NCBI GenBank assembly: GCA_965224705.1
Contig: OZ245056.1
Location: forward strand, 2,112,001 to 2,176,000
Direction of reading: 5' to 3'
Length of the DNA: 64,000 nucleotides
Source: Spirochaetaceae bacterium
Lineage (GTDB): Bacteria > Spirochaetota > Spirochaetia > DSM-2461
Below are positions 1-64,000 of the stretch, piece after piece (within the stretch, counting starts at the first letter, position 1; each line of letters opens with the position of its first letter). The notes beneath the pieces are model-generated. The model ran no database searches and was not told the origin of the DNA. It saw nothing but the letters and a program-made list of their open reading frames with translations. The position numbers were made by a program, and so were the translations under genes.

Positions 1-137
1 CCATTCAAGATAAACGCCGCGAACGTCGGCTTGATCGACATTAATACAGCTTTTTGTTTATGTATTACATCCCCTGAAGCCTGATTCGGGACATCACGAT
101 CAGCTGATAGCTCCCTCAATTCTCTCTCTCCTTCCAT
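1..137 (-). CDS. ASCH-domain-like protein, N-terminal part (truncated by window edge)
   Basis: ATG at 137 reads MEGERELRE...KAVLMSIKPTFAAFILNG, resembling the ASCH N-terminal motif (LSIKPxxAxxILxG). Follows the DUF669 stop directly. Confidence 0.55.
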   Translation of the reverse strand, partial: MEGERELRELSADRDVPNQASGDVIHKQKAVLMSIKPTFAAFILN

Positions 138-611
138 CTAAAAAATTGGGAAATCATCTTCAAAAGATGAGTGGCTTTTTGCAGCATCTACGGATATTCC
201 AGATTTGTTTGAGCTCGTAATTAAACTCTCAAAATATATTTGATCAAATTCATCCTTTGTCCTTTTGTTGACGTTTAACTTAAGATCAAGCAGCCTATCG
301 AGGCTGTCCGGGAGATCTGAGAGCTTACTTAAATGGAGCTGGCACACGCTTAAATCTTTCTTAACATATGGGATGCTTTTTTCTGTGAAGACACTGTTTT
401 TCCATAGTAATCTTCCGGCAAATTTTGGCCCTAAAATTTTTAAGGTCCAGACAAGCATCGTATTCCCCGCTTGAGAATCTTTAAGCTCCACCCGGTCAAC
501 CATTACCTGATATTTTCCGTCCGGGACACTTTCATACTCATCCGATGCTTCCTGTGCGTTTCCATATACCTCGTTAAATTTTTCAAGATCATTTGAATAA
601 ATTGAGCTCAT
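138..611 (-). CDS. DUF669-like phage protein (putative SSB)
   Basis: YESVPDGKYQV...SQAGNTML motif, acidic C-terminal tail EDDFPIF, located downstream of the AAA_24 ATPase. Confidence 0.75.
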   Translation of the reverse strand: MSSIYSNDLEKFNEVYGNAQEASDEYESVPDGKYQVMVDRVELKDSQAGNTMLVWTLKILGPKFAGRLLWKNSVFTEKSIPYVKKDLSVCQLHLSKLSDLPDSLDRLLDLKLNVNKRTKDEFDQIYFESLITSSNKSGISVDAAKSHSSFEDDFPIF

Positions 612-1324
612 TTTTTTATTCCTTTTGCCTGGTTCTCAAAGGCCTCGATGAAATACCGGTAATTCAATGGTACGGTTTCGGGCAGTCGGCCTGTCCGATC
701 TCCGGCATCGTATAGATCGGAGGGCCGCGTCCTCATGACACGGCGGCAGACCTCTTTCTGAGTTGTTTCGTCCTGGCAATATTCCAGATCGCAATACAGC
801 ATTATGTCGACGAGCCCGGTCACCATCTGCCGTGCTTTTTCCGGTAAGGTCGGTACAATCCGGGTCTTTTTTCCTGTTCTTGTTTCTATTTCTTTTTCCT
901 GTGAATGACTGATTAAGACTATTCCATATGGTAATTGTGCGAGCTTTGTCAGTACTCTTTGAAACTCATTATTGACAAGCGCAAACCCTTTCCCATAGGA
1001 CAGATCAGACTCGTGATCAACTCCTGCTTTCTTACAGGTGTGTTCCGCACACATTTTATACGCCAGATCGATTGTATCGATAACAATGGTGGAAAATTCG
1101 TGGCTGCCTCTGGCTATTTCCGCCCCGGCATCCAGAAAATCCCCCCAGTTTCGGATAGGGACTTGATAGGCCTCGATTGAATTCAACCCGGGTTCGGTTG
1201 CCAGAAACAGGGCATTTTCCGCCCCGGCACACCAGGTTGATTTGCCAATTTTCCCCGGTCCATAGACGAGAAGGGAAAACTCTGATAAGCTTTTCTTAGG
1301 AGCTGTCTTGTTTGTTGGTAACAT
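608..1324 (-). CDS. AAA_24 / Sak4-like phage ATPase (single-strand annealing)
   Basis: Walker A YGPGKIGKST, Walker B IVIDTID, ISH motif. Lies between a nuclease and DUF669. Confidence 0.85.
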   Translation of the reverse strand: MLPTNKTAPKKSLSEFSLLVYGPGKIGKSTWCAGAENALFLATEPGLNSIEAYQVPIRNWGDFLDAGAEIARGSHEFSTIVIDTIDLAYKMCAEHTCKKAGVDHESDLSYGKGFALVNNEFQRVLTKLAQLPYGIVLISHSQEKEIETRTGKKTRIVPTLPEKARQMVTGLVDIMLYCDLEYCQDETTQKEVCRRVMRTRPSDLYDAGDRTGRLPETVPLNYRYFIEAFENQAKGIKK

Positions 1325-1333
1325 GGTACCTCC

Positions 1334-2356
1334 TTAAAATATTTCCGGGACAGACTGCGTGCTGTCTCGGAGTTCTTCATTTGGTTCAACCACCTTGTAG
1401 TGATTCTCGATGACAAGCGGATTCTCTCCGCTTCTGCAAATCTGGAAATAGGCGCATGGCCGTCCATAGTTGAAGCACTGACTGGTGTTGCGGTAGAATA
1501 TCCCCCGCCGCTTTGCGCCAAGATAGCTTTGGGACAGTTCCCAGATCTCATGCAGGAGGTCTGCGAACTGGTCGTGCGAGATGTAAAGCCTTTCACGGTG
1601 GAACATGCCGGGCTGTGCGTATTTTTCATTGAGTCGCTTCGCGAAATCTTCGTCAGTCTCCGGCATCTTGCGCTTAGCGGTGCTTTTCCCCGTCTTAGAT
1701 CTGGCAATCAGCTCGGCCCTTCTGACCTGGAACTCCTCTTCCGTTTCGCCTGCCGACTGCTTCAGCCGGGCCTTGGCCAGGATGTTATAGAGGACCCCGG
1801 AGATTTTTATCCCCATAGTCTTTTCTATATAGTGGGAATAGAGGATGATCTGGGTGTCCATCCAGAGCCGTTCCAGATAGCCCGAGTCGATGACAGAAGC
1901 CGTCTTATGTTCGAGTACCCAGTACTCACCGTCAATCCTGACAATACCGTCAACCTTGCCTGCCAGATCGAATGATCGTGAACTCGCCCCTGTTTCCGGG
2001 TTAAAGATCTTCCCCTTGAAAACCTTTTCCAGTACAGCGACCTCAAAATCTTCGACAGGGCCATAAACACGCATATATCCCTGCATCATTGCCCTGGCCA
2101 GGTGCCAGTCGGATTTCAGACTGCTGTCGATTTCTCCCGTGTCTCCCGCGCAGGCCGCACCGATATGGCGGAAAACGCGGGCCGCGGATTGCGTGCGGTG
2201 CCAGATCTTCAGACACTCGTGTATCAGCGACCCGAACCTGAGAGGATGTGCCTCTTCAAGCGGCTTCAGATTCCGCTCGTACCGCAATTCGCATGCCTTC
2301 CGGCAATCCCGAAAACTCTTCCACATGGAATAGGTTGTGACTTTCTTTTCCATCAT
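1334..2356 (-). CDS. PD-(D/E)XK nuclease (Cas4/RecB-like phage exonuclease)
   Basis: G(K)VDG...LEHKT catalytic motif, QxxxY, one N-terminal Cys plus three C-terminal Cys (Fe-S staple). Confidence 0.85.
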   Translation of the reverse strand: MMEKKVTTYSMWKSFRDCRKACELRYERNLKPLEEAHPLRFGSLIHECLKIWHRTQSAARVFRHIGAACAGDTGEIDSSLKSDWHLARAMMQGYMRVYGPVEDFEVAVLEKVFKGKIFNPETGASSRSFDLAGKVDGIVRIDGEYWVLEHKTASVIDSGYLERLWMDTQIILYSHYIEKTMGIKISGVLYNILAKARLKQSAGETEEEFQVRRAELIARSKTGKSTAKRKMPETDEDFAKRLNEKYAQPGMFHRERLYISHDQFADLLHEIWELSQSYLGAKRRGIFYRNTSQCFNYGRPCAYFQICRSGENPLVIENHYKVVEPNEELRDSTQSVPEIF

Positions 2357-2466
2357 TTATATCTCCTTCTCGCGGCGATTTTCGCCAGCCATTTCCACTT
2401 AACCCGTTCTGCCATAGCCTTTATTGTTGTCCACCTGTTCCGTTTTCTGATGTCTCTTTTTGTCAT
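2353..2466 (-). CDS. 37-aa basic peptide MTKRDIRKRNRWTTIKAMAERVKWKWLAKIAARRRYK
   Basis: Below the ORF-track cutoff. ATGA overlaps with the upstream xis-like stop and the downstream nuclease start; fills the gap exactly. Confidence 0.6.
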   Translation of the reverse strand: MTKRDIRKRNRWTTIKAMAERVKWKWLAKIAARRRYK

Positions 2467-2657
2467 TTTGTTGTTTCTGCGGCTTTATCGTTAATCCACT
2501 GCTGCAGGGCTTCTTCGTAGATGATAATGCGTCTTCCCAATCTGACGTGCGGGAGCCCATTGCTCCGTACCTGACGGAGTGTATGCGATGTGGATATCCG
2601 CAGGAGCTCGGCAACCTCTTCAACGGTGAGTGCCCGTCCGGTATGCGAATAGTTCAT
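2463..2657 (-). CDS. Excisionase-like HTH_17 DNA-binding protein
   Basis: LTVEEVAELLRIS...LPHVRLGRRIII pattern. Confidence 0.8.
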   Translation of the reverse strand: MNYSHTGRALTVEEVAELLRISTSHTLRQVRSNGLPHVRLGRRIIIYEEALQQWINDKAAETTK

Positions 2658-4585
2658 ACCGTGCCTCCTGTGTCCACCGCCGTCCAGGTGATTCCATCAG
2701 CGCTGGTCAATATGGTGCCGGAGGCACCGGTTACCACCCACAGGCCATCGGCATAGCGCACATCATTGAGGTCCTTTCTTGTCCCGCTGTCCCGCTGAGT
2801 CCAGTCAATGCCGTCGGAGCTGGTCAGAATAATGCCGCAGTAACCTACGGCCACCCACAGGTTATTGCCGTGGTACGCAAGATGGATGTGCTTTTCCGTC
2901 CCCTCGGTGTCCTGCTCCGCCCAGGTGATGCCATCGGTACTGGTCAGGATGGCGCCGTTTGTGCCGGTTACCACCCACAGGCCATTGGCGTGATGCACTT
3001 CATAGAGGGTCTCTGCTGTCCCGGTATCTCTTTGTGTCCAGTCAATGCCATTGTAGCTAGTCAGGATGATGCCGTAGTAACCCGCGATCACCCAAAGATC
3101 ATCGGCGTGGTGCACATCAATGAGGTTCTCCTTCATCCCGATTGAGCTAATGACGGCGGGATTGGCCCGCTGCGTCCAGTCAATCCCATCGGTACTGGTC
3201 AGGAGGGTACCGGAGGAACCCACAACTACCCACAGGCCATCGGCATGATGCACTTCATAGAGGTACTCCGCCGTCCCGGTGTTTTGCTCCATCCAGCTGA
3301 TGCCATCGGTGCTGGTCAATATGGTACCGGAGGTACCCACAGCCACCCACAGCCCATTGGCGTAGCGAGCATCACGGAGGTACGCTGTCGTCCCACTGGT
3401 CCGTGCCGTCCAGCTGGTGCCATCGGTGCTGGTCAAAAGGGTGCCGTAGGAACCCACAACCACCCACAGGCCATTGCCGTAGCGAGCTTCATAGAGGTAC
3501 GCCTCCGTCCCGCTGTCTCGAACCGTCCAGGTGATTCCATCAGGGCTGGTCAGGAGGGTACCGGAGTCACCCGCAACCACCCACAGCCCATTGGCGTGGC
3601 GCACTTCATAGAGGTTCTGCGCCGTCCCGCTAACCCGCACCGTCCAGCTGATACCATCATTGCTGGTCAATATAGTGCCGGAGTAACCCACAATCACCCA
3701 CAGCCCATTGGCGTGGCGCGCATCCCAAAGGGTCACCGTTGTCCCGCTGGCCCGCGCCGTCCAGCTGGTGCCATCGGTGCTGGTCAGAATAATGCCGCAG
3801 TAACCTACGGACACCCACAGGTTATTGCCGTGGTACGCAAGATGGATGTGCTTTTCCGTCCCCTCGGTGTCCTGCTCCGCCCAGGTGATGCCATCGGTAC
3901 TGGTCAGGATGGCGCCGTTTGTGCCGGTTACCACCCACAGGCCATTGGCGTGATGCACTTCATAGAGGGTCTCTGCTGTCCCGGTATCTCTTTGTGTCCA
4001 GTCAATGCCATTGTAGCTAGTCAGGATGATGCCGTAGTAACCCGCGATCACCCAAAGATCATCGGCGTGGTGCACATCAATGAGGTTCTCCTTCATCCCG
4101 ATTGAGCTAATGACGGCGGGATTGGCCCGCTGCGTCCAGTCAATCCCATCGGTACTGGTCAGGAGGGTACCGGAGGAACCCACAACTACCCACAGGCCAT
4201 CGGCATGATGCACTTCATAGAGGTACTCCGCCGTCCCGGTGTTTTGCTCCATCCAGCTGATGCCATCGGTGCTGGTCAATATGGTGCCGACACTACCCAC
4301 AGTCACCCACAGGCCATTGGCGTAGCGCACATTAGTGAAGGCCGCCGTCGTTCCGCTGTACCGTGCCGTCCAGCTGATTCCATCAGGGCTGGTCAGGAGG
4401 GTACCGGAGTAACCCACAGCCACCCACAGGCCATCGGCATAATGCACATCATAGAGGTATTCCGTCGTTCCGCTGTTCCGCTGCATCCAGCTGATGCCAT
4501 CGGTGCTGGTCAATATGGTGCCGACACCACCCAAGACCACCCACAGCCCATTGCCGTAACGGGCATTACTGAGGTTCCTTAACAT
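2654..4585 (-). CDS. Beta-propeller repeat protein (~40-aa BNR/Asp-box-like repeats)
   Basis: About 15-16 repeats of ANGLWVxVGxxGTILTSxDGIxWTxRxSGT. No signal peptide. Overlaps both neighbours. Confidence 0.8.
   Translation of the reverse strand: MLRNLSNARYGNGLWVVLGGVGTILTSTDGISWMQRNSGTTEYLYDVHYADGLWVAVGYSGTLLTSPDGISWTARYSGTTAAFTNVRYANGLWVTVGSVGTILTSTDGISWMEQNTGTAEYLYEVHHADGLWVVVGSSGTLLTSTDGIDWTQRANPAVISSIGMKENLIDVHHADDLWVIAGYYGIILTSYNGIDWTQRDTGTAETLYEVHHANGLWVVTGTNGAILTSTDGITWAEQDTEGTEKHIHLAYHGNNLWVSVGYCGIILTSTDGTSWTARASGTTVTLWDARHANGLWVIVGYSGTILTSNDGISWTVRVSGTAQNLYEVRHANGLWVVAGDSGTLLTSPDGITWTVRDSGTEAYLYEARYGNGLWVVVGSYGTLLTSTDGTSWTARTSGTTAYLRDARYANGLWVAVGTSGTILTSTDGISWMEQNTGTAEYLYEVHHADGLWVVVGSSGTLLTSTDGIDWTQRANPAVISSIGMKENLIDVHHADDLWVIAGYYGIILTSYNGIDWTQRDTGTAETLYEVHHANGLWVVTGTNGAILTSTDGITWAEQDTEGTEKHIHLAYHGNNLWVAVGYCGIILTSSDGIDWTQRDSGTRKDLNDVRYADGLWVVTGASGTILTSADGITWTAVDTGGTV
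2821..4285. repeat. Near-exact ~505-bp internal duplication (2821-3325 vs 3781-4285, 960-bp offset) on a 120-bp repeat background
   Basis: Sequence lines repeat in register; one mismatch seen (2851 vs 3811). Confidence 0.9.
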
Positions 4586-4808
4586 CGCACTCCCCCTTTT
4601 CGTAAGCCTGTTCGAGTTCCGACCAATTTGCGAATCCGATATACAGGGCGATATCCCGGCGGATTCTCGGTGATTGGCGGACGCCTGCGATCACCCGTTC
4701 AACGGTCGTCTTTCCGTAATCGCTGTTGTTGGCGAAAGATGTAATCGATTCGCCTTTTCTTGCCATGTGCTGCGCGATGTATGCCCGTAGATCTTTCTTT
4801 TTTTCCAT
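4566..4808 (-). CDS. Cro/Ner-like small HTH regulator
   Basis: 80 aa with HTH-like SITSFANNSDYGKTTVERVIAG; AGGAG RBS; first gene after the RNA motif, divergent from the repressor. Confidence 0.65.
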   Translation of the reverse strand: MEKKKDLRAYIAQHMARKGESITSFANNSDYGKTTVERVIAGVRQSPRIRRDIALYIGFANWSELEQAYEKGECDVKEPQ

Positions 4809-4820
4809 GCATTTCTCCTC

Positions 4821-5133
4821 TTAGAAAATCCCGCCTGAGGCTCAATGCCTCAGACGGGGTGGAAATTCCATTTTTAAGATGGCCACCTTTAACTTCTTTT
4901 CGCATAACTACTTCTATACCCCCGCCATTTAGGGGGTTTCAGGGCTATTCCATTTTTTTCATACCTCGGTCGCGTACCCTGACTCTCGGGACCGCATTTA
5001 CCCTGCCTCCTACTCACAACCCCTTTCCGGTACCCATACTCGTCGTACGCCCGAGTATGGCCCGGCCATCGGCGCTTTCTATCAGGCAGGGGGTTAACAG
5101 ACACCTTTAAGGCTGCCTGTTTTTCTTGCTTCT
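4821..5133 (-). ncRNA. Putative structured RNA motif, copy A
   Basis: Multiple hairpins with compensatory changes versus copies B and C. G-U pairs favour the minus strand. Ends in hairpin + ATTTTCT. Confidence 0.6.
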
Positions 5134-5655
5134 CTAATCTCCTCCTTCTTTTCCTTTAATGAACGCAACCCAGATTGTCGTGCGTGTCGTCTTATGGCCG
5201 AACAAAGGGGATTCAGGGGTCAGTTTCAGGATCTGTGACACGGGAATTTCCTTTGTGGACCATTTTAGAATTAACACACCGTATGGTTTTAAGACGCGGA
5301 AACACTCGGCAAAGCCGCGTGTCAGAACAGTGCGCCAGTTATCGCCCAGAGTGCCGTACTTCCTGGCTGTCCAGCCGTTTATTCCATTTCGGCGGTGATA
5401 ATGCGGGGGGTCAAACACAACAAGCCGGAAGGTTTCATCTGTGAACGGAAGTTCTGTGAAATCGCCAGCGATATCCGGGTCGATTAACAGTTCGCGAAAG
5501 CCGTCTTTGCTGCTCCTGTCCTTGAGGGTGCATCGCTCTCTCCGCTTATCCAGGAAGATTGCCCTTTCATCTGTTTTGTTGAACCAGAACATTCTTGATC
5601 CGCAGCAGGTATCGAGTACTGGCGGAAGAACGCTGGGCAATCTGTCCTTTTTCAT
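5134..5655 (-). CDS. Small phage-type SAM-dependent (amino) DNA methyltransferase, copy 1
   Basis: VLDTCCGSRMFW SAM motif and FDPPH catalytic motif. Confidence 0.85.
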   Translation of the reverse strand: MKKDRLPSVLPPVLDTCCGSRMFWFNKTDERAIFLDKRRERCTLKDRSSKDGFRELLIDPDIAGDFTELPFTDETFRLVVFDPPHYHRRNGINGWTARKYGTLGDNWRTVLTRGFAECFRVLKPYGVLILKWSTKEIPVSQILKLTPESPLFGHKTTRTTIWVAFIKGKEGGD

Positions 5656-5717
5656 ACTTTCCCTATCCCTTTCATGCCGATATAATAGGCATAACCTCTA
5701 TTAGAGGGCGTGTAGAT

Positions 5718-5758
5718 AATGTAACAACACAAGCATTTATTGTCAATGAGTTTGTTGT
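5718..5758 (-). promoter_or_regulatory. Leftward sigma70-type promoter (TTGACA-17-TACATT) overlapped by two inverted operator-like sites, type 1
   Basis: tgtcaa at 5741-5746. ACAACACAAGCATT (5724-5737) and AATGAGTTTGTTGT (5745-5758) are imperfect inverted copies of each other. Confidence 0.6.
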
Positions 5759-5780
5759 TATTTTTTGGAGTTTATTGGCT

Positions 5781-6461
5781 TTGAATAGTTATTTATCTAG
5801 AATAAAAAGAATTATCGAAGAAAAAAAAATTACTGAAACTGCATTTGCCAAGGCTATCGGATCACATCAAGCAACAATTAATGCAATGTTTCAGCGTGGT
5901 ACAAACCCTCGTTCAGACTTATTAGAAGCGATATCAAAGACATTTACAGTTTCAGAGAAATGGCTCTTAACCGGCGAAGGCCCCATGTACCAGGACGAGC
6001 CGGGCTTCCCAAAGCCGCAGAGCATCCAGCATCTCAACGGGCATATAACGGACAACCCTGATGAGGAGGGGGCCTTTGTGGTGCCGATGCTGGAGCAGTC
6101 TGTTTCGGCAGGGAAGGGGAGCCATCTGGAGGATGATGATAACATCGCCGGATATGTTGCCCTGCCGCCGGCCATCACGGCTCATGGAGCTGCACTGGCG
6201 GCTCTCCCTGTTCGGGGTGATTCAATGTATCCGACAATTGATAATGGTGATATGGTGGTATGCGACGGGGGCGGTTATGATGGGGAAGGTATCTACGTCC
6301 TTCGCATGGATGGGGAAGCTCTCGTAAAGCGGCTGGCTAAGCGGCCCGGCGGTGTTATGGTTATCTCAGACAACGGCAGCTACCCGGATTTCGAGGTGTC
6401 CAGGGATACTCCGCTTGATGTTATTGGAAGGATTCGGGCGGTTGTGAAGGTGGTGAAGTGA
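5781..6461 (+). CDS. CI/LexA-like repressor (HTH + peptidase S24), allele 1
   Basis: Likely TTG start after GGAG. HTH ...WLLTGEG; VSAG cleavage site; GDSM Ser; VKR Lys. Confidence 0.9.
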   Translation: MNSYLSRIKRIIEEKKITETAFAKAIGSHQATINAMFQRGTNPRSDLLEAISKTFTVSEKWLLTGEGPMYQDEPGFPKPQSIQHLNGHITDNPDEEGAFVVPMLEQSVSAGKGSHLEDDDNIAGYVALPPAITAHGAALAALPVRGDSMYPTIDNGDMVVCDGGGYDGEGIYVLRMDGEALVKRLAKRPGGVMVISDNGSYPDFEVSRDTPLDVIGRIRAVVKVVK

Positions 6462-6574
6462 TATGAAATAGAAAAGATTCTGAGGTGATGGATGAGAGAA
6501 AATAGATTGAGCTATAGAATTCTATTGCTGCAGCTCATATAAACAATGGGCAGCTAAGCTGCGAGGAAGGAGAA

Positions 6575-6832
6575 ATGGAAAAAAGAAATTCGGGAGTAGA
6601 TCAGGAAATAGTAGAAGAAATCTCAAAATGCAAAACAAGGGAAGCACTACACTCTGTCTTTGAGGTACGCGGCCTTAATGATGTTAGGGAGAAAAGACTT
6701 TATCTCAAGGCCTGCACTGGTGAGATCGCAACATATTATGAAGATGGCTCTGATGATTTGACTGATGATCAACGATACCTTGATGATGAGTTTATGTTTC
6801 TAGACGGAACCTGGAGAGCACTTTCTCAATGA
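6575..6832 (+). CDS. Hypothetical 85-aa acidic protein, copy 1
   Basis: Strong AAGGAG RBS; ATGA overlap with the next gene. Confidence 0.75.
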   Translation: MEKRNSGVDQEIVEEISKCKTREALHSVFEVRGLNDVREKRLYLKACTGEIATYYEDGSDDLTDDQRYLDDEFMFLDGTWRALSQ

Positions 6833-7398
6833 GTTATGATAAGATACGTAAATCTATCAATGAAATTATAGCTGGTAAACATAGTGGCAAAGATCTTTCA
6901 GCGGATCAGATCAAGAACTTCATTAATGCATTTAAATCACTACTCGCTCCAGCATTAAAAGATTCAATATTTGCACACTATAAACATGCCATAGAATATC
7001 TCGTTCGGGAACATGAACAAACTCAAAGACCTATTTTGTATACAGAAGGACACATCCCATCTTCTAAGAGAGCTATTGCCAAATATTTGCGAGGCGGATA
7101 TGTAATAGCGACAAGTAAGGATTTAGATGTCAGAGAAAGACGTATTCAGCTTGGCCATGAACTGGGGCACATTCTTATAAATAATATCAACAACACCATC
7201 TACAAGACTGAAAATCTTTCTGGTTTTCCTGACAATAAATCAAGAGAATTCATGGCAAGTCTTATAAGTTTGTCAATGCATATAACCCAGAGTGACTTTT
7301 ACAAAGGAGAAACGTGTAAGAAATATCAGTATGATGAAACTCAACTATCAGAGCTTGCTGAGGAAATTATAGGTCTGGCCAGATCGGTTTTGAAGTGA
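6829..7398 (+). CDS. ImmA/IrrE-like HExxH metallopeptidase, copy 1
   Basis: RERRIQLGHELGH motif and downstream E (SREFMA). Confidence 0.75.
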   Translation: MSYDKIRKSINEIIAGKHSGKDLSADQIKNFINAFKSLLAPALKDSIFAHYKHAIEYLVREHEQTQRPILYTEGHIPSSKRAIAKYLRGGYVIATSKDLDVRERRIQLGHELGHILINNINNTIYKTENLSGFPDNKSREFMASLISLSMHITQSDFYKGETCKKYQYDETQLSELAEEIIGLARSVLK

Positions 7399-7436
7399 GT
7401 AAATCAGGATTCTCGTTTCTCTCTATTGCTTACTCC

Positions 7437-7750
7437 TTAGAAAATCCCGCCTGAGACTTAAATGGCTCAGACGGGGCGGAAATTTCATTTTGAGACGGCC
7501 ATCTCTAACTCTTTGTCCTCATAACTATTTTTATACCCCCGCCATTTAGGGGGTTTCAGGGCTATTCCATTTTTTTCATACCTCGGTCGCGTACCCTGAC
7601 TCTCGGGACCGCATTTACCCTGCCTCCTACTCACAACCCCTTTCCGGTACCCATACTCGTCGTACGCCCGAGTATGGCCCGGCCATCGGCGCTTTCTATC
7701 AGGCAGGGGGTTAACAGACACCTTTAAGGCTGCCTGTTTTTCTTGCTTCT
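7437..7750 (-). ncRNA. Putative structured RNA motif, copy B (C/A hybrid)
   Basis: 7437-7592 matches copy C; 7532-7750 matches copy A. Confidence 0.6.
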
Positions 7751-8272
7751 CTAATCTCCTCCTTCTTTTCCTTTAATGAACGCAACCCAGATTGTCGTGC
7801 GTGTCGTCTTATGGCCGAACAAAGGGGATTCAGGGGTCAGTTTCAGGATCTGTGACACGGGAATTTCCTTTGTGGACCATTTTAGAATTAACACACCGTA
7901 TGGTTTTAAGACGCGGAAACACTCGGCAAAGCCGCGTGTCAGAACAGTGCGCCAGTTATCGCCCAGAGTGCCGTACTTCCTGGCTGTCCAGCCGTTTATT
8001 CCATTTCGGCGGTGATAATGCGGGGGGTCAAACACAACAAGCCGGAAGGTTTCATCTGTGAACGGAAGTTCTGTGAAATCGCCAGCGATATCCGGGTCGA
8101 TTAACAGTTCGCGAAAGCCGTCTTTGCTGCTCCTGTCCTTGAGGGTGCATCGCTCTCTCCGCTTATCCAGGAAGATTGCCCTTTCATCTGTTTTGTTGAA
8201 CCAGAACATTCTTGATCCGCAGCAGGTATCGAGTACTGGCGGAAGAACGCTGGGCAATCTGTCCTTTTTCAT
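7751..8272 (-). CDS. Phage-type DNA methyltransferase, copy 2
   Basis: Protein identical to 5134-5655. Confidence 0.85.
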   Translation of the reverse strand: MKKDRLPSVLPPVLDTCCGSRMFWFNKTDERAIFLDKRRERCTLKDRSSKDGFRELLIDPDIAGDFTELPFTDETFRLVVFDPPHYHRRNGINGWTARKYGTLGDNWRTVLTRGFAECFRVLKPYGVLILKWSTKEIPVSQILKLTPESPLFGHKTTRTTIWVAFIKGKEGGD

Positions 8273-8334
8273 ACTTTCCCTATCCCTTTCATGCCGATAT
8301 AATAGGCATAACCTCTATTAGAGGGCGTGTAATC

Positions 8335-8375
8335 AATATAAAAGCATTTGCTTTAATTGTCAACGCTTTTGCTTT
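8335..8375 (-). promoter_or_regulatory. Leftward promoter (TTGACA-17-TATATT) with two palindromic operators, type 2
   Basis: AAAGCATTTGCTTT (8341-8354) and AACGCTTTTGCTTT (8362-8375) flank tgtcaa 8358-8363. Confidence 0.65.
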
Positions 8376-8397
8376 GTTTTTTTCGGAGATCAGTTCT

Positions 8398-9078
8398 TTG
8401 AACGAATATTTATTTAGACTAAAAAAAGTTATGGACGAAAAAAATTTTTCCGAAACAGCATTTGCTCGTGCTATTGGGTCAAGCCAAGGGTCTATCAACT
8501 CCATGTTTAGGCGAGATACAGTTCCCAAAGTTGACTTTTTGAAAGATATAGCGGGCAGATTTACGGTGAACCTGAACTGGCTTTTAACCGGCGAAGGCCC
8601 TATGTATCAGGACGAGCCGGGCTTCCCAAAGCCGCAGAGCATCCAGCATCTCAACGGGCATATAACGGACAACCCTGATGAGGAGGGGGCCTTTGTGGTG
8701 CCGATGCTGGAGCAGTCTGTTTCGGCAGGGAAGGGGAGCCATCTGGAGGATGATGATAACATCGCCGGATATGTTGCCCTGCCGCCGGCCATCACGGCTC
8801 ATGGAGCTGCACTGGCGGCTCTCCCTGTTCGGGGTGATTCAATGTATCCGACAATTGATAATGGTGATATGGTGGTATGCGACGGGGGCGGTTATGATGG
8901 GGAAGGTATCTACGTCCTTCGCATGGATGGGGAAGCTCTCGTAAAGCGGCTGGCTAAGCGGCCCGGCGGTGTTATGGTTATCTCAGACAACGGCAGCTAC
9001 CCGGATTTCGAGGTGTCCAGGGATACTCCGCTTGATGTTATTGGAAGGATTCGGGCGGTTGTGAAGGTGGTGAAGTGA
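8398..9078 (+). CDS. CI/LexA-like repressor (HTH + S24), allele 2
   Basis: C-terminal part identical to allele 1; HTH divergent (SSQGSINSMFRRDTVPKVD vs SHQATINAMFQRGTNPRSD). Confidence 0.9.
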   Translation: MNEYLFRLKKVMDEKNFSETAFARAIGSSQGSINSMFRRDTVPKVDFLKDIAGRFTVNLNWLLTGEGPMYQDEPGFPKPQSIQHLNGHITDNPDEEGAFVVPMLEQSVSAGKGSHLEDDDNIAGYVALPPAITAHGAALAALPVRGDSMYPTIDNGDMVVCDGGGYDGEGIYVLRMDGEALVKRLAKRPGGVMVISDNGSYPDFEVSRDTPLDVIGRIRAVVKVVK

Positions 9079-9191
9079 TATGAAATAGAAAAGATTCTGA
9101 GGTGATGGATGAGAGAAAATAGATTGAGCTATAGAATTCTATTGCTGCAGCTCATATAAACAATGGGCAGCTAAGCTGCGAGGAAGGAGAA

Positions 9192-9449
9192 ATGGAAAAA
9201 AGAAATTCGGGAGTAGATCAGGAAATAGTAGAAGAAATCTCAAAATGCAAAACAAGGGAAGCACTACACTCTGTCTTTGAGGTACGCGGCCTTAATGATG
9301 TTAGGGAGAAAAGACTTTATCTCAAGGCCTGCACTGGTGAGATCGCAACATATTATGAAGATGGCTCTGATGATTTGACTGATGATCAACGATACCTTGA
9401 TGATGAGTTTATGTTTCTAGACGGAACCTGGAGAGCACTTTCTCAATGA
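9192..9449 (+). CDS. Hypothetical 85-aa protein, copy 2
   Basis: Identical to 6575-6832. Confidence 0.75.
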   Translation: MEKRNSGVDQEIVEEISKCKTREALHSVFEVRGLNDVREKRLYLKACTGEIATYYEDGSDDLTDDQRYLDDEFMFLDGTWRALSQ

Positions 9450-10015
9450 GTTATGATAAGATACGTAAATCTATCAATGAAATTATAGCTGGTAAACATA
9501 GTGGCAAAGATCTTTCAGCGGATCAGATCAAGAACTTCATTAATGCATTTAAATCACTACTCGCTCCAGCATTAAAAGATTCAATATTTGCACACTATAA
9601 ACATGCCATAGAATATCTCGTTCGGGAACATGAACAAACTCAAAGACCTATTTTGTATACAGAAGGACACATCCCATCTTCTAAGAGAGCTATTGCCAAA
9701 TATTTGCGAGGCGGATATGTAATAGCGACAAGTAAGGATTTAGATGTCAGAGAAAGACGTATTCAGCTTGGCCATGAACTGGGGCACATTCTTATAAATA
9801 ATATCAACAACACCATCTACAAGACTGAAAATCTTTCTGGTTTTCCTGACAATAAATCAAGAGAATTCATGGCAAGTCTTATAAGTTTGTCAATGCATAT
9901 AACCCAGAGTGACTTTTACAAAGGAGAAACGTGTAAGAAATATCAGTATGATGAAACTCAACTATCAGAGCTTGCTGAGGAAATTATAGGTCTGGCCAGA
10001 TCGGTTTTGAAGTGA
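9446..10015 (+). CDS. ImmA/IrrE-like metallopeptidase, copy 2
   Basis: Identical to 6829-7398. Confidence 0.75.
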   Translation: MSYDKIRKSINEIIAGKHSGKDLSADQIKNFINAFKSLLAPALKDSIFAHYKHAIEYLVREHEQTQRPILYTEGHIPSSKRAIAKYLRGGYVIATSKDLDVRERRIQLGHELGHILINNINNTIYKTENLSGFPDNKSREFMASLISLSMHITQSDFYKGETCKKYQYDETQLSELAEEIIGLARSVLK

Positions 10016-10053
10016 GTAAATCAGGATTCTCGTTTCTCTCTATTGCTTACTCC

Positions 10054-10365
10054 TTAGAAAATCCCGCCTGAGACTTAAATGGCTCAGACGGGGCGGAAAT
10101 TTCATTTTGAGACGGCCATCTCTAACTCTTTGTCCTCATAACTATTTTTATACCCCCGCCATTTAGGGGGTTTCAGGGCTATTCCATTTTTTTCATACCT
10201 CGGTCGCGTGCCTTGACTCTCGGGACCGCATTTACACTGTCTCCTACTCACGCCTTTCCCGGCACCCATACCCGTCGCGCGTCCGTGTATGCTCCGGTCA
10301 TCGGGCTTTCTATCAGACAGGGGTTAACAGACAGCCTTAAAGGTGTCTGTTTTTCTTGCTTCTCC
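10054..10365 (-). ncRNA. Putative structured RNA motif, copy C (diverged)
   Basis: Same stem architecture as copy A, with covarying pairs and indels. Confidence 0.6.
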
Positions 10366-10484
10366 AACTTCCTCTATGCCGATATAATGGATATAGACTA
10401 TGCTGGAAGAACATGTAAGTAAGTTAACTCAATATCGGGGATTTGTCAACCCGGTTCTTTATTTTTTTTCGGGAATCAATCCCT

Positions 10485-10693
10485 TTGAGCGAATATGTAT
10501 TTAGATTAAAACAAATTATAAACGGAAAATCAGTGGGCAACATCCGCATGGGTAGGGAAGCTTTCATAAAGCGGCCTGACGAAGTCATAGTATTTTCGAT
10601 AATATCAGGTATCCGACCGACGAAGTATCCAAGGAAGTCCCTCTTGATGTCGTTGGCCGGGTCAGGGCGGTTGTGAAGGTGATGAAGGGGTAA
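10485..10693 (+). pseudogene. Internally deleted third repressor
   Basis: N-terminus LSEYVFRLKQII joined to S24 C-terminal remnants (RMGREAFIKR; after a frameshift, PLDVVGRVRAVVKVMK). Confidence 0.8.
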
Positions 10694-10769
10694 AAGTAAA
10701 AGTGATTAAGAATTTTGTTCATTCGATGAGCTATAATGAGTTGCATAAATCTATCAAAGAGGAAGAATT

Positions 10770-11213
10770 ATGAATACTATTGGTATCGGTAAAGTTGTAG
10801 TGGATAATACCAAACCTGGTTGGAATTATCCCCATTTTCATGTAATTCTTTTCAAGGAGAACGGAGATAACTCTTTTTACGCATATTGTATGGAACTCGG
10901 CATTGATGCTTTTTCGGAAGACTCTGCAAAAGCAGCCTTTTCTGAAATTGCGGCCAATGTATTAGATGACATCAACCAGTATGCCAATGAAGATTCTCTC
11001 TTCAAATGTCTCCTGGATATCGCCCGGAGTGATCATAATGATGTTTTCTGGAAAGAGTATCGGATTGCAGAAACAGAGCTTGCACAATATGGCGAAGACC
11101 TTGGAATTCATTTTGAAAGGAACGGCAGGGCAGCCGTGACTAATCAGGGTTTCCTAAGTATTAAACCAACTCCTCCGCCAATTGAGCAACAGCATGACGC
11201 TGCTCATCAGTGA
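10770..11213 (+). CDS. Hypothetical protein, HicB-like N-terminal fold
   Basis: VILFKENGDNSFYAYCMELGIDAFS pattern; own TATAAT and GAGG RBS. Confidence 0.5.
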   Translation: MNTIGIGKVVVDNTKPGWNYPHFHVILFKENGDNSFYAYCMELGIDAFSEDSAKAAFSEIAANVLDDINQYANEDSLFKCLLDIARSDHNDVFWKEYRIAETELAQYGEDLGIHFERNGRAAVTNQGFLSIKPTPPPIEQQHDAAHQ

Positions 11214-12393
11214 TCGCTGTATAATGCTCTGTCATATCCACTGACGAATGCCCTGTGAGTCTACGCAGCGCGTGATCAGCCACTCGGCCTCTCAGCATTG
11301 AATTATACCAATGCCGCCAGGCGTGAAAAGAAAGTCCTCGTTTTTTTATTTCATCAGGGGCTATGCCGACTGTTTCAAGCATGTGTTTATAGGTATTCGA
11401 GATACTGCGTTTCCCAATTGGCTTGTCAGGCGACGAACCCCAGAAGACGAAGTCTCCCCGCCATGGATTCACTGAGGCCAGCTGGTGTAAGGCTTCAACC
11501 GTTCTCGACGGAACGGGGACAATTCTGGGCTTGTTCCCCTTGGGAAGTTTCAGGCCCTCCCCATCCTGCCAGTTGCGCTTTACATCTATCCAGTCATCAT
11601 GAACACAATCAACTTTCAATCCTCGGCATTCGCCGAGTCTCATTCCTGTTGTCGCGGCCAGGAGGTTTATCGCCTTCTGCCGGGGATCGGTCCATTCCTG
11701 CCCAAAAAATGCACGGACTTCCTCCGGGCGAAGTATCACCCTCTCCCGTCTAGTTACGGGAAGCCGTTTAATTCTCTTGGCGGGATTAACCGATATCAGC
11801 CCCAGCCTCTCCGCCTCATTTAAGGGTACAGTCACTGCCTGCATAATCGCGTTGACACGTCTGTTGGAGATCCCCAGGGTTGAGAGCCAATGGATTATTT
11901 CTTCCATTAGCATAGCGTTTACTTTCCGCAGCCGCAGCGATTCCAACTTCCTAGAACCAAGCCAGTCTACCACTTTGTGAACAGCGCTCCTATTTGCTTT
12001 TATATAGACAGCCGACATCGGCCGTCCCATGGAATGCCTGTTTTTGAGATGGTGCCCATCATCTGACCAGAAGCCGATAAGGTAATTGGAGAAAAGAGGA
12101 TTTTCATTTCCGGTATTGATTCCAAAGCGCTTATACCATTGTGCTGCAATGGCATCGGCTCCCGCCTTGCTTGCCGGCGAGAGATGCTCCGCGTCACGGC
12201 CCAGCTCATTGCGCATTGACCCCGCAGATCGCCAGCAGGAATAATCCTGTTTGGCCGCATCCCAGAAAGCCGCGTAATAGTTTTTGAAGCCCTTCCGCCT
12301 GTACAGTATAAAAGCTTTACGCATCATGAGAACTATAAGCTTGATAGAAAAGCTAGTCAATAAACTAGTCAATATGAAAGCCATAGATTTCAT
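11161..12393 (-). CDS. int: Tyrosine recombinase / phage integrase (start may be 12327)
   Basis: TGMRLGE, FHAWRH, LTGH and TEHY catalytic motifs intact. Confidence 0.92.
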   Translation of the reverse strand: MKSMAFILTSLLTSFSIKLIVLMMRKAFILYRRKGFKNYYAAFWDAAKQDYSCWRSAGSMRNELGRDAEHLSPASKAGADAIAAQWYKRFGINTGNENPLFSNYLIGFWSDDGHHLKNRHSMGRPMSAVYIKANRSAVHKVVDWLGSRKLESLRLRKVNAMLMEEIIHWLSTLGISNRRVNAIMQAVTVPLNEAERLGLISVNPAKRIKRLPVTRRERVILRPEEVRAFFGQEWTDPRQKAINLLAATTGMRLGECRGLKVDCVHDDWIDVKRNWQDGEGLKLPKGNKPRIVPVPSRTVEALHQLASVNPWRGDFVFWGSSPDKPIGKRSISNTYKHMLETVGIAPDEIKKRGLSFHAWRHWYNSMLRGRVADHALRRLTGHSSVDMTEHYTAITDEQRHAVAQLAEELV

Positions 12394-12442
12394 TGTGGTG
12401 TGTAGTTGTGATTAATTTCTTATTCCACAATGGGTTAAGGTA

Positions 12443-12526
12443 TGCCTGGAAGAGGACTCGAACCTCCACGAGCTTGCGCTCACTAGTCCCTGAAACTAGC
12501 GTGTCTACCAATTTCACCATCCAGGC
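12443..12526 (-). tRNA. tRNA-Leu(CAG)
   Basis: GCCTGGA acceptor stem, CTAGT-TTCAGGG-ACTAG anticodon arm, long variable arm, GTTCGAG T-loop. Confidence 0.95.
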
Positions 12527-12778
12527 AGGATGTGTATAGGCGAGAGTACCTTCTAGGTGGATGTATGTCAATTACTGCACAGGGTTTTCATGCAATCTTC
12601 TTTGTGATGGATTTCTGATCCCTCCCTGCTTATTCGTACTTTTAGGATTTCTCCATCCTTTTCCTCCCCCACCCACACATTCTGACAGGAGCCTGTAAAA
12701 TAACGGATACTCAATTTCTACCGGATCAGATGTCAGCTTTCAGATTCCGGTGCATTTTCTTGTGACCGCTATTCTAAG

Positions 12779-13064
12779 GAGTCTGTCGGACTTCCGCCTC
12801 ATGGCTCGATTTTTGCCCTTCTCTCCAGAAGCAAGCCTCCTGCTTGCTTCTGGAGAGCCGCCTTCGTTCGTTTTCGCCGCCATCCGTGGCGGCTTTTCCT
12901 CGCTATCGCTCGGCACTCTCTCAGGATGCGAGTCCATAGACTCGCATCCCCTGTTGCTGCGTTGCCAAAATACTCACGTAGCCCAGCTACGCTCCGTTTT
13001 TGTCGCCTTGCATCAGGAAAAAATCATCAAAAATCGCCTCGAAGCCTTAAAGTCCGACAGACTC
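12779..13064. mobile_element. MITE family 1, long copy (286 bp) with internal hairpin insert
   Basis: TIR GAGTCTGTCGGACTT / AAGTCCGACAGACTC flanked by a CTAAG direct repeat. Confidence 0.85.
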
Positions 13065-13302
13065 CTAAGGAGGCAGGGATCAGCATTGCTTTCTCTGCTG
13101 ACCTTTTCTTGCTCGAATCACAAATTCTTCCTTCATGTCCAGAGTATTTTCTCCTGCCATGTCACCGCAATCACCTCCACAGTGTTACCGTGTTCGGAAC
13201 CAGGACGAAGGTTTCAGAGGCATATTCCCGGGTTTCTAAAAGATGAGTAGTTGGCTGTTGAAAAGTATATTGATAGAATAAGGTTGAATCAAAGGAGAAA
13301 AA

Positions 13303-14115
13303 ATGAACAATCATTTCACAAGTATTATAGTATCTGTATTCATTTTGTTGACGTCATGCAAGTCTTCTCCTGTCCGTGTTGAGGATCTGGGCAGTTACAA
13401 TCCAGATAGAGTTTTTGAAATGGAACTCTCCGTATTAAACATTGACACCAATCTGGATTTGAAAAAAATTGATAACTATGAAGGAAACTGGGGCTTTTAC
13501 AGGAATGAAGAATCAATTAAGAAATTAAGAATTGCTCCTGGAATATACAGATTTGAAGTTTTGACCAGACTTGAGTCATCAATGCTGGATATCAATATCA
13601 GCATTGTGGTCAAAATAGAAAATGAAAAACACTACCGAATGATGAGCCGACAACAATCTATGATGATAAGTGTTGATGTTGTTGATGTTTATACGAATGA
13701 AAGCGTTGTTCTTGATCTGAAATCAATGCGGCAGGACCGTGATGATGCCCATGCCGTTTATTACAATTATGCGGTATATCCTACTGAAGACAAATTGGGC
13801 TATACAATTGAACTTGAAAACGAGGATTCGGTCATTGCATTCAAACCCGACATGGTTTTTACCATGAGCAGCAAGAATTCAAGTGAAAGCATTTCGGGAA
13901 GATTTCTATTCAAATCCGGAAAAGTATATCTCTATGAAACCGATTTGAATTCTTTCAGCAATGAGGATTTCAAGAACAGCAATCATGCAGGAATCGCTCA
14001 GATAATCTATGAACCAGTATTATGTAATGGAGAATCAGTACGATTGAAGTATGAGAAGCCAATGGAAAAAAGGGACAGCGAGGAAGATTTTTTTATTGTA
14101 GAGATTGTTGATTGA
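13303..14115 (+). CDS. Putative lipoprotein
   Basis: AAGGAG RBS, hydrophobic signal with LLTSC lipobox. Confidence 0.7.
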   Translation: MNNHFTSIIVSVFILLTSCKSSPVRVEDLGSYNPDRVFEMELSVLNIDTNLDLKKIDNYEGNWGFYRNEESIKKLRIAPGIYRFEVLTRLESSMLDINISIVVKIENEKHYRMMSRQQSMMISVDVVDVYTNESVVLDLKSMRQDRDDAHAVYYNYAVYPTEDKLGYTIELENEDSVIAFKPDMVFTMSSKNSSESISGRFLFKSGKVYLYETDLNSFSNEDFKNSNHAGIAQIIYEPVLCNGESVRLKYEKPMEKRDSEEDFFIVEIVD

Positions 14116-14221
14116 TTATCTGCAGGTCAATTAGAGGTGGTAAGCTTGATGGGTTCACCTTCCCGCTGGCATCCCATCCACTTCCAGTATTTCTCAATGC
14201 TTTTGACAAATTCTCCTCTGA

Positions 14222-15301
14222 CTAAGTTGATTTTTCAATAACCCTCATACCATTGATGTTCACATCAAAGGAGAGAACTTCTCCAATACGGGGGGGCTCT
14301 GTATCAGACCAGTGTGCTGTCAGCAAATCAGTTTCCATAGAATTCGCAGGCTTCAATTCAAGCCTCCAGCCTGAACTTGTAAACTCCAGATGAACAAGCT
14401 TCCCTTTGAGGATGCCATTTTTTTTGCTGATCAATGAGTCGGGTCGGATAATCAGTATTGCCGGGAGGGATACTTTATTCTGAGTTTTCGGCAGAGGTAT
14501 TTCTCCAGCAGATGTCAGGGCAGTTGAATTTCCGTCGGGGGTTTTTATGATTTTTTGAATGACCAGCCATGTTTTTTTTCCAAGAAATGAAGCTGTGAAT
14601 GGATCCAGGGGATTGAACCATACTTCGGATGGCAAACCACTGCGAGTGATGCGTCCTTCATTCATGACGGCCAGGTAGTCTGCCATGGTGAGAGCCTCTT
14701 CCTGGTCGTGAGTAACAAGAAGAGCTGTTACGCTGGTGGAGTTGATGATCCGGCGGACCTCACGGCACATTTTCAGTCTGAGTGATGCATCCAGGGAACT
14801 GAAAGGTTCGTCAAGGAGAAGAATCTCCGGATCGCTTGCCAGGGCTCTGGCCAGAGCCACTCTCTGACTTTCTCCTCCTGAGAGGTCATCCGGCCGCCGT
14901 CCGGCCAAATTCTCCATCTCCACAAGAGTGAGTTTTTCGTGGGCAATGCGGAGGGATTCTTTGCGGTTGAAGCCTCTCATTCTGGGGCCGAAAGCGGCAT
15001 TTTCAACTACGGAAAGGTGGGGGAATAATGCATGATCCTGGAACACAAAACCGATACGGCGTTTCTCCGGGGGCAGGGGCGTTATATCAAGTTCGCCCTG
15101 CAGGATTCGGCCTGAGTCAGGACTGAGAAAACCGGCACACACATCCAGGAGGGTTGTTTTTCCGCCGCCGCTGGGACCAAGGATTACCGAGAGTTTACCT
15201 CTGGGCAGGCTGAGGTCTACATCAAGGTGAAAATCTCTCCGCGTGTATTTTATCTTATCAAAAATGATGGGCTGCAGGCTAAAACTCCTCATATTGGTCA
15301 A
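14222..15301 (-). CDS. thiQ: Thiamine ABC transporter ATP-binding subunit
   Basis: GPSGGGKT, LSGGE, LLLDEP; in operon under a TPP riboswitch. Confidence 0.8.
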   Translation of the reverse strand: MTNMRSFSLQPIIFDKIKYTRRDFHLDVDLSLPRGKLSVILGPSGGGKTTLLDVCAGFLSPDSGRILQGELDITPLPPEKRRIGFVFQDHALFPHLSVVENAAFGPRMRGFNRKESLRIAHEKLTLVEMENLAGRRPDDLSGGESQRVALARALASDPEILLLDEPFSSLDASLRLKMCREVRRIINSTSVTALLVTHDQEEALTMADYLAVMNEGRITRSGLPSEVWFNPLDPFTASFLGKKTWLVIQKIIKTPDGNSTALTSAGEIPLPKTQNKVSLPAILIIRPDSLISKKNGILKGKLVHLEFTSSGWRLELKPANSMETDLLTAHWSDTEPPRIGEVLSFDVNINGMRVIEKST

Positions 15302-16946
15302 AGAAGAAGAAGGCTATTGTGCAGATGGTGATGAGGATTGTGCCAAGGACACAGGCTCTATGGATATCGTAGGCTCCAATGAGGCGGTATATGGCAAGGG
15401 GTATGGTTGTGAAATCTCCCGGTGCCAGTATTATGGTTGAATTGAGCTCCCCGGCCGACAGGGCAAAGGAGAATACTCCGCATGTAATCAACGCATTTCG
15501 TGTCATGGGCAGTTCAATGTGAAACAGGGATTGTAATGCGTTTGCTCCAGAGATTCGGGCGGCCTGTGGAACCCGGGTCGAAATCTGTTTTAATCGGCCG
15601 GCAATGATTCGGTAACAAAATGGTAGAACGATGAGACTGTGGGCTGTGATAAGGGAAATCAGCCTTATTCCATTGGCGGGAGGTATTATTTGCAGGAATA
15701 ACAGCCAGCCAAGTCCGAGAATAATGGAACTGACTCCAAGGGGGAGGGCCATGACGGTTTCAATGATTCTCCTCCAGTGGAGGTGTCTTACTGAGTACCA
15801 GCCCAATGATGAAGCTGTAAGGGTGGAGGTAATTGAAACACATGAGGCCAGCAGTACAGTTCTTAATACAGCTTTCAATGATATGCTTCCATCGGCATTC
15901 AAAAGTCTAATCCAGTGCATGAGGGAAAAGGCTGCTGGTGAGGTTCTGGTGGCTTTTGTTATGAAGCTGTTGATGATGATTGATATCAGAGGACCCACAA
16001 TCAGAATCATAACGGTCAAAAAATATGCGATGGCAAACCATTTCCCAACTCCGGTGAGTTTGACATGAGGTCTGCGGGAGAAGTTTTGTATCGCATCCCT
16101 TGTTCGGGAACGGTAGCGAAAGTCTATGATGGCATATATGCACAGCATGAAGAACGCATACAGGGATTCCATTGCAGCCAGAACACTGCCCCGGGCAAAG
16201 TTTAACTGGTGCTTGATCAATCTGTATATTTCGATTTCAATGGTGGTCAGTTCCGGGCCTCCTCCAAGGACCAGGACAATTGAAAAACTCATGAAGCAAT
16301 ACAGGAAGGTTAATATGCCTGCCGTTGCAATATCGGGTATGAGGTGAGGCAGATCCACGAGGAAAAATATCCGAAACCGGCTTGCTCCAAGCGACATGGC
16401 CGCTCTTTTCTCCGACAGGGGCAGGGCATTCCAGGCATTTCCAACAATTCTCATCGTCAGGGGTGAGTTGTAAAAAACATGGGCCATGATGATGGCCGGG
16501 AGTGAGTACAGAATTGTCCAGGGAGAAACCTCCCCGCCCAACAGAAGTTGACGAACATGGTTGATCACTCCTCCATTACCAAAAATCAATACAAAACCAA
16601 GAACGACCAGGATGGGCGGCATAACAAAGGGCACTGTTGAAAAGGATTTCAGCAGCAGTCGTCCGGGGAACTCGCATCGGCCAACAAAATACGCCCCCGG
16701 TAAACCAAAGAGGAGTGAGAAAAAAGTGCTGATAAGAGCCTGCCAGACCGTAAAGGCAAAAATACTTCTGTAGTAGGGGGATGTAAAAACTTTGCTGACT
16801 TCACTGCCTGTCCCCATGGAACGGGAAATAACGAGGGTGAGCGGCAGGCCAATCGCCAGAGCAACAAATAATCCAGGTAGAATGATGAGGAAAGAATCTT
16901 TCTCAAGACGACCCAATCTGGTCAACGAGTAAAAACCTCCACCCAT
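15279..16946 (-). CDS. thiP: Thiamine ABC transporter permease
   Basis: Two permease halves, AHVFYN, GGGPELTTIE motif. Confidence 0.85.
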   Translation of the reverse strand: MGGGFYSLTRLGRLEKDSFLIILPGLFVALAIGLPLTLVISRSMGTGSEVSKVFTSPYYRSIFAFTVWQALISTFFSLLFGLPGAYFVGRCEFPGRLLLKSFSTVPFVMPPILVVLGFVLIFGNGGVINHVRQLLLGGEVSPWTILYSLPAIIMAHVFYNSPLTMRIVGNAWNALPLSEKRAAMSLGASRFRIFFLVDLPHLIPDIATAGILTFLYCFMSFSIVLVLGGGPELTTIEIEIYRLIKHQLNFARGSVLAAMESLYAFFMLCIYAIIDFRYRSRTRDAIQNFSRRPHVKLTGVGKWFAIAYFLTVMILIVGPLISIIINSFITKATRTSPAAFSLMHWIRLLNADGSISLKAVLRTVLLASCVSITSTLTASSLGWYSVRHLHWRRIIETVMALPLGVSSIILGLGWLLFLQIIPPANGIRLISLITAHSLIVLPFCYRIIAGRLKQISTRVPQAARISGANALQSLFHIELPMTRNALITCGVFSFALSAGELNSTIILAPGDFTTIPLAIYRLIGAYDIHRACVLGTILITICTIAFFFFDQYEEF

Positions 16947-17977
16947 TTGTCAATGAGAGCGTCCATGTTGTCGACATCGGTCAGTGTGCTGGAATCCAGT
17001 ACTTTTCGAGGGCGAAGGGCCATATTAAAGGATGGAGGAAGAGGTACATTCTGCTTAACCGGCAGCATGATATTGTGTATGGCAAGGATTTTTTGAGCCT
17101 CAAGTTCCAGTATGAAGTCAATCAAATCTTCACTGGCACTCTGGCTATCTGTTCCTTTCACTATACCCATTCCTTCAATCTGCTGGATGTGTCCATCCGA
17201 GAACTCCAATGCTTTGAATCGAGTTGAATCCTCATATTCGACATGGTATACAGGACTTGTTCCGTAACTGAGAATCATGGGGGCCTCTCCCGCTGTGTAT
17301 AGAGCATAGCCCTGGCTCCATCCATCAGAAATTGTCAACATGGACGGTTTCAATCTGTTCCAGTATTCAGTCCAGCCATCTTTATAAACGGACACTGTCC
17401 AGAGAAGAAATCCCAGGCCGGGAGTGGAAGTGCGTGGATCCATCAAAATTATTTTTCCCCTGTATTCTTCCCTGGTCAGGTCCTCCAGGGAAGCGGGAGG
17501 ATTGTCCATAACCAGGGAATCATAGTTTACAGCAAAATGTCCATAATCGTAGGGGAGCAGTCGATAGCCGGGATCGAATATGAGATGGTCTGGAATGCCT
17601 GTGAGATTCGGGGACTTGTATGGTTGAAGGATATCTTCGTCAATTGTGCGTTTCAACAGGCTGTTATCCAGCCCGATAACCACATCGGCCCGGGAATTTG
17701 ATTTTTCCAGGATGAGTTGATTGAGCAGCATTACGGCATCTCCCGGAGCATGCAGTATGACGTCAATACCTGTTTTTTCGGTAAATGCCTTTGTAATGGC
17801 TGGACCTGGCCCCCATTCGGAGCTGAAGGAATCGTAGCAGTACACATTGAGGATTCGTGTTGAATCCCGATCCTGATTTCCTCCTGCCGTCAGAGGCAGA
17901 GCCATCAAAGAAGCAAGCAATATGGTAGACAGAATTTTTTCCCGGATCCGTTTCATTGAGACTCCTGAGTGAGACAA
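16922..17977 (-). CDS. thiB: Thiamine ABC transporter substrate-binding protein
   Basis: YDSFSSEWGPGP, DPRTSTPG, SYGTSP motifs typical of TbpA/ThiB. Confidence 0.9.
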   Translation of the reverse strand: MSHSGVSMKRIREKILSTILLASLMALPLTAGGNQDRDSTRILNVYCYDSFSSEWGPGPAITKAFTEKTGIDVILHAPGDAVMLLNQLILEKSNSRADVVIGLDNSLLKRTIDEDILQPYKSPNLTGIPDHLIFDPGYRLLPYDYGHFAVNYDSLVMDNPPASLEDLTREEYRGKIILMDPRTSTPGLGFLLWTVSVYKDGWTEYWNRLKPSMLTISDGWSQGYALYTAGEAPMILSYGTSPVYHVEYEDSTRFKALEFSDGHIQQIEGMGIVKGTDSQSASEDLIDFILELEAQKILAIHNIMLPVKQNVPLPPSFNMALRPRKVLDSSTLTDVDNMDALIDKWVEVFTR

Positions 17978-18045
17978 ACTCTGTGAAACTCAGCATTGCT
18001 CACGGGATTTGCCGTACAGGTTGTTTTTAGAAATTCCGGTATTTA

Positions 18046-18125
18046 GAGCCTCGTTCCTACGCTGGTATTAACCGGATCAGGTTCACGAGTGTAATCTCAG
18101 GTTCAACGAACCACCCCGGAAGCTC
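18046..18125 (-). ncRNA. TPP riboswitch
   Basis: Minus strand GGGGTG...CTGAGA...GAACCTGATCCGGTTAATACCAGCGTAGGAA, upstream of thiB. Confidence 0.93.
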
Positions 18126-18346
18126 AAAATACAATCTATGTTGAAGGTTCATTATTGTCAAGCGGGAATAGGAAATCCCGGGAAGTTTCAGTCAATTTCC
18201 TTCCTTTCAGTGAAACGCTGCTCAATCAATCAATTATGTCTGGCAATGGCAGACATTGCTGAAGCAGGAATTTCATCTATTGCAAGAAGGAGAATTACAG
18301 ATCCACCGGTCAAGTTTGGTTTCCAATCTCTGATTCTTCAAGTATA

Positions 18347-19039
18347 ATGAAGTTCATGACAATCAAGGAAAGATGGATTCATTGCCAGGAAGAGATTGAA
18401 AAGGCGGCCGATTATTATGGACGGCAGGTCTCTGAAATCCGGGTGATGGCTGTTTCAAAAACAAGGAGTGTTCAGGAAATCAAAGATGCCCAGACGGAAG
18501 GTTTGAGGTACTTTGGAGAAAATCGGGTGGATGAAGCAGTCGAGAAGTTTGCACAGCTTGATGAACACCTGTATCCACTCTACTTCATTGGTCATTTGCA
18601 GAGCAATAAGATACGAAAAATCAGTAAACGGTTTGCAGGGATACATTCGGTGGATTCCCTTCCTCTGGCAGAAAAGATTTCCAGGCACAGGGAACAGATT
18701 CGGATGCCCCTGGAGATTCTATTGCAGGTCAACACTTCGAGTGAAAAGAGTAAATCGGGTTTTACGGATAGAAATGAATTCATTGATGCGGCCGAAGTAA
18801 TATCAAAACTTCCCTGCCTCCATCTCAAAGGGGTGATGACTATGGCTCCTTTCGTTGATGATGAGGGAATAGTTCGTCAATGCTTCTCACAGTGTCGGGA
18901 ATGGTCCGAACATATCAGAAACGATGTTGATGGCTCTCTCACCCTTTCCATGGGTATGAGTACTGATTTCCGATGGGCCATTGCAGAAGGGAGCACATTG
19001 TTACGCATTGGAACAGTACTTTTCGGGGGAAGAGATTGA
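18347..19039 (+). CDS. yggS: PLP homeostasis protein YggS
   Basis: MAVSKT, FGENR, FIGHLQSNK, LSMGMS, RIGT. Confidence 0.93.
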   Translation: MKFMTIKERWIHCQEEIEKAADYYGRQVSEIRVMAVSKTRSVQEIKDAQTEGLRYFGENRVDEAVEKFAQLDEHLYPLYFIGHLQSNKIRKISKRFAGIHSVDSLPLAEKISRHREQIRMPLEILLQVNTSSEKSKSGFTDRNEFIDAAEVISKLPCLHLKGVMTMAPFVDDEGIVRQCFSQCREWSEHIRNDVDGSLTLSMGMSTDFRWAIAEGSTLLRIGTVLFGGRD

Positions 19040-19440
19040 TCCGCTATCTCGTTGGTTGTCTTCTACTTGTTATCGCTGGTCTTTCATCTTTGTCGGCTCA
19101 AGTTAAGCCCCCGGAAGAGTCCATCATACCGGAGGACTATGACCCCTCAGAATTCCCTTTGTGGGCTCATGATATCAGGCGCTTTGAGGTAATAACCTTT
19201 GGATCTTTCCCCATCACATACTTTCTCAGCTCTCTTGTATATGATATTGTCATCCTCGCTGCCAACAATGGATCGGCTGAATATGCCCTGGGGACTCAGC
19301 GGGGAGAGGGGGATCTTGCCATCATCATTGGTGCGGCTGCCATTACCTCCGGTGTAGTCGCAATTGTTGACCTGATCATCAACGCTGGATTGCGAAACAA
19401 AAAAAATGAACAGAGAAAGACACAGAGTCCAGATCCCTGA
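19036..19440 (+). CDS. Hypothetical membrane protein
   Basis: Likely TTG start overlapping the yggS stop; signal peptide and TM segments. Confidence 0.6.
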   Translation: MIRYLVGCLLLVIAGLSSLSAQVKPPEESIIPEDYDPSEFPLWAHDIRRFEVITFGSFPITYFLSSLVYDIVILAANNGSAEYALGTQRGEGDLAIIIGAAAITSGVVAIVDLIINAGLRNKKNEQRKTQSPDP

Positions 19441-20338
19441 AGGGGAATCTATCCGTCTGGACAAGTATATTTCTTCCCTTGGATTGTTTACAAGAAGTCA
19501 GATCCGTCAGCGGTCGGTTCGGGTTCATACTGTTCAGGGAGTTGATTTAAAACTCTCCCGACGTCTTACAGGCGGAAGTGACATTATTGTCGAGTGGGAC
19601 GATCCCCCGTCAGCCGAAATACTTCCTGAGGAGATGGAACTTGACATTCTTTACGAAGACGAAAACTGCATAGTTATAAATAAAGATCAGGGAGTTGTAG
19701 TCCATCCTTCTCTGGGACATGTCCATGGAACTCTTGTTCAAGCCCTCCTCTTTCGTTACAGAGGTTTTGATACGCGATTTGCAGGTGACCGGGTGCGTCC
19801 GGGCATTGTTCATAGACTGGACAAGGATACCTCTGGATTGATTATAGCGGCAAAGAATCCCGAAACAATGGAATTCTTAGCCAGTGAGTTTCGAAGAAGA
19901 ACGGTGAAAAAGTCCTACCTGGCCATTACACGTGGTTCCCCCCCCGGCAATGAAGGTGAAATAAATAGACCTATTGGCCGTCATCCCATCAATCGGAAGA
20001 TATTCAAAGTTGGTACAAAAAATGCCAAAGAGGCCCTCTCCCGGTATCGTATTCTTTCCCGCAGTGAGGAATATGCCCTGGTAAAAGTCCGAATTCATAC
20101 GGGGAGAACTCATCAAATTCGGGTTCATTTGCAATATGTCAACTCTCCAATCCTTGGAGATAATCTCTATAACAGTCCCGACTCCCGAATACCGGATGCT
20201 TCTTTGATGCTTCATGCCTGGAAGCTGGCGATCAAGCTGCCAACGATTGGAAAGCGGCGTTTTGAGGCAGAAATTCCAGGTCGATTCGTTCAGGCTGCTG
20301 AAATTACCGGTTTGAATTTGCCGACTCAGAATTCGTAA
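19406..20338 (+). CDS. rluD: RluA/RluD-family pseudouridine synthase
   Basis: HRLDKDTSG and TGRTHQIR motifs; S4-like N-terminus. Confidence 0.85.
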   Translation: MNRERHRVQIPEGESIRLDKYISSLGLFTRSQIRQRSVRVHTVQGVDLKLSRRLTGGSDIIVEWDDPPSAEILPEEMELDILYEDENCIVINKDQGVVVHPSLGHVHGTLVQALLFRYRGFDTRFAGDRVRPGIVHRLDKDTSGLIIAAKNPETMEFLASEFRRRTVKKSYLAITRGSPPGNEGEINRPIGRHPINRKIFKVGTKNAKEALSRYRILSRSEEYALVKVRIHTGRTHQIRVHLQYVNSPILGDNLYNSPDSRIPDASLMLHAWKLAIKLPTIGKRRFEAEIPGRFVQAAEITGLNLPTQNS

Positions 20339-20344
20339 TCCTTA

Positions 20345-20760
20345 CCCAGTGTCAGAAAGCCTGTAAAACCCCCTTCAACCTATCCCGGGAGTCCAAAATG
20401 AACTCGGACTCACTCCTGGCAAAGATGTTGATGTGGTTGGGATAGTATTGAGAGTAAGGAAAAGGACTCCAGTCCATCCGCAGCCATGGATTCCCTGTAA
20501 TCGATTGAAAAAGTCTGGGAGGAAAAGGTTCTTTTGCAGTCATTGCAGATGTAGCACTGGACAGTTCCAGATGCTTCTGTGCGGCAGGAACTGTGTATCG
20601 AAAACCAGTTTTTTTGCTCTGGGGCACTGAAATGGATACATTTTGGGTTGGGGCAGTGAGGGAATACCATGGTCGATCTCCTTTATAAATTGTTTTCTTA
20701 CTATGTTATAACGAGCCTGACAGGGGTTCTTGCTGCATTAACAAGCTTTCTGACACTGGG
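20345..20760. mobile_element. MITE family 2 / deleted IS carrying a Zn-ribbon transposase N-terminal remnant (20410-20670, minus)
   Basis: TIR CCCAGTGTCAGAAAGC(C/T)TGT flanked by TA; ORF with CPNPKC...CNDCKRTFS. Confidence 0.8.
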
Positions 20761-20855
20761 TATTGTTTCAATCCGGTCAGGATAGGGGGGAGTTTGTTCT
20801 GAAGAAACGGAATCCCGTCTTGTCATGTGAACCCTTATTCACTATCTTTTCATTC

Positions 20856-21458
20856 ATGCGGGTGCTCTTTCCTGATGAAATTGTGGGTAAAGCAGGGTAT
20901 TCAACCATAAAAGCTCATCTCAGTAGTTTTGTTGAGCACCAAAATGTTGATTTTGGCCCAGCTACGCTCCGTTTTTGTCGCCTTGCATCAGGAAAAAATC
21001 ATCAAAAATCGCCTCGAAGTCTTAAAGTCCGACAGACTCCCTGGAGAAAGGCATTCTTCAGCATTAAAAAAAGGGGAGTAGATGTTATGACCTTAGGAGA
21101 GTACTGCTATCAGAAAAAGGACCTGACAACTGATCTTCACAACCTGTCATGGATTCTCAGGCCAGCCAACATATCAGCAAAAAGTCCTGGAAGAGGCTGG
21201 GGTGTGTTCAGCACACAGGCAGGATCTCCAGGAGTGATCAGTTTACCTGGTCAGTTCGGCTACAATCGATTACATGGGAGTAATCCCTTCACTCAGGTTA
21301 TCCACATTATCGATGAAATCCGTGAACAAACCCCGGCCATTGTACTGAACTTTCATGCAAGTACAACAGCAGAGAAGCAGACAATGACATTTTTTACAGA
21401 TGGTAAAGCTGCTTCCATGGAAACCGTAGATATGCCATGCGGGGGAAATTTCCAATGA
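20856..21458 (+). pseudogene. ymdB: YmdB/TIGR00282-like metallophosphoesterase, disrupted and truncated
   Basis: MRVLFxxEIVGKAG...LRPAN...PGRGW...FHASTTAEK. A MITE-1 fragment replaces a conserved segment and the C-terminus is missing. Confidence 0.75.
20956..21039. mobile_element. MITE family 1 half-copy inside ymdB
   Basis: Matches 12981-13064. Confidence 0.85.
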
Positions 21459-21958
21459 CTAGAATTGTCAGAGTAATTGACCCAGGCTCCCTTGGCATAA
21501 ATCCGCGAGTCTGCAACGATGATGTTCGCAGGGCAGGAGCATCCCAGCGGTTCTGGAGGATCAGGGAAAGAACTTATCAAGCTGCGAATCCTGCGCATAT
21601 CGAGTTGACAGAAGATGATATGGTTGAGATCCACCTTCCTCCCGGCCGAACAATACTCTCGGCAGCCCTGACGTTTCTACTGCCGCTTGCATTTTTTCTG
21701 GCAGGATATATACCAGCAAGCAGTCTTGTTGATATATATGCCATTGACAGCAGGACTGATTTCACTCAGGATGAGCTTGCCTTTATTGCTGGTTTTACTC
21801 TTTTTCTGCTGAGCATCACTCTGATTGCCATATTCAGGTTGAGAGGCACTTCCCCGAAAAGCATACCCACCATTACCCGTCGTTTAACTCCTTCTGAAAT
21901 GCATATATGCAGGATTAAAAATGCAGAAGTCTGCGGGTCATGTACTCTCTGTGATTGA
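21437..21958 (+). CDS. RseC/MucC-like membrane protein
   Basis: DMVEIHLP...AALTFLLPL TM pattern. Confidence 0.5.
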   Translation: MRGKFPMTRIVRVIDPGSLGINPRVCNDDVRRAGASQRFWRIRERTYQAANPAHIELTEDDMVEIHLPPGRTILSAALTFLLPLAFFLAGYIPASSLVDIYAIDSRTDFTQDELAFIAGFTLFLLSITLIAIFRLRGTSPKSIPTITRRLTPSEMHICRIKNAEVCGSCTLCD

Positions 21959-22555
21959 TTCCAAACTATCCAGAATGCACTTCAGCCGCTTACAGGAGCG
22001 CCCTCGATGTGATATGGCATCCTTTTCAGTTTCACTGAGTTCAGCAACACAGCAGCCGCGGTCAGGAAGGTAGAAGATTGGGTCATAACCAAAGCCGCCC
22101 ATACCTCTTGATTCGGCAGCGATGTAACCTGGGAAAGTCTCCTGGGCAGAAAAAATACGATACTCATCCAGCATAAGAACCATACAACAGACGAAGAACC
22201 CCTGACGTTCTTTTCCGGTTAAATGGGCTGTGTTTTTCAGTAGAAGGGTGTTCCGTTCCGTCGAATCCAACACCCTGCCAGTTTTTTCACTACCGTACCG
22301 GGCAGACAGGACCCCAGGTGCCCCTCCCAATGCCGGAACGGACAGTCCCGAATCATCAGCTAAAACAGGGTATTTTCCAGATGCATTGAACAGGAATTGT
22401 GCTTTGATGAGGGAATTCTCCAGATAAGTATTTCCGCTCTCGTGAACCTTGAATTCTATTCCAATATCCCCTGGCAGAAGAATTCTGTGGGGTGCCAGGA
22501 TGCGTTCAATTTCTGTTTTTTTATGGATATTACCTGACGCAAGAAGCAATTTCAT
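21938..22555 (-). CDS. rdgB: Non-canonical purine NTP pyrophosphatase (HAM1)
   Basis: ASGNIHK, ADDSGL, GFGYDPIF, SHR. Confidence 0.93.
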   Translation of the reverse strand: MKLLLASGNIHKKTEIERILAPHRILLPGDIGIEFKVHESGNTYLENSLIKAQFLFNASGKYPVLADDSGLSVPALGGAPGVLSARYGSEKTGRVLDSTERNTLLLKNTAHLTGKERQGFFVCCMVLMLDEYRIFSAQETFPGYIAAESRGMGGFGYDPIFYLPDRGCCVAELSETEKDAISHRGRSCKRLKCILDSLESITEST

Positions 22556-22564
22556 AAAAATACA

Positions 22565-23443
22565 CTACCTCTTAACTTCATTATTGATCCAGTACCGTCT
22601 CAATGATTTTAATCCTGATGCAATGGTACTTTGTGGAATGTTCAGGATTCTGCCTGCATCCGCTGCTGAAAGTCTGACGCTCAGTCGACTGAGCGCATTA
22701 GATGCCAGTTTATATCGTTTCTCCCAGTATTTATATCTATTCTTCCATCTCTCAATCTGGATACTGTCCAGATGAGTGTCTTTTTTCATGCGGTTTTGAA
22801 TTCGAATCATATTGTACCAGCATTCATTGCGACGATTTCTCAATTTTGTTCGCCGAGTCGTTTTTTCGAAGATTGATTTTCTTGCAATTTCAAGCGAGTT
22901 TTCCAACCAGAGAGGATCAACACAGGTCAGTCGTGCAATAGCTGGAATCTTTACGGGATCAATATCGTCCACATAGGTCAAAACCGCAAAGAGTATACGA
23001 TTTCGGATAGATTCAATTTCGATGCGGCCTTCTGCATCAATTTTCAGTGGACAATTCGAGAGAGGATCAACTTCTGCCGAGGCATATATTCCTTCCTGAA
23101 CAGGATTTTCTTCAACCATATCCATCATGGCTGTCGAGCTTTCATTTTCCGACCATACTTCATAATGTTCTTTCAATGCTAACTGCTCGGTAAAGGTTTT
23201 CATGTACCATTGCAAACTGCTGAACAAGTAGGATTCAAAGGTATGCAATGGTTTGAACCGGAGCACCAATCCTGGGATTTTCGGCATGAAAGCAACAAAG
23301 AAGTCACAGCATTTGTCATAATCCCAATTAGTGAAATTAACAGGATACTTATAAGCATTAAGATATATCCGTTCTGACAGTTCTCTCCAGTTTTCGCCAG
23401 TTCTCTGATAGGCCAATACCGCTTCAGTTAAATCATCACTCAT
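22565..23443 (-). CDS. Sigma70/ECF-like protein
   Basis: Start at 23443 after AAGGAG; region-2-like TFESYL segment and C-terminal HTH LSAADAGRILNIPQSTIASGL. Confidence 0.55.
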   Translation of the reverse strand: MSDDLTEAVLAYQRTGENWRELSERIYLNAYKYPVNFTNWDYDKCCDFFVAFMPKIPGLVLRFKPLHTFESYLFSSLQWYMKTFTEQLALKEHYEVWSENESSTAMMDMVEENPVQEGIYASAEVDPLSNCPLKIDAEGRIEIESIRNRILFAVLTYVDDIDPVKIPAIARLTCVDPLWLENSLEIARKSIFEKTTRRTKLRNRRNECWYNMIRIQNRMKKDTHLDSIQIERWKNRYKYWEKRYKLASNALSRLSVRLSAADAGRILNIPQSTIASGLKSLRRYWINNEVKR

Positions 23444-23480
23444 CGAACACTCCTTTTTGTTCATGGGGGTGATTTATTAC

Positions 23481-23497
23481 ATGCAAGATACGTGCCA
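23481..23497 (-). promoter_or_regulatory. Sigma54 (-24/-12) promoter
   Basis: Minus strand TGGCACGTATCTTGCAT matches TGGCACG-N4-TTGCW. Confidence 0.75.
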
Positions 23498-23616
23498 GGA
23501 ATACAGGCTAATTTTGAGGTTTTGGAGCCAGATTCAGCTTGAATAAACTATGTTAACTATACATTGGAGTTAATAAGTTACATGAATGTAATTTATGTGT
23601 AATGATACATTCTGTC

Positions 23617-24960
23617 TCAGGGAAGAAATTCTTCTTTAGAAATGTTCAGGGCAAATTCTAAATCGAGAATAGCAGCAATGTATTGGTATTTCGCTACAAG
23701 AAGCTGCTGTTGGGCAACCAGATAATCATTCTGTGCACTTTCTACATCCAGTAATTGTCTTGTTCCAACATTGTATGCTTCAGCAGTGAGTTCATAGTTC
23801 TTCCTGGCCAGTTTGGTACTGGATGTATTGGCTTCTATTGTAAGCTGGTAGGTTCGAATACTACCTACAAGATTCTCTACTTCAGTTCCAGCTCCACGCC
23901 ATGCAATTTCCCGGGTGAGTACAAGATCCCTTATACTGTCTTCCAGGTCTTTAAGCTGTACATTGGTTTTTGAAGCGGGAATCAATCCGTCGAGTTTCCA
24001 TTGCAGGCCCAGGCTCAAAGTTCCCATATCGCTCCAGTTCGTCCATGGGTCTATCGCCTGTTGCTGTATGTTGGTCGCGGCATTGGAACCATTGAGACCA
24101 TAGGTATAGCCAATACTTAATGTCGGAGTATTCGAATTTAACGCAAGTGTTGTTTTTGTTAGACCCAGGGCTTCCAGTTGTTTGTCGAGACTTCGGATAT
24201 CCAGTCGATTTGCAAGGTATTTTTTGATCAATTCTTCAGCATTCAGAGTATCATAATACTCATTGGGCAGTTCACCCTGAAGGGTAATATCATCGTTTCT
24301 ATCTGCCCCGATAATAGTTTTGAACTGGAGAACCATGCTGTTGTATATTTGTTGGGCACTGGTAAAAGCTGGTTTGAGTTTCGAGAGAGAAACTTCAGCC
24401 GATAAAACATCGAGTTCAGGGACTAAACCAGTTTTGAAATTCTCAGATGCCTGCTCATATCTCTTTTGAGCTAAATCAATATTAGCCTGCTGAATCATGA
24501 TGTTTTCCTGATTTGCCAGAATGTTGTAAAACTGTTTCTGAACATCTCTCTTCAAGCTGTTTACAGCCGCTTCACGGTCAAGTAAACCGGCTTCATAACT
24601 TGCTTTTAATTGTTTTATTCCTGTGGCTATGGCCGCATTCAGGGGGAGTGAAAGATTCAAACCCGCACTGAATCCAAGATTTCCCGGATCAGAAAAACTG
24701 GCTGTGGATTCGCCCCGGAATGAAAAGACTCCATGATTTGCAGTCAAAGAGGCCGATGCTGTGATTGACGGCAGCAGGGAGTTCCATGATGTACGTTTTG
24801 CCCTTTCCTTTTTCAGTAAGGTGATATCTGACTTTTTCAAAATGAGATTTTCAGAAACCGCCATCTCAACGGCATCTTCAAGAGTCAATACAAGCGGTTC
24901 AGCCGCAATGAGTAGGGGAAAAAGATGTATAAGTATAGAAATTGAAATCATTCTTTTCAC
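23617..24960 (-). CDS. TolC-family outer membrane efflux protein
   Basis: LTLEDAVEMA start, two OEP repeats (G...ELDVL, G...LLDV). Confidence 0.85.
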   Translation of the reverse strand: MKRMISISILIHLFPLLIAAEPLVLTLEDAVEMAVSENLILKKSDITLLKKERAKRTSWNSLLPSITASASLTANHGVFSFRGESTASFSDPGNLGFSAGLNLSLPLNAAIATGIKQLKASYEAGLLDREAAVNSLKRDVQKQFYNILANQENIMIQQANIDLAQKRYEQASENFKTGLVPELDVLSAEVSLSKLKPAFTSAQQIYNSMVLQFKTIIGADRNDDITLQGELPNEYYDTLNAEELIKKYLANRLDIRSLDKQLEALGLTKTTLALNSNTPTLSIGYTYGLNGSNAATNIQQQAIDPWTNWSDMGTLSLGLQWKLDGLIPASKTNVQLKDLEDSIRDLVLTREIAWRGAGTEVENLVGSIRTYQLTIEANTSSTKLARKNYELTAEAYNVGTRQLLDVESAQNDYLVAQQQLLVAKYQYIAAILDLEFALNISKEEFLP

Positions 24961-25024
24961 GGTGAGTCTCCTTGGAGAAGCAGGCAGGATGATACTGCCT
25001 TTACCAGTTGTTTGTTATTCGCAT

Positions 25025-25079
25025 ATGAGATTACTCATCGAGTATTCATTAGTCAAGGTGATTATGAAATTATTCATAA
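25025..25079. promoter_or_regulatory. Two palindromic operator-like sites ATGARATTAYTCAT upstream of tolC
   Basis: ATGAGATTACTCAT (25025-25038) and TTATGAAATTATTCATAA (25062-25079) flank a minus-strand TTGACT. Confidence 0.5.
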
Positions 25080-25115
25080 CGGGTGAATTGTAACATTATT
25101 GTCCGCATTACTCTT

Positions 25116-25138
25116 AGTGTCAGAAAGCTTGTGGACAC
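25116..25138. repeat. Isolated MITE family 2 end
   Basis: AGTGTCAGAAAGCTTGT. Confidence 0.55.
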
Positions 25139-25385
25139 AGTAAGAATCCATGCTGAATCATCTGGAACGGTTCAACACTCCAGCCAGAGGACCTTTTCAT
25201 ACGACAGAGATTGTCGACTGCGACGAACTTCTACGTATCTGATGACCTCTTCTGGAATGAATGATATCGGCTGTTACAGGTAGGAATTATCAGATCATGG
25301 CAGGGAGACGGTCAAATTGGTCAGTTGTCCCGGTGTTATAGAAGTCCAGGGTCGTGAAAAAGAAACTTCCCAGGGCAGTTTTGTT

Positions 25386-26357
25386 TCAGTGATTTAGTCT
25401 ATCAGCAAAAATTCTAAGCAGGTGTTCAGCTGTATCATGCCGGTTCCCGCTATACATGCATCCGGATGCTTTGTGATGTCCACCACCGCCCAGGGATCGG
25501 GCAATTTCGCTCACATCCAGGTCAAAAAGTGATCTGAAACTGATGGAGCAATTTCCATCATTTTGTTCCCGAATAAGTACAACAGCCTCCACACCGGCAA
25601 TGCTGGTCAATAACTGGTACAGCATATCCGTATCTTTTTCGCTTCCACACTCCCGCCAGTCTTTCCAGGTTTCCCAGGTCATTACCAGCCGTCCATCAAA
25701 ATAAAGCTCAGCCCGGTCAAGGGTTCTTCCCAGAAGTCGGCGTGAGCTGAGTTTTCTGCCGCCAGCCAGCCATCGAAAAGTCTCCGTTGGGGATGCTCCG
25801 ATTTTCATCAATCGGGCAACAGCATCCATATACTTGTATTGGGTCGATTCCAGATGCCGAAAGAAGCCTGTGTCTGTACAGAAACCCAGGAACAGGCAAT
25901 TGGCTTCTTCCAGAGTTGGAGTGTCTCCAGCAGCTTCAATCAGCTGTTGAATGAGCAAGGTTGTCGAAGGGTAGTCCGTATCCACGAACTGCAGGTCGCC
26001 AAACGTACTCTCTGTTGCATGATGATCTATCACAAGTACAGGTCCGGGCGGCCTGTCTGATTCCTTGAAACCTGTCCGATCATGGGAGGAACAATCCAGA
26101 TAAACAGTAAGAATTGATTTCTCAGGAGATACTGTTGGAATACGCTTTTCAAATAATGGCTGCCAGTCAGCAATTTCCGGCCTGTTCCAGGGGCCAGTGG
26201 AGCATGGATGAACAGTTTTTCCCCGTCGTTTTAACCACGAAGCCAGGGCTCGCTGGGATCCAAGGCAATCCGCATCAGGATCCTCATGTCCAAGAATTAT
26301 AATAACACAATTGTCATTAAGGGCTTTGAGGACGGATGAAATATTTTCTTGAGACAA
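25386..26357 (-). CDS. nrnA: DHH/DHHA1 oligoribonuclease/PAP phosphatase
   Basis: HEDPDAD, IDHH, TDTG, GGGH. Confidence 0.88.
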   Translation of the reverse strand: MSQENISSVLKALNDNCVIIILGHEDPDADCLGSQRALASWLKRRGKTVHPCSTGPWNRPEIADWQPLFEKRIPTVSPEKSILTVYLDCSSHDRTGFKESDRPPGPVLVIDHHATESTFGDLQFVDTDYPSTTLLIQQLIEAAGDTPTLEEANCLFLGFCTDTGFFRHLESTQYKYMDAVARLMKIGASPTETFRWLAGGRKLSSRRLLGRTLDRAELYFDGRLVMTWETWKDWRECGSEKDTDMLYQLLTSIAGVEAVVLIREQNDGNCSISFRSLFDLDVSEIARSLGGGGHHKASGCMYSGNRHDTAEHLLRIFADRLNH

Positions 26358-26359
26358 TC

Positions 26360-26779
26360 TTACTGTGCCTGATATGTCAGTACCAATTCTGAATCGGGAG
26401 ATGGAAATTTATCGCTGTGGTCAACTCCTGATTTTAGCAACTTCCAGCTTGGGTGAGATTTATTCTCTTGAAGATATAACCGAAAATGATCCAGTTGGCC
26501 GTTTTTGTAGAACAATGTCATATAGGGGTATATTACTCCTTTTCCATAGGCAATCTGACCAACACTGTCTGCGGATTTAAACCATTCTGCTGGAAGCCAC
26601 AGGGTATCAATGCTGTAGTCCTGTCTTATATAATCAACTCTATATCCCAGTGCATGTGAATATATACTTTCGATTGCGAAGGTTTTTGGATAGTATTCCG
26701 ATTCATTTTCGAATCTCTGAGCAAAAATACCGGTTGTCACAACCAGAGAAATAAACACCAATAAATATCTTCGGTTCAT
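26360..26779 (-). CDS. Exported hypothetical protein
   Basis: Signal peptide, GGAGG RBS, contiguous with nrnA. Confidence 0.7.
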   Translation of the reverse strand: MNRRYLLVFISLVVTTGIFAQRFENESEYYPKTFAIESIYSHALGYRVDYIRQDYSIDTLWLPAEWFKSADSVGQIAYGKGVIYPYMTLFYKNGQLDHFRLYLQENKSHPSWKLLKSGVDHSDKFPSPDSELVLTYQAQ

Positions 26780-26877
26780 GGTGACGCCTCCTACACATAG
26801 TAATATACAAAACGGGACGAATCAGTTCAAGATGGAAATGATAAAAAATCCATGAGCATGACCTGTCTGCATTCATG

Positions 26878-27038
26878 GAGCCTGTCGGACTTTGAGACTT
26901 CGAGGCGATTTTTGATGATTTTTTCCTGATGCAAGGCGACAAAAACGGAGCGTAGCTGGGCTGCGTGAGTATTTTGGCAACGCAGCAGCAGGAAAAAAGG
27001 GCAAAAATCGAGCCGTGAGACGTAAGTCCGACAGACTC
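26878..27038. mobile_element. MITE family 1, 161-bp copy (reverse orientation)
   Basis: Same TIRs; CATG direct repeat. Confidence 0.85.
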
Positions 27039-27158
27039 CATGGCATATGTGCGTCACTCTTAAACGAATCGTTTATCTCCTGTTAACCGGCCTGTAATAG
27101 CTCTTTCCGAGGATGAGATGTATCCTGGGTGTGAAGATTGTCCCACAAGGAGTAACTT

Positions 27159-27833
27159 ATGACACTCAAGAAGGCATTGTATTCAGGAATTCTCATTCTT
27201 CTTCCCCTGATTATTCTCTTCAGCAAAGGATTATCAAGTAAGGGTATGGTTTCTGCTGTTGAGGACATACCATCTGTTTCGAATTCTGCATCAGAATCCC
27301 TGCCTGAGAAGTCAGCCGCCGAGATAATGACAATCCTTAACTTTTCTGGAGAGGTCAGACCTCGGGATGAAGTGGATGTCTTCCCTGATACTCAGGGGAA
27401 AATTCGGGAATTGAGAGTGGAAGTTGGGGATGAAGTTCAGCCGGATCAGATTCTGGCTCTGGTGGATCCTTCCAGGGCAGGGATGAATTACAATTACAGC
27501 CCCGTTCGTTCTTCCATCCGTGGAACGGTTACGGCAGTGTATGCTGCTCCGGGTAGTCACATTACTCCGGGACAGCCGCTTTGCCGGGTGGGAACCCTGG
27601 AACATCTTGAGGTGGATATTCATGTGCCGGAAGGATCTATTGGCATTCTTCGGGAAGGTATGAAGGGAGTTGTCAGTTCTCCTGTTATCCCGGGGCTTCA
27701 TGAAACGATGCAGCTTAAAAGAATATCTCCTGTTGTCGATCCAGTCAGCCGAAGTTTGAAGGTTGTTTTCATTCCTCTCAGGCAATCCGGGGAATTGAAG
27801 GCCGGCATGTTTGTGGATCTCACCCTGGAGTAA
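27159..27833 (+). CDS. RND efflux periplasmic adaptor (short)
   Basis: Lipoyl-like GKIRELRVEVGDEV, ISPVVDPVSR, LKAGMF. Confidence 0.8.
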   Translation: MTLKKALYSGILILLPLIILFSKGLSSKGMVSAVEDIPSVSNSASESLPEKSAAEIMTILNFSGEVRPRDEVDVFPDTQGKIRELRVEVGDEVQPDQILALVDPSRAGMNYNYSPVRSSIRGTVTAVYAAPGSHITPGQPLCRVGTLEHLEVDIHVPEGSIGILREGMKGVVSSPVIPGLHETMQLKRISPVVDPVSRSLKVVFIPLRQSGELKAGMFVDLTLE

Positions 27834-27835
27834 TC

Positions 27836-30800
27836 GTGGTGAATCGATTTGAGTACCTGCTTAAGCATCCTCTGGCGGTGTTTGTCGTCTTTGCCGCGGC
27901 ATCCCTGCTGGGAGTTTTTCTCCTCTTCACTTTGCCGATGAATCTGTATCCTGAATTCAATCCGCCTGTTTTAAGTATTGTGACGGTTTACCCCCAGGCT
28001 TCTTCCCGGGAAGTAAGGGAGCGAATCACAAATCCTCTGGAGGAGAAACTGGGGAGTATCAGTGGTCTTGATAAAATGACCAGCTATTCTGGACATTCAA
28101 TAAGCCGGATCGTTCTGGAATTCCGGTGGAGTGCATCCATGATCAGCATTGAAAATGAACTGCGGTCCCGTTTGGGACAGATGGAAGAGACTCTTCCAGA
28201 ATTTGCTCAGACACCTGTATTGTACAAATATGATATGAATGATGAACCCATCGTGGAATTAGCTGTCAGAAGTATGAATGGAGAGCCGCTTTCGAAAATC
28301 ACTGCCATGGTAAAAGATAGGATTAAGCCTTCCTTTGAACAGCTTGAAGGAGTCGCTGCGGTCGATATTACAGGGATTCGAGACGAACAGGTTGAGATTG
28401 CGGCCGTGCGAAATCGACTGGAGGCCTTTTCATTCAACTTGACGATGATTTCCAGAATACTTGAAGCACAGAACAAAACGCTCGGTTCGGGTTCGTTCAA
28501 TGAGGACGGCCTGGAATACATAATCCAGGCTGAGGGAGAATTTACTTCCCTGGATGACATCCGAAATACGGTCATATCCTACCCAGGAAGAATCCCCATC
28601 AGAATCAAAGATTTTGCCAATGTGAACCGTGTGCTGGAAGATCCGAAGGACACAGTCTTATTCAACGGTCAACCAGCTGTCCGTATTGCAATCTTGAAAC
28701 AACATGATGCACATATCGTTCAAACGACCGACCGAATACTGAATCATATCCGTACGATTGAGCACACTATGCCGCAAGGAGTAGTACTTGAGGTTATCTC
28801 CGAATCAACCGGACTGATCCGTCTGGTTATTAGAACTATTATGACTTCCGGTATTATTGGGGGACTGCTTGCCATGGGGATTATCTTCTTCTTCCTTCAT
28901 CGAATTAAGCCTACGGTCATTATCTTCCTGTCCATTCCTGTTTCACTTCTCATCGCAGTGGGGGGATTGGCTGCATTCGGCAAGACATTGAACCTGCTGA
29001 CTATGGGTGGATTAATTCTCGGGTTGGGAATGATTGTCGATGGTTCAATCGTTGTATTGGAGAATATCATATCCTGCAGGGAAAAAGAACCTTCTCTTCA
29101 GAAGGCGGTTTTGACAGGTGTGAGCGAAATGGCTTCGCCGATTACGGGTTCTACTCTTACATCAATTTGTGTCTTCATTCCCCTCCTGTTTATGTCAGAA
29201 GGTCTGGATATTCTGGGTGTAATGTTCAAAGATATGGCTCTGTCAGTGATACTGGCACTCACGGCTTCTTTGATGGTTTCACTCATTCTTGTTCCTGTGC
29301 TCAGTCTTTACCTCTTGAAAGACAGGAAAATGGAAACCACAGGAATAGATCGATCTGTTGGCTTTTTGCTGAACGGGCTGGAAAAGTTATATGCCAGGTT
29401 GTTAAAAAAAGCCATGGGGAGCAAAGGATTGGTTATCCTTACATCTTTTGTTTTACTGCTTTCATCTTTGATAATCTTTTCCCGCCTGGGATGGCAGTTT
29501 CTTCCTGTTACCGGAGAAGATTCGTTTATTTTAGATGCCGATTTCCCACCCGGTACTTCCATTGATTCAGTCGAAGAAACATTGAAAGATGTTTCCCTTG
29601 TCATGGAAGAAGAGTTCCCCTGGATCGGGGGCGTATTGATAACGGCTGAAACAGGGGAAGGACGATTGACAGGAATACTTCCCCCACTCGATGAAAGACC
29701 CATCAGCCATACCCGGATGAAGGACAGGATGCGGCGTCATTTTTCCTTCTGGCCAGGCGTGGAGTTTGAGTTCCAAACGACCGATATGGCCGCTGATCTG
29801 GGAAATTCAGGAAAACTTATTCTGAAGATTCAGGGTGACTCTGAAGAAGAGATGAGGGATGTTGAGACAGAAATGCTGGAGTTGTTGGGGAATCGTCCCG
29901 AAATTCTTGCGTTAGATTCCGACAGGGAAGAAGCTCGTCCTGAATTTTCAGTTGTTCTGCTCCGGGACAGAGCTTTTCAACTGGGAGTCAGTATTGAACA
30001 GGCTGTCGCTGAAATTAGAGCAGCAATCAATGGAATAAAGGCCACGGAATTTCGGGAAGATGCAGAATCCTATGATGTAATTATCAAATTGAGAAAGGAA
30101 GACCGCATGAGTCGGCAGGATTTGAACAGACTTTTTATAATAAATAACAAGGGCATGAAAATCCCGCTGTCTAACATCGCTCGATTGGAAGACGGCAGAA
30201 TTTCCGGAGGGTTGAAGAGGGAAAACCAGGTGAATACGATTCAAATCACCTGCCATCTCCACCCTGAGGCTGATACGAATCTTCTTGTGAAATGGATAGA
30301 GGAACAAAGGGGATCCATTGTTCCGGAGGGCATCAGCATCAATTTTGCCGGGGAAATGGAGGATGTTCAGCAATACGGAAAAGGCCTGCTTTCTATTTCT
30401 GTTATTGCGGTACTTCTGGTTTTTACAGTCATGGTCTGTCAGTTTGAGTCGCTGAGTAAACCTTTTATCATCATTCTGCTGCTGCCATTTATGCTGATTG
30501 GTATTGTGTTGTGTTTTTTCCTTGTTGGGCTTCCTGTGAACATGATTACCATTATCGGTGTGGTTATGCTGGCCGGGATTGTTGTCAACAACGGTATTGT
30601 TATGGTGGACTATATTCAAACGCTTATGCAAAAAGGACTCAGTTTGAATAATGCCTGCATTGAAGCAAGCCGGAGTCGACTTCGTCCTGTATTGATGACA
30701 ACCGCAACAACCGTTCTTGCCATGGTTCCCATGGGTTTCTTTCCGGGAAGCGGGGGCAGGCTTCTCCAGCCTCTGGGACTGACGATTTCAGGCGGACTTT

Positions 30801-30907
30801 CTGTCAGCATGCTGGCGACCCTCTTTCTGATTCCCATTCTTTTTTCTTTGTTCCATAAAAAAAGCGAATTCGAAAGAGTTCAAAAATTCAATGAAGTGCA
30901 GGTGTGA
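27836..30907 (+). CDS. RND (AcrB-family) efflux permease
   Basis: GMIVDGSIVVLEN, VNNGIV, RLRPVLMT. Confidence 0.92.
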   Translation: MVNRFEYLLKHPLAVFVVFAAASLLGVFLLFTLPMNLYPEFNPPVLSIVTVYPQASSREVRERITNPLEEKLGSISGLDKMTSYSGHSISRIVLEFRWSASMISIENELRSRLGQMEETLPEFAQTPVLYKYDMNDEPIVELAVRSMNGEPLSKITAMVKDRIKPSFEQLEGVAAVDITGIRDEQVEIAAVRNRLEAFSFNLTMISRILEAQNKTLGSGSFNEDGLEYIIQAEGEFTSLDDIRNTVISYPGRIPIRIKDFANVNRVLEDPKDTVLFNGQPAVRIAILKQHDAHIVQTTDRILNHIRTIEHTMPQGVVLEVISESTGLIRLVIRTIMTSGIIGGLLAMGIIFFFLHRIKPTVIIFLSIPVSLLIAVGGLAAFGKTLNLLTMGGLILGLGMIVDGSIVVLENIISCREKEPSLQKAVLTGVSEMASPITGSTLTSICVFIPLLFMSEGLDILGVMFKDMALSVILALTASLMVSLILVPVLSLYLLKDRKMETTGIDRSVGFLLNGLEKLYARLLKKAMGSKGLVILTSFVLLLSSLIIFSRLGWQFLPVTGEDSFILDADFPPGTSIDSVEETLKDVSLVMEEEFPWIGGVLITAETGEGRLTGILPPLDERPISHTRMKDRMRRHFSFWPGVEFEFQTTDMAADLGNSGKLILKIQGDSEEEMRDVETEMLELLGNRPEILALDSDREEARPEFSVVLLRDRAFQLGVSIEQAVAEIRAAINGIKATEFREDAESYDVIIKLRKEDRMSRQDLNRLFIINNKGMKIPLSNIARLEDGRISGGLKRENQVNTIQITCHLHPEADTNLLVKWIEEQRGSIVPEGISINFAGEMEDVQQYGKGLLSISVIAVLLVFTVMVCQFESLSKPFIIILLLPFMLIGIVLCFFLVGLPVNMITIIGVVMLAGIVVNNGIVMVDYIQTLMQKGLSLNNACIEASRSRLRPVLMTTATTVLAMVPMGFFPGSGGRLLQPLGLTISGGLSVSMLATLFLIPILFSLFHKKSEFERVQKFNEVQV

Positions 30908-30910
30908 ATC

Positions 30911-31603
30911 ATGCAGGGATCAGTACTCATCGTGGAAGATGATAAAGATATTGCAGAACTCATTCAACTCTATCTTGAGAGAGAGGGAATGGCTGTTACT
31001 CTGGCTGGTGACGGAGAGAGCGGTTTGAAGTTGATAGAGGATAATCTGGCTGTGGATCTCGTGGTTCTGGATTTGAACCTCCCCGGTTTGGATGGCTATG
31101 AATTCCTGCGAATTCTACGGCAAAAACTGGATGTACCGGTGGTGATTGTTTCGGCTCGGCATGAAGATAGTGATATGATTATGGGTTTTGGTATTGGAGC
31201 GGATGATTTTGTTTCCAAACCCTTTTCTCCCGGTGTGCTTGCCGCCCGCATCAGAGCTCATATAAGACGACGCAGAGTAGGACCGACACAGAATGACCGC
31301 TTCCATTTTGGACCATGTGAACTGGATCGACGGGCTCTGACCTTATACAAATATGGAGAGAGGATTGCTCTGAGTCCCAGGGAATTGCAGCTGTTAATCT
31401 ATCTTGCCGAGGAGCCGAATACACCCCGGTCTCAATCGGATATTTACAATACAGTGTGGAAGGCAGAATACGGTGACATGAATACCGTGAGTGTTCATAT
31501 CCAGAGACTTCGGCAGAAAATCGAGGATGAACCGGCCAACCCTCAATTCATCAAGACAGTTTATGGGTTCGGCTATACCCTCTGCCAGGGAGAGAACGAA
31601 TGA
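30911..31603 (+). CDS. OmpR-family response regulator
   Basis: Receiver domain (VEDD, LDLNLP, KPF) plus winged helix. Confidence 0.92.
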   Translation: MQGSVLIVEDDKDIAELIQLYLEREGMAVTLAGDGESGLKLIEDNLAVDLVVLDLNLPGLDGYEFLRILRQKLDVPVVIVSARHEDSDMIMGFGIGADDFVSKPFSPGVLAARIRAHIRRRRVGPTQNDRFHFGPCELDRRALTLYKYGERIALSPRELQLLIYLAEEPNTPRSQSDIYNTVWKAEYGDMNTVSVHIQRLRQKIEDEPANPQFIKTVYGFGYTLCQGENE

Positions 31604-33015
31604 AAATACGGAGAGATCTTTCCCTGCCGGATCGCTTACTTATTGTTGTCATAGCCCTGATGGTTATTCCCTTTATAAGTCTTTGTGGTCTTCTATTTAT
31701 GAATTATTACTACTGGGATACAACTCGCTATAGAGGAAAGGAGAATATCCAGGCCCCGAAATGGCTGCAAAAGGAATTAGCTGCTGTTATCGAAAACGAT
31801 CAGGAGTGGTTTGAAAACGTTCCGGGTCAGGAACGGGATATAATGCTTCTCACAGATGCAGAAGGTAACTTCATTTATACGGGGTTCACCTTTTATACAG
31901 ATGTCGATTTTGCAGCCTTCAGCGGATCTTTTCAGGATATGGTTCAGGCGGTGATTGCACTGATGAATGATCAACAGATCGGTATTTCTCTGTACCGCTA
32001 CAACAATCAGCGGGGATTGATGGCCTATTTTGTCAATCAGGATTCCCTGCCTCAGATTCTCAGTCAGTGGCTCTGGGTTCTGGCCGCTCTTTATTTCATC
32101 GCCTGTCTTTTTTTCCCCCTCTACATCAGTTCCCGCTTAATCATGCAGCTGCGTCGATCTGTGAGCCGTCTGGAAGAAGGGGCAAGGCAGGTGGAGCAGG
32201 GTAACTTCCATTTCAGTATGGAAAAACTCAGTCACAGAGATGAACTGAAACCCCTCTCTGATGCGTTTCAGGCCATGCAAAAACAACTCCGTGAGGAGCA
32301 AAATCAAAAAAAACGTTTTCTGATGGCGATCTCTCATGATTTGAAGACACCCCTCACCTCCATTAAAGGTTACCTGGAAGCCATTGAGGATGGAATGGCC
32401 GACAATCCTGAAAAACTGGATGAGTATCTGAAAATTCTTCAGAGAAAATCAAATATTCTGGAAGCAAGAATCAATAGTCTGATTGATTTTTCCTGTCTGG
32501 ATACGGAGTCCCTGAAACTGAAATCCTCTATTCCGATGAACCTGAATACCTTCCTCAATAGTCTTATACGAGATTACAGGAAGGATATGGAGATTTCGGG
32601 GCATATTTTTCATTCTGATTACTCCCTGCCCAATTCAGCTGAGATTATGGCTGACCCAAACCTTTTGTACAGGGCATTCGAAAACATTCTGAAGAATGCA
32701 CAGAATTACTGTGCCAGGGGATCAACAATTGAGCTGCGATCCTATCTGGAAGGAAACAGAGTCGTCTTCTTAATTACGGACAGGGGAAGGGGAGTGAGTG
32801 AAGAGGAGCAGGCCCTCATCTTTGAACCATTTTTTAGAGGTGATTCAAGCAGGAATCAGGGCGGCATGGGGCTGGGACTGGCGTCTACAGATTTCATCAT
32901 CAGGAATTATGGTGGAACTATCGAATACAAAAATCACCGCGGCGGCGGAGCAGAATTTCATATCACTCTGCCCCTTTATCAGGCAATAAACCAACCCCCG
33001 GGAGAGATAGAATGA
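31600..33015 (+). CDS. HAMP sensor histidine kinase
   Basis: SHDLKTPLT H-box; N, G and F boxes. Confidence 0.92.
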   Translation: MKIRRDLSLPDRLLIVVIALMVIPFISLCGLLFMNYYYWDTTRYRGKENIQAPKWLQKELAAVIENDQEWFENVPGQERDIMLLTDAEGNFIYTGFTFYTDVDFAAFSGSFQDMVQAVIALMNDQQIGISLYRYNNQRGLMAYFVNQDSLPQILSQWLWVLAALYFIACLFFPLYISSRLIMQLRRSVSRLEEGARQVEQGNFHFSMEKLSHRDELKPLSDAFQAMQKQLREEQNQKKRFLMAISHDLKTPLTSIKGYLEAIEDGMADNPEKLDEYLKILQRKSNILEARINSLIDFSCLDTESLKLKSSIPMNLNTFLNSLIRDYRKDMEISGHIFHSDYSLPNSAEIMADPNLLYRAFENILKNAQNYCARGSTIELRSYLEGNRVVFLITDRGRGVSEEEQALIFEPFFRGDSSRNQGGMGLGLASTDFIIRNYGGTIEYKNHRGGGAEFHITLPLYQAINQPPGEIE

Positions 33016-33521
33016 GGAGAAGACTTATTGCAGTCGTCTTATTTCTTGTTCTGGCGGCCAGGATCTCAGCAGAAGAGAATGTGACAGGTCTGTGGAAAGG
33101 TGTTGGTAGTGGAAAGAAAGCCAATACAACATTTTTCGTCTATATCTATCAGTACATGGGCAGGATTTATGGCCGCCTGATTGCTACATTCACCGATGGT
33201 GTTGTTACGGACAGCATTAACAATCCAGTTGATCGCGGGAAGAAATGGGAGGGGAATCCCTATGTTTTCGGCATGGATATCATCTGGAAAATGGAACGGC
33301 ATGGATCCCGGTGGAGGAACGGCAAGATCTGTGATCCTCAGAGAGGAGGAATCTACGATGCTCAGGTATGGCGTGATGGTAAGAACCTGATTGTTCGAGG
33401 ACAAATAGGCCCTTTCGGGCAGAAAAAAATCTGGCATCCTGTTCAGCTGCATGAGATTCCTCCGAATCTGGATTACGGTGATCCTGGTACCTGGATACCG
33501 GCCATTCCTGAGAGGAAATAA
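33012..33521 (+). CDS. DUF2147-like exported protein
   Basis: GLW..., GMDIIW, GKICDP..G.IY, LIVRG motifs. Confidence 0.7.
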   Translation: MRRRLIAVVLFLVLAARISAEENVTGLWKGVGSGKKANTTFFVYIYQYMGRIYGRLIATFTDGVVTDSINNPVDRGKKWEGNPYVFGMDIIWKMERHGSRWRNGKICDPQRGGIYDAQVWRDGKNLIVRGQIGPFGQKKIWHPVQLHEIPPNLDYGDPGTWIPAIPERK

Positions 33522-33580
33522 AATCAGGTGCCCGGAATACAATCATAGGCCATTGGGAAAGTGGTTGTTAAACGGGCTGT

Positions 33581-33638
33581 CGCGGCAGCAGGAAAAAAGG
33601 GCAAAAATCGAGCCGTGAGGCGTAAGTTCAACAGGCTC
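33581..33638. mobile_element. MITE family 1 fragment
   Basis: GCAGCAGGAAAAAAGGGCAAAAATCGAGCCGTGAG... matches 26981-27038. Confidence 0.75.
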
Positions 33639-33657
33639 CCAGATTCCAGGCCAGACT

Positions 33658-34902
33658 TCAATTGAAACGCAGGCTGCCCGGGATGTCCATTCTCAGTATT
33701 CTATGAGTGGAGAACATGGCAACCAGAACAGCCATACCCACACCCATGAAAAAGGCGAGTACCATGGTCAGTACATCCCATTCTCCATACATCTGTCCCT
33801 GAATTCTGTAGCCGAAACTGGTATCCCTCATAATCGCTGAATAGTCAATACCAAATCGGACCAATGGCCAGTTAATCAAGGCTCCAATTCCAACTCCAAT
33901 AATTCCACCGATGAATCCTATCCCTGCTGATTCCCAGAGAAAAAGACTGCGAATCTGTTTGTCTTTCATCCCAAGAGCCCGCATCATTCCCAGTTCCCTG
34001 ACTCTCTCATATACGGCCATCAGCATGGTATTGGATATTCCAACTCCAGCGATTATGAGAATCAAGAGTATTATAACTCCCGAACTGCCAGCTTCCGCCT
34101 GTGACATGGTAATGAAGTCTTCTCCAAGAGTTTGCCAGTTCAATGCCTCCAATCCTGCTTCATTGATTTTGGGGACTAAGGCTGCAAATTTACTGTCAGC
34201 AGCAGAGTTCTCACCAAAAGAGACATTGATCTCAGTGACCATTCCCCCCATCTCCAATAATTCATCCGCTGTCGACAGGGGAAGGAACATCCCTGATCGG
34301 GTGATTTCGGGGTTTGGGCAATTGATGATGCCCACGATTTCCAGATCAAATACTTGAGCATAATTGTCTTTGGTCTGGGTTTCCACGAGTACCATGCTGC
34401 CAACTTCGGCGCCAATGTCTTCTGCGAGCCAATGACCGATAACAAGACCGTACTCGTCTTCTCTCAACCATCGGCCTTCCACAAGACTTTCATGTACCTT
34501 GAAGACTTCAGCGTCCTGTATTGGGTGGATGGCAGTGAATTTCCCTGGAATACTTCCATCCTCGGGGAAGGGATCTTTGTAGAAGATCAGATCTCCGCCA
34601 AAGCTTACTCGCGGAGTGTAGGATGCCCCGGAATCCGCGAGGAGAGATTCTACCAGGGCTGGATCAAAGGACTTTCCCAGAGGAAGAGTACTTCTCTTTT
34701 CCCAGTATCCTGGAGCCATAATTCGGCCAGAAGCCGTTTCATATAAACGCAGATTCTTAATTGATTCTGAATTGACACCGAGAAGGAGGGAACGGACCAG
34801 AATGAGCATTGAAAGTCCAAAGGCAATGGCTCCAGATGTGATCATTGTGCGTTTTCTGTAACGGGTCAGGTTCAGCAAAGCTATCTTTGGAATGAATCTC
34901 AT
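33658..34902 (-). CDS. FtsX/LolE-family ABC permease
   Basis: NTMLMAVYERVRELGMMRALG. Confidence 0.88.
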   Translation of the reverse strand: MRFIPKIALLNLTRYRKRTMITSGAIAFGLSMLILVRSLLLGVNSESIKNLRLYETASGRIMAPGYWEKRSTLPLGKSFDPALVESLLADSGASYTPRVSFGGDLIFYKDPFPEDGSIPGKFTAIHPIQDAEVFKVHESLVEGRWLREDEYGLVIGHWLAEDIGAEVGSMVLVETQTKDNYAQVFDLEIVGIINCPNPEITRSGMFLPLSTADELLEMGGMVTEINVSFGENSAADSKFAALVPKINEAGLEALNWQTLGEDFITMSQAEAGSSGVIILLILIIAGVGISNTMLMAVYERVRELGMMRALGMKDKQIRSLFLWESAGIGFIGGIIGVGIGALINWPLVRFGIDYSAIMRDTSFGYRIQGQMYGEWDVLTMVLAFFMGVGMAVLVAMFSTHRILRMDIPGSLRFN

Positions 34903-34943
34903 TATCGAGCCTCATGAATACATTCGTCTTCAAGGTTCTATAC

Positions 34944-35016
34944 AGGCGCCGAGCGGATTCGAACCGCTGCATGATGGATTTGCAATCCACTCCCTTAGCC
35001 ACTTGGGTACGGCGCC
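34944..35016 (-). tRNA. tRNA-Cys(GCA)
   Basis: GGCGCCG acceptor stem, TGGA-TTGCAAA-TCCA arm, GTTCGAA. Confidence 0.95.
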
Positions 35017-35262
35017 GGATTTAAGGAAATATAAAGCTTTGCTGGATGAATGTCCACAACGTTTCTTTAGAAAGTCACTCTTTTCATAAAATGTCGAGAA
35101 CTGCCCGGAAAGTCTCTGTGATGCCTTCATGGACATTGCCTGGAAACCATTCATTCTGGTGCATCTTCTGCACAAAGAATCATTTCACCCTGGCTGTCTG
35201 CTCGTTCAAGAATCAATTCCCGGGCAGGTGGGGCTGATTCCAATCCATTGAAGTCATCAGAG

Positions 35263-35315
35263 GAGTCTGTCGGACTTTAAGACTTCGAGCCGTGAGGCGG
35301 AAGTCCGACAGGCTC
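35263..35315. mobile_element. MITE family 1, 53-bp minimal copy
   Basis: Both TIRs, AGAG direct repeat; interior deleted at a TCGAG microhomology. Confidence 0.85.
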
Positions 35316-35459
35316 AGAGGGTAATGCTGTCAGTTATCCATCAGCAAAGCAGGATCTCCAAAGTACAGACCCGGGTTTCCATATTTCTGCATTTCTTCAG
35401 TCAACATATCTGCGGTCATGGGATTCAGGTAATTCGCCAGGGGGAATTTGATTGCTATG

Positions 35460-35680
35460 CAGTGTCAGGAAGCCTGTAAGAGTCTGGTTTCATCAAAACT
35501 CGGTTAGGTGACGATTCATACCTGATATAACAGCTCAATACTTCTGCATCGCTGTAAATCGGCAAATCACAATTTGGAATGATAAGAGATCCCGTGGCAG
35601 GAGATATGTAATCTCTTATCCTATCAGATATAATTCATAGGTGGGAACACTCGTTTCATTTAACAAGCTTCCTGACACTG
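35460..35680. mobile_element. MITE family 2 copy with an unrelated interior
   Basis: CAGTGTCAGGAAGCCTGT ... ACAAGCTTCCTGACACTG. Confidence 0.8.
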
Positions 35681-35688
35681 GGAAATCC

Positions 35689-38574
35689 CTACAGGAATCT
35701 CCGTCTTTGTGCTTCATCCATTAGAAGCTTATTCCAATGATTTGCATTAAGCCATGCATGTTTGGTTTGACTATCGTCAATTCGACCTGCACGAGTTTGG
35801 AGGTCGTTGAAAGCACGACTTATATGACGGGTGTGGAAAGCTGTTTCATCCTTCGGTGCTCCGAGGGCTGCCCACAATGCGTATTGGTAACTAAAAGGTT
35901 TCAAGCTTCGATGTCCACCTCTTTTCAACAGGGATTCCAGACGGTTTATGTTCTCAGTTTCTCCTCTACAAGAAAGGAAATAAGACTTCATCCCAACGAT
36001 TTGTTCACCCAGTACATCGAGAGGCGTTGACATATCGGCCAACCTTCCCTCAATTGGAAAATATCCATCAGACCAGTCATCAGCTTCCCCCTGCAGTTTG
36101 ACACTGTGTCTTTCTTTTTCAGTTGCCAGATGCAGTAATGCTATTGCTTCGTCAGAATTTCCATTCAGCCATGCGTGTTCGGCAAGGAAGGCAAGAGCTT
36201 CTCTATGCGTGCGATATTGTTCAAGAATTCTCCTGCCATTACTATCATTCTGAGCCAATAAACAACGTCCTTTCCATATTGTCATTACGCGGTGTTCGGC
36301 TGTTAAACTGTAAAATTCAGCAACTTTGCAGCCTTCAATAGCAATTGAACAGGCATTACTATATGCCCCTGTCTCCCAAAATATACGCAATTCAATGAGA
36401 GTTAAAAGCAGCCAGAGATCCACTCGTTTTTCCTTCTGGGCAGAGTTGCAATTTAACCTGCATTCCTGAGCACATTTGGAGAGATTTCCGAATATGAATT
36501 GAGCTACAGTTTCCAGTGCTGCCGCTCTTAATACTCCCCAGGTTGCACCTATCTGTGTGCCAATTCTGTGTGCAATACTGAAATGCTCCAATGCTTCCCG
36601 AACATTGCCAAGTGCAAGAAGTGCCAGAGCCAATTCAATATGAGCATAGGTTTCACTTTTATGATTCCCAGCTTTCTGATATTCAAATAGAGCTTCTTTG
36701 CTTGTGCTCAGGGCATTTTTCCAATTACCAACCGAGTATGAATACAATGCATCATGCAAACCAGACGTTTTGCCTGAATGGTTAAACGCCTTATCAATGT
36801 CACCAGAAAGAAGATTCAGTCTCATCCTGGCATTGCTGAGAATGCTCTGCAGGAGATCTGTTTCTTTCCCGTCAAGTTTGGCTGACAGATTATGAGTATC
36901 ATTGAGGAGTTTTCCAGCCAACTTCAGATTTCTCTGGGTAATCAAAGAATCCAGAAGCCTGTCAAGAATAACAATACTGTAATTAATCGGCCCCCAAATT
37001 GCCAGATAATGGTAGAGATGTAATGGATCAATCGGGTTCCCTGATTCATAGAGCTGGTAAAGATATCGACCAAAGTTTTCAGCCTCTTTCAAATAATCAG
37101 AATTCTTACCAGGAATTTTTAAGTCCGCATCCGGGAAACTACGAATTCGGCCATCTTGTTCTTCATGGATTAATCCCAGAGAAAGCAATTCATTAATGCG
37201 TCCCAGTTCATAAATCTGATCATCAGTATCGGAAAACCTCTGAATTATTAATTCCCGGGTGATCATCCCGGATGCAGAGAAGGCGAGAAACAGTGTTGTG
37301 CGTGAAGCCGCACTCAAAGTTTCAACCAGTGTCTGGCAGGAGTTTGAAGCCAGTTTGATTCCAGATTCTCTGTTCAGAAGCATATGGAACAGCTTGTAAA
37401 GATTACCAGCACATTGATCGGCGATACTCTTCAGTTCCCGCCCTCCGGGTCCATCATCAATGGATGCATCCTTAATTACCTGGACCCATGCTTTTGAAGT
37501 GGAGAAATCAAAGCCAACTTCACGTCGCATACCAGGTAGTGGGATATCCTCTGAGTAGTCACTGGAGTCCCGGATAATAATCAATCGGAATCCCTTCTCA
37601 TCAATCAATTCAGTCAGGATTGACCTGAGCAGAACAACGGATTCCGATCCTGGATTCAAACCATCAAAAATTATATAGGCAGGTCTTCCTTTTTTATATC
37701 GACTCCCACTGAATGCTTTGAAGTAAAGACTGTAGGCATGAACTACATCAACAGATTGTTGATCGGAAACTGATTCCCAATTCTTGTTTTGTTTCAGTTT
37801 CTGGATCAATTTGCTGCCTGTTGAATGCCACCATTGAACTTCTTCCTGGTTCAAATAATCTTCAACTGAAAAACTTGTATTCATCACAGCTCGGGAGAAA
37901 GGTTCCATTGGGTTTCCGTATCGGTCAGAACATGGCAGGATCACGGATGCACCTCCATCATCCGGGTAAAGCTGCCGTAATGCCTCAAACAGTGTTGCAC
38001 GTTTACCGGAGCCTGGTTTTCCACGAATGAGAAGTACACGATTGTCAATATTCTTTTTCTCCATTGTTTCCAGGATCCTCTTAACTATATTGAACTTATC
38101 ATGACGAATTAAAAGTTTTGGAAGTCTTTCTTCCAGTCGTAAGCCAACATCCTTCAGAGAATCAATCCGCATTATTTCACCAAAGTCTGAAAGATTAAAA
38201 AGAGTCTTGAAGTCCTGCTGCAGTGACGGAGCCAACCACATTCTATTATCATCAGACGTATGCAGGATAAGGGATTCAAAGTCTTCCATTGGTGAGAACT
38301 CATCCCCCCCTCTTCCAACAAGTACAGTTGTTCCATATAAATCATTGCCCCTCTGCTGAAGCATCGATTGCATGGCACAGGCTGCTTCGGCTGTTCTTCT
38401 CACAGACTCGCTGGGAGCATTTTGAAATCGGTAGAGATACTGCTGTTCAAGGCAGCCACCAAACCGAAAGGCTATCTTATCAAGATTTTGAGAAATCTGC
38501 TGAACAAGATCCGGGTAGAGTTTTGTTAGTTGATCAATATGGGATATCCCAATATAAATTATGTAGGAATGCAT
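35689..38574 (-). CDS. Large hypothetical protein with P-loop and TPR-like C-terminus
   Basis: 961-aa ORF; GKPGSGK; helical repeat C-terminal half. Confidence 0.7.
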   Translation of the reverse strand: MHSYIIYIGISHIDQLTKLYPDLVQQISQNLDKIAFRFGGCLEQQYLYRFQNAPSESVRRTAEAACAMQSMLQQRGNDLYGTTVLVGRGGDEFSPMEDFESLILHTSDDNRMWLAPSLQQDFKTLFNLSDFGEIMRIDSLKDVGLRLEERLPKLLIRHDKFNIVKRILETMEKKNIDNRVLLIRGKPGSGKRATLFEALRQLYPDDGGASVILPCSDRYGNPMEPFSRAVMNTSFSVEDYLNQEEVQWWHSTGSKLIQKLKQNKNWESVSDQQSVDVVHAYSLYFKAFSGSRYKKGRPAYIIFDGLNPGSESVVLLRSILTELIDEKGFRLIIIRDSSDYSEDIPLPGMRREVGFDFSTSKAWVQVIKDASIDDGPGGRELKSIADQCAGNLYKLFHMLLNRESGIKLASNSCQTLVETLSAASRTTLFLAFSASGMITRELIIQRFSDTDDQIYELGRINELLSLGLIHEEQDGRIRSFPDADLKIPGKNSDYLKEAENFGRYLYQLYESGNPIDPLHLYHYLAIWGPINYSIVILDRLLDSLITQRNLKLAGKLLNDTHNLSAKLDGKETDLLQSILSNARMRLNLLSGDIDKAFNHSGKTSGLHDALYSYSVGNWKNALSTSKEALFEYQKAGNHKSETYAHIELALALLALGNVREALEHFSIAHRIGTQIGATWGVLRAAALETVAQFIFGNLSKCAQECRLNCNSAQKEKRVDLWLLLTLIELRIFWETGAYSNACSIAIEGCKVAEFYSLTAEHRVMTIWKGRCLLAQNDSNGRRILEQYRTHREALAFLAEHAWLNGNSDEAIALLHLATEKERHSVKLQGEADDWSDGYFPIEGRLADMSTPLDVLGEQIVGMKSYFLSCRGETENINRLESLLKRGGHRSLKPFSYQYALWAALGAPKDETAFHTRHISRAFNDLQTRAGRIDDSQTKHAWLNANHWNKLLMDEAQRRRFL

Positions 38575-38610
38575 AATTTAAGTCCTGTTTCATCCTGAAA
38601 GGCAAAAGTA

Positions 38611-39219
38611 ATGAATTACATATTATACGGAAGTAGAAAGCTTAAACAATTCACCATGCTGTTCAGTCATAAAGAAAAGTCTTATAGAATAATAGAACGA
38701 GTCAACAGGATTAATATACCCTTTGTACCTCTTGCGGATGAATATATTCATTATGCACTTCAGGAATTACTTGATAACTCATGGCAGGCACACCGGAATA
38801 AGGGAATCACGGGTTGGATCAGATTGATGCTCAGGGTGCAGGACAGCAATCTTGAAATTACAATTACAGATCAGGGAGGAGGATTTGATATCTCTAATCT
38901 CCCGTATAACTGGAATGACAATGTAAACGATATTGATACGACCGGTGACCCGTTCAAAAATTACAGAATGAAGCACAACTACAGGAAATGTGGCGTAGGA
39001 CTCATTTCTGTCAGGCGGCTTTTCCCGGTGTTTGATCTATCCTTTTACAACAGAGATGGTCAGGATGTGCCCTGGTCGTCCGGCGATGCGGCAGGAACCA
39101 GGGTCTCCGTGCTGCTTGAGGGATCATCAGCTTCGGCAGGAACTTCCGTTACTGGTAGTTTTGAGAGATCCAGAGCCCACTGTTCAACAAACCAGTTCGT
39201 ATCTTCCAGGATCAGATAA
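38611..39219 (+). CDS. HATPase_c (anti-sigma/kinase-like) domain protein
   Basis: ELLDNS, ITDQGGGF, GVGL boxes. Confidence 0.7.
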   Translation: MNYILYGSRKLKQFTMLFSHKEKSYRIIERVNRINIPFVPLADEYIHYALQELLDNSWQAHRNKGITGWIRLMLRVQDSNLEITITDQGGGFDISNLPYNWNDNVNDIDTTGDPFKNYRMKHNYRKCGVGLISVRRLFPVFDLSFYNRDGQDVPWSSGDAAGTRVSVLLEGSSASAGTSVTGSFERSRAHCSTNQFVSSRIR

Positions 39220-39644
39220 ACATGACCATATTCAAACCTGTCGTCAATAGATAAACGAATGGGCAGAGTAACGCGATCTTCATTCCTCTCCGGCAGCCCA
39301 TAGCAGCGATCCGCTTCCCGAGAACCAGCTTCAAGCAACTGGAGAAATTCTCTTTTCAAGGGCAGTTCCACTGTTTTGTAAAAAACCTCGGATGGGACCT
39401 GCCCCTCTTCTACTGCGTTAAACACAGTTTCGCATGCTTCCCAGGCTCCTTCCCAGGACACATCTCTTTTTCGGATGTCAGCCAGTTTTCCCATCTTTTC
39501 ATCATCAGGTAAACTTGTTTGACCATGATGAATACTGATGAATTCCTCCCAACGCTTATTGAGAGGAGATTGCCCGAAGAGGACAGCACATGAAGCTGTA
39601 AAAAGGCTGATAAGTATAAAAAATCGCCGATACCTGAATATCAT
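39060..39644 (-). CDS. Exported hypothetical protein
   Basis: Signal peptide; ATGA-coupled to the upstream gene. Confidence 0.6.
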   Translation of the reverse strand: MIFRYRRFFILISLFTASCAVLFGQSPLNKRWEEFISIHHGQTSLPDDEKMGKLADIRKRDVSWEGAWEACETVFNAVEEGQVPSEVFYKTVELPLKREFLQLLEAGSREADRCYGLPERNEDRVTLPIRLSIDDRFEYGHVYLILEDTNWFVEQWALDLSKLPVTEVPAEADDPSSSTETLVPAASPDDQGTS

Positions 39645-40747
39645 AGCTTCAAAAGATCACTGATATCATCCATCGAGATATCAAGATTACCAGAATTATC
39701 CCGTTCCTTTGCAGGCAGGTATTCTTCATTATATATTCTTGCCAGTCGATACGTTTCATCAGTCGAGTAATCAGGATTGATTTTCACTTCCAGATTGTAA
39801 CTTTTCTCTGACATGCCTCTCATCATGACATTGACTGGATCACTTGTTGTCAGTGCAAGGTGTGTGCTGTATGAGATGAGTATCATCAGTATCACCGCCA
39901 GAGTTGTGAGGAAAACAGTAAGGTTTAACTTTGCACGGGATACTGCAATTGGTCTGGTATCGAACCAGACAGTGTAGGAGTTGACATTGCTAATGAGATA
40001 ATCGCCCGGTCCCAAATCATTTATCAATGACATCCCTGTGCCCTGCGGATAAATTGCTCCATTGCCGTCTTTGATCGTTAATATCATGGGTCGAGTTCGA
40101 ACCAGGGTTTCTATTTCGCTTGATTCTGTTCTGTCAGAATGTAATTGTCCCAGGTATCCCATGGCGGCTTGCTGCTCTGTCTGCATTGACTGCTCAACAT
40201 CAGCGTTATCCATCAATGTAAAAGCAGCGCCGATGATCATGTTTGTAATGATCAAAGTTGCCGCAACAGTTGTAATTATTCTTATTGTATGACGTTGAAT
40301 CATGACGGAATTAGCAAATCGTATACGTTGGAACAGCTTCAGCAGCCGGAGTAAGCGAAGAATTCTGGCTATGCGGACAACCTTCACGATTTTGAGCATG
40401 CTCATCAAAGAACCAGTTCCTGCGAATGTGGAGTTGCTGAGATAGGAAAGAAATTCCGGTGTTGATGAAAACAGGAGCAGGGGTACCGATGCCGCAAAGT
40501 CTACCCAGCCGTTCCTGAATAGCAGGTACCGGCCAAATTGTTTGTGACTCAGAGCATTCCAGCTGCGCACAAGGAACTCAATAGTAAAAAATAGATCAAA
40601 AGCAAAGCCGGTCAGGATGAATATCCTCCGTATTTCCCAGGACTTTCCCAGTATCACCATCGAATCTTCAAGAAGAGTTTGCATTAAAACCAATACTATG
40701 GCTGTAGTGACCAATCCTTCAAAGAAAGATGAAAACTTACTTTTCAC
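39641..40747 (-). CDS. Ion_trans (voltage-sensor-like) domain membrane protein
   Basis: DLFFTIEF, NGWVDF, S4-like KVVRIARILRLLRLLK. Confidence 0.75.
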   Translation of the reverse strand: MKSKFSSFFEGLVTTAIVLVLMQTLLEDSMVILGKSWEIRRIFILTGFAFDLFFTIEFLVRSWNALSHKQFGRYLLFRNGWVDFAASVPLLLFSSTPEFLSYLSNSTFAGTGSLMSMLKIVKVVRIARILRLLRLLKLFQRIRFANSVMIQRHTIRIITTVAATLIITNMIIGAAFTLMDNADVEQSMQTEQQAAMGYLGQLHSDRTESSEIETLVRTRPMILTIKDGNGAIYPQGTGMSLINDLGPGDYLISNVNSYTVWFDTRPIAVSRAKLNLTVFLTTLAVILMILISYSTHLALTTSDPVNVMMRGMSEKSYNLEVKINPDYSTDETYRLARIYNEEYLPAKERDNSGNLDISMDDISDLLKL

Positions 40748-40750
40748 AAC

Positions 40751-41662
40751 TTACCATCCATTTTCAGCAGCAATATATTGAAGTTCATACAGCATATCCA
40801 GATCAAAACCATGAAATTTATAATTTTTGCGGGCAACACTGAACCAACTCTTATCTGAGGTTTCTGCCCCTCTCTCAATTGCCATACCAGATCTCATATT
40901 ATAGCATCGGTGGGAAAAAATTGAAGCCAGGCGAGATGTCGCTTCCATCCGGGGGTTTTCAGCAAATTTCAAATAACTGTTAATCCCCGATAGAATTAAA
41001 TCTTTTGGAAGAAAGCGAATTTTTCTCATGAGCTCAAGGGTGACTTTGTCAATAACAGCTTGATTTATTTTTAACTGCTCACCACTCACCGGAGCATAGT
41101 AATGTACAGCAGCCCTGAGCAGCATTGTCATTTTAACGAAGTTGAAAATCTGTTTGTGCTCCATATTCAGTCTTTGAACCTTTTTCAATGCTATGCTTAT
41201 GTGTTTGTTTCGATGAAACGAATGGGTTAGGTATCGATCGATCATTCCTGAGGCGATACAAATCGCAGGGCCAGTCAGTTCCTTCCTTGATTCGGGCTTG
41301 CTTGACAGTGTCAGCAGAAGTTGACCAATTTCGGCTTCATATTCAGCAACATCGACAACTCGGGTATTCATGGTTCGAATGAATTTGAAATCAATGTGGT
41401 TATTCGTAAGCGATTGGAAGTATTCCTGAAGACTCCCGTTTCCCAGTTGAGTTATCGATTCTTTGAGATGCGACTTGATAATAGACCATGAAATACCCGG
41501 GAAGAATGCGGGAGATGTCATGGTGTTCTGCAGCACATCGGCATTGACATCAATGAACAGATGGAGTTGAGCTTCCTTTTGAAGTGGAGATAAACCACTG
41601 AGAGATGGATTTTCCCACAGTCGTCGAACAAATTGTTCTACTTTGTTTTCATCAATATACAT
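40751..41662 (-). CDS. Conserved hypothetical protein
   Basis: 303-aa ORF, operonic with the next gene. Confidence 0.7.
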   Translation of the reverse strand: MYIDENKVEQFVRRLWENPSLSGLSPLQKEAQLHLFIDVNADVLQNTMTSPAFFPGISWSIIKSHLKESITQLGNGSLQEYFQSLTNNHIDFKFIRTMNTRVVDVAEYEAEIGQLLLTLSSKPESRKELTGPAICIASGMIDRYLTHSFHRNKHISIALKKVQRLNMEHKQIFNFVKMTMLLRAAVHYYAPVSGEQLKINQAVIDKVTLELMRKIRFLPKDLILSGINSYLKFAENPRMEATSRLASIFSHRCYNMRSGMAIERGAETSDKSWFSVARKNYKFHGFDLDMLYELQYIAAENGW

Positions 41663-41872
41663 AACAGTTTGTTAAGACCCTTTTCCACACTCATTTATAG
41701 TCCGGTACTCCGTGATACTCCGAGAAAAATGTACTGTCAGGTATGAAACACAGAGTATCTCCGGGAACTCAGTCTGTCCTGCGGGTCCATACCTGCTGTT
41801 GGACAGAGACTATAGCATTCATATACAACCAGAATCATAGTAGCAACTGGCAATAATTATTACACTGCCAAT

Positions 41873-43645
41873 ATGACATACAAGATAAAGAAAAATCTAC
41901 CAGATGTCCAGATTCTGTCGAGAACAGTCTCTCAGCGTATTGCAGCTGGTGAAGTGATTGACCGGCCTTATGCAGCAGTCAGAGAATTACTCGATAATGC
42001 CATCGATGCAAAGGCAACCGATATATCAGTATACATCCAGAGCGGCGGTATTGATGAAATCCGAGTTTCGGACAATGGGCATGGAATGAGTGAAGAAAAC
42101 CTGGCACTTTGCTGGCTGCCTCATGCAACCAGTAAACTTTCCACCATTGATGACCTTGAGAGAATAGCCACTCTGGGATTTCGGGGGGAAGCCCTTTCCA
42201 GTCTTGCTGTCTGCTCCCGTCTGGAGATCATATCGAAGCCATTTGAGGAGGCATTCCGGCTGTGTGTCCATGGAGGAAAAGTTCTCGAACAGGGTATTTC
42301 ATCCGGACAGCCAGGAACAACGGTTTCTGTGAAGAATCTATTCTTCAATCTTCCGGCCCGAAGACAGTTTCTCAAAAGCACACGGGCCGAAACAACTCTT
42401 TGCCGCCGTGCATTCCTTGAAAAAGCAGCAGCACATCCGGAAATCAATTTCAGACTGTTTATTGATGGTCAATTAAAAACGTTCCTCCCATCGGGGTCTT
42501 ACATCGATAGAGTGAGTCTATGCTGGCCAGGGCTGGGATCTCAATCAACATGGTGGGAATCAAATCATATTTCGGATGACTCCTCGGTAACCATTATACA
42601 TGCCAGACCGGAAATAAGCCGTAAGGATAGAATGTACATCCACATCAATGTTAATCGACGACGAATTGATGAGTATTCCCTGGTTCAGGGTGTTGTTCAT
42701 GCCTACGATTCCTGGCTGCCTGGAGGTACCTTCCCCATTGCCTTTGTGTTCATTGAAATTGATCCACAACTTGTTGACTTCAACATTCATCCTGCCAAGA
42801 GAGAAGTACGGTTTCGAGATTTACCCTCAATCCGTCACCAGGTTATCGAGACCATCAAAGACCGTCTGGACAGGGAGTCGTACGAAAAGCGTTCCTCAAT
42901 CAAAGCTCCTCTTAAAGAAAATAATGCCTATTTGCCATCCTGGAAATCGGCAGAAACTTACGAATATACGGCATATAATCAGACCTCCTATCGAGCAAAA
43001 CCCCAACAGGCCGAGATTTTTGCGGAAACAACCAGGAAGTTAAGAGAATCAGATCACAAACATGAGCCATTCAAACGTTTCAATCCCGTTCCTCTTGAGA
43101 AAAACACCGAATTTCGCTACCTGGGGCAGGTAATGGGGGTCTTTCTGTTAGCGGAATCATCCGATTCACTTTTTATCGTTGATCAGCATGCTGCCCATGA
43201 GCGCATTCTTTATGAGAAATTGTGCAATTCAGAGCCTGTTACCGAGCATCTTTTGTTTCCTTTGCGGTTAAACCTCGATAGAACAGCATTGATGCGTCTG
43301 GAACTCCGGATGGATCGCCTTGAAAGAATGGGCTTGAAGTTTGAAAAAAATAATGATGAGTGGGAACTGACCGCTCTCCCCCTTGCGGCCAAAGGTCTTG
43401 AGGGGGAATTGGTAGAATCCATTGAAGATGGTATTGGAAGTCCTGAAGATTTTGAGAAATCATTATGGGCCGATGTTGCCTGTAAAACCGCCGTAAAGGA
43501 TAGAAATGTTCTTGATGATGATGCCGCCCGTCAAATACTGCGCGATGCGTTTAATCTTGATACTCCGCGATGTCCCCACGGGCGGCCGATATGGTTTGAA
43601 ATAAGCCGTAACGAACTTTTTGAATTAATGGGACGAAGGGTTTAA
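41873..43645 (+). CDS. mutL: DNA mismatch repair endonuclease MutL
   Basis: IAAGEVI, GFRGEAL, DQHAAHER, CPHGRP. Confidence 0.96.
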   Translation: MTYKIKKNLPDVQILSRTVSQRIAAGEVIDRPYAAVRELLDNAIDAKATDISVYIQSGGIDEIRVSDNGHGMSEENLALCWLPHATSKLSTIDDLERIATLGFRGEALSSLAVCSRLEIISKPFEEAFRLCVHGGKVLEQGISSGQPGTTVSVKNLFFNLPARRQFLKSTRAETTLCRRAFLEKAAAHPEINFRLFIDGQLKTFLPSGSYIDRVSLCWPGLGSQSTWWESNHISDDSSVTIIHARPEISRKDRMYIHINVNRRRIDEYSLVQGVVHAYDSWLPGGTFPIAFVFIEIDPQLVDFNIHPAKREVRFRDLPSIRHQVIETIKDRLDRESYEKRSSIKAPLKENNAYLPSWKSAETYEYTAYNQTSYRAKPQQAEIFAETTRKLRESDHKHEPFKRFNPVPLEKNTEFRYLGQVMGVFLLAESSDSLFIVDQHAAHERILYEKLCNSEPVTEHLLFPLRLNLDRTALMRLELRMDRLERMGLKFEKNNDEWELTALPLAAKGLEGELVESIEDGIGSPEDFEKSLWADVACKTAVKDRNVLDDDAARQILRDAFNLDTPRCPHGRPIWFEISRNELFELMGRRV

Positions 43646-43649
43646 ATAC

Positions 43650-43677
43650 TAATATCACGCACATTGCCGGCCGATGA
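43650..43677 (+). promoter_or_regulatory. Possible sigma28 promoter of the flgN operon
   Basis: TAAT-N16-GCCGATGA; imperfect match. Confidence 0.3.
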
Positions 43678-43701
43678 TGAAGGGATGATTCAGGAGTCAA
43701 T

Positions 43702-44187
43702 ATGAGTGATGAACGTCATATCTGGGATCAATTAATCTCACTTATGAGCCAGGAATGCAATCTACTGGAAGAAATTGCTGAAACTGTGGGAAGATTGAGA
43801 ACAAGTATTCACCGCAGGGAGTGGCCTGGTCTGGAAGAATCCTTCAAACTCATGGAAAAAAAAACGGAGTTCTTCAGTTCCCTGGAACAAAGCCGGGAAG
43901 AATTGACCGGCAGGATTTGTGGTGAAAGGGATTTCAATCAAATAGTCTCGGAACTTGAACCAGAGTTCCGAAACAGTGTGAACAGGATTAAGAGTGAACT
44001 CAAAACTCGATTACTTATGGTTAAAAGCCGGACCCGGGGAGTAGTCGATTATGCTGATTCTCAAGGACGCTTGAGCCGGGAAATCATGGAGGTATTCTAT
44101 CCATCAACCCGAGGCCGGATTTACAATCAGCAGGGTCGATCTGATTCTGAAAAACTGAACCCTGTAATCCTTTCCCATCACCTGTAA
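43702..44187 (+). CDS. flgN: Flagellar export chaperone FlgN-like
   Basis: Helical protein immediately upstream of flgK. Confidence 0.65.
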   Translation: MSDERHIWDQLISLMSQECNLLEEIAETVGRLRTSIHRREWPGLEESFKLMEKKTEFFSSLEQSREELTGRICGERDFNQIVSELEPEFRNSVNRIKSELKTRLLMVKSRTRGVVDYADSQGRLSREIMEVFYPSTRGRIYNQQGRSDSEKLNPVILSHHL

Positions 44188-44197
44188 GGAGGTCGGT

Positions 44198-46075
44198 ATG
44201 TCAGGTACATTCAGCGGCATTGAGATTGGGAAACGCAGTCTCAATGCTCATCAAAAAGGATTAACAACGATAGGGCATAACCTTTCCAATGCCTCAACAG
44301 AGGGTTACAGTCGGCAAAGAGTTAAACTGGGTACAGTCGATCCTCTTTACAGGCCTCAACTCAACCGGGCAGAAGCTCCGGGTCAAATCGGCCAGGGGGT
44401 GGGTGCTGTCAGTATTGAACGAGTTCGTGATGAGCTTCTGGAAAACCGTATTATTGCTGAGAGCGACCTTTCCTCTTACTGGAGTACACGGGATTCCTAT
44501 CTTTTACAGGTAGAACAGGTGCACAAGGAGCCCTACGATACCTCGGTTCGTTTCATGATGGATAAATTCTGGGAGGGATGGCAGGAACTTTCCATGCGTC
44601 CGAATGGACAGGCTGAACGTCAGGGGGTTTTGAGGCGGGGTGAAGCCCTGATGGATGGGATCAACCTGCGATACTCAAGGCTTCAGCAGATTCGAAAAAT
44701 GGTTGATGAAGATGTGGTGGTTTCTGTTGGAGAGGTCAACGGAATTCTTTCAGATATCAAGGCTGTCAACCAGGAAATCATAAAATCCGAGGCAGTGGGA
44801 GACAATCCTAACGATCTTTATGACAGGCGGGATCTACTGGTTAACAAACTTTCAACCTACATTCCGGTCACTGTGGAAAACAGGGATCCTGATGAATTTC
44901 AAATTCATACCGGGGGGCTGCATCTCATTCAGGGTAAACTGGTATCCTATCTGGATACAGATCCCAATCCCAATAACGAAGGCCATCATGACATTGTCTG
45001 GGAATCCAATGGACGGGAGTTTACCATCAAATCAGGAAAACTTGGGGCCCTCATTGAACTCCGTGACCTGGATATTCGCGGAGAAATACAATCCTTTGAT
45101 GAAATGACCATGTCCTTTGCTGACCTCGTAAACGGGATCCATCGGGATGGGTGGTCTGACAATGGTGCCACTGGATACAATTTTTTCGAGGAATATCCTT
45201 TCGTGGATAATTTATCAGGTAACTACGACCGCAGTGGTGACGGAGAGTTGGATTCCACCTATGTGTATCGTCTTACGGGTATGCATGAACTGCAAAGTGA
45301 ATCTCCTGTTGGATTTGCTGGAGTAATTACCATTGATGGAAATGATGGACCTGTCAATATTCCATATAATGCCATGGATACAGTGGGTATGATACTTGAT
45401 CGTATCAATGCTTCACCTGCGGAAGTGACGGCCCGATTGGACAGGGAGGGACGTCTGGAACTCAGGGCCGGCATAACAGAAACCAGGGATAACCCGGATT
45501 TTGTTATTCGTCACGTGGAGGATTCAGGTCAGTTTCTCACCGGTTATGCAGGTTTACTTGGAGGCAGTGGCCCTGAGGGGGCTTACGACTGGCAGACTCC
45601 TGATGCTGTGCTGGCACTGAGACCTGGAGGAACAGCCTACTCTGTGTCTCCGCTCAATCATCCCTCGGGGTGGTTGAGGGTTAACAGGGAGTTGTTGACA
45701 GATCCGTCCAAAGTGGCTTCGGGTTTGAGCGATACGGGCCGCAAACCTGCCGATGGAGATAACCGGGCGGCCGTTGACATTGCCCAGCTTAGACACAGAC
45801 CTGTACTCAGCGGCAGGAGTGCGTCATTTGATGATTGGTTTTCTCTGGCTGTTGCAGATATAGGACTCAAGGGAGAAGTGGCCTCACAGACGGCTGACAG
45901 TCATAAGCTCATGATGCAGGAACTTGAGATCCTTCGACAGTCCATCTCCGGGGTCAATATGGACGAAGAATTCTCGGAAATGATTAAATTTCAGCATGGG
46001 TATAATGCTGCTGCACGATTTATAACCAATATTGACCAGATGCTCGACACTATAATTAACAGGATGGGGGTTTAA
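44198..46075 (+). CDS. flgK: Flagellar hook-associated protein FlgK
   Basis: HNLSNASTEGYSRQ; SGVNMDEE. Confidence 0.95.
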   Translation: MSGTFSGIEIGKRSLNAHQKGLTTIGHNLSNASTEGYSRQRVKLGTVDPLYRPQLNRAEAPGQIGQGVGAVSIERVRDELLENRIIAESDLSSYWSTRDSYLLQVEQVHKEPYDTSVRFMMDKFWEGWQELSMRPNGQAERQGVLRRGEALMDGINLRYSRLQQIRKMVDEDVVVSVGEVNGILSDIKAVNQEIIKSEAVGDNPNDLYDRRDLLVNKLSTYIPVTVENRDPDEFQIHTGGLHLIQGKLVSYLDTDPNPNNEGHHDIVWESNGREFTIKSGKLGALIELRDLDIRGEIQSFDEMTMSFADLVNGIHRDGWSDNGATGYNFFEEYPFVDNLSGNYDRSGDGELDSTYVYRLTGMHELQSESPVGFAGVITIDGNDGPVNIPYNAMDTVGMILDRINASPAEVTARLDREGRLELRAGITETRDNPDFVIRHVEDSGQFLTGYAGLLGGSGPEGAYDWQTPDAVLALRPGGTAYSVSPLNHPSGWLRVNRELLTDPSKVASGLSDTGRKPADGDNRAAVDIAQLRHRPVLSGRSASFDDWFSLAVADIGLKGEVASQTADSHKLMMQELEILRQSISGVNMDEEFSEMIKFQHGYNAAARFITNIDQMLDTIINRMGV

Positions 46076-46078
46076 TAC

Positions 46079-47326
46079 ATGATGCGAATCAGCACGAATA
46101 TGCCAATGCTTGATAATCGTTTTCAGATGTCCAATCTGGATTTTTTGATGAACAGGGCACAGAATGGGATTTCTTCTTCCCGATCCATTGGCAGTCTTCG
46201 AGATGCACCGATTGATGCGGCCCATGCTACACGTCTGGATTCTGCAGAAATGCGTGCTTCACGCTATATAAAAAACATTGATTATGCCCAGGGCCGAATG
46301 GCACAGGCTGAGGGCTATATGAGCGAGGCTATCACTCTGATTCATCGTTTCAGGGAACTGGCTATTCAGGGATCAAATGGAACCAACTCACCGGAAACAT
46401 TGAGTATGATGGCTGTAGAAGTCAATGAACTCCTTGAAGAGCTTACCAACGTGATGAATGCCAAAGGAGGAGATGGACAATTCCTGTTTGCTGGAGATGA
46501 TACAACAACACCGCCCTTTCTAGTGCAAAAGGGCAGAATCCCCGGTCTTGGCTCAGCGGCTATTTCCAGTGTTTCCTATGCCGGTGATTTGAGCCGCAGT
46601 ACCATGGAAATAAGCGATGGCAGGACTGTCAGGTTGAATCTTCAGGGCAATGAAGTCTTCTGGTCTGAGTCGCAGCAAATCTTCGGTGCCAATGACACTG
46701 AGGGATTCATTGTCAGGGAAACGAATCGATTCCTTCTGGATGGAAATGAAATCAATCTGGAACCGGGCGATAATATCAAAACAGTTGTGAGAAAAATCAA
46801 CAATTCAGGAGCGGCCGTCAAAGCGTCTCTGGATCCGGTAACGGGCTCATTGAATCTAAACACTACTATTCCTCATCAGATCTGGCTGGAACCGGTTGAA
46901 GGCAGGGCACTGGTTGACATGGGCCTGTTGAGAGAATTTGGAAACACACAGCCGCAGAATAACTGGCATCCTGATGCTACGGTGTCCGGAGGCGGACTGG
47001 TTCACCAGGTCATTTCCTTGAGGGATGCTCTGTTAGCCGGGAATCAGGAAAGAATTGGCGGTGCCATTGTTGGCGGCCTGGACAAGGGACTGGATTCTTT
47101 GCTGAGAAACATCGCTGATCTGGGGGCTGAATCCAATCGGCTGTCGATAAATGCCAGTCGAATGGATGAAAACATGGAATCTCTTGGAAACTGGAAATCC
47201 AGTATTACGGACCTTGATGTAACTCAGGCAATCACGGAAATGAAAATGCTCCAATACACACAAAAAGCAGCATATCAGGTTGCAGGACGAATCCTTCAGC
47301 CGTCGTTGATGGATTTCTTAAGGTAA
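46079..47326 (+). CDS. flgL: Flagellar hook-associated protein 3 FlgL
   Basis: MRIST start, ILQPSLMDFLR end, follows flgK. Confidence 0.93.
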   Translation: MMRISTNMPMLDNRFQMSNLDFLMNRAQNGISSSRSIGSLRDAPIDAAHATRLDSAEMRASRYIKNIDYAQGRMAQAEGYMSEAITLIHRFRELAIQGSNGTNSPETLSMMAVEVNELLEELTNVMNAKGGDGQFLFAGDDTTTPPFLVQKGRIPGLGSAAISSVSYAGDLSRSTMEISDGRTVRLNLQGNEVFWSESQQIFGANDTEGFIVRETNRFLLDGNEINLEPGDNIKTVVRKINNSGAAVKASLDPVTGSLNLNTTIPHQIWLEPVEGRALVDMGLLREFGNTQPQNNWHPDATVSGGGLVHQVISLRDALLAGNQERIGGAIVGGLDKGLDSLLRNIADLGAESNRLSINASRMDENMESLGNWKSSITDLDVTQAITEMKMLQYTQKAAYQVAGRILQPSLMDFLR

Positions 47327-47330
47327 TATA

Positions 47331-47789
47331 ATGTTAGTAGATACAAAGGCTTATGGTCAGATTGAAGTTGATGAACGGCAGCGAATTACCATTCCATCCG
47401 GTCTGTACGGCTTTGATAATATGGTTGAGTACATACTGATGAATGCTCAGCAGCATCCTTTCTACTGGCTGCAATCCCTTGATGTGCGGGATATTGCATT
47501 TGTCTTGATTGATCCGGAAATAATTCGTCCAGACTACAAGCCATGCCTGGATCCCATCGATCTTGAAGCTCTGAAACTGAATGGTATTGAGGATGAGAGG
47601 CTGTTGAAATTTGCCATAGTCACCATACCGGACGACCACCAGTATATGACTGCCAACCTGCAGGGTCCTGTCATATTGAACAGGGAAACCCGGGTGGGCC
47701 GTCAATGCATCTCCAGTGACGAGAGTTGGCAGGTCAGGCATAATATTATGGAAGAAATAGCCGCTTCCTCTGCCAGAAACGCATGCTGA
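47331..47789 (+). CDS. fliW: Flagellar assembly factor FliW
   Basis: PFYWLQS, TANLQGPVILN. Confidence 0.93.
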   Translation: MLVDTKAYGQIEVDERQRITIPSGLYGFDNMVEYILMNAQQHPFYWLQSLDVRDIAFVLIDPEIIRPDYKPCLDPIDLEALKLNGIEDERLLKFAIVTIPDDHQYMTANLQGPVILNRETRVGRQCISSDESWQVRHNIMEEIAASSARNAC

Positions 47790-48010
47790 TTCTATCCCGC
47801 CGTAAGAATCAAAGTGTTATTATCGATGAACGCATTGAGGTAACAATTGTTGATATTAAAGGTGATCAGATAAAACTTGGAATACAGGCACCGCCGGATG
47901 TCTCTGTGTTCAGGAATGAGGTTTTTCTTGCTATTCAGGATGAAAACCGGGCTGCTGTTTCTGCTCCAGTGAATCTCCCTTCCCTGAATCTGCCGGGGAG
48001 AAAAAAATGA
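47783..48010 (+). CDS. csrA: Carbon storage regulator CsrA
   Basis: MLILSRR...IKLGIQAP..V.VFR.E. Confidence 0.95.
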   Translation: MLILSRRKNQSVIIDERIEVTIVDIKGDQIKLGIQAPPDVSVFRNEVFLAIQDENRAAVSAPVNLPSLNLPGRKK

Positions 48011-48263
48011 GTGTCCGGAAGCCTGTAAGGCCATTTCGGAACCCCAATTGCCTCCTGAACCCTCACATTCAACGGATACATACAGCGGGGCATAACAACA
48101 CGATTCCACAAACCATTTTTTTGCTTTGAGGCACTGGAATTGATATATTTCGGGTTGGGGCAGTGAGAAAATAACATAGTAAATCTCCTTGTAGATCGTT
48201 TTCTCCCCAGGATATAACGAGGTTGGCCAGGGTTTTTCTTGCGTTAACAAGCTTCCTGACACA
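48010..48263. mobile_element. MITE family 2 copy with a Zn-ribbon remnant (HCPNPK)
   Basis: Degenerate TIRs; interior similar to 20600-20760. Confidence 0.75.
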
Positions 48264-48463
48264 GGTGAATTCTCTGGTTCTCATTTCGTATGAGTTCATT
48301 CCAATGCTGGAATAATTCTATTTATTTTCATTCTTCATATAGAGATATGAAGAATAGGAATAGTTATATAACTTTTCTCGATTTGCCTGTCTCAAAAACT
48401 CTTGAATCTTGCCGGAGTATAAGTATAGTATATACCATTGGCAACCGCTTCAGGAGGATTGGC

Positions 48464-48751
48464 ATGGATATTACTGATATTCGTATCAGAAAGGTTCATT
48501 CGGAAGGAAAATTGAAGGCCTATGTGACCATAACGTTTGATGACTCGTTTGTTATTCACAATTTGAAGATTATTGATGGTGATAATGGTTTTTTCATTGC
48601 TATGCCGAGCCGTAAAACAAAGAACGGTGATTACAAAGATGTTGCCCATCCCATCAATACAAGTTTCAGGGTTAAGATGCAAAGCCGAATTCTTGACGAA
48701 TATAATAAGATGGGAGATGCTGACGAATCCATCAATGGAGAAATTCAGTAA
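48464..48751 (+). CDS. spoVG: SpoVG
   Basis: MDITDIRIR...FIAMPSRK...KDVAHPIN; AGGAGG RBS. Confidence 0.95.
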   Translation: MDITDIRIRKVHSEGKLKAYVTITFDDSFVIHNLKIIDGDNGFFIAMPSRKTKNGDYKDVAHPINTSFRVKMQSRILDEYNKMGDADESINGEIQ

Positions 48752-48770
48752 GAAGAGCGAGCACAAACGA

Positions 48771-48842
48771 TAGGACGTCGGCAAGCGGTAAGCCACCGGG
48801 TTTTGATCCCGGCATTCGCAGGTTCGAATCCTGCCGTCCTAG
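48771..48842 (+). tRNA. tRNA-Gln(TTG)
   Basis: TAGGACG acceptor stem, CCGGG-TTTTGAT-CCCGG arm. Confidence 0.95.
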
Positions 48843-48894
48843 CTAATGGATACCGATGGGTTTTATTGAGTAATAATGGAGGAATGATAGATTC

Positions 48895-49536
48895 ATGGAA
48901 AGAATGCAACTGGTAGTTGAGTCCCGGAATGTGAAGAATAAAGGGAGCATCAGGCAATTAAGGAGAGAAGGCAGGATACCTGCGATTCTCTATGGAACAG
49001 GCAGTCCAAGTGCTGTTTCCGTCGATGCGAAGGAATGGATGAGCAGATTTCGCAGTATTTCCAATAATACTATAATTGAATTGAAGCATGGGAAAAAAGA
49101 GCATAAGGTGCTCATCAAAGACACACAGGATGATATTCTGACTGATTCAGTTTATCACATTGATTTCTATGCCATTCATGCCGGCAGGAAACTCCATACA
49201 AAGATTCCCATACATCTTGAAGGAACTCCGAATGGTGTTCGAGAAGGCGGAATTCTGGAGAATAAGATATCGGAACTTGAAGTTGTTTGTCTTCCCAAAG
49301 ATCTTCCATCAAATTTTTCTGTAAACATAGATCACCTTGAAGTTGGAGAATCCCTTCATGTGAGAGAAATTACAATTCCGGAAGGGATTGAAGTAAGGAC
49401 GGATCTGAATCTTACAGTCGCCGTTGTTTCCCTGGCGGGAGGGGAGATTGAAACCGACCAGGAAGGCATTGAGGATGATATTTCTATCGAAGCTGATTCG
49501 GATATCGGTGATCAAGAGGGTAGTGGAAAGGATTAA
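48895..49536 (+). CDS. rplY: 50S ribosomal protein L25/Ctc
   Basis: RREGRIPAILYG, HIDF, GVREGG. Confidence 0.95.
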   Translation: MERMQLVVESRNVKNKGSIRQLRREGRIPAILYGTGSPSAVSVDAKEWMSRFRSISNNTIIELKHGKKEHKVLIKDTQDDILTDSVYHIDFYAIHAGRKLHTKIPIHLEGTPNGVREGGILENKISELEVVCLPKDLPSNFSVNIDHLEVGESLHVREITIPEGIEVRTDLNLTVAVVSLAGGEIETDQEGIEDDISIEADSDIGDQEGSGKD

Positions 49537-49537
49537 C

Positions 49538-50128
49538 ATGGGTGACCCCATGTTTGTTATGGGGTTGGGAAATCCTGGAACACGCTATCAATTTACCCGC
49601 CATAATGCTGGTTACAGAGTTGTGGATACCATGATGCAGGAGAAGGCAGTGGTGTTTCGTCATCGCCGATTCTCAAGGATCTATCAATCTGACATCCCAG
49701 GAGATGAGTTCAATCGTCCTGTTTCCTTTATTCGCTGGTCTGGATATATGAATGAATCTGGAGGAGTTGCTGGTTATCTCAGGCGAAAATACTCTCTGGC
49801 ACCGGAAAATCTCTTCGTTGTATTGGATAACATGGATCTTCCACCGGGAACTTGCAGGCTTAAGACTGCCGGAGGGAATGCAGGTCATAATGGATTGAAA
49901 TCGCTGATTCGCTCCCTGGGGACAGGGTCTTTCAATCGAATGTACATTGGTATTGGCCGTCCGAAAGCAGATTGGAGTGTTGTAGACCATGTTCTGGGCA
50001 GACCCGATAAGATAGAAAGAGAGGCCATTGATGGGGCTTGTGCAAAGGCGGCCATGGCTCTCTGGGAACTGAGGAGCAGCAGCTTTGAGAGAGTTTCTGA
50101 GTTTGTGAATCGGCGTGTTACTTCTTGA
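49538..50128 (+). CDS. pth: Peptidyl-tRNA hydrolase
   Basis: GLGNPG, TRHNAG, YMNESG, GHNGLKS. Confidence 0.95.
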   Translation: MGDPMFVMGLGNPGTRYQFTRHNAGYRVVDTMMQEKAVVFRHRRFSRIYQSDIPGDEFNRPVSFIRWSGYMNESGGVAGYLRRKYSLAPENLFVVLDNMDLPPGTCRLKTAGGNAGHNGLKSLIRSLGTGSFNRMYIGIGRPKADWSVVDHVLGRPDKIEREAIDGACAKAAMALWELRSSSFERVSEFVNRRVTS

Positions 50129-50255
50129 GTAGCACAGGGAAGGCAAAAACTCTTCAGAAGGATTCCTGTTCCAGTTAATAGTTTATGATCTGTGTTCGCT
50201 GGATTATCTGGTTAAGGTTAGGGTATGAGAGATTCGGGAAGAGAGTTTTTTTGAG

Positions 50256-51533
50256 GTGTCTGCAGCTTCAACAGAGAAAGCATTTCAGGATGCATTGAAA
50301 ACGAATAGTATTGGAAGAAATTCTGCCTGTTTGATTGGGCTTTCTGGTGGAGGGGATTCAGTTTCTCTCCTTGCCCTGGCAGCCCGTACACCAGACCTGA
50401 CTGTTCATGCTGCCCGGGTTGCTCATGGAATACGCGATGGTGTTGAAGAGGAGGCCGAGAGTCTTTTATGCAGAAATCTATGCCGTCAGTTCAATGTCTC
50501 CTTCACAGATATTAAGCTGTCATCCCGTGAGGTAGATGATGTCAGGAAAAGGCTTGGGTGCGGTATGGAACAGGCTGCTCGACAGGCCCGACTGTTTCAT
50601 CTGGAGCAGCATAGACACAGTGTCAGGGCCCATTTCATTTTTCTGGGGCATACAGCAGATGATCAGTTGGAAACAATCCTGATGCGTTTACTGACAGGCT
50701 CAGGTCCGGAAGGGCTCAAAGGAATCCCAATGAGAAGAGGCCGAATAATACGTCCTCTGATATTTGAAACCAGGAAAAATCTACGCCTCTGGCTGAAGAG
50801 CCAGGGAATTCAATGGGCAGAAGATCCCTCGAATGATTCCAGTAGACATCGCCGTAATCGCATACGAAATGAACTCATACCACTGCTTACATCAATTATT
50901 CCGGGCTGGGAGAAAGCGGCTCTTACTCTGGCAGAACGTTCAAGGGAGGTCCATAGAACTCTGAAAACCGTGCTGCAAAACACTGTGGAATGCCAATGGA
51001 CCAGCAGGGATGGCCGGTGGTTAGCTGCAAAGTGGGATACAGCCCCCCAATACATCAAAGCCATGGTCTTGTGGGAGGCATTGAATCGTTTCGATGATTC
51101 CAGTATTCCGGATCGCCGTTTCCCCTGGGAAACCATTACAGCTGCGCGGCGAATTCTTGATACTTCGGGAAAATGGATGGGCTTTGGTGTTTCTATTCAT
51201 CGGCAGAATGATTATTTTGTTGTGAGGTCTTGTCATTCGGATGCCGGAAGGGTAAGAATTGTCGTTGAGAGAGAAGATCTAATTGATGAATTCAATGAAC
51301 TGTTTGGTTCCTGGAGTATTCGTATCGGGCAGGGCAGTTCCGCTGCTGCTGTCTGCTATTATGTTAGAAACAGCGATTGGCCGCTTCTGCTTGAACTTGA
51401 GCAGCGTAATGGCAGAGTCTTAAAAAAACTATCAGGACGAGGTGGAAAAATTACAAGAAAGTCAGACTTGCATGTATACGATGACGTTGAAGCTAAAAAG
51501 ATATATATTGGGGTAGATGAGTATGTCAGATGA
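50256..51533 (+). CDS. tilS: tRNA(Ile)-lysidine synthetase
   Basis: SGGGDS, HTADDQLET, EDPSN, RNRIR. Confidence 0.93.
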   Translation: MSAASTEKAFQDALKTNSIGRNSACLIGLSGGGDSVSLLALAARTPDLTVHAARVAHGIRDGVEEEAESLLCRNLCRQFNVSFTDIKLSSREVDDVRKRLGCGMEQAARQARLFHLEQHRHSVRAHFIFLGHTADDQLETILMRLLTGSGPEGLKGIPMRRGRIIRPLIFETRKNLRLWLKSQGIQWAEDPSNDSSRHRRNRIRNELIPLLTSIIPGWEKAALTLAERSREVHRTLKTVLQNTVECQWTSRDGRWLAAKWDTAPQYIKAMVLWEALNRFDDSSIPDRRFPWETITAARRILDTSGKWMGFGVSIHRQNDYFVVRSCHSDAGRVRIVVEREDLIDEFNELFGSWSIRIGQGSSAAAVCYYVRNSDWPLLLELEQRNGRVLKKLSGRGGKITRKSDLHVYDDVEAKKIYIGVDEYVR

Positions 51534-53379
51534 CAATAATAACAAAGATAAGAAAAACGGCTTCAAAATTGAATTTGGAAACCGAACAGCTCTCTATCTG
51601 GTGGTTGGTTTAGCACTTGCTTTTATTCTGTTTGTTACCTTTTCAAGGTCATCCGGCCGTGAAGAGATAAGCTATTCGGCATTCCTGATGGAACTTCAGT
51701 CAGGGAATGTTGAAGAGGTAACCATTTATGACATGAGGGAGGTTCATGGCATCCGATACAGTCCGGACGGCCGCAACACATCATTTGTTACCATAATTCC
51801 ATATTTTGATGAAACGCTGCTGCTCAGTCTGGAAGAGAGCGGGGTCACGATTAAAGGGGACTCCAAAGGGGTCTCATTGTTTGCCATGGGACTTCAGGTT
51901 CTTCCAGTCATCCTGATCATTGTTTTCATTGTCTGGATGTACAGAAATGCCAGGGGTGGTAATCAAGCCATGTCTTTCGGCCGGAGTACTGCGAAGCGGT
52001 ACGATGTATCCGATAATAAAGTTACCTTTGCAGATGTTGCTGGACAGAAAGAGGCAAAATACGAGCTGCAGGAAGTGGTGGCATTTCTCAAAAATCCCGA
52101 GCGATTCACACGGATTGGTGCAAAAATTCCAAAAGGCGTGTTACTGGTTGGACAGCCTGGAACAGGTAAAACCCTGTTGGCTAAGGCTGTTGCGGGTGAG
52201 GCTGATGTTGCTTTCTTTCACATGTCCGGGTCGGATTTCGTTGAGATGTTTGTCGGTGTCGGTGCCAGTCGAGTTCGCAATCTTTTCGAACAGGGCCGCA
52301 AGAATGCCCCATGCATACTGTTTATTGATGAAATTGATGCTGTGGGCCGTACCAGGGGAGCCGGTTACGGAGGGGGGCATGATGAGAGAGAGCAGACACT
52401 CAACCAGCTCCTTGTGGAGATGGATGGCTTTGAAACCGATGCAGGAGTTATCATTATTGCTGCAACCAATAGACCGGATGTTTTAGATCCTGCTCTACTG
52501 CGGCCAGGGCGATTCGATCGCCAGGTTGTAGTGGCCATGCCCGATGTCAAAGAACGTCTGGCGATTTTCAAAATACATTCAGCCAGGCTGCAGCTTGCAA
52601 AAAGTGTTGATCTTACTGTGATTGCCCGTGCTACACCAGGTTCTTCCGGAGCGGACATTGCCAACATTGTCAATGAAGCCGCTTTATATGCCGGCAGGGC
52701 AAACCGAAAAAGGGTTGCCATGGAAGACTTTGAAGAGGCTCGGGACAAAATTCTCATGGGCATTGCCAGGAGAAGCATGGTAATGGCAGAAGAAGACAAA
52801 CGCATGACCGCCTACCATGAGGCTGGTCACACCCTGCTGCACTATGTTCAGGAGAAAGCCGATCCTGTGCACAAAGTCACGATAATTCCCCGGGGACAGG
52901 CATTGGGGGTAACGTTCAGTCTGCCTGAGCAGGATCAGTACAGCCGGGGCGAGAGCTGGATCAGAGCCCGGCTCGTTGTGATGTATGGCGGATTTGCTGC
53001 CGAAGAACTCATATTTAATGAAACAACGACTGGGGCACAGAATGATATACAGCAGGCAACCGATCTGGCGCGGAAAATGGTTTGCGAGTGGGGCATGAGC
53101 AACCTTGGCCCTGTGGCATTGGGAGGCGGTGATTCCCCCATATTCATAGGGAAGGAAATTGCTCAGCATGCTGATTACTCGGATGGTACTGCAGAAAGAA
53201 TCGATCTTGAAATTCGCTCCATCCTTCAGGATGCCCTGGATACAGCTCGAAAATTTATGAAACAGAAACGGGAATATCTGGAAAGTCTGACAGAAGCATT
53301 GATTGAAAGAGAGACTATGGATGACATGGAAATTCGAGAGCTCTGGGGTTTGAAAGATGGCAGGGCTCTTCTGGTGTGA
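51517..53379 (+). CDS. ftsH: ATP-dependent zinc metalloprotease FtsH
   Basis: Two TM segments, [13 protein letters not shown]. Confidence 0.97.
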
Positions 53380-55097
53380 GCCTTCGCTGTCTACTATGCC
53401 CATTTTTGTTTTCCTCCATAGTATTAACCGGATTCTCCAGCGATGATTTAGCGCGTATATGGATTGGCAGAGCTGCCGATCTTTTGAACAAATCTCAACT
53501 GGATCAGCAGGATCTCATGGAAGCTGACAGGGCATTGGACATTGCGGAAGAATTCCAGGCACCCGGTCCTGATGCCCTGTATCTCAGGGCCCTGACAGTT
53601 AAAGATGGGCGCATCCCTGTGGAAGGAATACCGACACGTCTGGCCTATGATCTGTCTCTGGCTGCTCTTGACAGTGATGCAGTTCCGGGTGCTTCTGCTG
53701 AGATTTCGTTCAGAGAGCGGGCTTTTTTGTATGCCGCTATGGCACTGCGATTGAAAAAATATGAAGACTACCTTGATGAATATACCTCATGGCCGAAGGG
53801 AGAAAGGAATGCCATAACCATACTGTATGCGGCGGCCCGTTCAGCCCTGTTTCTTGGGTATCAGGACCAGGCAATCGATCTGGCCCTGAGAGGTGAATCC
53901 CTTTCAGGGGAAACAGATAGTCTGGCTGGATTTGAACTCAATCTGGACCATCCATTGTCGGCATTTCGAGCCATTGCAGTGGCGGCCGGTGATGAAAAAC
54001 TGACAGGAACATTTGCTTCAGCCCGGAAACGCTGGGGACAGTCTCTGGAAGATGCCATCATGCCCTGGATTCTTTCCGGCAGGGTCAGCGGAAATACAAT
54101 CAGGGTAATTCTCCCTTCACTCAGTGAATCGGCAGGCAAACTGGCCAATGCCGTTATCGGCCTTGAACCCCTGGCCGACATTCAAGGCGACCTGGCCCTG
54201 GCCCGCATGCTGGAAGACTCATATCCCCTGGAGAAAAGGCTCACATCTTTTACGGGTGTATTGACTGCTGATGCCGAATACGATGGGTATGAGGAAGAAA
54301 GAATTGAAGTGGTTAACGGACAGCCTGTTTACCGGGTGATTGATGCAGACCAGGATGGGCAGTACGAATGGGAAATTCATTTCGAGGATGGCATTCCTGA
54401 ACAGATTCGTCTGGATGGCGGTCGTTTGGAGATTCTCTATGATGAGAAATCATACCCTGAGGTACATTCCATCAACAGCACTGATGGGAGTGCTCATGGA
54501 AATGCCATATTTCTCCCGGGGGCCTTCTCCTGGGATCCTGGAAACGGAAACCATTTATCCATCCAGCTTGATAGGCCTGATTGGGTTGATAATGACCTCT
54601 GGCCCTTCATGAGTAGAATTTCCCTTCAGGCGCAATTGAATGATGGCAGGGAGTTGGGCAGGATATTCATCTGGCTCGACAAAGGTATCCCGGTCAAGTC
54701 TGTTGAGGTCCATTATTCGGATTCCAATCAGGAAGATCCACTCTGGGTTAAGGAGCTTCTTTACGAGGATGGCATTGTAACGGCGGGGAGAAGGTCATTG
54801 CGGAAGATATCGGGAACTGAACGTCTATGGGAACTCTACGAACGGTATGAAAATGGAGAAATTGTTGGCCTGGCCTGGGATCCCGGGATGAGAGGGACAC
54901 CAGTGTATCTGAAAGACTGGGCTCTTGAAACCTACCTGCAAATCCACGTCTGGAATCTTGATGGGGATGACTGGATGGATATGAGACGTTTTGTCAGTAC
55001 TGAGATTGGAGACTCCGTCCGTGAGCTCCATATAACGGAGGCTGGTGAAAGTGATCTTTTACCGTGGTCTTCCGATAGCTGGTATCCATGGGAATAG
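53376..55097 (+). CDS. Exported hypothetical protein
   Basis: 573-aa ORF coupled to ftsH; DADQDG-type motifs. Confidence 0.65.
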   Translation: MSLRCLLCPFLFSSIVLTGFSSDDLARIWIGRAADLLNKSQLDQQDLMEADRALDIAEEFQAPGPDALYLRALTVKDGRIPVEGIPTRLAYDLSLAALDSDAVPGASAEISFRERAFLYAAMALRLKKYEDYLDEYTSWPKGERNAITILYAAARSALFLGYQDQAIDLALRGESLSGETDSLAGFELNLDHPLSAFRAIAVAAGDEKLTGTFASARKRWGQSLEDAIMPWILSGRVSGNTIRVILPSLSESAGKLANAVIGLEPLADIQGDLALARMLEDSYPLEKRLTSFTGVLTADAEYDGYEEERIEVVNGQPVYRVIDADQDGQYEWEIHFEDGIPEQIRLDGGRLEILYDEKSYPEVHSINSTDGSAHGNAIFLPGAFSWDPGNGNHLSIQLDRPDWVDNDLWPFMSRISLQAQLNDGRELGRIFIWLDKGIPVKSVEVHYSDSNQEDPLWVKELLYEDGIVTAGRRSLRKISGTERLWELYERYENGEIVGLAWDPGMRGTPVYLKDWALETYLQIHVWNLDGDDWMDMRRFVSTEIGDSVRELHITEAGESDLLPWSSDSWYPWE

Positions 55098-56821
55098 ATA
55101 TGAAGCTTCATACAGTATCCTGTACGGTAGTCCTTCTACTCATTTCCTGTGCAGGAATCCCGGAGTCTGATCTTCCAGGTCTTCCAGTTACCGATTCTTA
55201 TTCTAGGCGCATTGAATCTCTTCTGGCGGAGGGAGACAGTTTACGAGCTATACCGCTTATACAGGCCTGGGAAAAGGAAAGCGGTAAGAATCATGATTTA
55301 TATCAAACCGCTATTGACCGCATCAAAACGGATTGGCATACGGTTCGTGATGACGGCGACTGGAAGCGGGCCATTGCTTATCTCCGTTCATTCAAGGTAT
55401 TGAGTGATTTAACTCATCTCACGGATGTCACAGAAGTAGATCTCTTTGTCCAGGGTGCAATGGACTACATCAAATCAAGCAGAATTGGAGCGGCCGCAGC
55501 ATTGATTCAAGCCAATATTGATCCAGATAATCTGGATGACGAGACAAGAGAAGAACTGGCCGGAGTTTTTTCTGACGCCGGATATACATCATTGTCGGCC
55601 ATGTTACGGTCCGAACCCATACCCGAATCACCGGGAATGGAACCCTTAATAAATGGAACAATCACCGTCTGGGTTAACAGGGGACTACGCCTTGAGGGAA
55701 ATGTGGGCGTGCCGGACAGAGGAATTGGTTCAGGCTTTTTTATCGATTCAAATGGCTATCTTCTGACAAATTACCATGTCATCGAGAGTGAAGTGAACCC
55801 ATCGTATAAGGGCTATTCCAGGCTCTTCATCAAAACCGATGAGGAATCCGGAGACCGGATTCCTGCCAGAGTGGTTGGTTGGGACAAAAACTTTGATCTT
55901 GCTCTGTTGAAAACCGAAATGGATGTACCCTATGTTTTCAGCTTTGCCAATCAGGAAATGCCTGAACTTGGGGACAGGATCTCAGCGATTGGCTCACCAG
56001 GAGGCCTGGCAAAAACCCTCACTTCCGGAACCGTTTCGGCATTTGCCAGATCTGTACAACCCCTGGCCGGTTCTTTACAGATTGATGTCCCCATCAATCC
56101 TGGGAACAGTGGAGGCCCTCTGCTCAACAACAATGGTGAGATCATAGGTGTTGTATTCGCCGGAATAACAGATTTTGAGGGGATAAATTTTGCCATTCCC
56201 GGACAATATGCCCAGAGTCTTATACCGGCCCTGTATGAAGGGGGACAGATTGAACTCCCCTGGCTGGGTGTCTCAGCCTGGGATAATTCAGGAGAGATTG
56301 ATGTTATCTATGTGGTTCCCCACACTCCAGCAGCCGATACAGGTCTGCTTCCCGGTGATGTAATCAAGAGTATTAATGGCCAGTCTCTGGTCAGTATACG
56401 GCAGGTGCAGGAGTATATGATTACCTGTATTCCCGGAACTCTTGTCTCCATTGAGTGGGGCCGTGATGGAGTAGATCATCAGGCTGCAGCATACCTGGAT
56501 GTTCGGCCTGAAATCCCATTGAAAGAAGCCCTGTCCATGGATGCCCGTGAGCATCTGCTCGCACCATTGTTTGGATTCACTGTAGAGCGAATAGACGGCT
56601 GGGGTTTCAGGCAAAAATACCGGATAGTATCAGTTCTTCAAGGTTCCACTGCTGATGAGGCAGGATTCTCTGCTGGAGATGCCATTTCGCTGAAGAGATG
56701 GCGGTATGTAAAAGAAATTGATGCGGTGTTTATTCAGCTTAATCTCAAAGGACGAAAAGCAGGTTTCCTGGAATCCGCTGTTCAATTGGGTTCGTATTTG
56801 AATATCAATACAGTCTTTTAG
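55088..56821 (+). CDS. S1C (HtrA-like) serine protease with PDZ, lipoprotein
   Basis: TNYHV, DLALL, GNSGGP triad; LLISC lipobox. Confidence 0.88.
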   Translation: MGIDMKLHTVSCTVVLLLISCAGIPESDLPGLPVTDSYSRRIESLLAEGDSLRAIPLIQAWEKESGKNHDLYQTAIDRIKTDWHTVRDDGDWKRAIAYLRSFKVLSDLTHLTDVTEVDLFVQGAMDYIKSSRIGAAAALIQANIDPDNLDDETREELAGVFSDAGYTSLSAMLRSEPIPESPGMEPLINGTITVWVNRGLRLEGNVGVPDRGIGSGFFIDSNGYLLTNYHVIESEVNPSYKGYSRLFIKTDEESGDRIPARVVGWDKNFDLALLKTEMDVPYVFSFANQEMPELGDRISAIGSPGGLAKTLTSGTVSAFARSVQPLAGSLQIDVPINPGNSGGPLLNNNGEIIGVVFAGITDFEGINFAIPGQYAQSLIPALYEGGQIELPWLGVSAWDNSGEIDVIYVVPHTPAADTGLLPGDVIKSINGQSLVSIRQVQEYMITCIPGTLVSIEWGRDGVDHQAAAYLDVRPEIPLKEALSMDAREHLLAPLFGFTVERIDGWGFRQKYRIVSVLQGSTADEAGFSAGDAISLKRWRYVKEIDAVFIQLNLKGRKAGFLESAVQLGSYLNINTVF

Positions 56822-56850
56822 TTTTCAATATTAATTGATATGGTTCTTTC

Positions 56851-58665
56851 ATGCCCATAGATCAGTCCCTCATTCGAAATTTCTGTATTATTGCCCACAT
56901 TGATCATGGGAAATCCACACTGGCCGATCGTTTCCTCCAGCATACTCATCTGGTAAGCGACCGTGATTTCCACGACCAGATGCTTGATTCCATGGATATT
57001 GAACAGGAACGGGGAATTACTATTAAGAGCCAGGCGGTTACCATTGATTTTGAAGCTGCTGATGGTAAAACCTACAGACTGAACCTTGTAGATACCCCCG
57101 GGCACGTTGATTTCTCCTATGAAGTGAGCCGGGCGATTTCTTCGTGTGAGGGGGCCCTGCTGCTCGTTGATGCTACCCAGGGGGTGGAGGCCCAGACCCT
57201 TTCCAATATGTATGTGGCCCTTGAATACAACCTGGAGATTCTTCCTGTGATCAATAAAATCGATCTACCCAGTGCAAATATTGAAACAGTACGGCACCAG
57301 ATTGACCATGATCTAGGACTGATCGGTGAGATGGCCATGCCGGTATCAGCGAAAACAGGTGAGGGGATTACCGAACTTCTCAATTCCCTTGTAGAGAACA
57401 TCCCGGCTCCAGAGGGTGATCGACAATCGCCGCTCAAGGCCCTGATTTTTGATTCTCACTATGATGCCTACCGAGGAGTCGTTATCCATGTCCGTGTATT
57501 TGAAGGCAGTGTAAAGAGTGGGCAATCCATACGTTTTATGGCCGGGGGATCTGAGTACAGAGTGGAAGATGTTGGCGAATTCCGTCTCGTATCTGAACGA
57601 ACTGATTCCCTTGCTGCCGGAGATGTCGGCTGGCTGATTGCAGGGATCAAAAACATATCTGATATACGAGTAGGCGATACTGTAACTGACGTAGAGAATC
57701 CGGCAGCGGAACCCCTGGCAGGCTTCCGGGATGTTAAACCCGTTGTGTTTTCGTCAATCTATCCAGTCGATACCAATCAGTATGAAGAATTACATATGGC
57801 CCTGGATAAGTTGAAGCTCAATGATTCCTCACTTGTATGGGAAAAAGATGCTTCCATGGCTCTGGGTTTCGGGTTTCGCTGCGGTTTTCTTGGTCTGTTG
57901 CATTTAGAGGTGGTCCAGGAACGTCTGGAGCGTGAATATGGCCTGAACATTGTTCTGACCAGCCCATCGGTCCGGTATCGTATCATACCGGTCAGAAAAG
58001 AAGCATACTATCTGGATAATCCAGCAGAATTCCCGGATGTCACCACGTTAGCTGGTGCTGAGGAACCCTATATCAAGGCTTCCATAATTACTCCGGTCGA
58101 TTATCTTGGTCCTCTGATGAATCTTTGTATGAACAAACGCGGCATTCAGCTGGACATGACCTATCTTGATGAGACCAGAGTAGAGCTTGTCTATGAGTTA
58201 CCTCTTGGGGAAGTTCTGTTTGATTTTTATGATAGGTTGAAATCAAACAGCCGTGGATATGCGTCGTTTGATTATGAGTTGACTGATTATAAAAAGACAG
58301 ATCTTGTAAAACTGGACATACTGGTCAATTCCGAACCCGTCGATGCCTTGAGTCAACTGGTGTTCCGTGATAACGCCCAGCGTCGAGGTCGGCAGGTGTG
58401 TAAAAAATTGAAGGAAGAGATTCCCCGGCAGCAGTTCAAAATTCCTGTTCAGGCCGCTGTAGGGGGAAGTATTATCGCACGGGAAACTGTCAGTGCTTTG
58501 AGAAAGGATGTGACAGCCAAGTGTTACGGAGGTGATATAACCCGTAAGCGGAAACTGCTGGAGAAACAGAAGGAAGGTAAAAAGCGCATGAAAATGGTGG
58601 GAAACGTTGAGCTGCCCCAGAGTGCCTTTCTTTCAGTCCTGCGAACAGATGAGAACGATGGTTGA
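56851..58665 (+). CDS. lepA: Translation elongation factor 4
   Basis: AHIDHGKSTLADR, KCYGGDITRKRKLLEKQK. Confidence 0.97.
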   Translation: MPIDQSLIRNFCIIAHIDHGKSTLADRFLQHTHLVSDRDFHDQMLDSMDIEQERGITIKSQAVTIDFEAADGKTYRLNLVDTPGHVDFSYEVSRAISSCEGALLLVDATQGVEAQTLSNMYVALEYNLEILPVINKIDLPSANIETVRHQIDHDLGLIGEMAMPVSAKTGEGITELLNSLVENIPAPEGDRQSPLKALIFDSHYDAYRGVVIHVRVFEGSVKSGQSIRFMAGGSEYRVEDVGEFRLVSERTDSLAAGDVGWLIAGIKNISDIRVGDTVTDVENPAAEPLAGFRDVKPVVFSSIYPVDTNQYEELHMALDKLKLNDSSLVWEKDASMALGFGFRCGFLGLLHLEVVQERLEREYGLNIVLTSPSVRYRIIPVRKEAYYLDNPAEFPDVTTLAGAEEPYIKASIITPVDYLGPLMNLCMNKRGIQLDMTYLDETRVELVYELPLGEVLFDFYDRLKSNSRGYASFDYELTDYKKTDLVKLDILVNSEPVDALSQLVFRDNAQRRGRQVCKKLKEEIPRQQFKIPVQAAVGGSIIARETVSALRKDVTAKCYGGDITRKRKLLEKQKEGKKRMKMVGNVELPQSAFLSVLRTDENDG

Positions 58666-58786
58666 CGAAACTGACGGTGTGGGCTTCATCATTTTTGTAT
58701 GTCAATAATGTAATTTTCTGGAATTGTTTCAATAGAAGTATTATAGTAATATGTGTTTGTTCTGTGTCAGGGAGTATGAAGTTGAT

Positions 58787-61700
58787 ATGAAAGTCTTTGA
58801 TCAATTGTTTTTTCGTTTGATCCTGGCGGTTTTAATCATTTTTACAGTCACAGGTTGTTCCGAGTTCCTGCCTGGAGATCGGTTGGAGCCAGGCGATGAT
58901 TCTACGGTCGCTACACGGATCGGAACCATACACCATCTGACATGGGACACTGTGGAAGATGCCATTGGTTATCAGGTACAAATCGCTGAATCTGAGGCCG
59001 AATTGGAGATGGTGCCCGTCGTCAATGTCGAGAAACCCTCCTACAGCTTCGGGACACCTTTGGCTGTCGGAACAGCTCTGTACTGGCGTGTACGGCCAAA
59101 GACTTTTAACCAAGGAAACACCGAATGGAGTACGGTTTATGTTTTTTTCGTAAACACACAGAAAGATTCCGGTCAGGAATCGGAAGATACGGACGAAGAC
59201 GATGTTGAGGATGAAGAAAACAGGGAAAAACATGGCGATAAATCCAGGGAAACAGCTAACGAAAACGACAGAGAAAATAATTATGATAAATCTGATGAAC
59301 ATATTTACATAGATCCATCTGAAATCCCCATGAAGGAATGGAAAGATCTTATGGGTGAGTTCTTCGCCTGGGATGCTGCATCCGATCTGCCGCCGAACGA
59401 GTTTGATTTCAGGGATGCGATTGAGTTCTGCAACCGCCGCAGTTCAGCCGAAGGAAGGGATCCCGCTTACAGGCTCTTTTCTGGAGAAGTTATTCTGCTC
59501 CCATGGGCAGACGGCTATCGATTGAAACCATTGGCTGACTGGGGAGGGCACTATAAGGAAAGGCAGGAGAATAAACGTAAGGGCCGATGGCCACATTGGG
59601 ACTCCTCTGACAGAGATGGATATCGGAAAGGTAAGAGGCCAGATCATGAATCTCCAGCCCGATGGGACAGCAGCATGAGTTCTCTGAGCCCTTCGGGAGA
59701 TGAGATTGTCACCAGTGCCATTGTCCCGTTCCATTGGGATTCTGTGGATGGTGCAGCCAGCTATCAGATTCAGATATGGGATGCCAGGATGATGGTCAAT
59801 ACGCATTCAGTGGAAGTTGAAGACTCTTTTCATGCAATTGAAGCATTGCCGAATGGTACCTGGCATTGGCGTGCAAGAGCTATTGGACAGAAAGGCGAGG
59901 AAGGTGATTGGAGCGATATCATACGATTCAGAAAACGATGGGGAGCAGTGAGAGGTCTGCAGCCTCCAGTCAATTCCGAGCTAGCGGATAGGACACCCAC
60001 ATTGAGCTGGGATGCGGTGAGCGATGCCGCTTTCTATCAGCTTCAAATCACCCGGCCCAGTTCTTCATTTATGAGATCGGATATCATTGATTTGTCCGAA
60101 CCATACTACACACCCGACAACCCCCTGGATGCAGATCAGATGTATTTCTGGCGAGTCAGAGCAGTGGATGTGTATGGTCAGGTTGGATTCTGGAGCAAAG
60201 TGTTGTCATTTATGATAATCTGGTCCGGTGAGATTAACGGATTGAATCCGGCTGATGGCAGCTCAACTCTCAACCCTGCCCCCACTTTCAGTTGGAATCC
60301 TGTGGATGGAGTGGACGGTTATCAAATGCAGATAGCCGCCGATGAAGCGGATCTGGCCACGGCCAGGGAGATTGACCTGAAAGTCCCCTTCTACACATGG
60401 CCAGAGCAGCTGGATTCCGGAACAACATATTACTGGAGAGTGCGGGCTCTGAATTCTGACGGTCAGCCAACTCTCCGGAGCGAAGTTTCCTCTTTCAGCG
60501 TTGATTCTCCCCCTGTTGTCAGCGGATTGAAACCTGATGACGATGCTGTTACATATAACACCAGACAATCCCTCAGCTGGGAACCTGTAGATGATGCGGC
60601 AAAGTATCAGATTCTTCTTACAAACAGCTTGAATACGGTTGCGGCATCGACTCCTGTCGATGTTATGTCAGGGGAGAAGTATCTGCCGCCTCAAGATTTG
60701 TCCCTGGATGTCTGGTACTGGCAGGTTCGTTCAGTAAGTGAATATGGAACTGTTTCCCAATGGTCTCCAATACAGAAGTTTTCGGTAAGTGATGGCCGAT
60801 TGAGCCTTGTAGAACCTGTCAATGATGAGTTCCTTTTTGATCAAACCCCCAGTTTTGCCTGGAGTAGTGCGGCAGGTGCTGCATCCTACAGATTGCAGAT
60901 TGCTGAAGATTCATCCAGTCTTGCCTCTGCTCCTGTCATCCCGGTGTATGGTACAGGCCATACCCCTGCTGATAGTGAAGCCCTGGCTTTCGGCCGATAC
61001 AATTGGCGAATTCAAGCGGTGGATACTTTCGGTAACAGCGGCAGTTGGACGGCTGACTGGCCGATAAACATCGTAGACAGTCAAATCAGCGGCCTAACCC
61101 CTCTGTATGCGATGACCGACAGCAAGCCCTACGAACTGAGCTGGGATGTGGTGCAGCACGCAGAGACATACGAAATCCAGCTTGTCGATGACAGGTCTCA
61201 ACTTGTGGATACATCAATTTCCACCATAGTGGAAGAAGCCCGTTATCAGCCATCCTCATCTTTGAGTCAGTACAAAGTTCATTACTGGCGTGTCCGTGCT
61301 CTGGATGCCGGAAAAAATCCGGGACTGTGGAGTCAAACGCGAGTGCTGGTCGCTTATGATTCCAGTCAGCATGGAGAAAACATGGTAATACTGGCGGATG
61401 GTACTCAGTTCAATTCCATTGAAGATCTTGAAGACGGCTATGTTTTTGTACCAGGCAGCACTTTTATGATGGGTGAGAATTCCGATCAAGAGGTAACTTT
61501 ATCGTCGTATTCCATTAATCCGATGGAAGTAACCCATGAGGAGTTTCTGCAATTCCTGAATGATACCAGCGTGGAAATACAGTTTGAGCAATCGCCATCT
61601 GGCCGTTATATCACCATTGACAACATCCCGGTATTTGTTTTTGAGGTGGGAGTGCCTTATCCGATTATACAGGATGATACCGGCAGCCAGAGATTTGTTT

Positions 61701-62314
61701 TTCAAGGTAATAGAATGGCTCCGGATATCAGAATCTCCGTTTTCAATGTGTCCTGGTATGGAGCATTGAGATATGCTAATTGGCTGAGTGGACAGAGAGG
61801 ATTGGAAAAGGTTTATACCTTTGGTTCTGGCGGTGCTGATGAAGTAACGGTGAACTGGAATGCCAATGGCTTTCGGCTGCCGACAGATGCCGAGTGGGAA
61901 TATGCCGGTCGTGGAGGCCCAATATCAATGGGCTATAAATATGCAGGAAGCAACAATCATGATGATGTCGCCTGGTATTGGGATAACAGTCATTATGGAG
62001 AGAATGCTCATATTGGGGGCGAATTACGGCCAAACGAATTGAATCTATTTGACATGAGTGGAAACGTAAGAGAATTCTGCTGGGATTGGGTAGGATTTGG
62101 ATCTACCTATGCCTATTCCCGGGATGGCCAGACCGACCCAACAGGCCCATCAAAAGATGAAGTAATCAGTAGTCTGAGCTGGGGACGCACCGTTAGAGGA
62201 GGGGGAATTAGTGACTGGAGTGATCAGTTGCTCTGGTTTGAGACAACCTTCCCCTATCCTTCACTGTATGATATACCATCACAAAATAGTGGAATCCGTC
62301 TGGTCAGACAATAG
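58787..62314 (+). CDS. Large lipoprotein with FN3-like repeats and a C-terminal FGE-sulfatase (CLec) domain
   Basis: VTGC lipobox; repeated W..V..A..Y.IQI...Y.WRVRA...WS units; FRLPTDAEWEYA, DMSGNV, RGG, GIRLVR. Confidence 0.85.
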   Translation: MKVFDQLFFRLILAVLIIFTVTGCSEFLPGDRLEPGDDSTVATRIGTIHHLTWDTVEDAIGYQVQIAESEAELEMVPVVNVEKPSYSFGTPLAVGTALYWRVRPKTFNQGNTEWSTVYVFFVNTQKDSGQESEDTDEDDVEDEENREKHGDKSRETANENDRENNYDKSDEHIYIDPSEIPMKEWKDLMGEFFAWDAASDLPPNEFDFRDAIEFCNRRSSAEGRDPAYRLFSGEVILLPWADGYRLKPLADWGGHYKERQENKRKGRWPHWDSSDRDGYRKGKRPDHESPARWDSSMSSLSPSGDEIVTSAIVPFHWDSVDGAASYQIQIWDARMMVNTHSVEVEDSFHAIEALPNGTWHWRARAIGQKGEEGDWSDIIRFRKRWGAVRGLQPPVNSELADRTPTLSWDAVSDAAFYQLQITRPSSSFMRSDIIDLSEPYYTPDNPLDADQMYFWRVRAVDVYGQVGFWSKVLSFMIIWSGEINGLNPADGSSTLNPAPTFSWNPVDGVDGYQMQIAADEADLATAREIDLKVPFYTWPEQLDSGTTYYWRVRALNSDGQPTLRSEVSSFSVDSPPVVSGLKPDDDAVTYNTRQSLSWEPVDDAAKYQILLTNSLNTVAASTPVDVMSGEKYLPPQDLSLDVWYWQVRSVSEYGTVSQWSPIQKFSVSDGRLSLVEPVNDEFLFDQTPSFAWSSAAGAASYRLQIAEDSSSLASAPVIPVYGTGHTPADSEALAFGRYNWRIQAVDTFGNSGSWTADWPINIVDSQISGLTPLYAMTDSKPYELSWDVVQHAETYEIQLVDDRSQLVDTSISTIVEEARYQPSSSLSQYKVHYWRVRALDAGKNPGLWSQTRVLVAYDSSQHGENMVILADGTQFNSIEDLEDGYVFVPGSTFMMGENSDQEVTLSSYSINPMEVTHEEFLQFLNDTSVEIQFEQSPSGRYITIDNIPVFVFEVGVPYPIIQDDTGSQRFVFQGNRMAPDIRISVFNVSWYGALRYANWLSGQRGLEKVYTFGSGGADEVTVNWNANGFRLPTDAEWEYAGRGGPISMGYKYAGSNNHDDVAWYWDNSHYGENAHIGGELRPNELNLFDMSGNVREFCWDWVGFGSTYAYSRDGQTDPTGPSKDEVISSLSWGRTVRGGGISDWSDQLLWFETTFPYPSLYDIPSQNSGIRLVRQ

Positions 62315-63301
62315 GAGGAGCTTTCTATAGGGCACCTCTAGCCCCTATTTCTCACCAACATAAAATTGCATAAAAATCCTGGAGGATTTCTGTTCTCTCC
62401 GCTAATATATCAAACAAAAAGTTTCCAGTTGATTGATCCTTGTTATTTCCGTCCAATTTAAGTCGATTTCTTCTGATTTTTTTGCATTTTTTCAACCCTC
62501 GGTGCACACCTTCCCCAGGGATTCCAGATGAGAACTCTCAACTGTTTTTATTACCCCTCAGATGGCCCGGGATGTTCGTATCCAGATGTCCCACCAGGGA
62601 AAACTCTCCGGCAGACTGATCCAGACTCGGCGAACCGTAATCTTTACAGCGGCCGAAACTTTAAGCATCCTTAATCGGATTGTAGAGGACATGCTTCGGG
62701 TTTCATCACCGCTGACCTGCAGAATTGTTCTTCGAAGATGGACAAAGAAAATATAGGCGATTGTCGAGAAATACAATCGGAGCTGATTCGAACTCACCCA
62801 ATAGCTGGAAGTGCGGTCGGCAAACAGATAAAGTTGCTGTTCTTTGATGCGATTCTCCATATCGCCGCGTGCACAGTAGACATCACCTCACACTGTTTCA
62901 GGATACTCTCACGGCAGAAGCCCGAGTCTCCACGGAAAATGATACGGACATCAGGAAATCTGGCCCTGATCGCGCCAACCAGATTGACCAGAATCCCTTC
63001 CCTGGTTTTTTCATCCAGCTCATGGCCGAGTTCCAATCTGTTCAGGGTGCTTTTTCCGGCAAATGGAGTTTTATCATCCCGCCCGCATATATATTGAAGC
63101 AGCGGATCATCGCGCAATCGTTCATGATCATTGAGATCTTCATAGCCCTGACAGATTCCGAAGATTCTCTGTTTCAGAAGAGCACCCAGGCTATGTGTAA
63201 TTTTATTCTGGTCTCTTTTATCGATGAAGAAATCTAACAGCTTTTCAATCATTCTGTGCTTCTGCTCAACCTGCTGGAGCAGAAGAAATCCGGCATCGGA
63301 G

Positions 63302-63539
63302 CAGGGCAATCGCATCTAAAATCCACATTATAGAAGCCGTATTCATATTTTTTCAACCGCAGAGGACGCAGAGTGTTCAAGGTAATTATTGACCAATCCT
63401 TTTATTTTTCTCTGCGCACCTCTGCGATCTCTGCGGTTAATTACTGCTTTTAGGAGATTCCATATTCTTTGAGAAACCATGAAAGCCTTATTCATGGTCT
63501 TTTATTCTTTTGGGGATGGAATTAGATGCAATTGCCCTG
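63302..63539. mobile_element. MITE family 3 (IS4-like ends) inserted in the transposase
   Basis: TIR CAGGGCAAT(C/T)GCATCTAA (17/18); 10-bp flanking repeat GGCATCGGA(G/A). Confidence 0.85.
63355..63438. repeat. REP-like CGCAGAG/CTCTGCG hairpin
   Basis: AACCGCAGAGGACGCAGAG ... CTCTGCGCACCTCTGCGATCTCTGCGGTT. Confidence 0.7.
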
Positions 63540-63746
63540 GGCATCGGAACTGTTGACCTTGCCGTCATTCTTTACAATAATTTTGCGGGATTTTCCGATT
63601 TCCAGCCCTTGCAATTCGAGCTGATGGGCTTTACACTCTGTATTAGCAAAGCGGGCTTCTTTTCGTTTGATATTTTTTTTCATGTAAATATTTTAGCATG
63701 GGAAGCCTGCTTTGTCTCAAGGTCTTGGTGAGAAATAGGGGTTAAG

Positions 63747-63813
63747 TTTTGTCGACTTGCATCAGGAAGAAATCATCAAGAATCGCCTTGAAGTCTTAAA
63801 TCCCGACAGACTC
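63747..63813. mobile_element. Degenerate MITE family 1 half-copy
   Basis: Similar to 12997-13064. Confidence 0.7.
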
Positions 63814-64000
63814 CTTGGAAAGCGAAAAAGAGAGATTTCCAATCATGCTGATTTTTCATCATCTGATGAATGAATATCCCTGGAAAACCCGGATTGGCTT
63901 CTCCCCTTCAGAGAGCAATCTTTATTTCCCTACAAATGATTCATATTTGGTTCATATCTGATTCATACGATTGGTTAATCGTACAGGAGAATAAGTATTG

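Follow-up and report, generated by a model that had tools for sequence, protein, structure and literature searches.

The specificity of lambdoid CI repressors is known to change with the HTH block, as in swaps of the imm434 type, and in the P4 CI RNA and P1/P7 c4 systems a folded antisense leader with a terminator lies ahead of the early genes. Acquisition of second repressors and arrays with mixed repressor alleles are already published: mycobacteriophage Mcgavigan is described in PMC12700041 as having acquired a Bxb1-like second repressor whose deletion abolished heterotypic immunity without affecting lysogeny, and CTX arrays with mixed rstR alleles are likewise on record. Our literature search, which covered the main text of mostly open-access papers, recovered no paper on tandem immunity cassettes in one tailed prophage. 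Here we describe such an arrangement in a 64,000-nucleotide stretch of a Spirochaetaceae genome (hereafter the window; Table 1).

The host DNA is a spirochaete chromosome carrying a 40.6-kb tailed prophage that appears to be intact and temperate, the immunity end of which is analyzed here. An integrated prophage is indicated by an att direct repeat, the second copy of which lies 40.6 kb leftward beyond the window, together with integrase, terminase, portal, capsid and tail genes; PHROGs matches identify the terminase, portal, head, connector and tape measure proteins. The AAA_24 ATPase of the early recombination module is presumably Sak4-like. Its companion DUF669 is treated as the SSB adjoining Sak4 in PMC5928155. 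The cro/ner-like protein also matches TIGR04111, the BcepMu gp16 family, at E 3e-5, which is below the cut-off of that model; a 78% identical relative is encoded on a 43.5-kb contig, IMG/VR gave one weak match, and none of 400 other genomes of the phylum had a homolog.

Table 1. Features of the immunity end of the prophage, in window coordinates.
Feature	Position	Strand	Evidence and remarks
Early recombination module (PD-(D/E)XK nuclease, AAA_24 ATPase, DUF669)	138..2356	-	Pfam
cro/ner-like lytic regulator, 80 aa	4566..4808	-	First early-operon gene; phrog_925 HTH, E 4e-5
Motif copy M1	4820..5140	-	Leader between leftward promoter and cro; strong fold
Terminator-like hairpin	4830..4858	-	Leader end, just before cro ribosome-binding site; 12 pairs + T-rich tail
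61-bp identical core	M1 4915..4975, M2 7532-7592, M3 10149-10209		Longest M1/M3 identical run
Orphan DNA methyltransferase copy 1, 173 aa	5134..5655	-	phrog_954 E 8e-64; PADLOC MTase_II E 4e-57
Perfect palindrome CCTCTATTAGAGG	5695..5707; same in unit 2 (8312-8324)		Just downstream of leftward promoter
Variable block A	5715..5990		Leftward promoter TTGACA 5741-5746 + TACATT 5718-5723; HTH coding part
Candidate operators A	5724-5737 and 5745-5758		In block A
CI-like repressor A (P0001), 226 aa from TTG	5781..6461	+	Intact; HTH_3 + Peptidase_S24 (Pfam), phrog_4 E 8e-49
Cargo A gene 1, 85 aa	6575..6832; copy 2 at 9192-9449	+
Cargo A gene 2, 189 aa	6829..7398; copy 2 at 9446-10015	+	IrrE/ImmA-like HExxH metallopeptidase; PF06114 E 3e-5, phrog_87
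Motif copy M2	7436..7757	-	Left part = M3, right part = M1
DNA methyltransferase copy 2	7751..8272	-	Identical to copy 1
Variable block B	8332..8607		Leftward promoter TTGACA 8358-8363 + TATATT 8335-8340; HTH coding part
Candidate operators B	8341-8354 and 8362-8375		In block B; first is a perfect 6-2-6 palindrome
CI-like repressor B (P0002), 226 aa	8398..9078	+	Intact; linker + S24 domain identical to A
Motif copy M3	10053..10372	-	86% identical to M1
Unit-3 promoter remnant	10431..10460		Spacer 7 bp instead of 17; third operator-like sequence
Repressor remnant C	10485..10693	+	209 nt vs 681; ~470 nt missing
Cargo B, 147 aa	10770..11213	+	No family
Tyrosine integrase, 410 aa	11161..12393	-	PF00589 E 2e-18
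att repeat, 57 bp	12442..12498		3' part of tRNA-Leu(CAG) (12442-12527)

The immunity region is repeated in tandem with a period of 2617 bp, giving two intact units followed by a third, decayed one. Units 1 and 2 agree exactly over 800 bp (4915-5714) and 1602 bp (5991-7592), and between these stretches lies the 276-bp variable block, with 96 differences (65% identity). A first-pass annotation of this DNA had described the two units as identical apart from their operator and HTH block; this holds for the period and the flanks of the block, but the left ~95 bp of M1 also differ from M2. In the block, 15 of the codon differences are synonymous and 29 non-synonymous, with none in the 2.4 kb of flanks. 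The combination of a 65% identical block, its synonymous differences and 100% identical flanks points to acquisition from another phage lineage and supports a foreign donor for the operator/HTH block of one unit; its sharp edges and the many synonymous changes rule against hypermutation or a retroelement as its source. Heteroimmune-looking relatives, the source of alleles in the earlier suggestion, do exist, as a third HTH type on a 42.6-kb contig indicates. As that annotation had noted, only unit 1 adjoins the cro/ner-like gene and the early operon. A gene neighboring the stack contains an internal duplication of 960 bp.

Both intact repressors unite a PF01381 HTH with a PF00717 S24 domain, as do CI proteins of the lambdoid type, and contain the Ala-Gly, Ser148 and Lys183 that we take to be the catalytic residues of self-cleavage. 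Their 29 residue differences all fall among the first 60 residues, a segment in which only 22-39 residues are held in common among six repressors of the family. The N-terminal domain of repressor A gives a weak, gap-free alignment with P22 c2 (E 0.03), and in the helix aligned to SNVAISQWERS of the latter, presumably the recognition helix, A and B differ at 5 of 12 residues. The candidate operators differ at 2 of 12 positions within each type and at 3-5 of 12 across types. These differences in HTH and candidate operators make A and B a heteroimmune-looking pair. Partial cross-repression is nevertheless possible because operator A1 has only three mismatches to B2 (compare mesoimmunity, PMC6550527), and mixed A/B dimers, which could form because the dimerization domain is shared, could read hybrid operators. 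The palindrome downstream of the leftward promoter is a candidate site for the ner-like protein. No consensus plus-strand promoter was called for either cI, and we claim no distant operator because the three two-mismatch matches to operator A within 20 kb of DNA to the left of the window are at chance level.

The motif, of which the 3.0-Mb genome has three occurrences, all within this stack, is the early leader of the phage, closes with a terminator-like hairpin and is carried by any copy of the immunity region. The earlier description of it as structured is borne out by M1 (MFE -121.4 kcal/mol, z -4.94, equaled by 0 of 100 shuffles) and fails for M3, which folds no better than its shuffles (z -0.6), although the outer 10-bp stem of the hairpin is unaltered there. 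A comparison of M1 with M3, which offers two alleles only, the second perhaps decaying, leaves 67 of 87 pairs the same, with 6 one-sided changes, 1 compensatory, 11 broken and 2 gapped; substitutions affect 22 of 172 paired and 22 of 149 unpaired positions, and this comparison yields no covariation support for the fold. Small ORFs inside the motif are not conserved between the two copies, and Rfam (4500-13300, E<=5) recognizes no family for the motif, bar a below-threshold snoRNA match on M2/M3. The crossover that made the chimeric M2 falls inside the 61-bp core, which is where an unequal homologous crossover would be expected to leave it.

Relative to unit 3, methyltransferase copy 1 is an insertion in the leader. 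Unit 3 itself was correctly described at the outset as devoid of a methyltransferase and having a deleted repressor, different cargo and a third operator-like sequence; the last departs from the A and B sites at 4-5 of 12 positions, and the repressor remnant consists of ~15 N-terminal codons and the C-terminal end in differing frames. The first cargo A protein belongs to no family in Pfam, PHROGs, PADLOC, NCBIfam or the ESM Atlas, and has a 72% homolog next to a cI fragment in genome G003, while the second has 12 relatives at E<=0.001. Cargo B, a homolog of which adjoins an integrase remnant in genome G001, obtained nothing usable from Pfam, PHROGs, NCBIfam, PADLOC or the Atlas (best 0.89) and no Foldseek match at E<=0.001 with its weak model (pLDDT 58); a motif likeness to HicB found no support in family, Atlas or fold searches.

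A DNA search of 40 relatives detected nothing but the cargo A pair, in G003; remnants of these modules are present in both G001 and G003. From the way contigs join, a co-resident genome seems to contain a related stack that has decayed; stacked cI ends recur in this relative, which is seen in two studies. Its repressor, P0137, encoded on a 2.81-Mb contig, looks broken: the 5' end does not keep the reading frame, and two alignment-invariant columns are altered. The expectation that stacking extends to relatives appears to hold for this one relative. Homologs of the motif itself did not turn up: 37 other genomes of the family gave two short chance-level matches, a blastn search of 50,697 phage records gave none, and IMG/VR held no exact 20-mer match, although three loci there fit the hairpin pattern without any phage-protein or motif match to the prophage region. 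Counting against the reading preferred below, none of 264 loci with distant relatives of the repressor, 101 of them with at least 3 kb on both sides, contained two S24-bearing copies. Of seven E. coli loci with P2-type C genes, taken from 25 rows listed among 1422 records, none carried a second C gene.

We regard it as reasonably probable that the stack records 'immunity theft' within one phage family, conferring immunity to two types, with displaced cassettes decaying later. In one cassette, a pair of 14-bp operators would surround the -35 of the leftward early promoter; a CI-like repressor and cargo would be read rightward, and a leader that finishes in a terminator-like hairpin would be read leftward. 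The family appears to change repressor specificity by swapping the 276-bp block. Sibling genomes of types A and B would have crossed unequally between the old leader M3 and the live leader M1, within their 61 identical bases, through host RecA or the annealing module of the phage, thereby placing cassette A ahead of cro and cassette B behind. The events may have been a crossover between two types, or a duplication followed by block replacement. The displaced cassette is likely to be harmless because its leftward promoter would read just the methyltransferase and then meet the hairpin; with the repressor gene of that cassette intact, both repressors should be produced in the lysogen, which should resist superinfection by A-type and B-type phages, and the host cell is probably closed to related viruses of more than one family simultaneously. 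Since the repressors have one S24 domain in common, induction by DNA damage should persist. Displaced cassettes would be temporary, unit 3 being an older one that has lost its promoter and repressor.

That the duplication is real, and not two haplotypes joined by the assembler, is confirmed by the double depth of the common parts and by contig breaks at the duplication edges in a second sample. Contig depth is a rough measure, and runs X3 and X4 come from one sample, apparently the source; in X3 single-copy sequence is at 6.7-9.7, blocks A and B at 7.9 each (bin mean for B) and the common parts at 15.1-15.3, and in X4 the values are 9.1-10.9, 9.4 for A (bin mean), 10.5 for B and 18.8-21.2. The comparison of runs draws on X3, X4 and X5, and leaves aside X2 (share 0.19) and X6. 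The per-unit coverage check that had been proposed thus came out with each block at single-copy depth and common parts at 1.9-2.0x, leaving no sign of concatenated alternative alleles. A mis-join of two single-unit haplotypes through the 61-bp repeat would itself yield a chimera like M2, 31-mer contigs are unable to span that core with context, and no piece among those listed spans the whole stretch; however, such an artefact predicts common parts at 1x with the blocks summing to 1x, and both the common parts and the sum of the blocks were observed at 1.9-2.0x. In the second sample, X5, contigs 5564-5714, 5991-6983 and 6983-7592 have depth 2 and no differences, and agree with one molecule across both units (three inner edges were predicted, the start being taken from the data); the break at 7592 requires two different continuations past the core. 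With the assembly being one contig without N, we find the artefact barely credible. Scarcely more probable is a dedicated, attC-like recombination site at which the integrase adds cassettes. The motif does bound every unit, M1 folds strongly, and the unit-2 join lies inside M2. The first proposal is supported in placing the join within the motif, but not in making the motif a purpose-built delimiter: attC core sites (RYYYAAC/GTTRRRY) are absent from both strands of M1, M2 and M3, and the integrase, which is served by a separate 57-bp att repeat, scores 30.2 bits against the integron-integrase model TIGR02249 (cut-off 265). Homology alone would put the join where it is, in the longest perfect identity, and in the relative the 3' ends of cI hint that joins fall at different homologous places.

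A real duplication could still be an accident too young to have decayed, with B silent or redundant with A and bound for the fate of unit 3. The loss of promoter and repressor from unit 3 and the frame and invariant-column defects of P0137 fit this and make a lasting benefit less sure; the relics of these modules in G001 and G003 fit it too, and tandem duplication is perhaps common at this locus, given the 960-bp duplication in the neighboring gene. The notion of an expandable repertoire that is maintained loses ground for the same reason, promoter and repressor being gone from the oldest unit and P0137 looking broken. Yet accident alone sits poorly with two copies bearing different, intact and self-consistent operator/HTH pairs, with a sample that averages ~2 copies despite a 2.4-kb perfect repeat, and with stacked cI ends recurring in a relative in two studies, and we judge it unlikely, if worth serious thought. 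The stack might also be a reservoir for switching immunity by collapse, one lysogen releasing phages of two immunity types. The geometry permits both outcomes, as a crossover in the 800-bp left repeat deletes A and leaves B facing cro and one in the 1602-bp right repeat deletes B; since the swapped block includes neither cro nor the palindrome, B should work in front of cro; the recombination module sits in the early operon; and the two repressors of P2-type switches use different operators (PMC1904263). Depth, however, reveals no sizeable collapsed or excess fraction, prophage depth does not exceed that of the host flank, an uncollapsed phage would still hold both cassettes, and no site-specific mechanism was found, all of which makes this quite improbable.

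Returning to immunity theft, a more ambitious and decidedly tentative version of it is a rolling memory, in which superinfections by heteroimmune siblings can each add a whole, insulated cassette behind the active one, the newest being expressed and protective, any being promotable to the lytic switch by one crossover, and the old ones decaying at the integrase end. Were this true, one prophage would be multi-immune and at the same time give rise to progeny of differing immunity types. The stack would in any case show an immunity type in the course of changing: within one prophage, a common C-terminal domain is joined to different DNA-reading heads, each near its own candidate operators, and the 276-bp block offers a natural swap for studying the origin of immunity groups and whether hoarding repressors benefits a lysogen. 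If stacks recur in unrelated phage families, the view of immunity as set by a single repressor would be incomplete, and annotation of one type per prophage would mispredict phage resistance.

Among switches of known context, the closest repressors (38-53% identity in the best segment) belong to c/ner switches of Mu-like spirochaete elements (L118-L120, L199-L204), and in L120 TTGTCAA likewise occurs between the arms of an inverted pair, with a ner-like gene opposite; these look like Mu-like transposable phages, each with one repressor, and show neither such a leader match nor a stack. The leader resembles P4 CI RNA and c4 in being folded and terminator-like, a likeness without Rfam match or covariation support that serves only as a lead. 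As in lambdoid CI systems (P22 c2, 434), HTH and S24 domains are paired with 14-bp palindromic operators at the early promoter; unlike in those switches, the -35 has a candidate operator on either side, the swapped block does not include the lytic regulator, which is ner/BcepMu-gp16-like, and between promoter and cro there are a methyltransferase gene and a leader of 320 nt. The CTX/pre-CTX/RS1 arrays of Vibrio cholerae, as given in PMC11509585, likewise have tandem units with different rstR alleles and type-specific repression on one chromosome, but there whole filamentous prophages or satellites are added serially, whereas here one tailed prophage repeats its immunity cassette only; with one integrase, one att pair and a repeat confined to 2617 bp, it is no polylysogen array of that type. 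Mycobacteriophage immunity theft (LRRHood gp44 and Mcgavigan; PMC3029335) shares with this locus a second repressor that is not in charge of the phage's own switch; the position of B, away from cro, is consistent with a repressor dispensable for lysogeny. In those cases the repressor came from a distant cluster and LRRHood is described there as being without binding sites for gp44, whereas here the cassette of a near-identical sibling is present whole and in tandem, with promoter, operators, leader, methyltransferase and cargo, and could replace the active one through a single crossover.

Units 1 and 2 had been described in the first-pass annotation as tandem immunity cassettes with a period of 2617 bp, alike except for the operator and HTH block, and this holds: complete identity on either side of the block (Table) gives way to 96 differing bases of 276 between. 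Within these 276 bp lie a leftward promoter, a pair of candidate 14-bp operators placed around its -35, and the HTH-coding part of the gene for a CI-like repressor (226 aa); all 29 differences between repressors A and B lie in the first 60 residues. Of 12 arm positions, 2 differ between candidates of one type and 3-5 between candidates of different types; position and symmetry suggest that they are operators, and the Mu-like spirochaete prophage locus L120 has the same layout. All three units share a short element, ATGCCGATATAAT, about 100 bp ahead of the repressor start; it is possibly the -10 of a promoter for the repressor, opposed to the early promoter. No accompanying -35 was found.

Features of the stacked immunity region and its surroundings, in positions of the window
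Feature	Position	Strand	Detail
Leader copy M1	4820..5140	-	
Leader copy M2	7436..7757	-	
Leader copy M3	10053..10372	-	
Interior of first leader hairpin	5096-5121 (M1); 10326-10351 (M3)		inverted, 26 nt, 96% complementary
Stretches identical in units 1 and 2	4915-5714; 5991-7592		
Block A			promoter TTGACA-17-TACATT; candidate operators ACAACACAAGCATT / AATGAGTTTGTTGT
Block B			promoter TTGACA-17-TATATT; candidate operators AAAGCATTTGCTTT / AACGCTTTTGCTTT
Element ATGCCGATATAAT	5674-5686; 8291-8303; 10376-10388		units 1, 2, 3
Palindrome	5695-5707		
Possible first codons of lost cro gene	10021-10052	-	start codon read as ATA
Cargo B gene	10770..11213		unit 3
Repeat protein gene	2654-4585	-	643 aa
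REP/MITE-like repeat	12770-12950		inverted arms of 20 nt (12774-12793, 13050-13069)

Unit 3 is likewise as annotated, without methyltransferase, with a deleted repressor (a frameshifted remnant of 209 nt) and with a different cargo gene; its promoter spacer measures 7 bp. Unit 3 seems to stem from the integrase end of an older relative: in genome G001 the cargo B homologue adjoins an integrase remnant, and in G003 the cargo A homologue adjoins a cI fragment. At the G001 locus (L295, G001:C1:2988000-3007999) the cargo B homologue lies beside the 3' remnant of an integrase, pieces of which recur three times together with a tandemly duplicated large gene, and in L296 (G145:C1:122000-141999) another cargo B homologue lies within a long tandem array of paralogous genes of ~240 aa set apart by repeated intergenic units. 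Behind the M3 hairpin stand a ribosome-binding site and what may be the opening codons of a cro gene since lost, joined to the 3' end of cargo A; this is possibly a deletion scar.

Had an assembler joined two haplotypes, the ratios of shared to single-copy depth and of A plus B to single-copy depth would both be 1. Depth came from 31-mer contigs of 4 of 6 listed sequencing runs, two of which (X3 and X4) are one sample containing 0.96 of the query words; contig depth is a rough guide to copy number, and the ratios compare contigs that match exactly and belong to one genome. In X3 single-copy contigs have depths of 7.0, 6.7, 9.45 and 9.69, block A 7.9, block B 7.9 (bin mean) and shared parts 15.1-15.3; in X4 the values are 9.1, 10.5, 9.72 and 10.9, 9.4 (bin mean), 10.5 and 18.8-21.2. 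The depth check proposed earlier thus finds each block near single-copy depth and the shared parts at about twice that. The shared-to-single ratio (contigs without differences) is 1.86 in X3 and 2.01 in X4, and that of A plus B to single 1.92 and 1.98; as these are close to 2 rather than 1, units 1 and 2 are not an assembly artefact. The stack itself is real. The window lies in a single piece of 3,005,944 bp without N; none of the listed contig pieces spans the whole stretch. Run X5, from a second sample, has only the pieces 5564-5714, 5991-6983 and 6983-7592, at depth 2 and without differences. One molecule running from 5564 across both units predicts 5564-5714 and 5991-7592 twice and a share of query words of 0.30, where the run has 0.29, the start having been read from the data and the remaining edges not; the pieces would then derive from one long read, and they may have been carried over from the first sample. 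Run X1, from a separate study of a mollusc metagenome, yields two exact pieces of the shared parts at depth 2.

M2 equals M3 on its left and M1 on its right, with the switch point within 61 bases that form the longest perfect run between M1 and M3; by its sequence, this chimera bears the mark of unequal homologous crossing-over. Judged by codons, one of blocks A and B must derive from another lineage, because 15 synonymous differences fall inside the block and none in 2.4 kb of flanks. Lineages of other types exist: in repressor P0003 a third HTH is joined to the linker and S24 start found here, and six family members have 22-39 of the first 60 residues in common. P0003 lies on a 42.6-kb contig encoding a 90%-cluster mate of the prophage's AAA_24 protein; one repressor, divided between the calls P0003 and P0139, is all that was found for a contig of this length. 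Truncation is called in five of the closest repressor relatives (P0003, P0005, P0008, P0011, P0137), with the HTH lost or the C-terminus split, from either true decay or long-read indels. A crossover between A and B siblings and a duplication with subsequent block replacement yield the same sequence. Of the earlier proposal that alleles are picked up by recombination at the motif, the foreign block and the join within the motif stand; a maintained, motif-driven repertoire lacks support so far, because unit 3 has decayed and the join is of an ordinary nature.

Read on the minus strand, the motif separates the early promoter from an 80-aa cro/ner-like gene; its last part is a terminator-like hairpin immediately ahead of that gene's ribosome-binding site. 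M1 folds well (z -4.9), M3 does not (z -0.6); of 87 predicted pairs, 67 are the same in both alleles, 6 changed on one side, 1 compensated, 11 broken and 2 gapped, and substitution rates are similar in paired and unpaired columns. We found no Rfam family for it, no attC core site in its copies and no homologues in the collections searched. We read it as the early leader, probably an attenuator, carried along by any copy of the immunity region, which supplied homology for the unit join and whose hairpin should insulate a displaced cassette. The inversion of the hairpin interior between M1 and M3 is a pattern that template switching at a DNA hairpin would yield.

Copies of a 57-bp direct repeat, which corresponds to the 3' part of tRNA-Leu(CAG), delimit the surrounding 40.6-kb element in the chromosome of its spirochaete host. 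The element encodes terminase, portal, head, connector and tail proteins, a tyrosine integrase, a primase and a recombination module, and has the look of a complete tailed prophage. Its early operon encodes a PD-(D/E)XK nuclease, DUF669 and an AAA_24 protein, which we take to be Sak4-like. DUF669 is the SSB adjoining the annealing protein Sak4 (PMC5928155). Directly after cro lies a repeat protein gene whose DNA is 68-81% identical to the repeats of the 1753-aa tail gene in this prophage, with an internal 960-bp duplication in the assembled sequence (474-bp identical run); possible roles are those of a receptor decoy or of a sequence store for recombination at the tail tip. Just beyond the prophage, a high-copy REP/MITE-like repeat reaches contig depths above 6000.

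In the proposed working, cassette A would operate the lytic switch, the cassette B promoter would drive nothing but the methyltransferase copy, into the hairpin, and intact repressor B should silence incoming B-type phages. Both repressors are presumably cleaved on induction, since they have one S24 domain in common. Collapse within the 800-bp repeat would leave B facing cro, and within the 1602-bp repeat A; either type could work with cro, as cro and the palindrome are both outside the swapped block. Contig depth gives no sign of common collapse in the lysogen. P2-type switches have two repressors with different operators (PMC1904263), cross-talk between types A and B is possible (compare PMC6550527), and the cargo M78 peptidase resembles ImmA/IrrE anti-repressors (PMC12637031). 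A bolder reading, that the stack amounts to a rolling, switchable memory of immunity types, is possible, though less likely than not.

A relative present in X1, X3 and X4 (~90-94% identical, depth 13-23) has three kinds of joint, in partial alignments with unaligned sequence between. The first links a cI 3' end through the motif to another cI (10687 to 5028, 5085 to 6219; in X1 on a contig of 2234 bp). The second starts immediately past a cI end and enters cargo A (10723 to 6586), and the third, on a contig of 3745 bp, leads from cargo B across ~3 kb to one more cI end and the integrase. P0137, a repressor broken at its 5' end on a 2.81-Mb contig, matches five substitutions in X3/X4. These partial alignments suggest that a co-resident chromosome has a second, decayed stack, with three or more cI ends. 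Generality is weakened, as none of 264 loci of more distant repressor relatives (101 with at least 3 kb on both sides) has two S24-bearing copies and no other adjacent repressor pair is listed in 400 genomes of the class. A spot check of seven P2-like loci of E. coli likewise gave one C gene in each.

Searches of an incomplete literature collection gave no published account of sibling immunity cassettes stacked in one tailed prophage. Heterotypic immunity by a second, acquired repressor was proposed for LRRHood (PMC3029335) and demonstrated by deletion for Mcgavigan (PMC12700041), and CTX forms tandem units with different rstR alleles (PMC11509585). Unlike these, entire sibling cassettes are here stacked within one tailed prophage, one crossover from exchange.

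Follow-up and report, generated by a model that had tools for sequence, protein, structure and literature searches.

A multi-hairpin leader RNA ahead of a cro-like gene in a Spirochaetaceae prophage: a candidate transcription attenuator

In the paradigm set by phage lambda, transcription from the lytic promoter reaches cro before any other gene, and termination control takes place downstream of cro. Ribosome-controlled choice between an antiterminator and a terminator is known from leaders with the trp-type geometry and from the minimal leader of Escherichia coli ampC. Two classes of phage RNA also have to be considered here. The putL and putR sites of HK022, of about 70 nt, are made of two adjacent stem-loops with irregular stems and non-canonical pairs, and they bring about factor-independent read-through of distant terminators via the zinc-binding domain of the RNA polymerase beta' subunit (PMC9378689). 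The immunity region of phage P4 is organised as seqA, CI RNA and seqC, in a repeat-complement-repeat pattern (PMC4825925), and the C4/CI RNAs are processed from the leader by RNase P and are active in trans.

The element described here, a real and uncatalogued multi-hairpin leader, sits in the control region of a prophage in a genome of 3.0 Mb, and was analysed within a window, that is, the whole stretch of 64,000 nt under study (Table 1). The family had not been recognised in a previous sequence-only reading of this DNA, and indeed none of the Rfam 15 models (riboswitches, T-box, ribozymes and sRNAs among them) matches at the gathering threshold, the best result being a plant snoRNA model at E 0.011, with 24.4 of 55 bits and in copy C only. 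No paper on the element or on its arrangement was found in the literature covered, which takes in few of the subscription journals. The prophage is intact, with terminase, portal, capsid-like and tail genes between two 57-nt att repeats, one of them in the tRNA-Leu gene (window 12442-12498) and the other 40.6 kb off, beyond the window. From right to left, the window holds the integrase, three control units, the cro/ner-like gene, a 643-aa repeat protein, an excisionase-like HTH protein, an exonuclease, a Sak4-like ATPase and an SSB-like protein. The operator region differs in sequence from unit to unit, and leftward promoters were matched in units A and B by a scan that overall does not rise above chance (17 sites vs 10.9 +/- 4.0 expected). 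The methyltransferase-like gene occurs in units A and B only, being missing from unit C (control region 10421..10695) and from a variant unit found in sequencing run X5.

Several other features of the genome were noticed. A 13-nt motif with a perfect plus-strand -10 hexamer recurs in all three units (5672-5684, 8289-8301 and 10376-10388), flanked by the leftward promoter on one side and by the methyltransferase gene or the element on the other, and its sequence makes it a possible repressor promoter. Promoter-like sites with 10/12 consensus matches lie directly downstream of copies B and C of the element (10/12 at 7394-7366 and 10011-9983, minus strand), reading antisense into the ImmA-like gene. 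The 643-aa repeat gene just past cro (window 2654-4585, minus strand) is a paralogue of the C-terminal repeats of a 1753-aa tail protein, with up to 89% DNA identity over 646 nt and no further copy in the genome, and could either supply cassettes for variation of the tail tip or encode a protein that blocks the receptor. In the host DNA, dispersed repeats of 30-116 nt in both orientations (12770-13065, 20956-21043, 26874-27047, 33581-33639, 35258-35316 and 63730-63817) are probably the ends of an insertion-sequence family or REP-like elements, a TPP riboswitch (window 18036-18128, minus strand) precedes an ABC transporter operon, and two 5S rRNA genes with equal scores stand 487 nt apart (G000:C1:2995425-2996023).

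Table 1. Coordinates of the element, its parts and the neighbouring features (window positions).
Feature	Position	Strand	Evidence or remark
Tyrosine integrase	11161-12393	-	profile searches; feature block 11161..12527 with tRNA-Leu
tRNA-Leu with 57-nt att core	12442-12527	-	tRNA and repeat searches
cro/ner-like HTH gene, 80 aa	4808-4566	-	phrog_925 E 4e-5; TIGR04111 E 3e-5 (below cut-off)
cro ribosome-binding site	4820-4814	-	SD duplex -9.0 kcal/mol
Leader element, copy A, 317 nt	4821..5137	-	only copy with a gene downstream; z -4.72
Closing stem P1, 5' arm	5130..5137	-	pairs with 4828-4821 (terminator U-tail); pair probability 0.9 in A, 0.25 in C
Hairpin H1	5096..5121	-	z -4.2 (A), -5.1 (C)
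P2 domain, long irregular hairpin	5001..5091	-	z -3.9 in A, -0.7 in C; 1 compensatory and 3 broken pairs
Hairpin P3	4967..4994	-	5-bp stem invariant, both changes in loop; not significant alone
SD-like GAGGU	4967-4963	-	SD duplex -7.3 kcal/mol (-9.0 for cro)
Mini-ORF	AUG 4962 or 4953 to UAG 4947-4945	-	within the longest A/C invariant run
Hairpin P4, proposed anti-antiterminator	4918..4937	-	invariant in A, B and C; pair probability 0.91 / 0.83; z -1.9 / -1.7
GGCC-loop hairpin P5	4876..4889	-	1 compensatory and 2 one-sided changes; not significant alone
Terminator-like hairpin and U-rich tail	4823..4859 (hairpin 4858-4830)	-	consensus scan; z -6.3 (A), -5.2 (C)
DNA methyltransferase-like gene, unit A	5134..5655	-	phrog_954 E 8e-64; separates promoter from element
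Leftward sigma-70-type promoter, unit A	5718..5746	-	10/12 consensus matches; inside unit-specific operator region
CI-type repressor (HTH + S24), unit A	~5778-6461	+	profile searches
85-aa gene of no assigned family, unit A	6575-6832	+	profile searches
ImmA/IrrE-like M78 protein gene, unit A	6829-7398	+	profile searches
Element copy B	7437..7754	-	recombinant, C-type 3' half and A-type 5' half; gene downstream absent
Methyltransferase gene, unit B	7751-8272	-	100% identical to unit A
Promoter, unit B	8363-8335	-	11/12 consensus matches
Second intact repressor, different HTH, unit B	8395-9078	+	differs from unit A repressor at N-terminus
Element copy C	10054..10367	-	independent, orphaned; ~50 nt behind own promoter-like site; gene downstream absent; z -1.08
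Promoter-like site, unit C	10449-10421	-	perfect -35, weak -10; found by eye, absent from promoter-scan list
Repressor remnant, unit C	about 10470-10695	+	internal deletion and frameshift

A BLAST search of its own genome shows that the element is present in three copies, all in one cluster, with homology spanning 4821-5137. Copies A and C are identical at 274 of 319 positions. The contrast of A with B and C, on which the sequence-only reading was built, is mistaken: copy B is a chimera whose left part equals copy C (96/96) and whose right part equals copy A (162/162), the product of a crossover inside the element, so that just two copies are independent and B adds no evidence of its own. Likewise, the placement of the hairpins just before cro is right for copy A alone, as copies B and C are followed by the 3' end of a gene that converges on them. 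Units A and B, 2617 nt apart, are identical over 4915 to 7592 apart from the operator and the repressor HTH, their sole difference being confined to 5715-5990 (8332-8607 in unit B), and the two repressors agree at 40 of the 69 N-terminal residues and at all 153 of the remainder. Unit B (7751..10015) also carries the 85-aa gene and the ImmA-like gene. One single prophage thus holds, within window 4566-10700, two intact CI-type repressors that differ in HTH domain and operator, plus a decayed third unit; each intact repressor is accompanied by an 85-aa gene and an ImmA/IrrE-like gene, and the joints between units fall in the leader element. The immunity of the prophage may cover two immunity groups, and the stacked cassettes show a route by which a prophage can come to hold two repressor specificities. 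Copies B and C would be leaders that were orphaned when recombination inside the element stacked these cassettes.

Six public sequencing runs hold part of this stretch, two of them labelled mollusc metagenome and none listed as RNA; one (X6) contains small pieces only. In the short-read contigs of run X1, which may be the source sample, the unique parts have a depth of 7-8 and the duplicated parts of about 15, which supports the tandem, though an equal mix of two strains could also give this pattern. The joint leading from the ImmA-like gene into the element is present in runs X1 and X3. Run X5, from another study, contains a unit in which the element is joined via 268 nt to the repressor (cI) gene, with no methyltransferase, and another contig of equal depth in which the element is joined to a diverged cro. 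Both arrangements imply that the element belongs to the interval between promoter and cro, and that the methyltransferase gene is an insert. Runs X1 and X5 also have a contig that fuses part of the P2 domain (window 5027-5085) directly to a C-terminal piece of the repressor (6219-6295), a truncated unit missing from the genome under study.

The minus-strand RNA of copy A folds better than all of its shuffles (0/100 equally good), and among 37 windows of 330 nt scanned over positions 1-12200 the lowest z (-3.3) belongs to the one overlapping this copy, whereas copy C as a whole folds no better than shuffles. Taken by domains, minus-strand folding is significant for H1 and the terminator in both A and C and for P2 in A only, borderline for P4, and absent for P3 and P5, with a z of about 0 over the middle region P3-P5. 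The minus strand had been proposed as the transcribed one, for which promoter, terminator, gene orientation and G-U-preserving changes speak, but folding energy does not (z -4.72 vs -4.45 for the plus strand of copy A). The 5' arm of P1 includes the stop codon of the methyltransferase gene and shows one A-U to G-U change. H1 is followed on the plus strand by a U-rich run and folds there with -6.8 / -11.9 kcal/mol; it is a possible rightward terminator by sequence, though not listed by the terminator scan. The P2 domain contains invariant purine-rich internal loops (5083-5077 / 5017-5011), which may be loop-E-like. P5 is predicted in copy C (0.81), whereas the ensemble of copy A favours another pairing. 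The loop of P4 has a perfect 8-nt inverted match to the terminator loop of B and C (10165-10158 / 10083-10076), reduced to 6/8 in A, and when P4 is read on the plus strand it is similar to the terminator core, as an inverted copy of that of copy C.

The individual changes described before are correct. The long-range stem 5089-5084/5008-5003 does replace C-G by U-A in copy C (10320-10315/10242-10237), the GGCC-loop hairpin changes as listed in Table 1, the CCGG/CCGG and CAUAC/GUAUG stems are kept together with the invariant internal loop, and the terminal hairpin with its U-rich tail is present and listed as terminator-like. What does not follow is a statistical case for covariation across three copies. 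In a 65-pair structure curated from both independent copies, A and C, with variants from sequencing runs left out, 2 pairs show compensatory and 4 one-sided changes, while 3 are broken, the breaks having gone unmentioned in the sequence-only reading, and 59/500 shuffles reach these values. A structure predicted from A alone keeps 4/9 changed pairs (null 0.39, P 0.37; 7/17 at a looser threshold, P 0.47), and one predicted from C alone keeps 5/8 (P 0.056). As only two copies are independent, the evidence in these sequences for one conserved fold of 300 nt is thin.

A predicted intrinsic terminator, backed by both the consensus scan and folding, stands upstream of the first regulated gene; all of its core pairs (10/10) are invariant, its U-tail is modest, and its hairpin ends 22 nt upstream of the cro start, so that cro requires read-through. 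The earlier proposal of a leader that ends in a terminator ahead of cro is thus supported by position, terminator consensus and folding, and the element is quite probably an untranslated leader with a working terminator. The broader proposal of an attenuation or antitermination leader is partly supported, in that a concrete antiterminator helix can now be named: nucleotides 4926-4920, which P4 contains in its loop and 3' arm, can pair with 4859-4853, the 5' arm of the terminator. We consider the element best explained, with a confidence that falls just short of even, as a cis-acting transcription attenuator of the early lytic transcript. That the 4926-4920/4859-4853 helix forms part of a regulated switch seems a little less likely still, and a ribosome as the trigger would be a doubtful choice. 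Transcription, termination, the switch and its trigger are what we infer; position, promoter and terminator consensus, stems, alternative fold and loss of the long ORF are observed or computed.

The proposed pathway would start at the CI-repressed promoter, with an early lytic transcript that runs through the optional methyltransferase gene and the leader towards cro. By default, P4 would form, the terminal hairpin would fold and the transcript would stop just short of the cro ribosome-binding site. If the 5' arm of P4 (4937-4932) were blocked, 4926-4920 would pair with 4859-4853 before the 3' arm of the terminator exists, and with this antiterminator helix formed the RNA polymerase would continue into cro and the recombination and replication genes. 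The likeliest blocker would be a ribosome on the invariant minimal ORF, which ends 8 nt upstream of P4, and such a ribosome would couple lytic commitment to the translation activity of the host. In copy A, opening of the P2 domain would yield the same switch.

The antiterminator helix, of 7 bp, does not vary between A and C, and the nascent RNA that forms it is 2.4 (A) and 4.7 (C) kcal/mol above its minimum. Helices as strong within 100 nt appear in 11/500 (A) and 21/500 (C) shuffles, or 2-4%, and over the whole leader in 76/500 (A) and 117/500 (C), or 15-23%. Its probability is 0.01 when nothing is masked; it rises to about 0.57, 0.99 and 0.99 in A, and to about 0.2, 0.2 and 0.75 in C, when a mask covers the mini-ORF and a further 9, 12 or 15 nt. 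In a sliding-mask control, 2/24 masks exceed 0.5 in copy A, one over the mini-ORF and P4 arm and the other over the 5' arm of P2, and none of 24 does so in copy C (best 0.41). The SD-like motif, the mini-ORF and P4 lie within the longest run of A/C invariance (61 nt, permutation P 0.00125). The crossover of copy B falls in the same run, so that gene conversion can explain the invariance too, and an SD plus mini-ORF arises by chance in 210/1000 shuffles. Once the RNA is complete, the terminator has an advantage of 14.8 (A) and 6.3 (C) kcal/mol, which means that the switch model depends on kinetics, and the helices of the switch, as they do not vary, carry no covariation evidence. The attenuator reading assigns no role to H1, most of P2 and P5. 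Support for it also comes from run X5, where the element accompanies cI and a diverged cro and hence travels with the promoter-cro interval.

A more ambitious version of the model, which we regard as unlikely, would make the element a hitherto undescribed RNA family with a translation-sensing checkpoint between lysis and lysogeny, in which a ribosome on a start-Glu-stop ORF would open the anti-antiterminator and cro would be transcribed only in actively translating hosts; the element would serve in addition as the joint at which the prophage recombines and stacks cassettes of different repressor specificity, and its orphan copies would possibly supply RNA in trans, with a terminator loop that pairs with the switch hairpin in the copy still active. 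If the simpler attenuator is true, a switch and a terminator upstream of cro would add to prophage induction a second point of control, governed by RNA folding and perhaps by translation in the host. Should there be no such switch, what remains would be a common type of hairpin cluster in a leader, from a group of phages that has been little sampled.

The alternative that survives best, although we think it somewhat unlikely, is a chain of independent hairpins with no switch. The terminator would then be fixed and leaky, tuning cro, or overridden by put-like or protein-dependent processive antitermination, with H1 insulating the immunity genes and the remaining stems stabilising the RNA. The restriction of significant folding to H1, to P2 in copy A and to the terminator agrees with such a chain, as do the U-run on the plus strand of H1 and the leaders of relatives, with one or two hairpins each. 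Long irregular hairpins with purine-rich loops, as in P2, are also of the kind bound by proteins or by the polymerase. However, fixed hairpins fail to explain why the least structured part (SD, mini-ORF and P4) is the most conserved, they leave the near-isoenergetic alternative helix unexplained, and for the variant with antitermination a scan of 15 proteins recognised no N-like antiterminator.

The attenuator acts in cis, and a trans-acting immunity RNA, through which the P2 domain or the RNAs of copies B and C would pair with the nascent A leader and enforce termination before cro, appears improbable. It would account for the promoter-like site and terminator that copy C retains despite its destroyed repressor, for the perfect 8-nt complement between the B/C terminator loop and the invariant P4 loop, and for the 9 bp that the P2 5' arm can form with the 3' arm of the terminator in both copies, a pairing adopted when the terminator is forbidden in folding. 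Against it, this complement drops to 6/8 for the terminator loop of copy A, the P2 of copy C is decayed (z -0.7, three broken pairs) and its -10 box is weak, and the unit already has a protein repressor; the failure to find a C4 match or a repeat-complement-repeat pattern, detailed below, points the same way.

Very improbably, the stems are mainly DNA palindromes raised and kept by template switching, and the element is a homology block for cassette recombination rather than an RNA. The spacer of H1 is inverted between A and C (5 mismatches in direct vs 1 in inverted orientation over 26 nt), which is a footprint of replication template switching (PMC8794818), and some stem-preserving change therefore needs no selection on RNA; the crossover of B inside the element, the similar folding of both strands and the resemblance of P4 to an inverted copy of the C terminator core fit as well. 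Nevertheless, G-U pairs are kept or gained in four minus-strand helices, where the plus strand would have A-C mismatches, 0/3 changed pairs are kept on the plus-strand structure of copy A, the terminator and ribosome-binding site are correctly oriented, and template switching acts on true RNA stems too, according to PMC8794818.

It is highly improbable that P2 is a mimic of the 5S rRNA loop E or a 5S-derived piece binding bL25, or a catalytic RNA. Copy A has stretches of 11 and 7 nt, in order, in common with the host 5S rRNA, with a local score reached by 5/2000 shuffles and 14/2980 genome windows, and an L25 domain is encoded by the host; copy C, in turn, is at background (955/2000 shuffles, 1307/2980 genome windows), the comparison was picked post hoc, and searches at E up to 10 return neither a 5S nor a ribozyme family. 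Hardly credible at all is a minus-strand ORF of 71-78 aa as the conserved feature, whose conservation would have undone the RNA interpretation of the sequence-only reading: it is open in A (4889-5104) and B (7485-7721), and the B product exists as a predicted protein in a cluster of one, but copy C loses the GTG start and breaks the frame by indels of 1, 1 and 2 nt, the C-termini differ through a 1-nt indel, the X5 variant carries indels of -1, -6, +1 and -1, and Pfam, PHROG and NCBIfam give no match. Other candidates were rejected: a MITE or small insertion element (A has imperfect terminal repeats and a 7-nt direct repeat on either side, C has neither, and there are only three copies, all clustered), a ribosome hop between the flanking direct repeats (the landing frame differs from that of cro, and C has no upstream gene), a T-box (in C the GGUGG/CCACC pairing of A is lost), and a tRNA or tmRNA, after a search for both.

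BLAST found matches of 20-36 nt in 2/37 other genomes of the family, of 40 nt at most in 10/400 genomes of a phylum sample and of 42 nt at most in phages and plasmids (50,697 phage records), with no homologue in any of the three sets; distant relatives would easily escape BLAST, as they would the pattern and model searches that follow. Scans with the pattern of the internal loop returned 1 and 24 viral, 10 genome and 24 metagenome loci, the first being coding DNA, and a scan with the terminator pattern gave one unrelated match. A model of the element (R1), built from three near-identical sequences and hence insensitive to distant relatives, matched none of 58 pattern loci, 0/37 family genomes and 0/150 class genomes, reached 10.7 bits at best in 12 cro/cI loci with filters off, and gave 2 matches at E 4.4 from 67 sources, both in methyltransferase loci. 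Searches anchored on cro found none in viral contigs or metagenomes, with one weak locus by alignment, those anchored on the exonuclease found none, and those anchored on the methyltransferase found 4 loci, all without the element. The closest relative of cro is P0002 (78%), on a 43-kb contig.

Related cro-like genes exist in prophages of 4/37 family and 9/400 class genomes, with leaders of their own. In G010, G011, G034 and G516 the promoter-proximal leader has GC-rich hairpins, several of them in G516, which speaks for the attenuator reading; comparable arrangements are absent from the leaders of G033, G523, G575, G597 and G627, which speaks against it. The leaders of G010, G011 and G034 have in common a 95-nt two-hairpin RNA before an AGGAG site (L032:196-345, L035:2596-2745 and L033:1300-1392), which has no Rfam match and which in G010 is followed by a short ORF and a U-rich terminator; a model of it (R2) found one more match, a weak one, in 150 class genomes. 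These leaders resemble the element in their position relative to the leftward, early promoter, in the GC-rich hairpin directly before AGGAG and in a similar C-run linker, but are of about 95 nt against 317 nt, R2 misses the element, and R1 misses these leaders above noise.

A last comparison concerns the systems introduced at the outset. The suggestion of an immunity RNA like P4 CI or P1 C4 is not borne out: the C4 model (RF01695) has no match in the genome at E up to 10, in a search where control genomes also had none over the cut-off and a strong positive control was thus lacking, and repeat-complement-repeat patterns of 7 or 8 nt are absent from A and C, with three 6-mers in A (2/200 shuffles have as many) and none in C. 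Going by PMC4825925, the element is like P4 CI, P1 C4 (RF01695) and Gifsy-1 IsrK in being a structured, terminator-containing prophage RNA that would gate lytic genes and has alternative folds, and by analogy with these systems partial read-through at the element is plausible. It is unlike them in having no flanking target repeats with an internal complement, in standing before cro rather than an antirepressor, and in belonging to a unit with a CI-type protein repressor. The likeness to HK022 put that had been drawn fails on size and sequence. As described in PMC9378689, put is also a cis-acting nascent RNA past an early phage promoter, with irregular stems such as P2 may have, whereas the element has 317 nt, at least six hairpins and its own terminator. 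By these comparisons of sequence, pattern and size, the element falls outside both the C4/CI and the put families.

The element, known from sequence alone, differs from leader-ORF attenuators in being a prophage early lytic leader before cro, behind a CI-controlled promoter, in having two more large hairpin domains upstream, and in that the progress of the ribosome would favour read-through. What the two would share is a short ORF, in the element a candidate one, just ahead of a hairpin that hides the antiterminator strand, and an antiterminator and a terminator that exclude each other before the first gene.

Follow-up and report, generated by a model that had tools for sequence, protein, structure and literature searches.

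Two divergent alleles of a repressor head and its predicted operator region, in tandem in a Spirochaetaceae prophage

Described immunity systems and the present locus

In the lambdoid phages (lambda, 434, P22, 21 and the imm434-type hybrids), the helix-turn-helix (HTH) head of the repressor and its operators define the immunity type, and the immunity region can be exchanged as a module among phages that are alike elsewhere. We describe here a dormant prophage of 40.6 kb, adjoining tRNA-Leu in the chromosome of a Spirochaetaceae bacterium, in which a 2,617-bp immunity unit is present twice in tandem; the window analysed is a stretch of 64,000 nucleotides (contig OZ245056.1, positions 2,112,001 to 2,176,000), and all positions refer to it. 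As in a lambdoid switch, the repressor gene is divergent from the predicted lytic promoter, with predicted operator sites between the two. The repressor head aligns end to end with the heads of 434 and P22 C2, including the W-L-L-x-G end, albeit weakly (E 0.008-0.36; PDB 2OR1/1PER and 1ADR/2R1J), and the C-terminal domain has the fold of LexA and lambda CI. The locus differs from the lambdoid model in having two operator-like sites, not three, in the small size of the exchanged module, just 276 bp, and in the presence of two alleles in tandem in one prophage. A Cro-type first lytic gene was considered and rejected: the first leftward gene encodes a 173-aa DNA methyltransferase identical in both units, the block holds no other gene, and the HTH gene closest to it (4566-4808) is not part of the repeat.

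Repressors of the ImmR type lack an S24 domain. Such a repressor, without a protease domain of its own, was rejected as a model for this locus, since the repressor here carries a complete S24 domain. The unit resembles the ImmR/ImmA systems (ICEBs1, phi105-type) in that an M78 (ImmA/IrrE-like) HEXXH protease gene belongs to the repressor operon, the match to PF06114 being barely over the cutoff (24.2 against 22 bits, E 3e-5), and it differs from them in the 85-aa ORF that separates the repressor and protease genes. This ORF had no match in Pfam or PHROG; a homologue of it pairs with a protease gene in another genome (G003).

Allele cassettes are also described for CTXphi (PMC11509585): rstR and the operator region ig-2 beside it exist as divergent cassettes within elements that are otherwise alike, no RstR represses any ig-2 promoter but its own, and CTX, pre-CTX and RS1 prophages of different rstR type stand in tandem in one strain of Vibrio cholerae. 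The prophage described here likewise holds repressor/operator cassettes of different type in tandem. The CTXphi arrays consist of whole filamentous prophages placed by site-specific integration, and their RstR lacks an S24 domain; the present cassette is a 2.6-kb segment of a tailed prophage, apparently duplicated by homologous recombination, and its repressors have identical C-terminal domains. In the P2 family, the C repressor and the C-cox operator spacer vary together between immunity classes (PMC3448106). P2 C belongs to another repressor family, binds direct repeats and lacks an S24 domain. Finally, Poelwijk et al. simulated duplicated repressor-operator pairs with heterodimer cross-talk. 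The present pair corresponds to theirs in its two repressors with different heads, a common dimerisation surface, their own operators and the expectation of heterodimers; it departs from that engineered or simulated case in being natural, in having arisen by allele import instead of stepwise mutation, and in showing no chimeric operator in the prophage. The principle is thus a known one, it being classical that a repressor head varies with its operators and travels with them as one module; the arrangement is new.

The tandem unit and its divergent block

The genome is a single closed contig of 3,005,944 bp (3.0 Mb), and the prophage within it is complete, its ends marked by a 57-bp att repeat formed by the 3' part of the tRNA gene and a copy 40.6 kb leftward (Table 1). 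The minus strand carries terminase, portal, capsid, tape measure, tail, primase and late activator genes, and all lytic genes lie on that strand to the left of cassette A. Beyond the 80-aa HTH gene follow a 643-aa repeat protein, an exonuclease, Sak4 and SSB (Pfam/PHROG), the last three being recombination proteins of the phage's own.

Table 1. Positions of the features discussed, with the basis of each assignment
Feature	Position	Strand	Basis or detail
80-aa HTH gene, first outside repeat on lytic side	4566..4808	-	PHROG 925 E 4e-5
X1, left copy of ~315-bp structured noncoding repeat bounding the unit	4820..5133		Three-copy alignment
DNA methyltransferase gene, copy 1, first downstream of predicted leftward promoter	5134..5655	-	PHROG 954 E 8e-64
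Block A (predicted P_L, operator-like sites, repressor residues 1-70)	5715..5990		All 96 repeat mismatches
Predicted leftward promoter, cassette A	5718..5746	-	TTGACA, 17 bp, TACATT, TG upstream; 10/12 consensus match
Operator-like sites, A	5724..5758		ACAACAcaagCATT 5724-5737, inverted partner AATGagttTGTTGT 5745-5758; 35-bp imperfect palindrome
Repressor A, 226 aa, TTG start	5781..6461	+	HTH_3 head, linker Ala110-Gly111, S24 domain (Pfam)
85-aa ORF	6575..6832 (copy 1), 9192-9449 (copy 2)	+	No Pfam or PHROG match
ImmA/IrrE-like metalloprotease gene, HELGH	6829..7398 (copy 1), 9446-10015 (copy 2)	+	Pfam PF06114; PHROG 87 metallo-protease
X2, hybrid middle repeat	7436..7750		Left part = X3, right part = X1
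DNA methyltransferase gene, copy 2	7751..8272	-	Translation identical to copy 1
Block B, alternative allele	8332..8607		Own unitig 8302-8637
Predicted leftward promoter, cassette B	8335..8363	-	TTGACA, 17 bp, TATATT; 11/12, best promoter-like site of region
Operator-like sites, B	8341..8375		AAAGCATTTGCTTT 8341-8354, AACGCTTTTGCTTT 8362-8375; 21 bp centre to centre
Repressor B, 226 aa	8398..9078	+	Head 31/60 identical to A; 166/166 from residue 61
X3, right copy of repeat	10053..10374		Right part 85-90% identical to X1/X2
Cassette C remnant	10417..10687	+	Alignment of three promoter/operator-type regions, tblastn
Tyrosine integrase	11161..12393	-	Pfam PF00589 E 2e-18; PHROG 1
tRNA-Leu(CAG)	12442..12527	-	3' 57 bp (12442-12498) recur 40.6 kb to left

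Self-alignment at an offset of 2,617 bp gives 2,678 aligned bases with 96 mismatches, every one of which falls within the 276-bp block; the two blocks are 65.2% identical with no indel, and none of 200,000 random placements of 96 mismatches was confined to a span of 276 bp or less. The flanks, 800 bp to the left (4915-5714) and 1,602 bp to the right (5991-7592), are 100% identical between the copies, with 0 changes in 2,402 bases. The original prediction had placed the divergence in just the two block intervals (5715-5990 and 8332-8607), with no net indel, and had named its spread over the whole unit as the outcome that would speak against it; exact alignment finds no difference outside the block. 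That the block spans the leftward promoter, two operator-like sites and the HTH agrees with the alignment and with the promoter and site scans. Its right edge had been set at WLLTGEG, which is roughly correct: the block takes in the WLLTGEGPMY codons, whose differences (5964, 5982 and 5988) are all synonymous.

The pairwise comparison and dN/dS estimate proposed as a check also point to a bounded, old divergence. The block contains 29 amino acid differences and about 28 noncoding ones, and third codon positions account for 34 of its 68 coding differences (Sd 26.1 for S 45.3, Nd 41.9 for N 164.7; pS 0.58, dS 1.09, dN/dS 0.28). Synonymous divergence is saturated. Because a dS of about 1.1 and a dN/dS of 0.28 stand against unchanged flanks, the alleles are old and were imported by recombination. 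In either copy the block differs in composition from the remainder of the gene (block GC 29-36%; GC3 of the heads 0.29 and 0.40 versus 0.61 for the tail). As in heteroimmune allele cassettes, a divergent part of the repressor and the adjacent predicted operator region lie within near-identical flanks. The block is an old allele exchanged by recombination whose crossovers fell in conserved linkers, on the right in the stretch coding for WLLTGEG. The same right-hand boundary is seen in a 427-bp contig from a mollusc metagenome run, which matches only from 5961 rightwards, and another relative (P0003) is identical at 32 of 60 residues in the repressor head and at 100 of 121 behind it. The idea of a co-evolving specificity module consequently stands in part: the predicted promoter and operators and the whole HTH head do change together in otherwise identical DNA, and co-evolution in place is contradicted by saturated dS beside unchanged flanks.

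Repressors, predicted promoters and operator-like sites

Both proteins have the composition of CI/LexA-type repressors, namely an N-terminal HTH, an Ala-Gly linker site and an S24 peptidase domain with a Ser/Lys dyad, and cleavage is predicted (Pfam, repressor A: PF01381 E 4e-8, PF00717 E 4e-22; repressor B: PF01381 E 1.6e-6; PF07022 matched in both). Among 40 homologues W61, A110, G111 and S148 are invariant, and K183 is nearly so (at least 90%). A structure model of repressor A (pLDDT 84.7) has a five-helix head (residues 1-70, pLDDT 83-95) and a beta domain of the LexA, UmuD' and lambda CI type, the latter superposing on the LexA C-terminal domain with TM 0.81-0.82 and rmsd 2.1-2.5 A; for repressor A the values are TM 0.81 and rmsd 2.3-2.5 A. 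The original prediction held that the recognition helices differ and that the S24 domains are identical. The second statement is confirmed over residues 61-226 (166/166). The first is right as to predicted helix 3 (residues 30-39 of the model; QATINAMFQR in A, QGSINSMFRR in B) and needs widening, since the 29 differences extend across the whole head, residues 1-70 being identical at 41 of 70 positions. The two repressors likely give the prophage two different immunity specificities, to judge from their heads and the predicted operator sites. LexA and lambda CI dimerise through the C-terminal (S24) domain. Given this habit of the family and the fold match, A/B heterodimers are plausible.

A promoter scan of 4500-10900 returned 17 promoter-like sites, among which the predicted P_L of B ranks first (11/12) and that of A fourth (10/12). 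Each P_L is predicted 35 bp upstream of the repressor start, on the minus strand, with the repeated sites overlapping the -35 and the spacer. Two operator-like sites occur per cassette in one common register around an invariant minus-strand TTGACA (5746..5741 and 8363..8358), as had been foreseen in the claim that the operators differ in parallel; this holds for the predicted sites of both copies, at the modest level of support that shuffling affords. The 8-bp inverted arms of A were reached in 39 of 2,000 shuffles and the 6-bp palindrome arms of B in 568 of 2,000, so that the B palindrome alone is not significant; the second B site matches the first at 12 of 14 positions. Because the A sites are not individually palindromic, their register is uncertain. 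ACAACA-N23-TGTTGT, the A arrangement, is unique in the 3.0-Mb genome, and within the prophage each motif occurs only at its own promoter, with no hybrid A/B operator. No third site of a tripartite operator was found beside the two related sites of each cassette. The scan likewise returned no promoter for the repressor gene itself, just a conserved TATAAT (5682-5687) without a good -35.

Origin and possible consequences of the tandem

The repeats that bound the units bear on how the tandem arose. X1 folds stably on the minus strand (-121.4 kcal/mol, z -4.9) and the X repeat has no match in Rfam. The left part of X2 (7436-7592) is identical to X3 (10053-10209) and its right part, from 7532, to X1 from 4915, the switch lying within 7532-7592, a 61-bp core common to both parts. 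A middle copy that is a left/right hybrid of the outer ones is the signature expected of an unequal crossover, and it is most likely that a crossover of this kind between X repeats duplicated the whole 2.6-kb unit.

Our preferred explanation, which we consider probable though by no means secure, is that unequal homologous recombination between flanking X repeats of two heteroimmune relatives joined A and B, two anciently diverged alleles of the 276-bp block, in a tandem of otherwise identical immunity units, and that the lysogen makes two repressors of different predicted DNA specificity with one common cleavage/dimerisation domain. Each repressor would occupy the two sites that overlap the -35 and spacer of its cognate P_L, silencing that promoter. 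Only the predicted P_L of A is contiguous with the lytic genes; if it alone drives the lytic operon, the phage itself would be of immunity type A, and cassette B would likely be a spare immunity available for exchange, leaving the lysogen also immune to B-type relatives. With the Ala-Gly site and Ser/Lys S24 domain common to both, an SOS signal would inactivate both repressors at once, and A/B heterodimers formed through the identical C-terminal domains would dilute both homodimers. Recombination between the perfect repeats, via RecA or the phage Sak4/exonuclease/SSB, may collapse the tandem. If the crossover fell in the 800 bp on the left side of the block, the product would be a B-type phage, and if it fell in the 1,602 bp on the right side, an A-type phage, so that the array could switch the immunity type. 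The state is possibly short-lived, as perfect direct repeats of 2.3 kb are unstable. Several findings count against this explanation: the B palindrome lacks significance by itself and the register of the A sites is uncertain, the scan gave no promoter for the repressor gene, none of the other genomes and contigs examined shows the arrangement, and a strong terminator-like hairpin (X1, minus strand, 4858..4830, -25.7 kcal/mol) stands between P_L(A) and the early genes.

Several other explanations deserve attention. It is very improbable that two strain variants, each with a single A or B unit, were falsely joined in assembly. The sample is impure, sequencing runs X3 and X1 both containing a relative of about 90% identity at a depth of about 15, and the unitigs are too short to connect blocks A and B. 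A 50:50 mixture, however, predicts equal depth for shared unit and flanks, and in run X3 the shared unit lies at 15.1-15.6, twice the unique left (7) and right (6.7) flanks, with each block at flank depth (A 7.9, B 7.8) and the depths of the X variants adding up (7 + 15.3 entering, 15.1 + 6.7 leaving); these values fit a real tandem, as a test not independent of the assembly, for 0.96 of the sampled words are present in run X3, which is probably the genome's source sample. The single closed contig also speaks against a false join. Divergence of the two copies on the spot, once the unit had been duplicated and with strong positive selection acting towards a new specificity, would account for differences limited to the specificity-determining part; we give it almost no credence in view of the saturated pS, low dN/dS, third-position changes, unchanged flanks and a composition that, in either copy, sets the block apart from the remaining gene.

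We think it possible, though unlikely, that the tandem is real but transient, left behind without effect on fitness when heteroimmune phages recombined during co-infection or co-residence, with a cassette B that has no selected role and is soon lost by repeat collapse. The unsubstituted flanks do indicate a very recent event, the phage has recombination proteins, and the A+B arrangement is confined to this genome among the genomes and contigs examined: a tandem of the repressor region was found at 0 of 160 related loci, and the phage, viral and family genome sets held no close relative. Against it, both blocks stand at full single-copy depth, with no sign of a large collapsed sub-population, in run X5, a second sample of the same organism at a depth of 2, unitigs end precisely at 5714, 5991 and 7592, where a tandem should break them, which is a weak indication, and a decayed third cassette lies in the same place. 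This cassette C, adjoining the integrase, retains the TTGACA, lacks a methyltransferase gene and has an internally deleted repressor pseudogene (in tblastn, the first 14 aa are followed directly by about residues 167-196, and past a frameshift come residues 195-226 at 66% identity), and it suggests repeated stacking, with earlier cassettes retained for long enough to degenerate. An old tandem, its flanks kept identical by gene conversion and its block preserved as an island by selection for two specificities, is in our judgement improbable. The very sharp boundaries at conserved linkers agree with it, and 65% identity within the block would stop conversion tracts; yet conversion would have to be very frequent to keep 2.4 kb perfectly identical, one crossover explains the clean left/right switch of X2 more simply, and the sets searched offer no relatives by which to date the duplication.

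Returning to recent joining of two alleles through X repeats, we may speculate further, on a reading that we regard as doubtful, that the locus is an immunity-cassette array. The X repeats would act as portable homology arms that stack operator-plus-head cassettes (A, B and the decayed C) beside the integrase, and homologous recombination with the phage's own Sak4/exonuclease would switch the cassette in control of lysis, amounting to recombinational phase variation of superinfection immunity, with A/B heterodimers coupling both switches through S24.

What sets this prophage apart is that both alleles lie side by side in otherwise letter-identical DNA and share one cleavage/dimerisation domain, a natural counterpart of the duplicated repressor-operator pair that has so far been mainly simulated or engineered. 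With the specificity determinants narrowed to 276 bp, it becomes possible to test what minimum of changes gives an HTH repressor a new target, whether interference by heterodimers occurs in vivo, and whether spare immunities can be kept and exchanged by a phage. Provided that the spare cassette is functional, a single prophage would shield its host against two immunity groups and the phage could emerge as either type, which would bear on phage competition in natural communities.

The tandem and its divergent block

In the window, a sliding comparison reveals a direct repeat in tandem, the copies being offset by 2,617 bp. Each unit is made up of X (315 bp, noncoding), a minus-strand DNA methyltransferase gene, the block and the repressor gene, followed by an 85-aa ORF and a gene for an ImmA/IrrE-like protease with HEXXH. 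Positions 4915-5714 (800 bp) and 5991-7592 (1,602 bp) match their partners at every base, and 96 of the 96 mismatches fall in 5715-5990 versus 8332-8607 (blocks A and B), a stretch of 276 bp with 65.2% identity and no indels. When 96 mismatches were placed randomly over the 2,678 aligned bases, a span as short arose in 0 of 200,000 trials. Exact alignment thus confirms the original prediction of a 276-bp swap, free of indels, in identical flanks. The HTH was said to lie inside the block as far as WLLTGEG, and it does: the last differences (5964, 5982 and 5988) are synonymous and sit in the WLLTGEGPMY codons. The S24 domains are, as claimed, identical (166 of 166 residues match from residue 61 on), and helix 3 does differ between the alleles (QATINAMFQR in A, QGSINSMFRR in B, predicted residues 30-39). 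The 29 differences between A and B in the first 60 residues are scattered across the whole head.

Were two single-unit strains mixed in the sample, the shared unit would be expected at the depth of its flanks. In sequencing run X3, which contains 0.96 of the words sampled and probably represents the material from which the genome was obtained, unitig depth is 7.0 in the unique left flank, 6.7 in the unique right flank, 7.9 in block A and 7.8 in block B, as against 15.1-15.6 in the shared unit (four unitigs); these depths speak against the mixture. Run X5, a second sample of the organism at depth 2, has unitigs that end exactly at 5714, 5991 and 7592, thin evidence that fits the tandem because shared parts at twice the block coverage would give these breaks; the run covers the shared parts only and is too thin for either block. 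The order A-B rests on the assembly, because no short contig reaches from A to B.

Age and origin of the alleles

Over the 70 codons in the block, synonymous differences are saturated (Sd 26.1 of 45.3 sites, pS 0.58, dS 1.09) and non-synonymous differences number Nd 41.9 of 164.7 sites (dN 0.31), while the flanks show zero changes; the alignment and dN/dS analysis proposed with the original prediction thus return a sharp block and a ratio of 0.28. Both copies of the block are rich in AT (GC 29-40%, GC3 0.29 and 0.40), and the remainder of the repressor gene (5781-6461) has a GC of 57% and a GC3 of 0.61. This sharp break in composition within one gene argues that the repressor is a chimera whose parts differ in history. 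Since the block is diverged, saturated and compositionally distinct while its flanks are unchanged, we infer that an allele was replaced by recombination, with crossovers in conserved linkers, and that the block did not arise by divergence after duplication. The alleles, judged from these comparisons, are old and the tandem arrangement young. The earlier interpretation, a co-evolving specificity module with possible heterodimers, is partly supported: a specificity cassette remains the favored reading, but saturated dS beside unchanged flanks points to import by recombination in place of co-evolution in situ.

The left linker, ATGCCGATATAAT...TGTA, is also found in the third cassette, and the right linker codes for the most conserved head motif of the repressor family (40 homologues). 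P0003, the nearest relative, is identical at 32 of 60 positions in the head and 100 of 121 behind it. The match of a 427-bp contig from a mollusc-metagenome run begins at 5961 and extends rightwards only.

Several collections were searched for relatives that could date the swap or represent its single-allele parents. Phage records gave no match by blastn; one representative genome per species gave a single locus at 28% identity; a protein search of 61 related genomes gave a best non-self match of 32% identity; and a DNA search of 38 family genomes gave nothing but homologues of orf85 and the protease in G003, a genome of the same genus. In viral and metagenome contigs, profile searches reached full-length identities of 41% at most; when viral contigs were scanned for exact patterns of the X core and of the right boundary, each gave 0 matches. 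The nearest proteins are P0003 (75%) and P0005 (70%). Among 160 related loci there was no tandem of the repressor region; 4 of the 160 carry unrelated internal protein repeats. The arrangement is known from one genome.

The decayed third cassette, C (10417-10687), lies right of X3, the third copy of X, next to the integrase. It keeps the TTGACA, T-run, GGAG and TTG layout, differs in operator-type sequence and is without a methyltransferase gene. Its repressor has the first 14 codons fused to about the last 60, frameshifted, with residues ~15-166 missing; the tail is just 66% identical to A/B. A ~90%-identical relative of the immunity unit occurs at a depth of ~15 in run X3 and run X1 (a mollusc metagenome), on 6219-6827 and 10643-10800, with joints 6413 to 10643 and 10723 to 6586; the joints suggest that its S24 tail runs on into cassette-C-type sequence.

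Repressors, operators and the prophage

The repressor (see table) matches Pfam HTH_3 and Peptidase_S24 and belongs to PHROG 4, a "transcriptional repressor" family. Its AlphaFold model (pLDDT 84.7) has helices at 3-14, 19-25, 30-39, 45-55 and 59-64; a disordered linker follows, and at residue 99 begins a beta domain that resembles the C-terminal domains of LexA, UmuD' and lambda CI (TM to target 0.72-0.82 for the model) and matches them in sequence too. Because W61, A110-G111 and S148 are invariant and K183 nearly so in 40 homologues, the self-cleavage apparatus looks intact. The head aligns over its full length with the 434 repressor and P22 C2 N-terminal domains, with weak E-values, and helix 3 was therefore placed at residues 30-39.

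Coordinates and predicted features of cassettes A and B
Feature	Position	Strand	Description
Repressor A/B ORF	TTG start 5781 / 8398		GGAG 9-10 bases upstream; 226 aa
Predicted P_L(A)	5746..5718	minus	TTGACA-17-TACATT, 10/12 sigma-70 match
Predicted P_L(B)	8363..8335	minus	TTGACA-17-TATATT, 11/12 sigma-70 match
Predicted operator-like sites of A	spacer and -35 of P_L(A)		ACAACAcaagCATT and inverted partner AATGagttTGTTGT
Predicted operator-like sites of B			AAAGCATTTGCTTT and AACGCTTTTGCTTT, centres 21 bp apart

Of the sigma-70-like sites in the 6.4-kb region, the predicted leftward promoters P_L(A) and P_L(B), both inside the block, are among the best placed. Two 14-bp sites, related to each other, lie in a common register in each copy, one in the promoter spacer and the other over the -35, and within the prophage these motifs are present nowhere else. 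The proposed pair of operator-like sites in matching register around an invariant minus-strand TTGACA is therefore seen in each copy, at modest statistical weight: the 8-bp arms of A were matched in 39 of 2000 shuffles and the 6-bp arms of B in 568 of 2000, so "operator" stays a prediction. A scan of outer half-site combinations found no hybrid A/B operators in the prophage at ≤1 mismatch. Just left of the variable block, ATGCCGATATAAT is invariant in three cassettes (5656-5714, 8273-8331 and 10375-10416); it includes a plus-strand TATAAT that lacks a good -35, and the region may be the repressor's own promoter.

The genome is a single contig of 3,005,944 bp. The 3' end of tRNA-Leu(CAG), which the integrase adjoins, recurs as a 57-bp repeat 40.6 kb leftwards, and the DNA between the repeats is a complete siphovirus-type prophage. 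On its minus strand are genes for an 80-aa HTH protein, a repeat protein, exonuclease, Sak4, SSB, primase, resolvase, late activator, terminase, portal, capsid, tape measure and tail. A 643-aa early-operon protein (2654-4585, minus) repeats a 39-aa unit (117 bp; GLWV..G..GTILTS.DGI.WT) ~11 times, and its family matches are no better than faint. The protease gene is paired with the 85-aa ORF (6575-7398), and the pair recurs in G003 (L183:146-993) at ~65% DNA identity, beside a GMP-synthase-like gene; no repressor gene was seen upstream of it there. An ImmA/IrrE-like protease in one operon with an S24-bearing repressor is an odd combination.

The copies X1, X2 and X3 span 4820-5133, 7436-7750 and 10053-10374. 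The left part of X2 equals X3 (7436-7592 = 10053-10209), its right part equals X1 (from 7532 = 4915), and a 61-bp core is common to all three copies; this pattern is what a single unequal crossover leaves when it joins the right-hand X of one genome to the left-hand X of another. A strong structure is predicted for the minus strand of X (-121.4 kcal/mol, z -4.9). At the left end of X stands a strong terminator-like hairpin on the minus strand, immediately upstream of the first early gene; in the right hairpin the arms are swapped between X1 and X3, which preserves pairing. On its minus strand X has a small basic ORF (71/78/55 aa) with 3 of 4 substitutions synonymous, and indels break it in X3. 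X could act as a leader or antitermination RNA or encode a small protein; Rfam gave no family for it, whether at the gathering threshold or at E 1, its ORFs had no match in PHROG, and nhmmer turned up no related sequence in 1.2 Mb of related loci.

A possible immunity-switching array

We suggest that each repressor sits on two sites at its own P_L and occludes it. Since the lytic genes all lie left of unit 1, P_L(A) alone would be able to drive them; P_L(B) would transcribe methyltransferase copy 2 into X2 and meet a terminator-like hairpin there (-18.8 kcal/mol, then AUUUUCU). Cassette B would then be a spare that adds immunity against B-type relatives, and because the S24 domain is common to both repressors, an SOS signal would switch off B together with A. 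LexA and lambda CI dimerize through their C-terminal (S24-type) domain; since this domain is identical in A and B, the two should pair at random into heterodimers, at the expense of both homodimer pools. No Cro-type gene that co-varies with the block is present, which may be the reason that 276 bp suffice to change immunity type. The perfect repeats would be prone to collapse: a crossover in the 800 bp left of the block would hand the lytic operon over to operator B and head B, and one in the 1,602 bp to the right would restore an A-type phage.

In lambdoid phages immunity regions are modular, and repressor and operators co-vary. P2-family immunity classes co-vary likewise (PMC3448106), and both resemble cassettes A and B in this respect. 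The closest natural parallel found to the A/B tandem is CTXphi, in which rstR/ig-2 alleles repress their own promoter only and prophages of different rstR type lie in tandem (PMC11509585). CTXphi arrays, however, are whole filamentous prophages, and RstR is without a shared protease domain, whereas A and B share S24. Poelwijk et al. modeled a duplicated repressor-operator pair with heterodimers (PMC1464816), and the present locus would be a natural instance of such a pair, arisen by allele import. Passages of the 933W and phage L papers describe domain-level mosaicism and nothing specific beyond it. No tailed prophage with tandem heteroimmune repressor cassettes was found in the literature, of which journal coverage was partial, so that absence is unproven. 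The chief value of the locus lies in the clean test of repressor specificity that nature provides here, and in a possible immunity-switching array.
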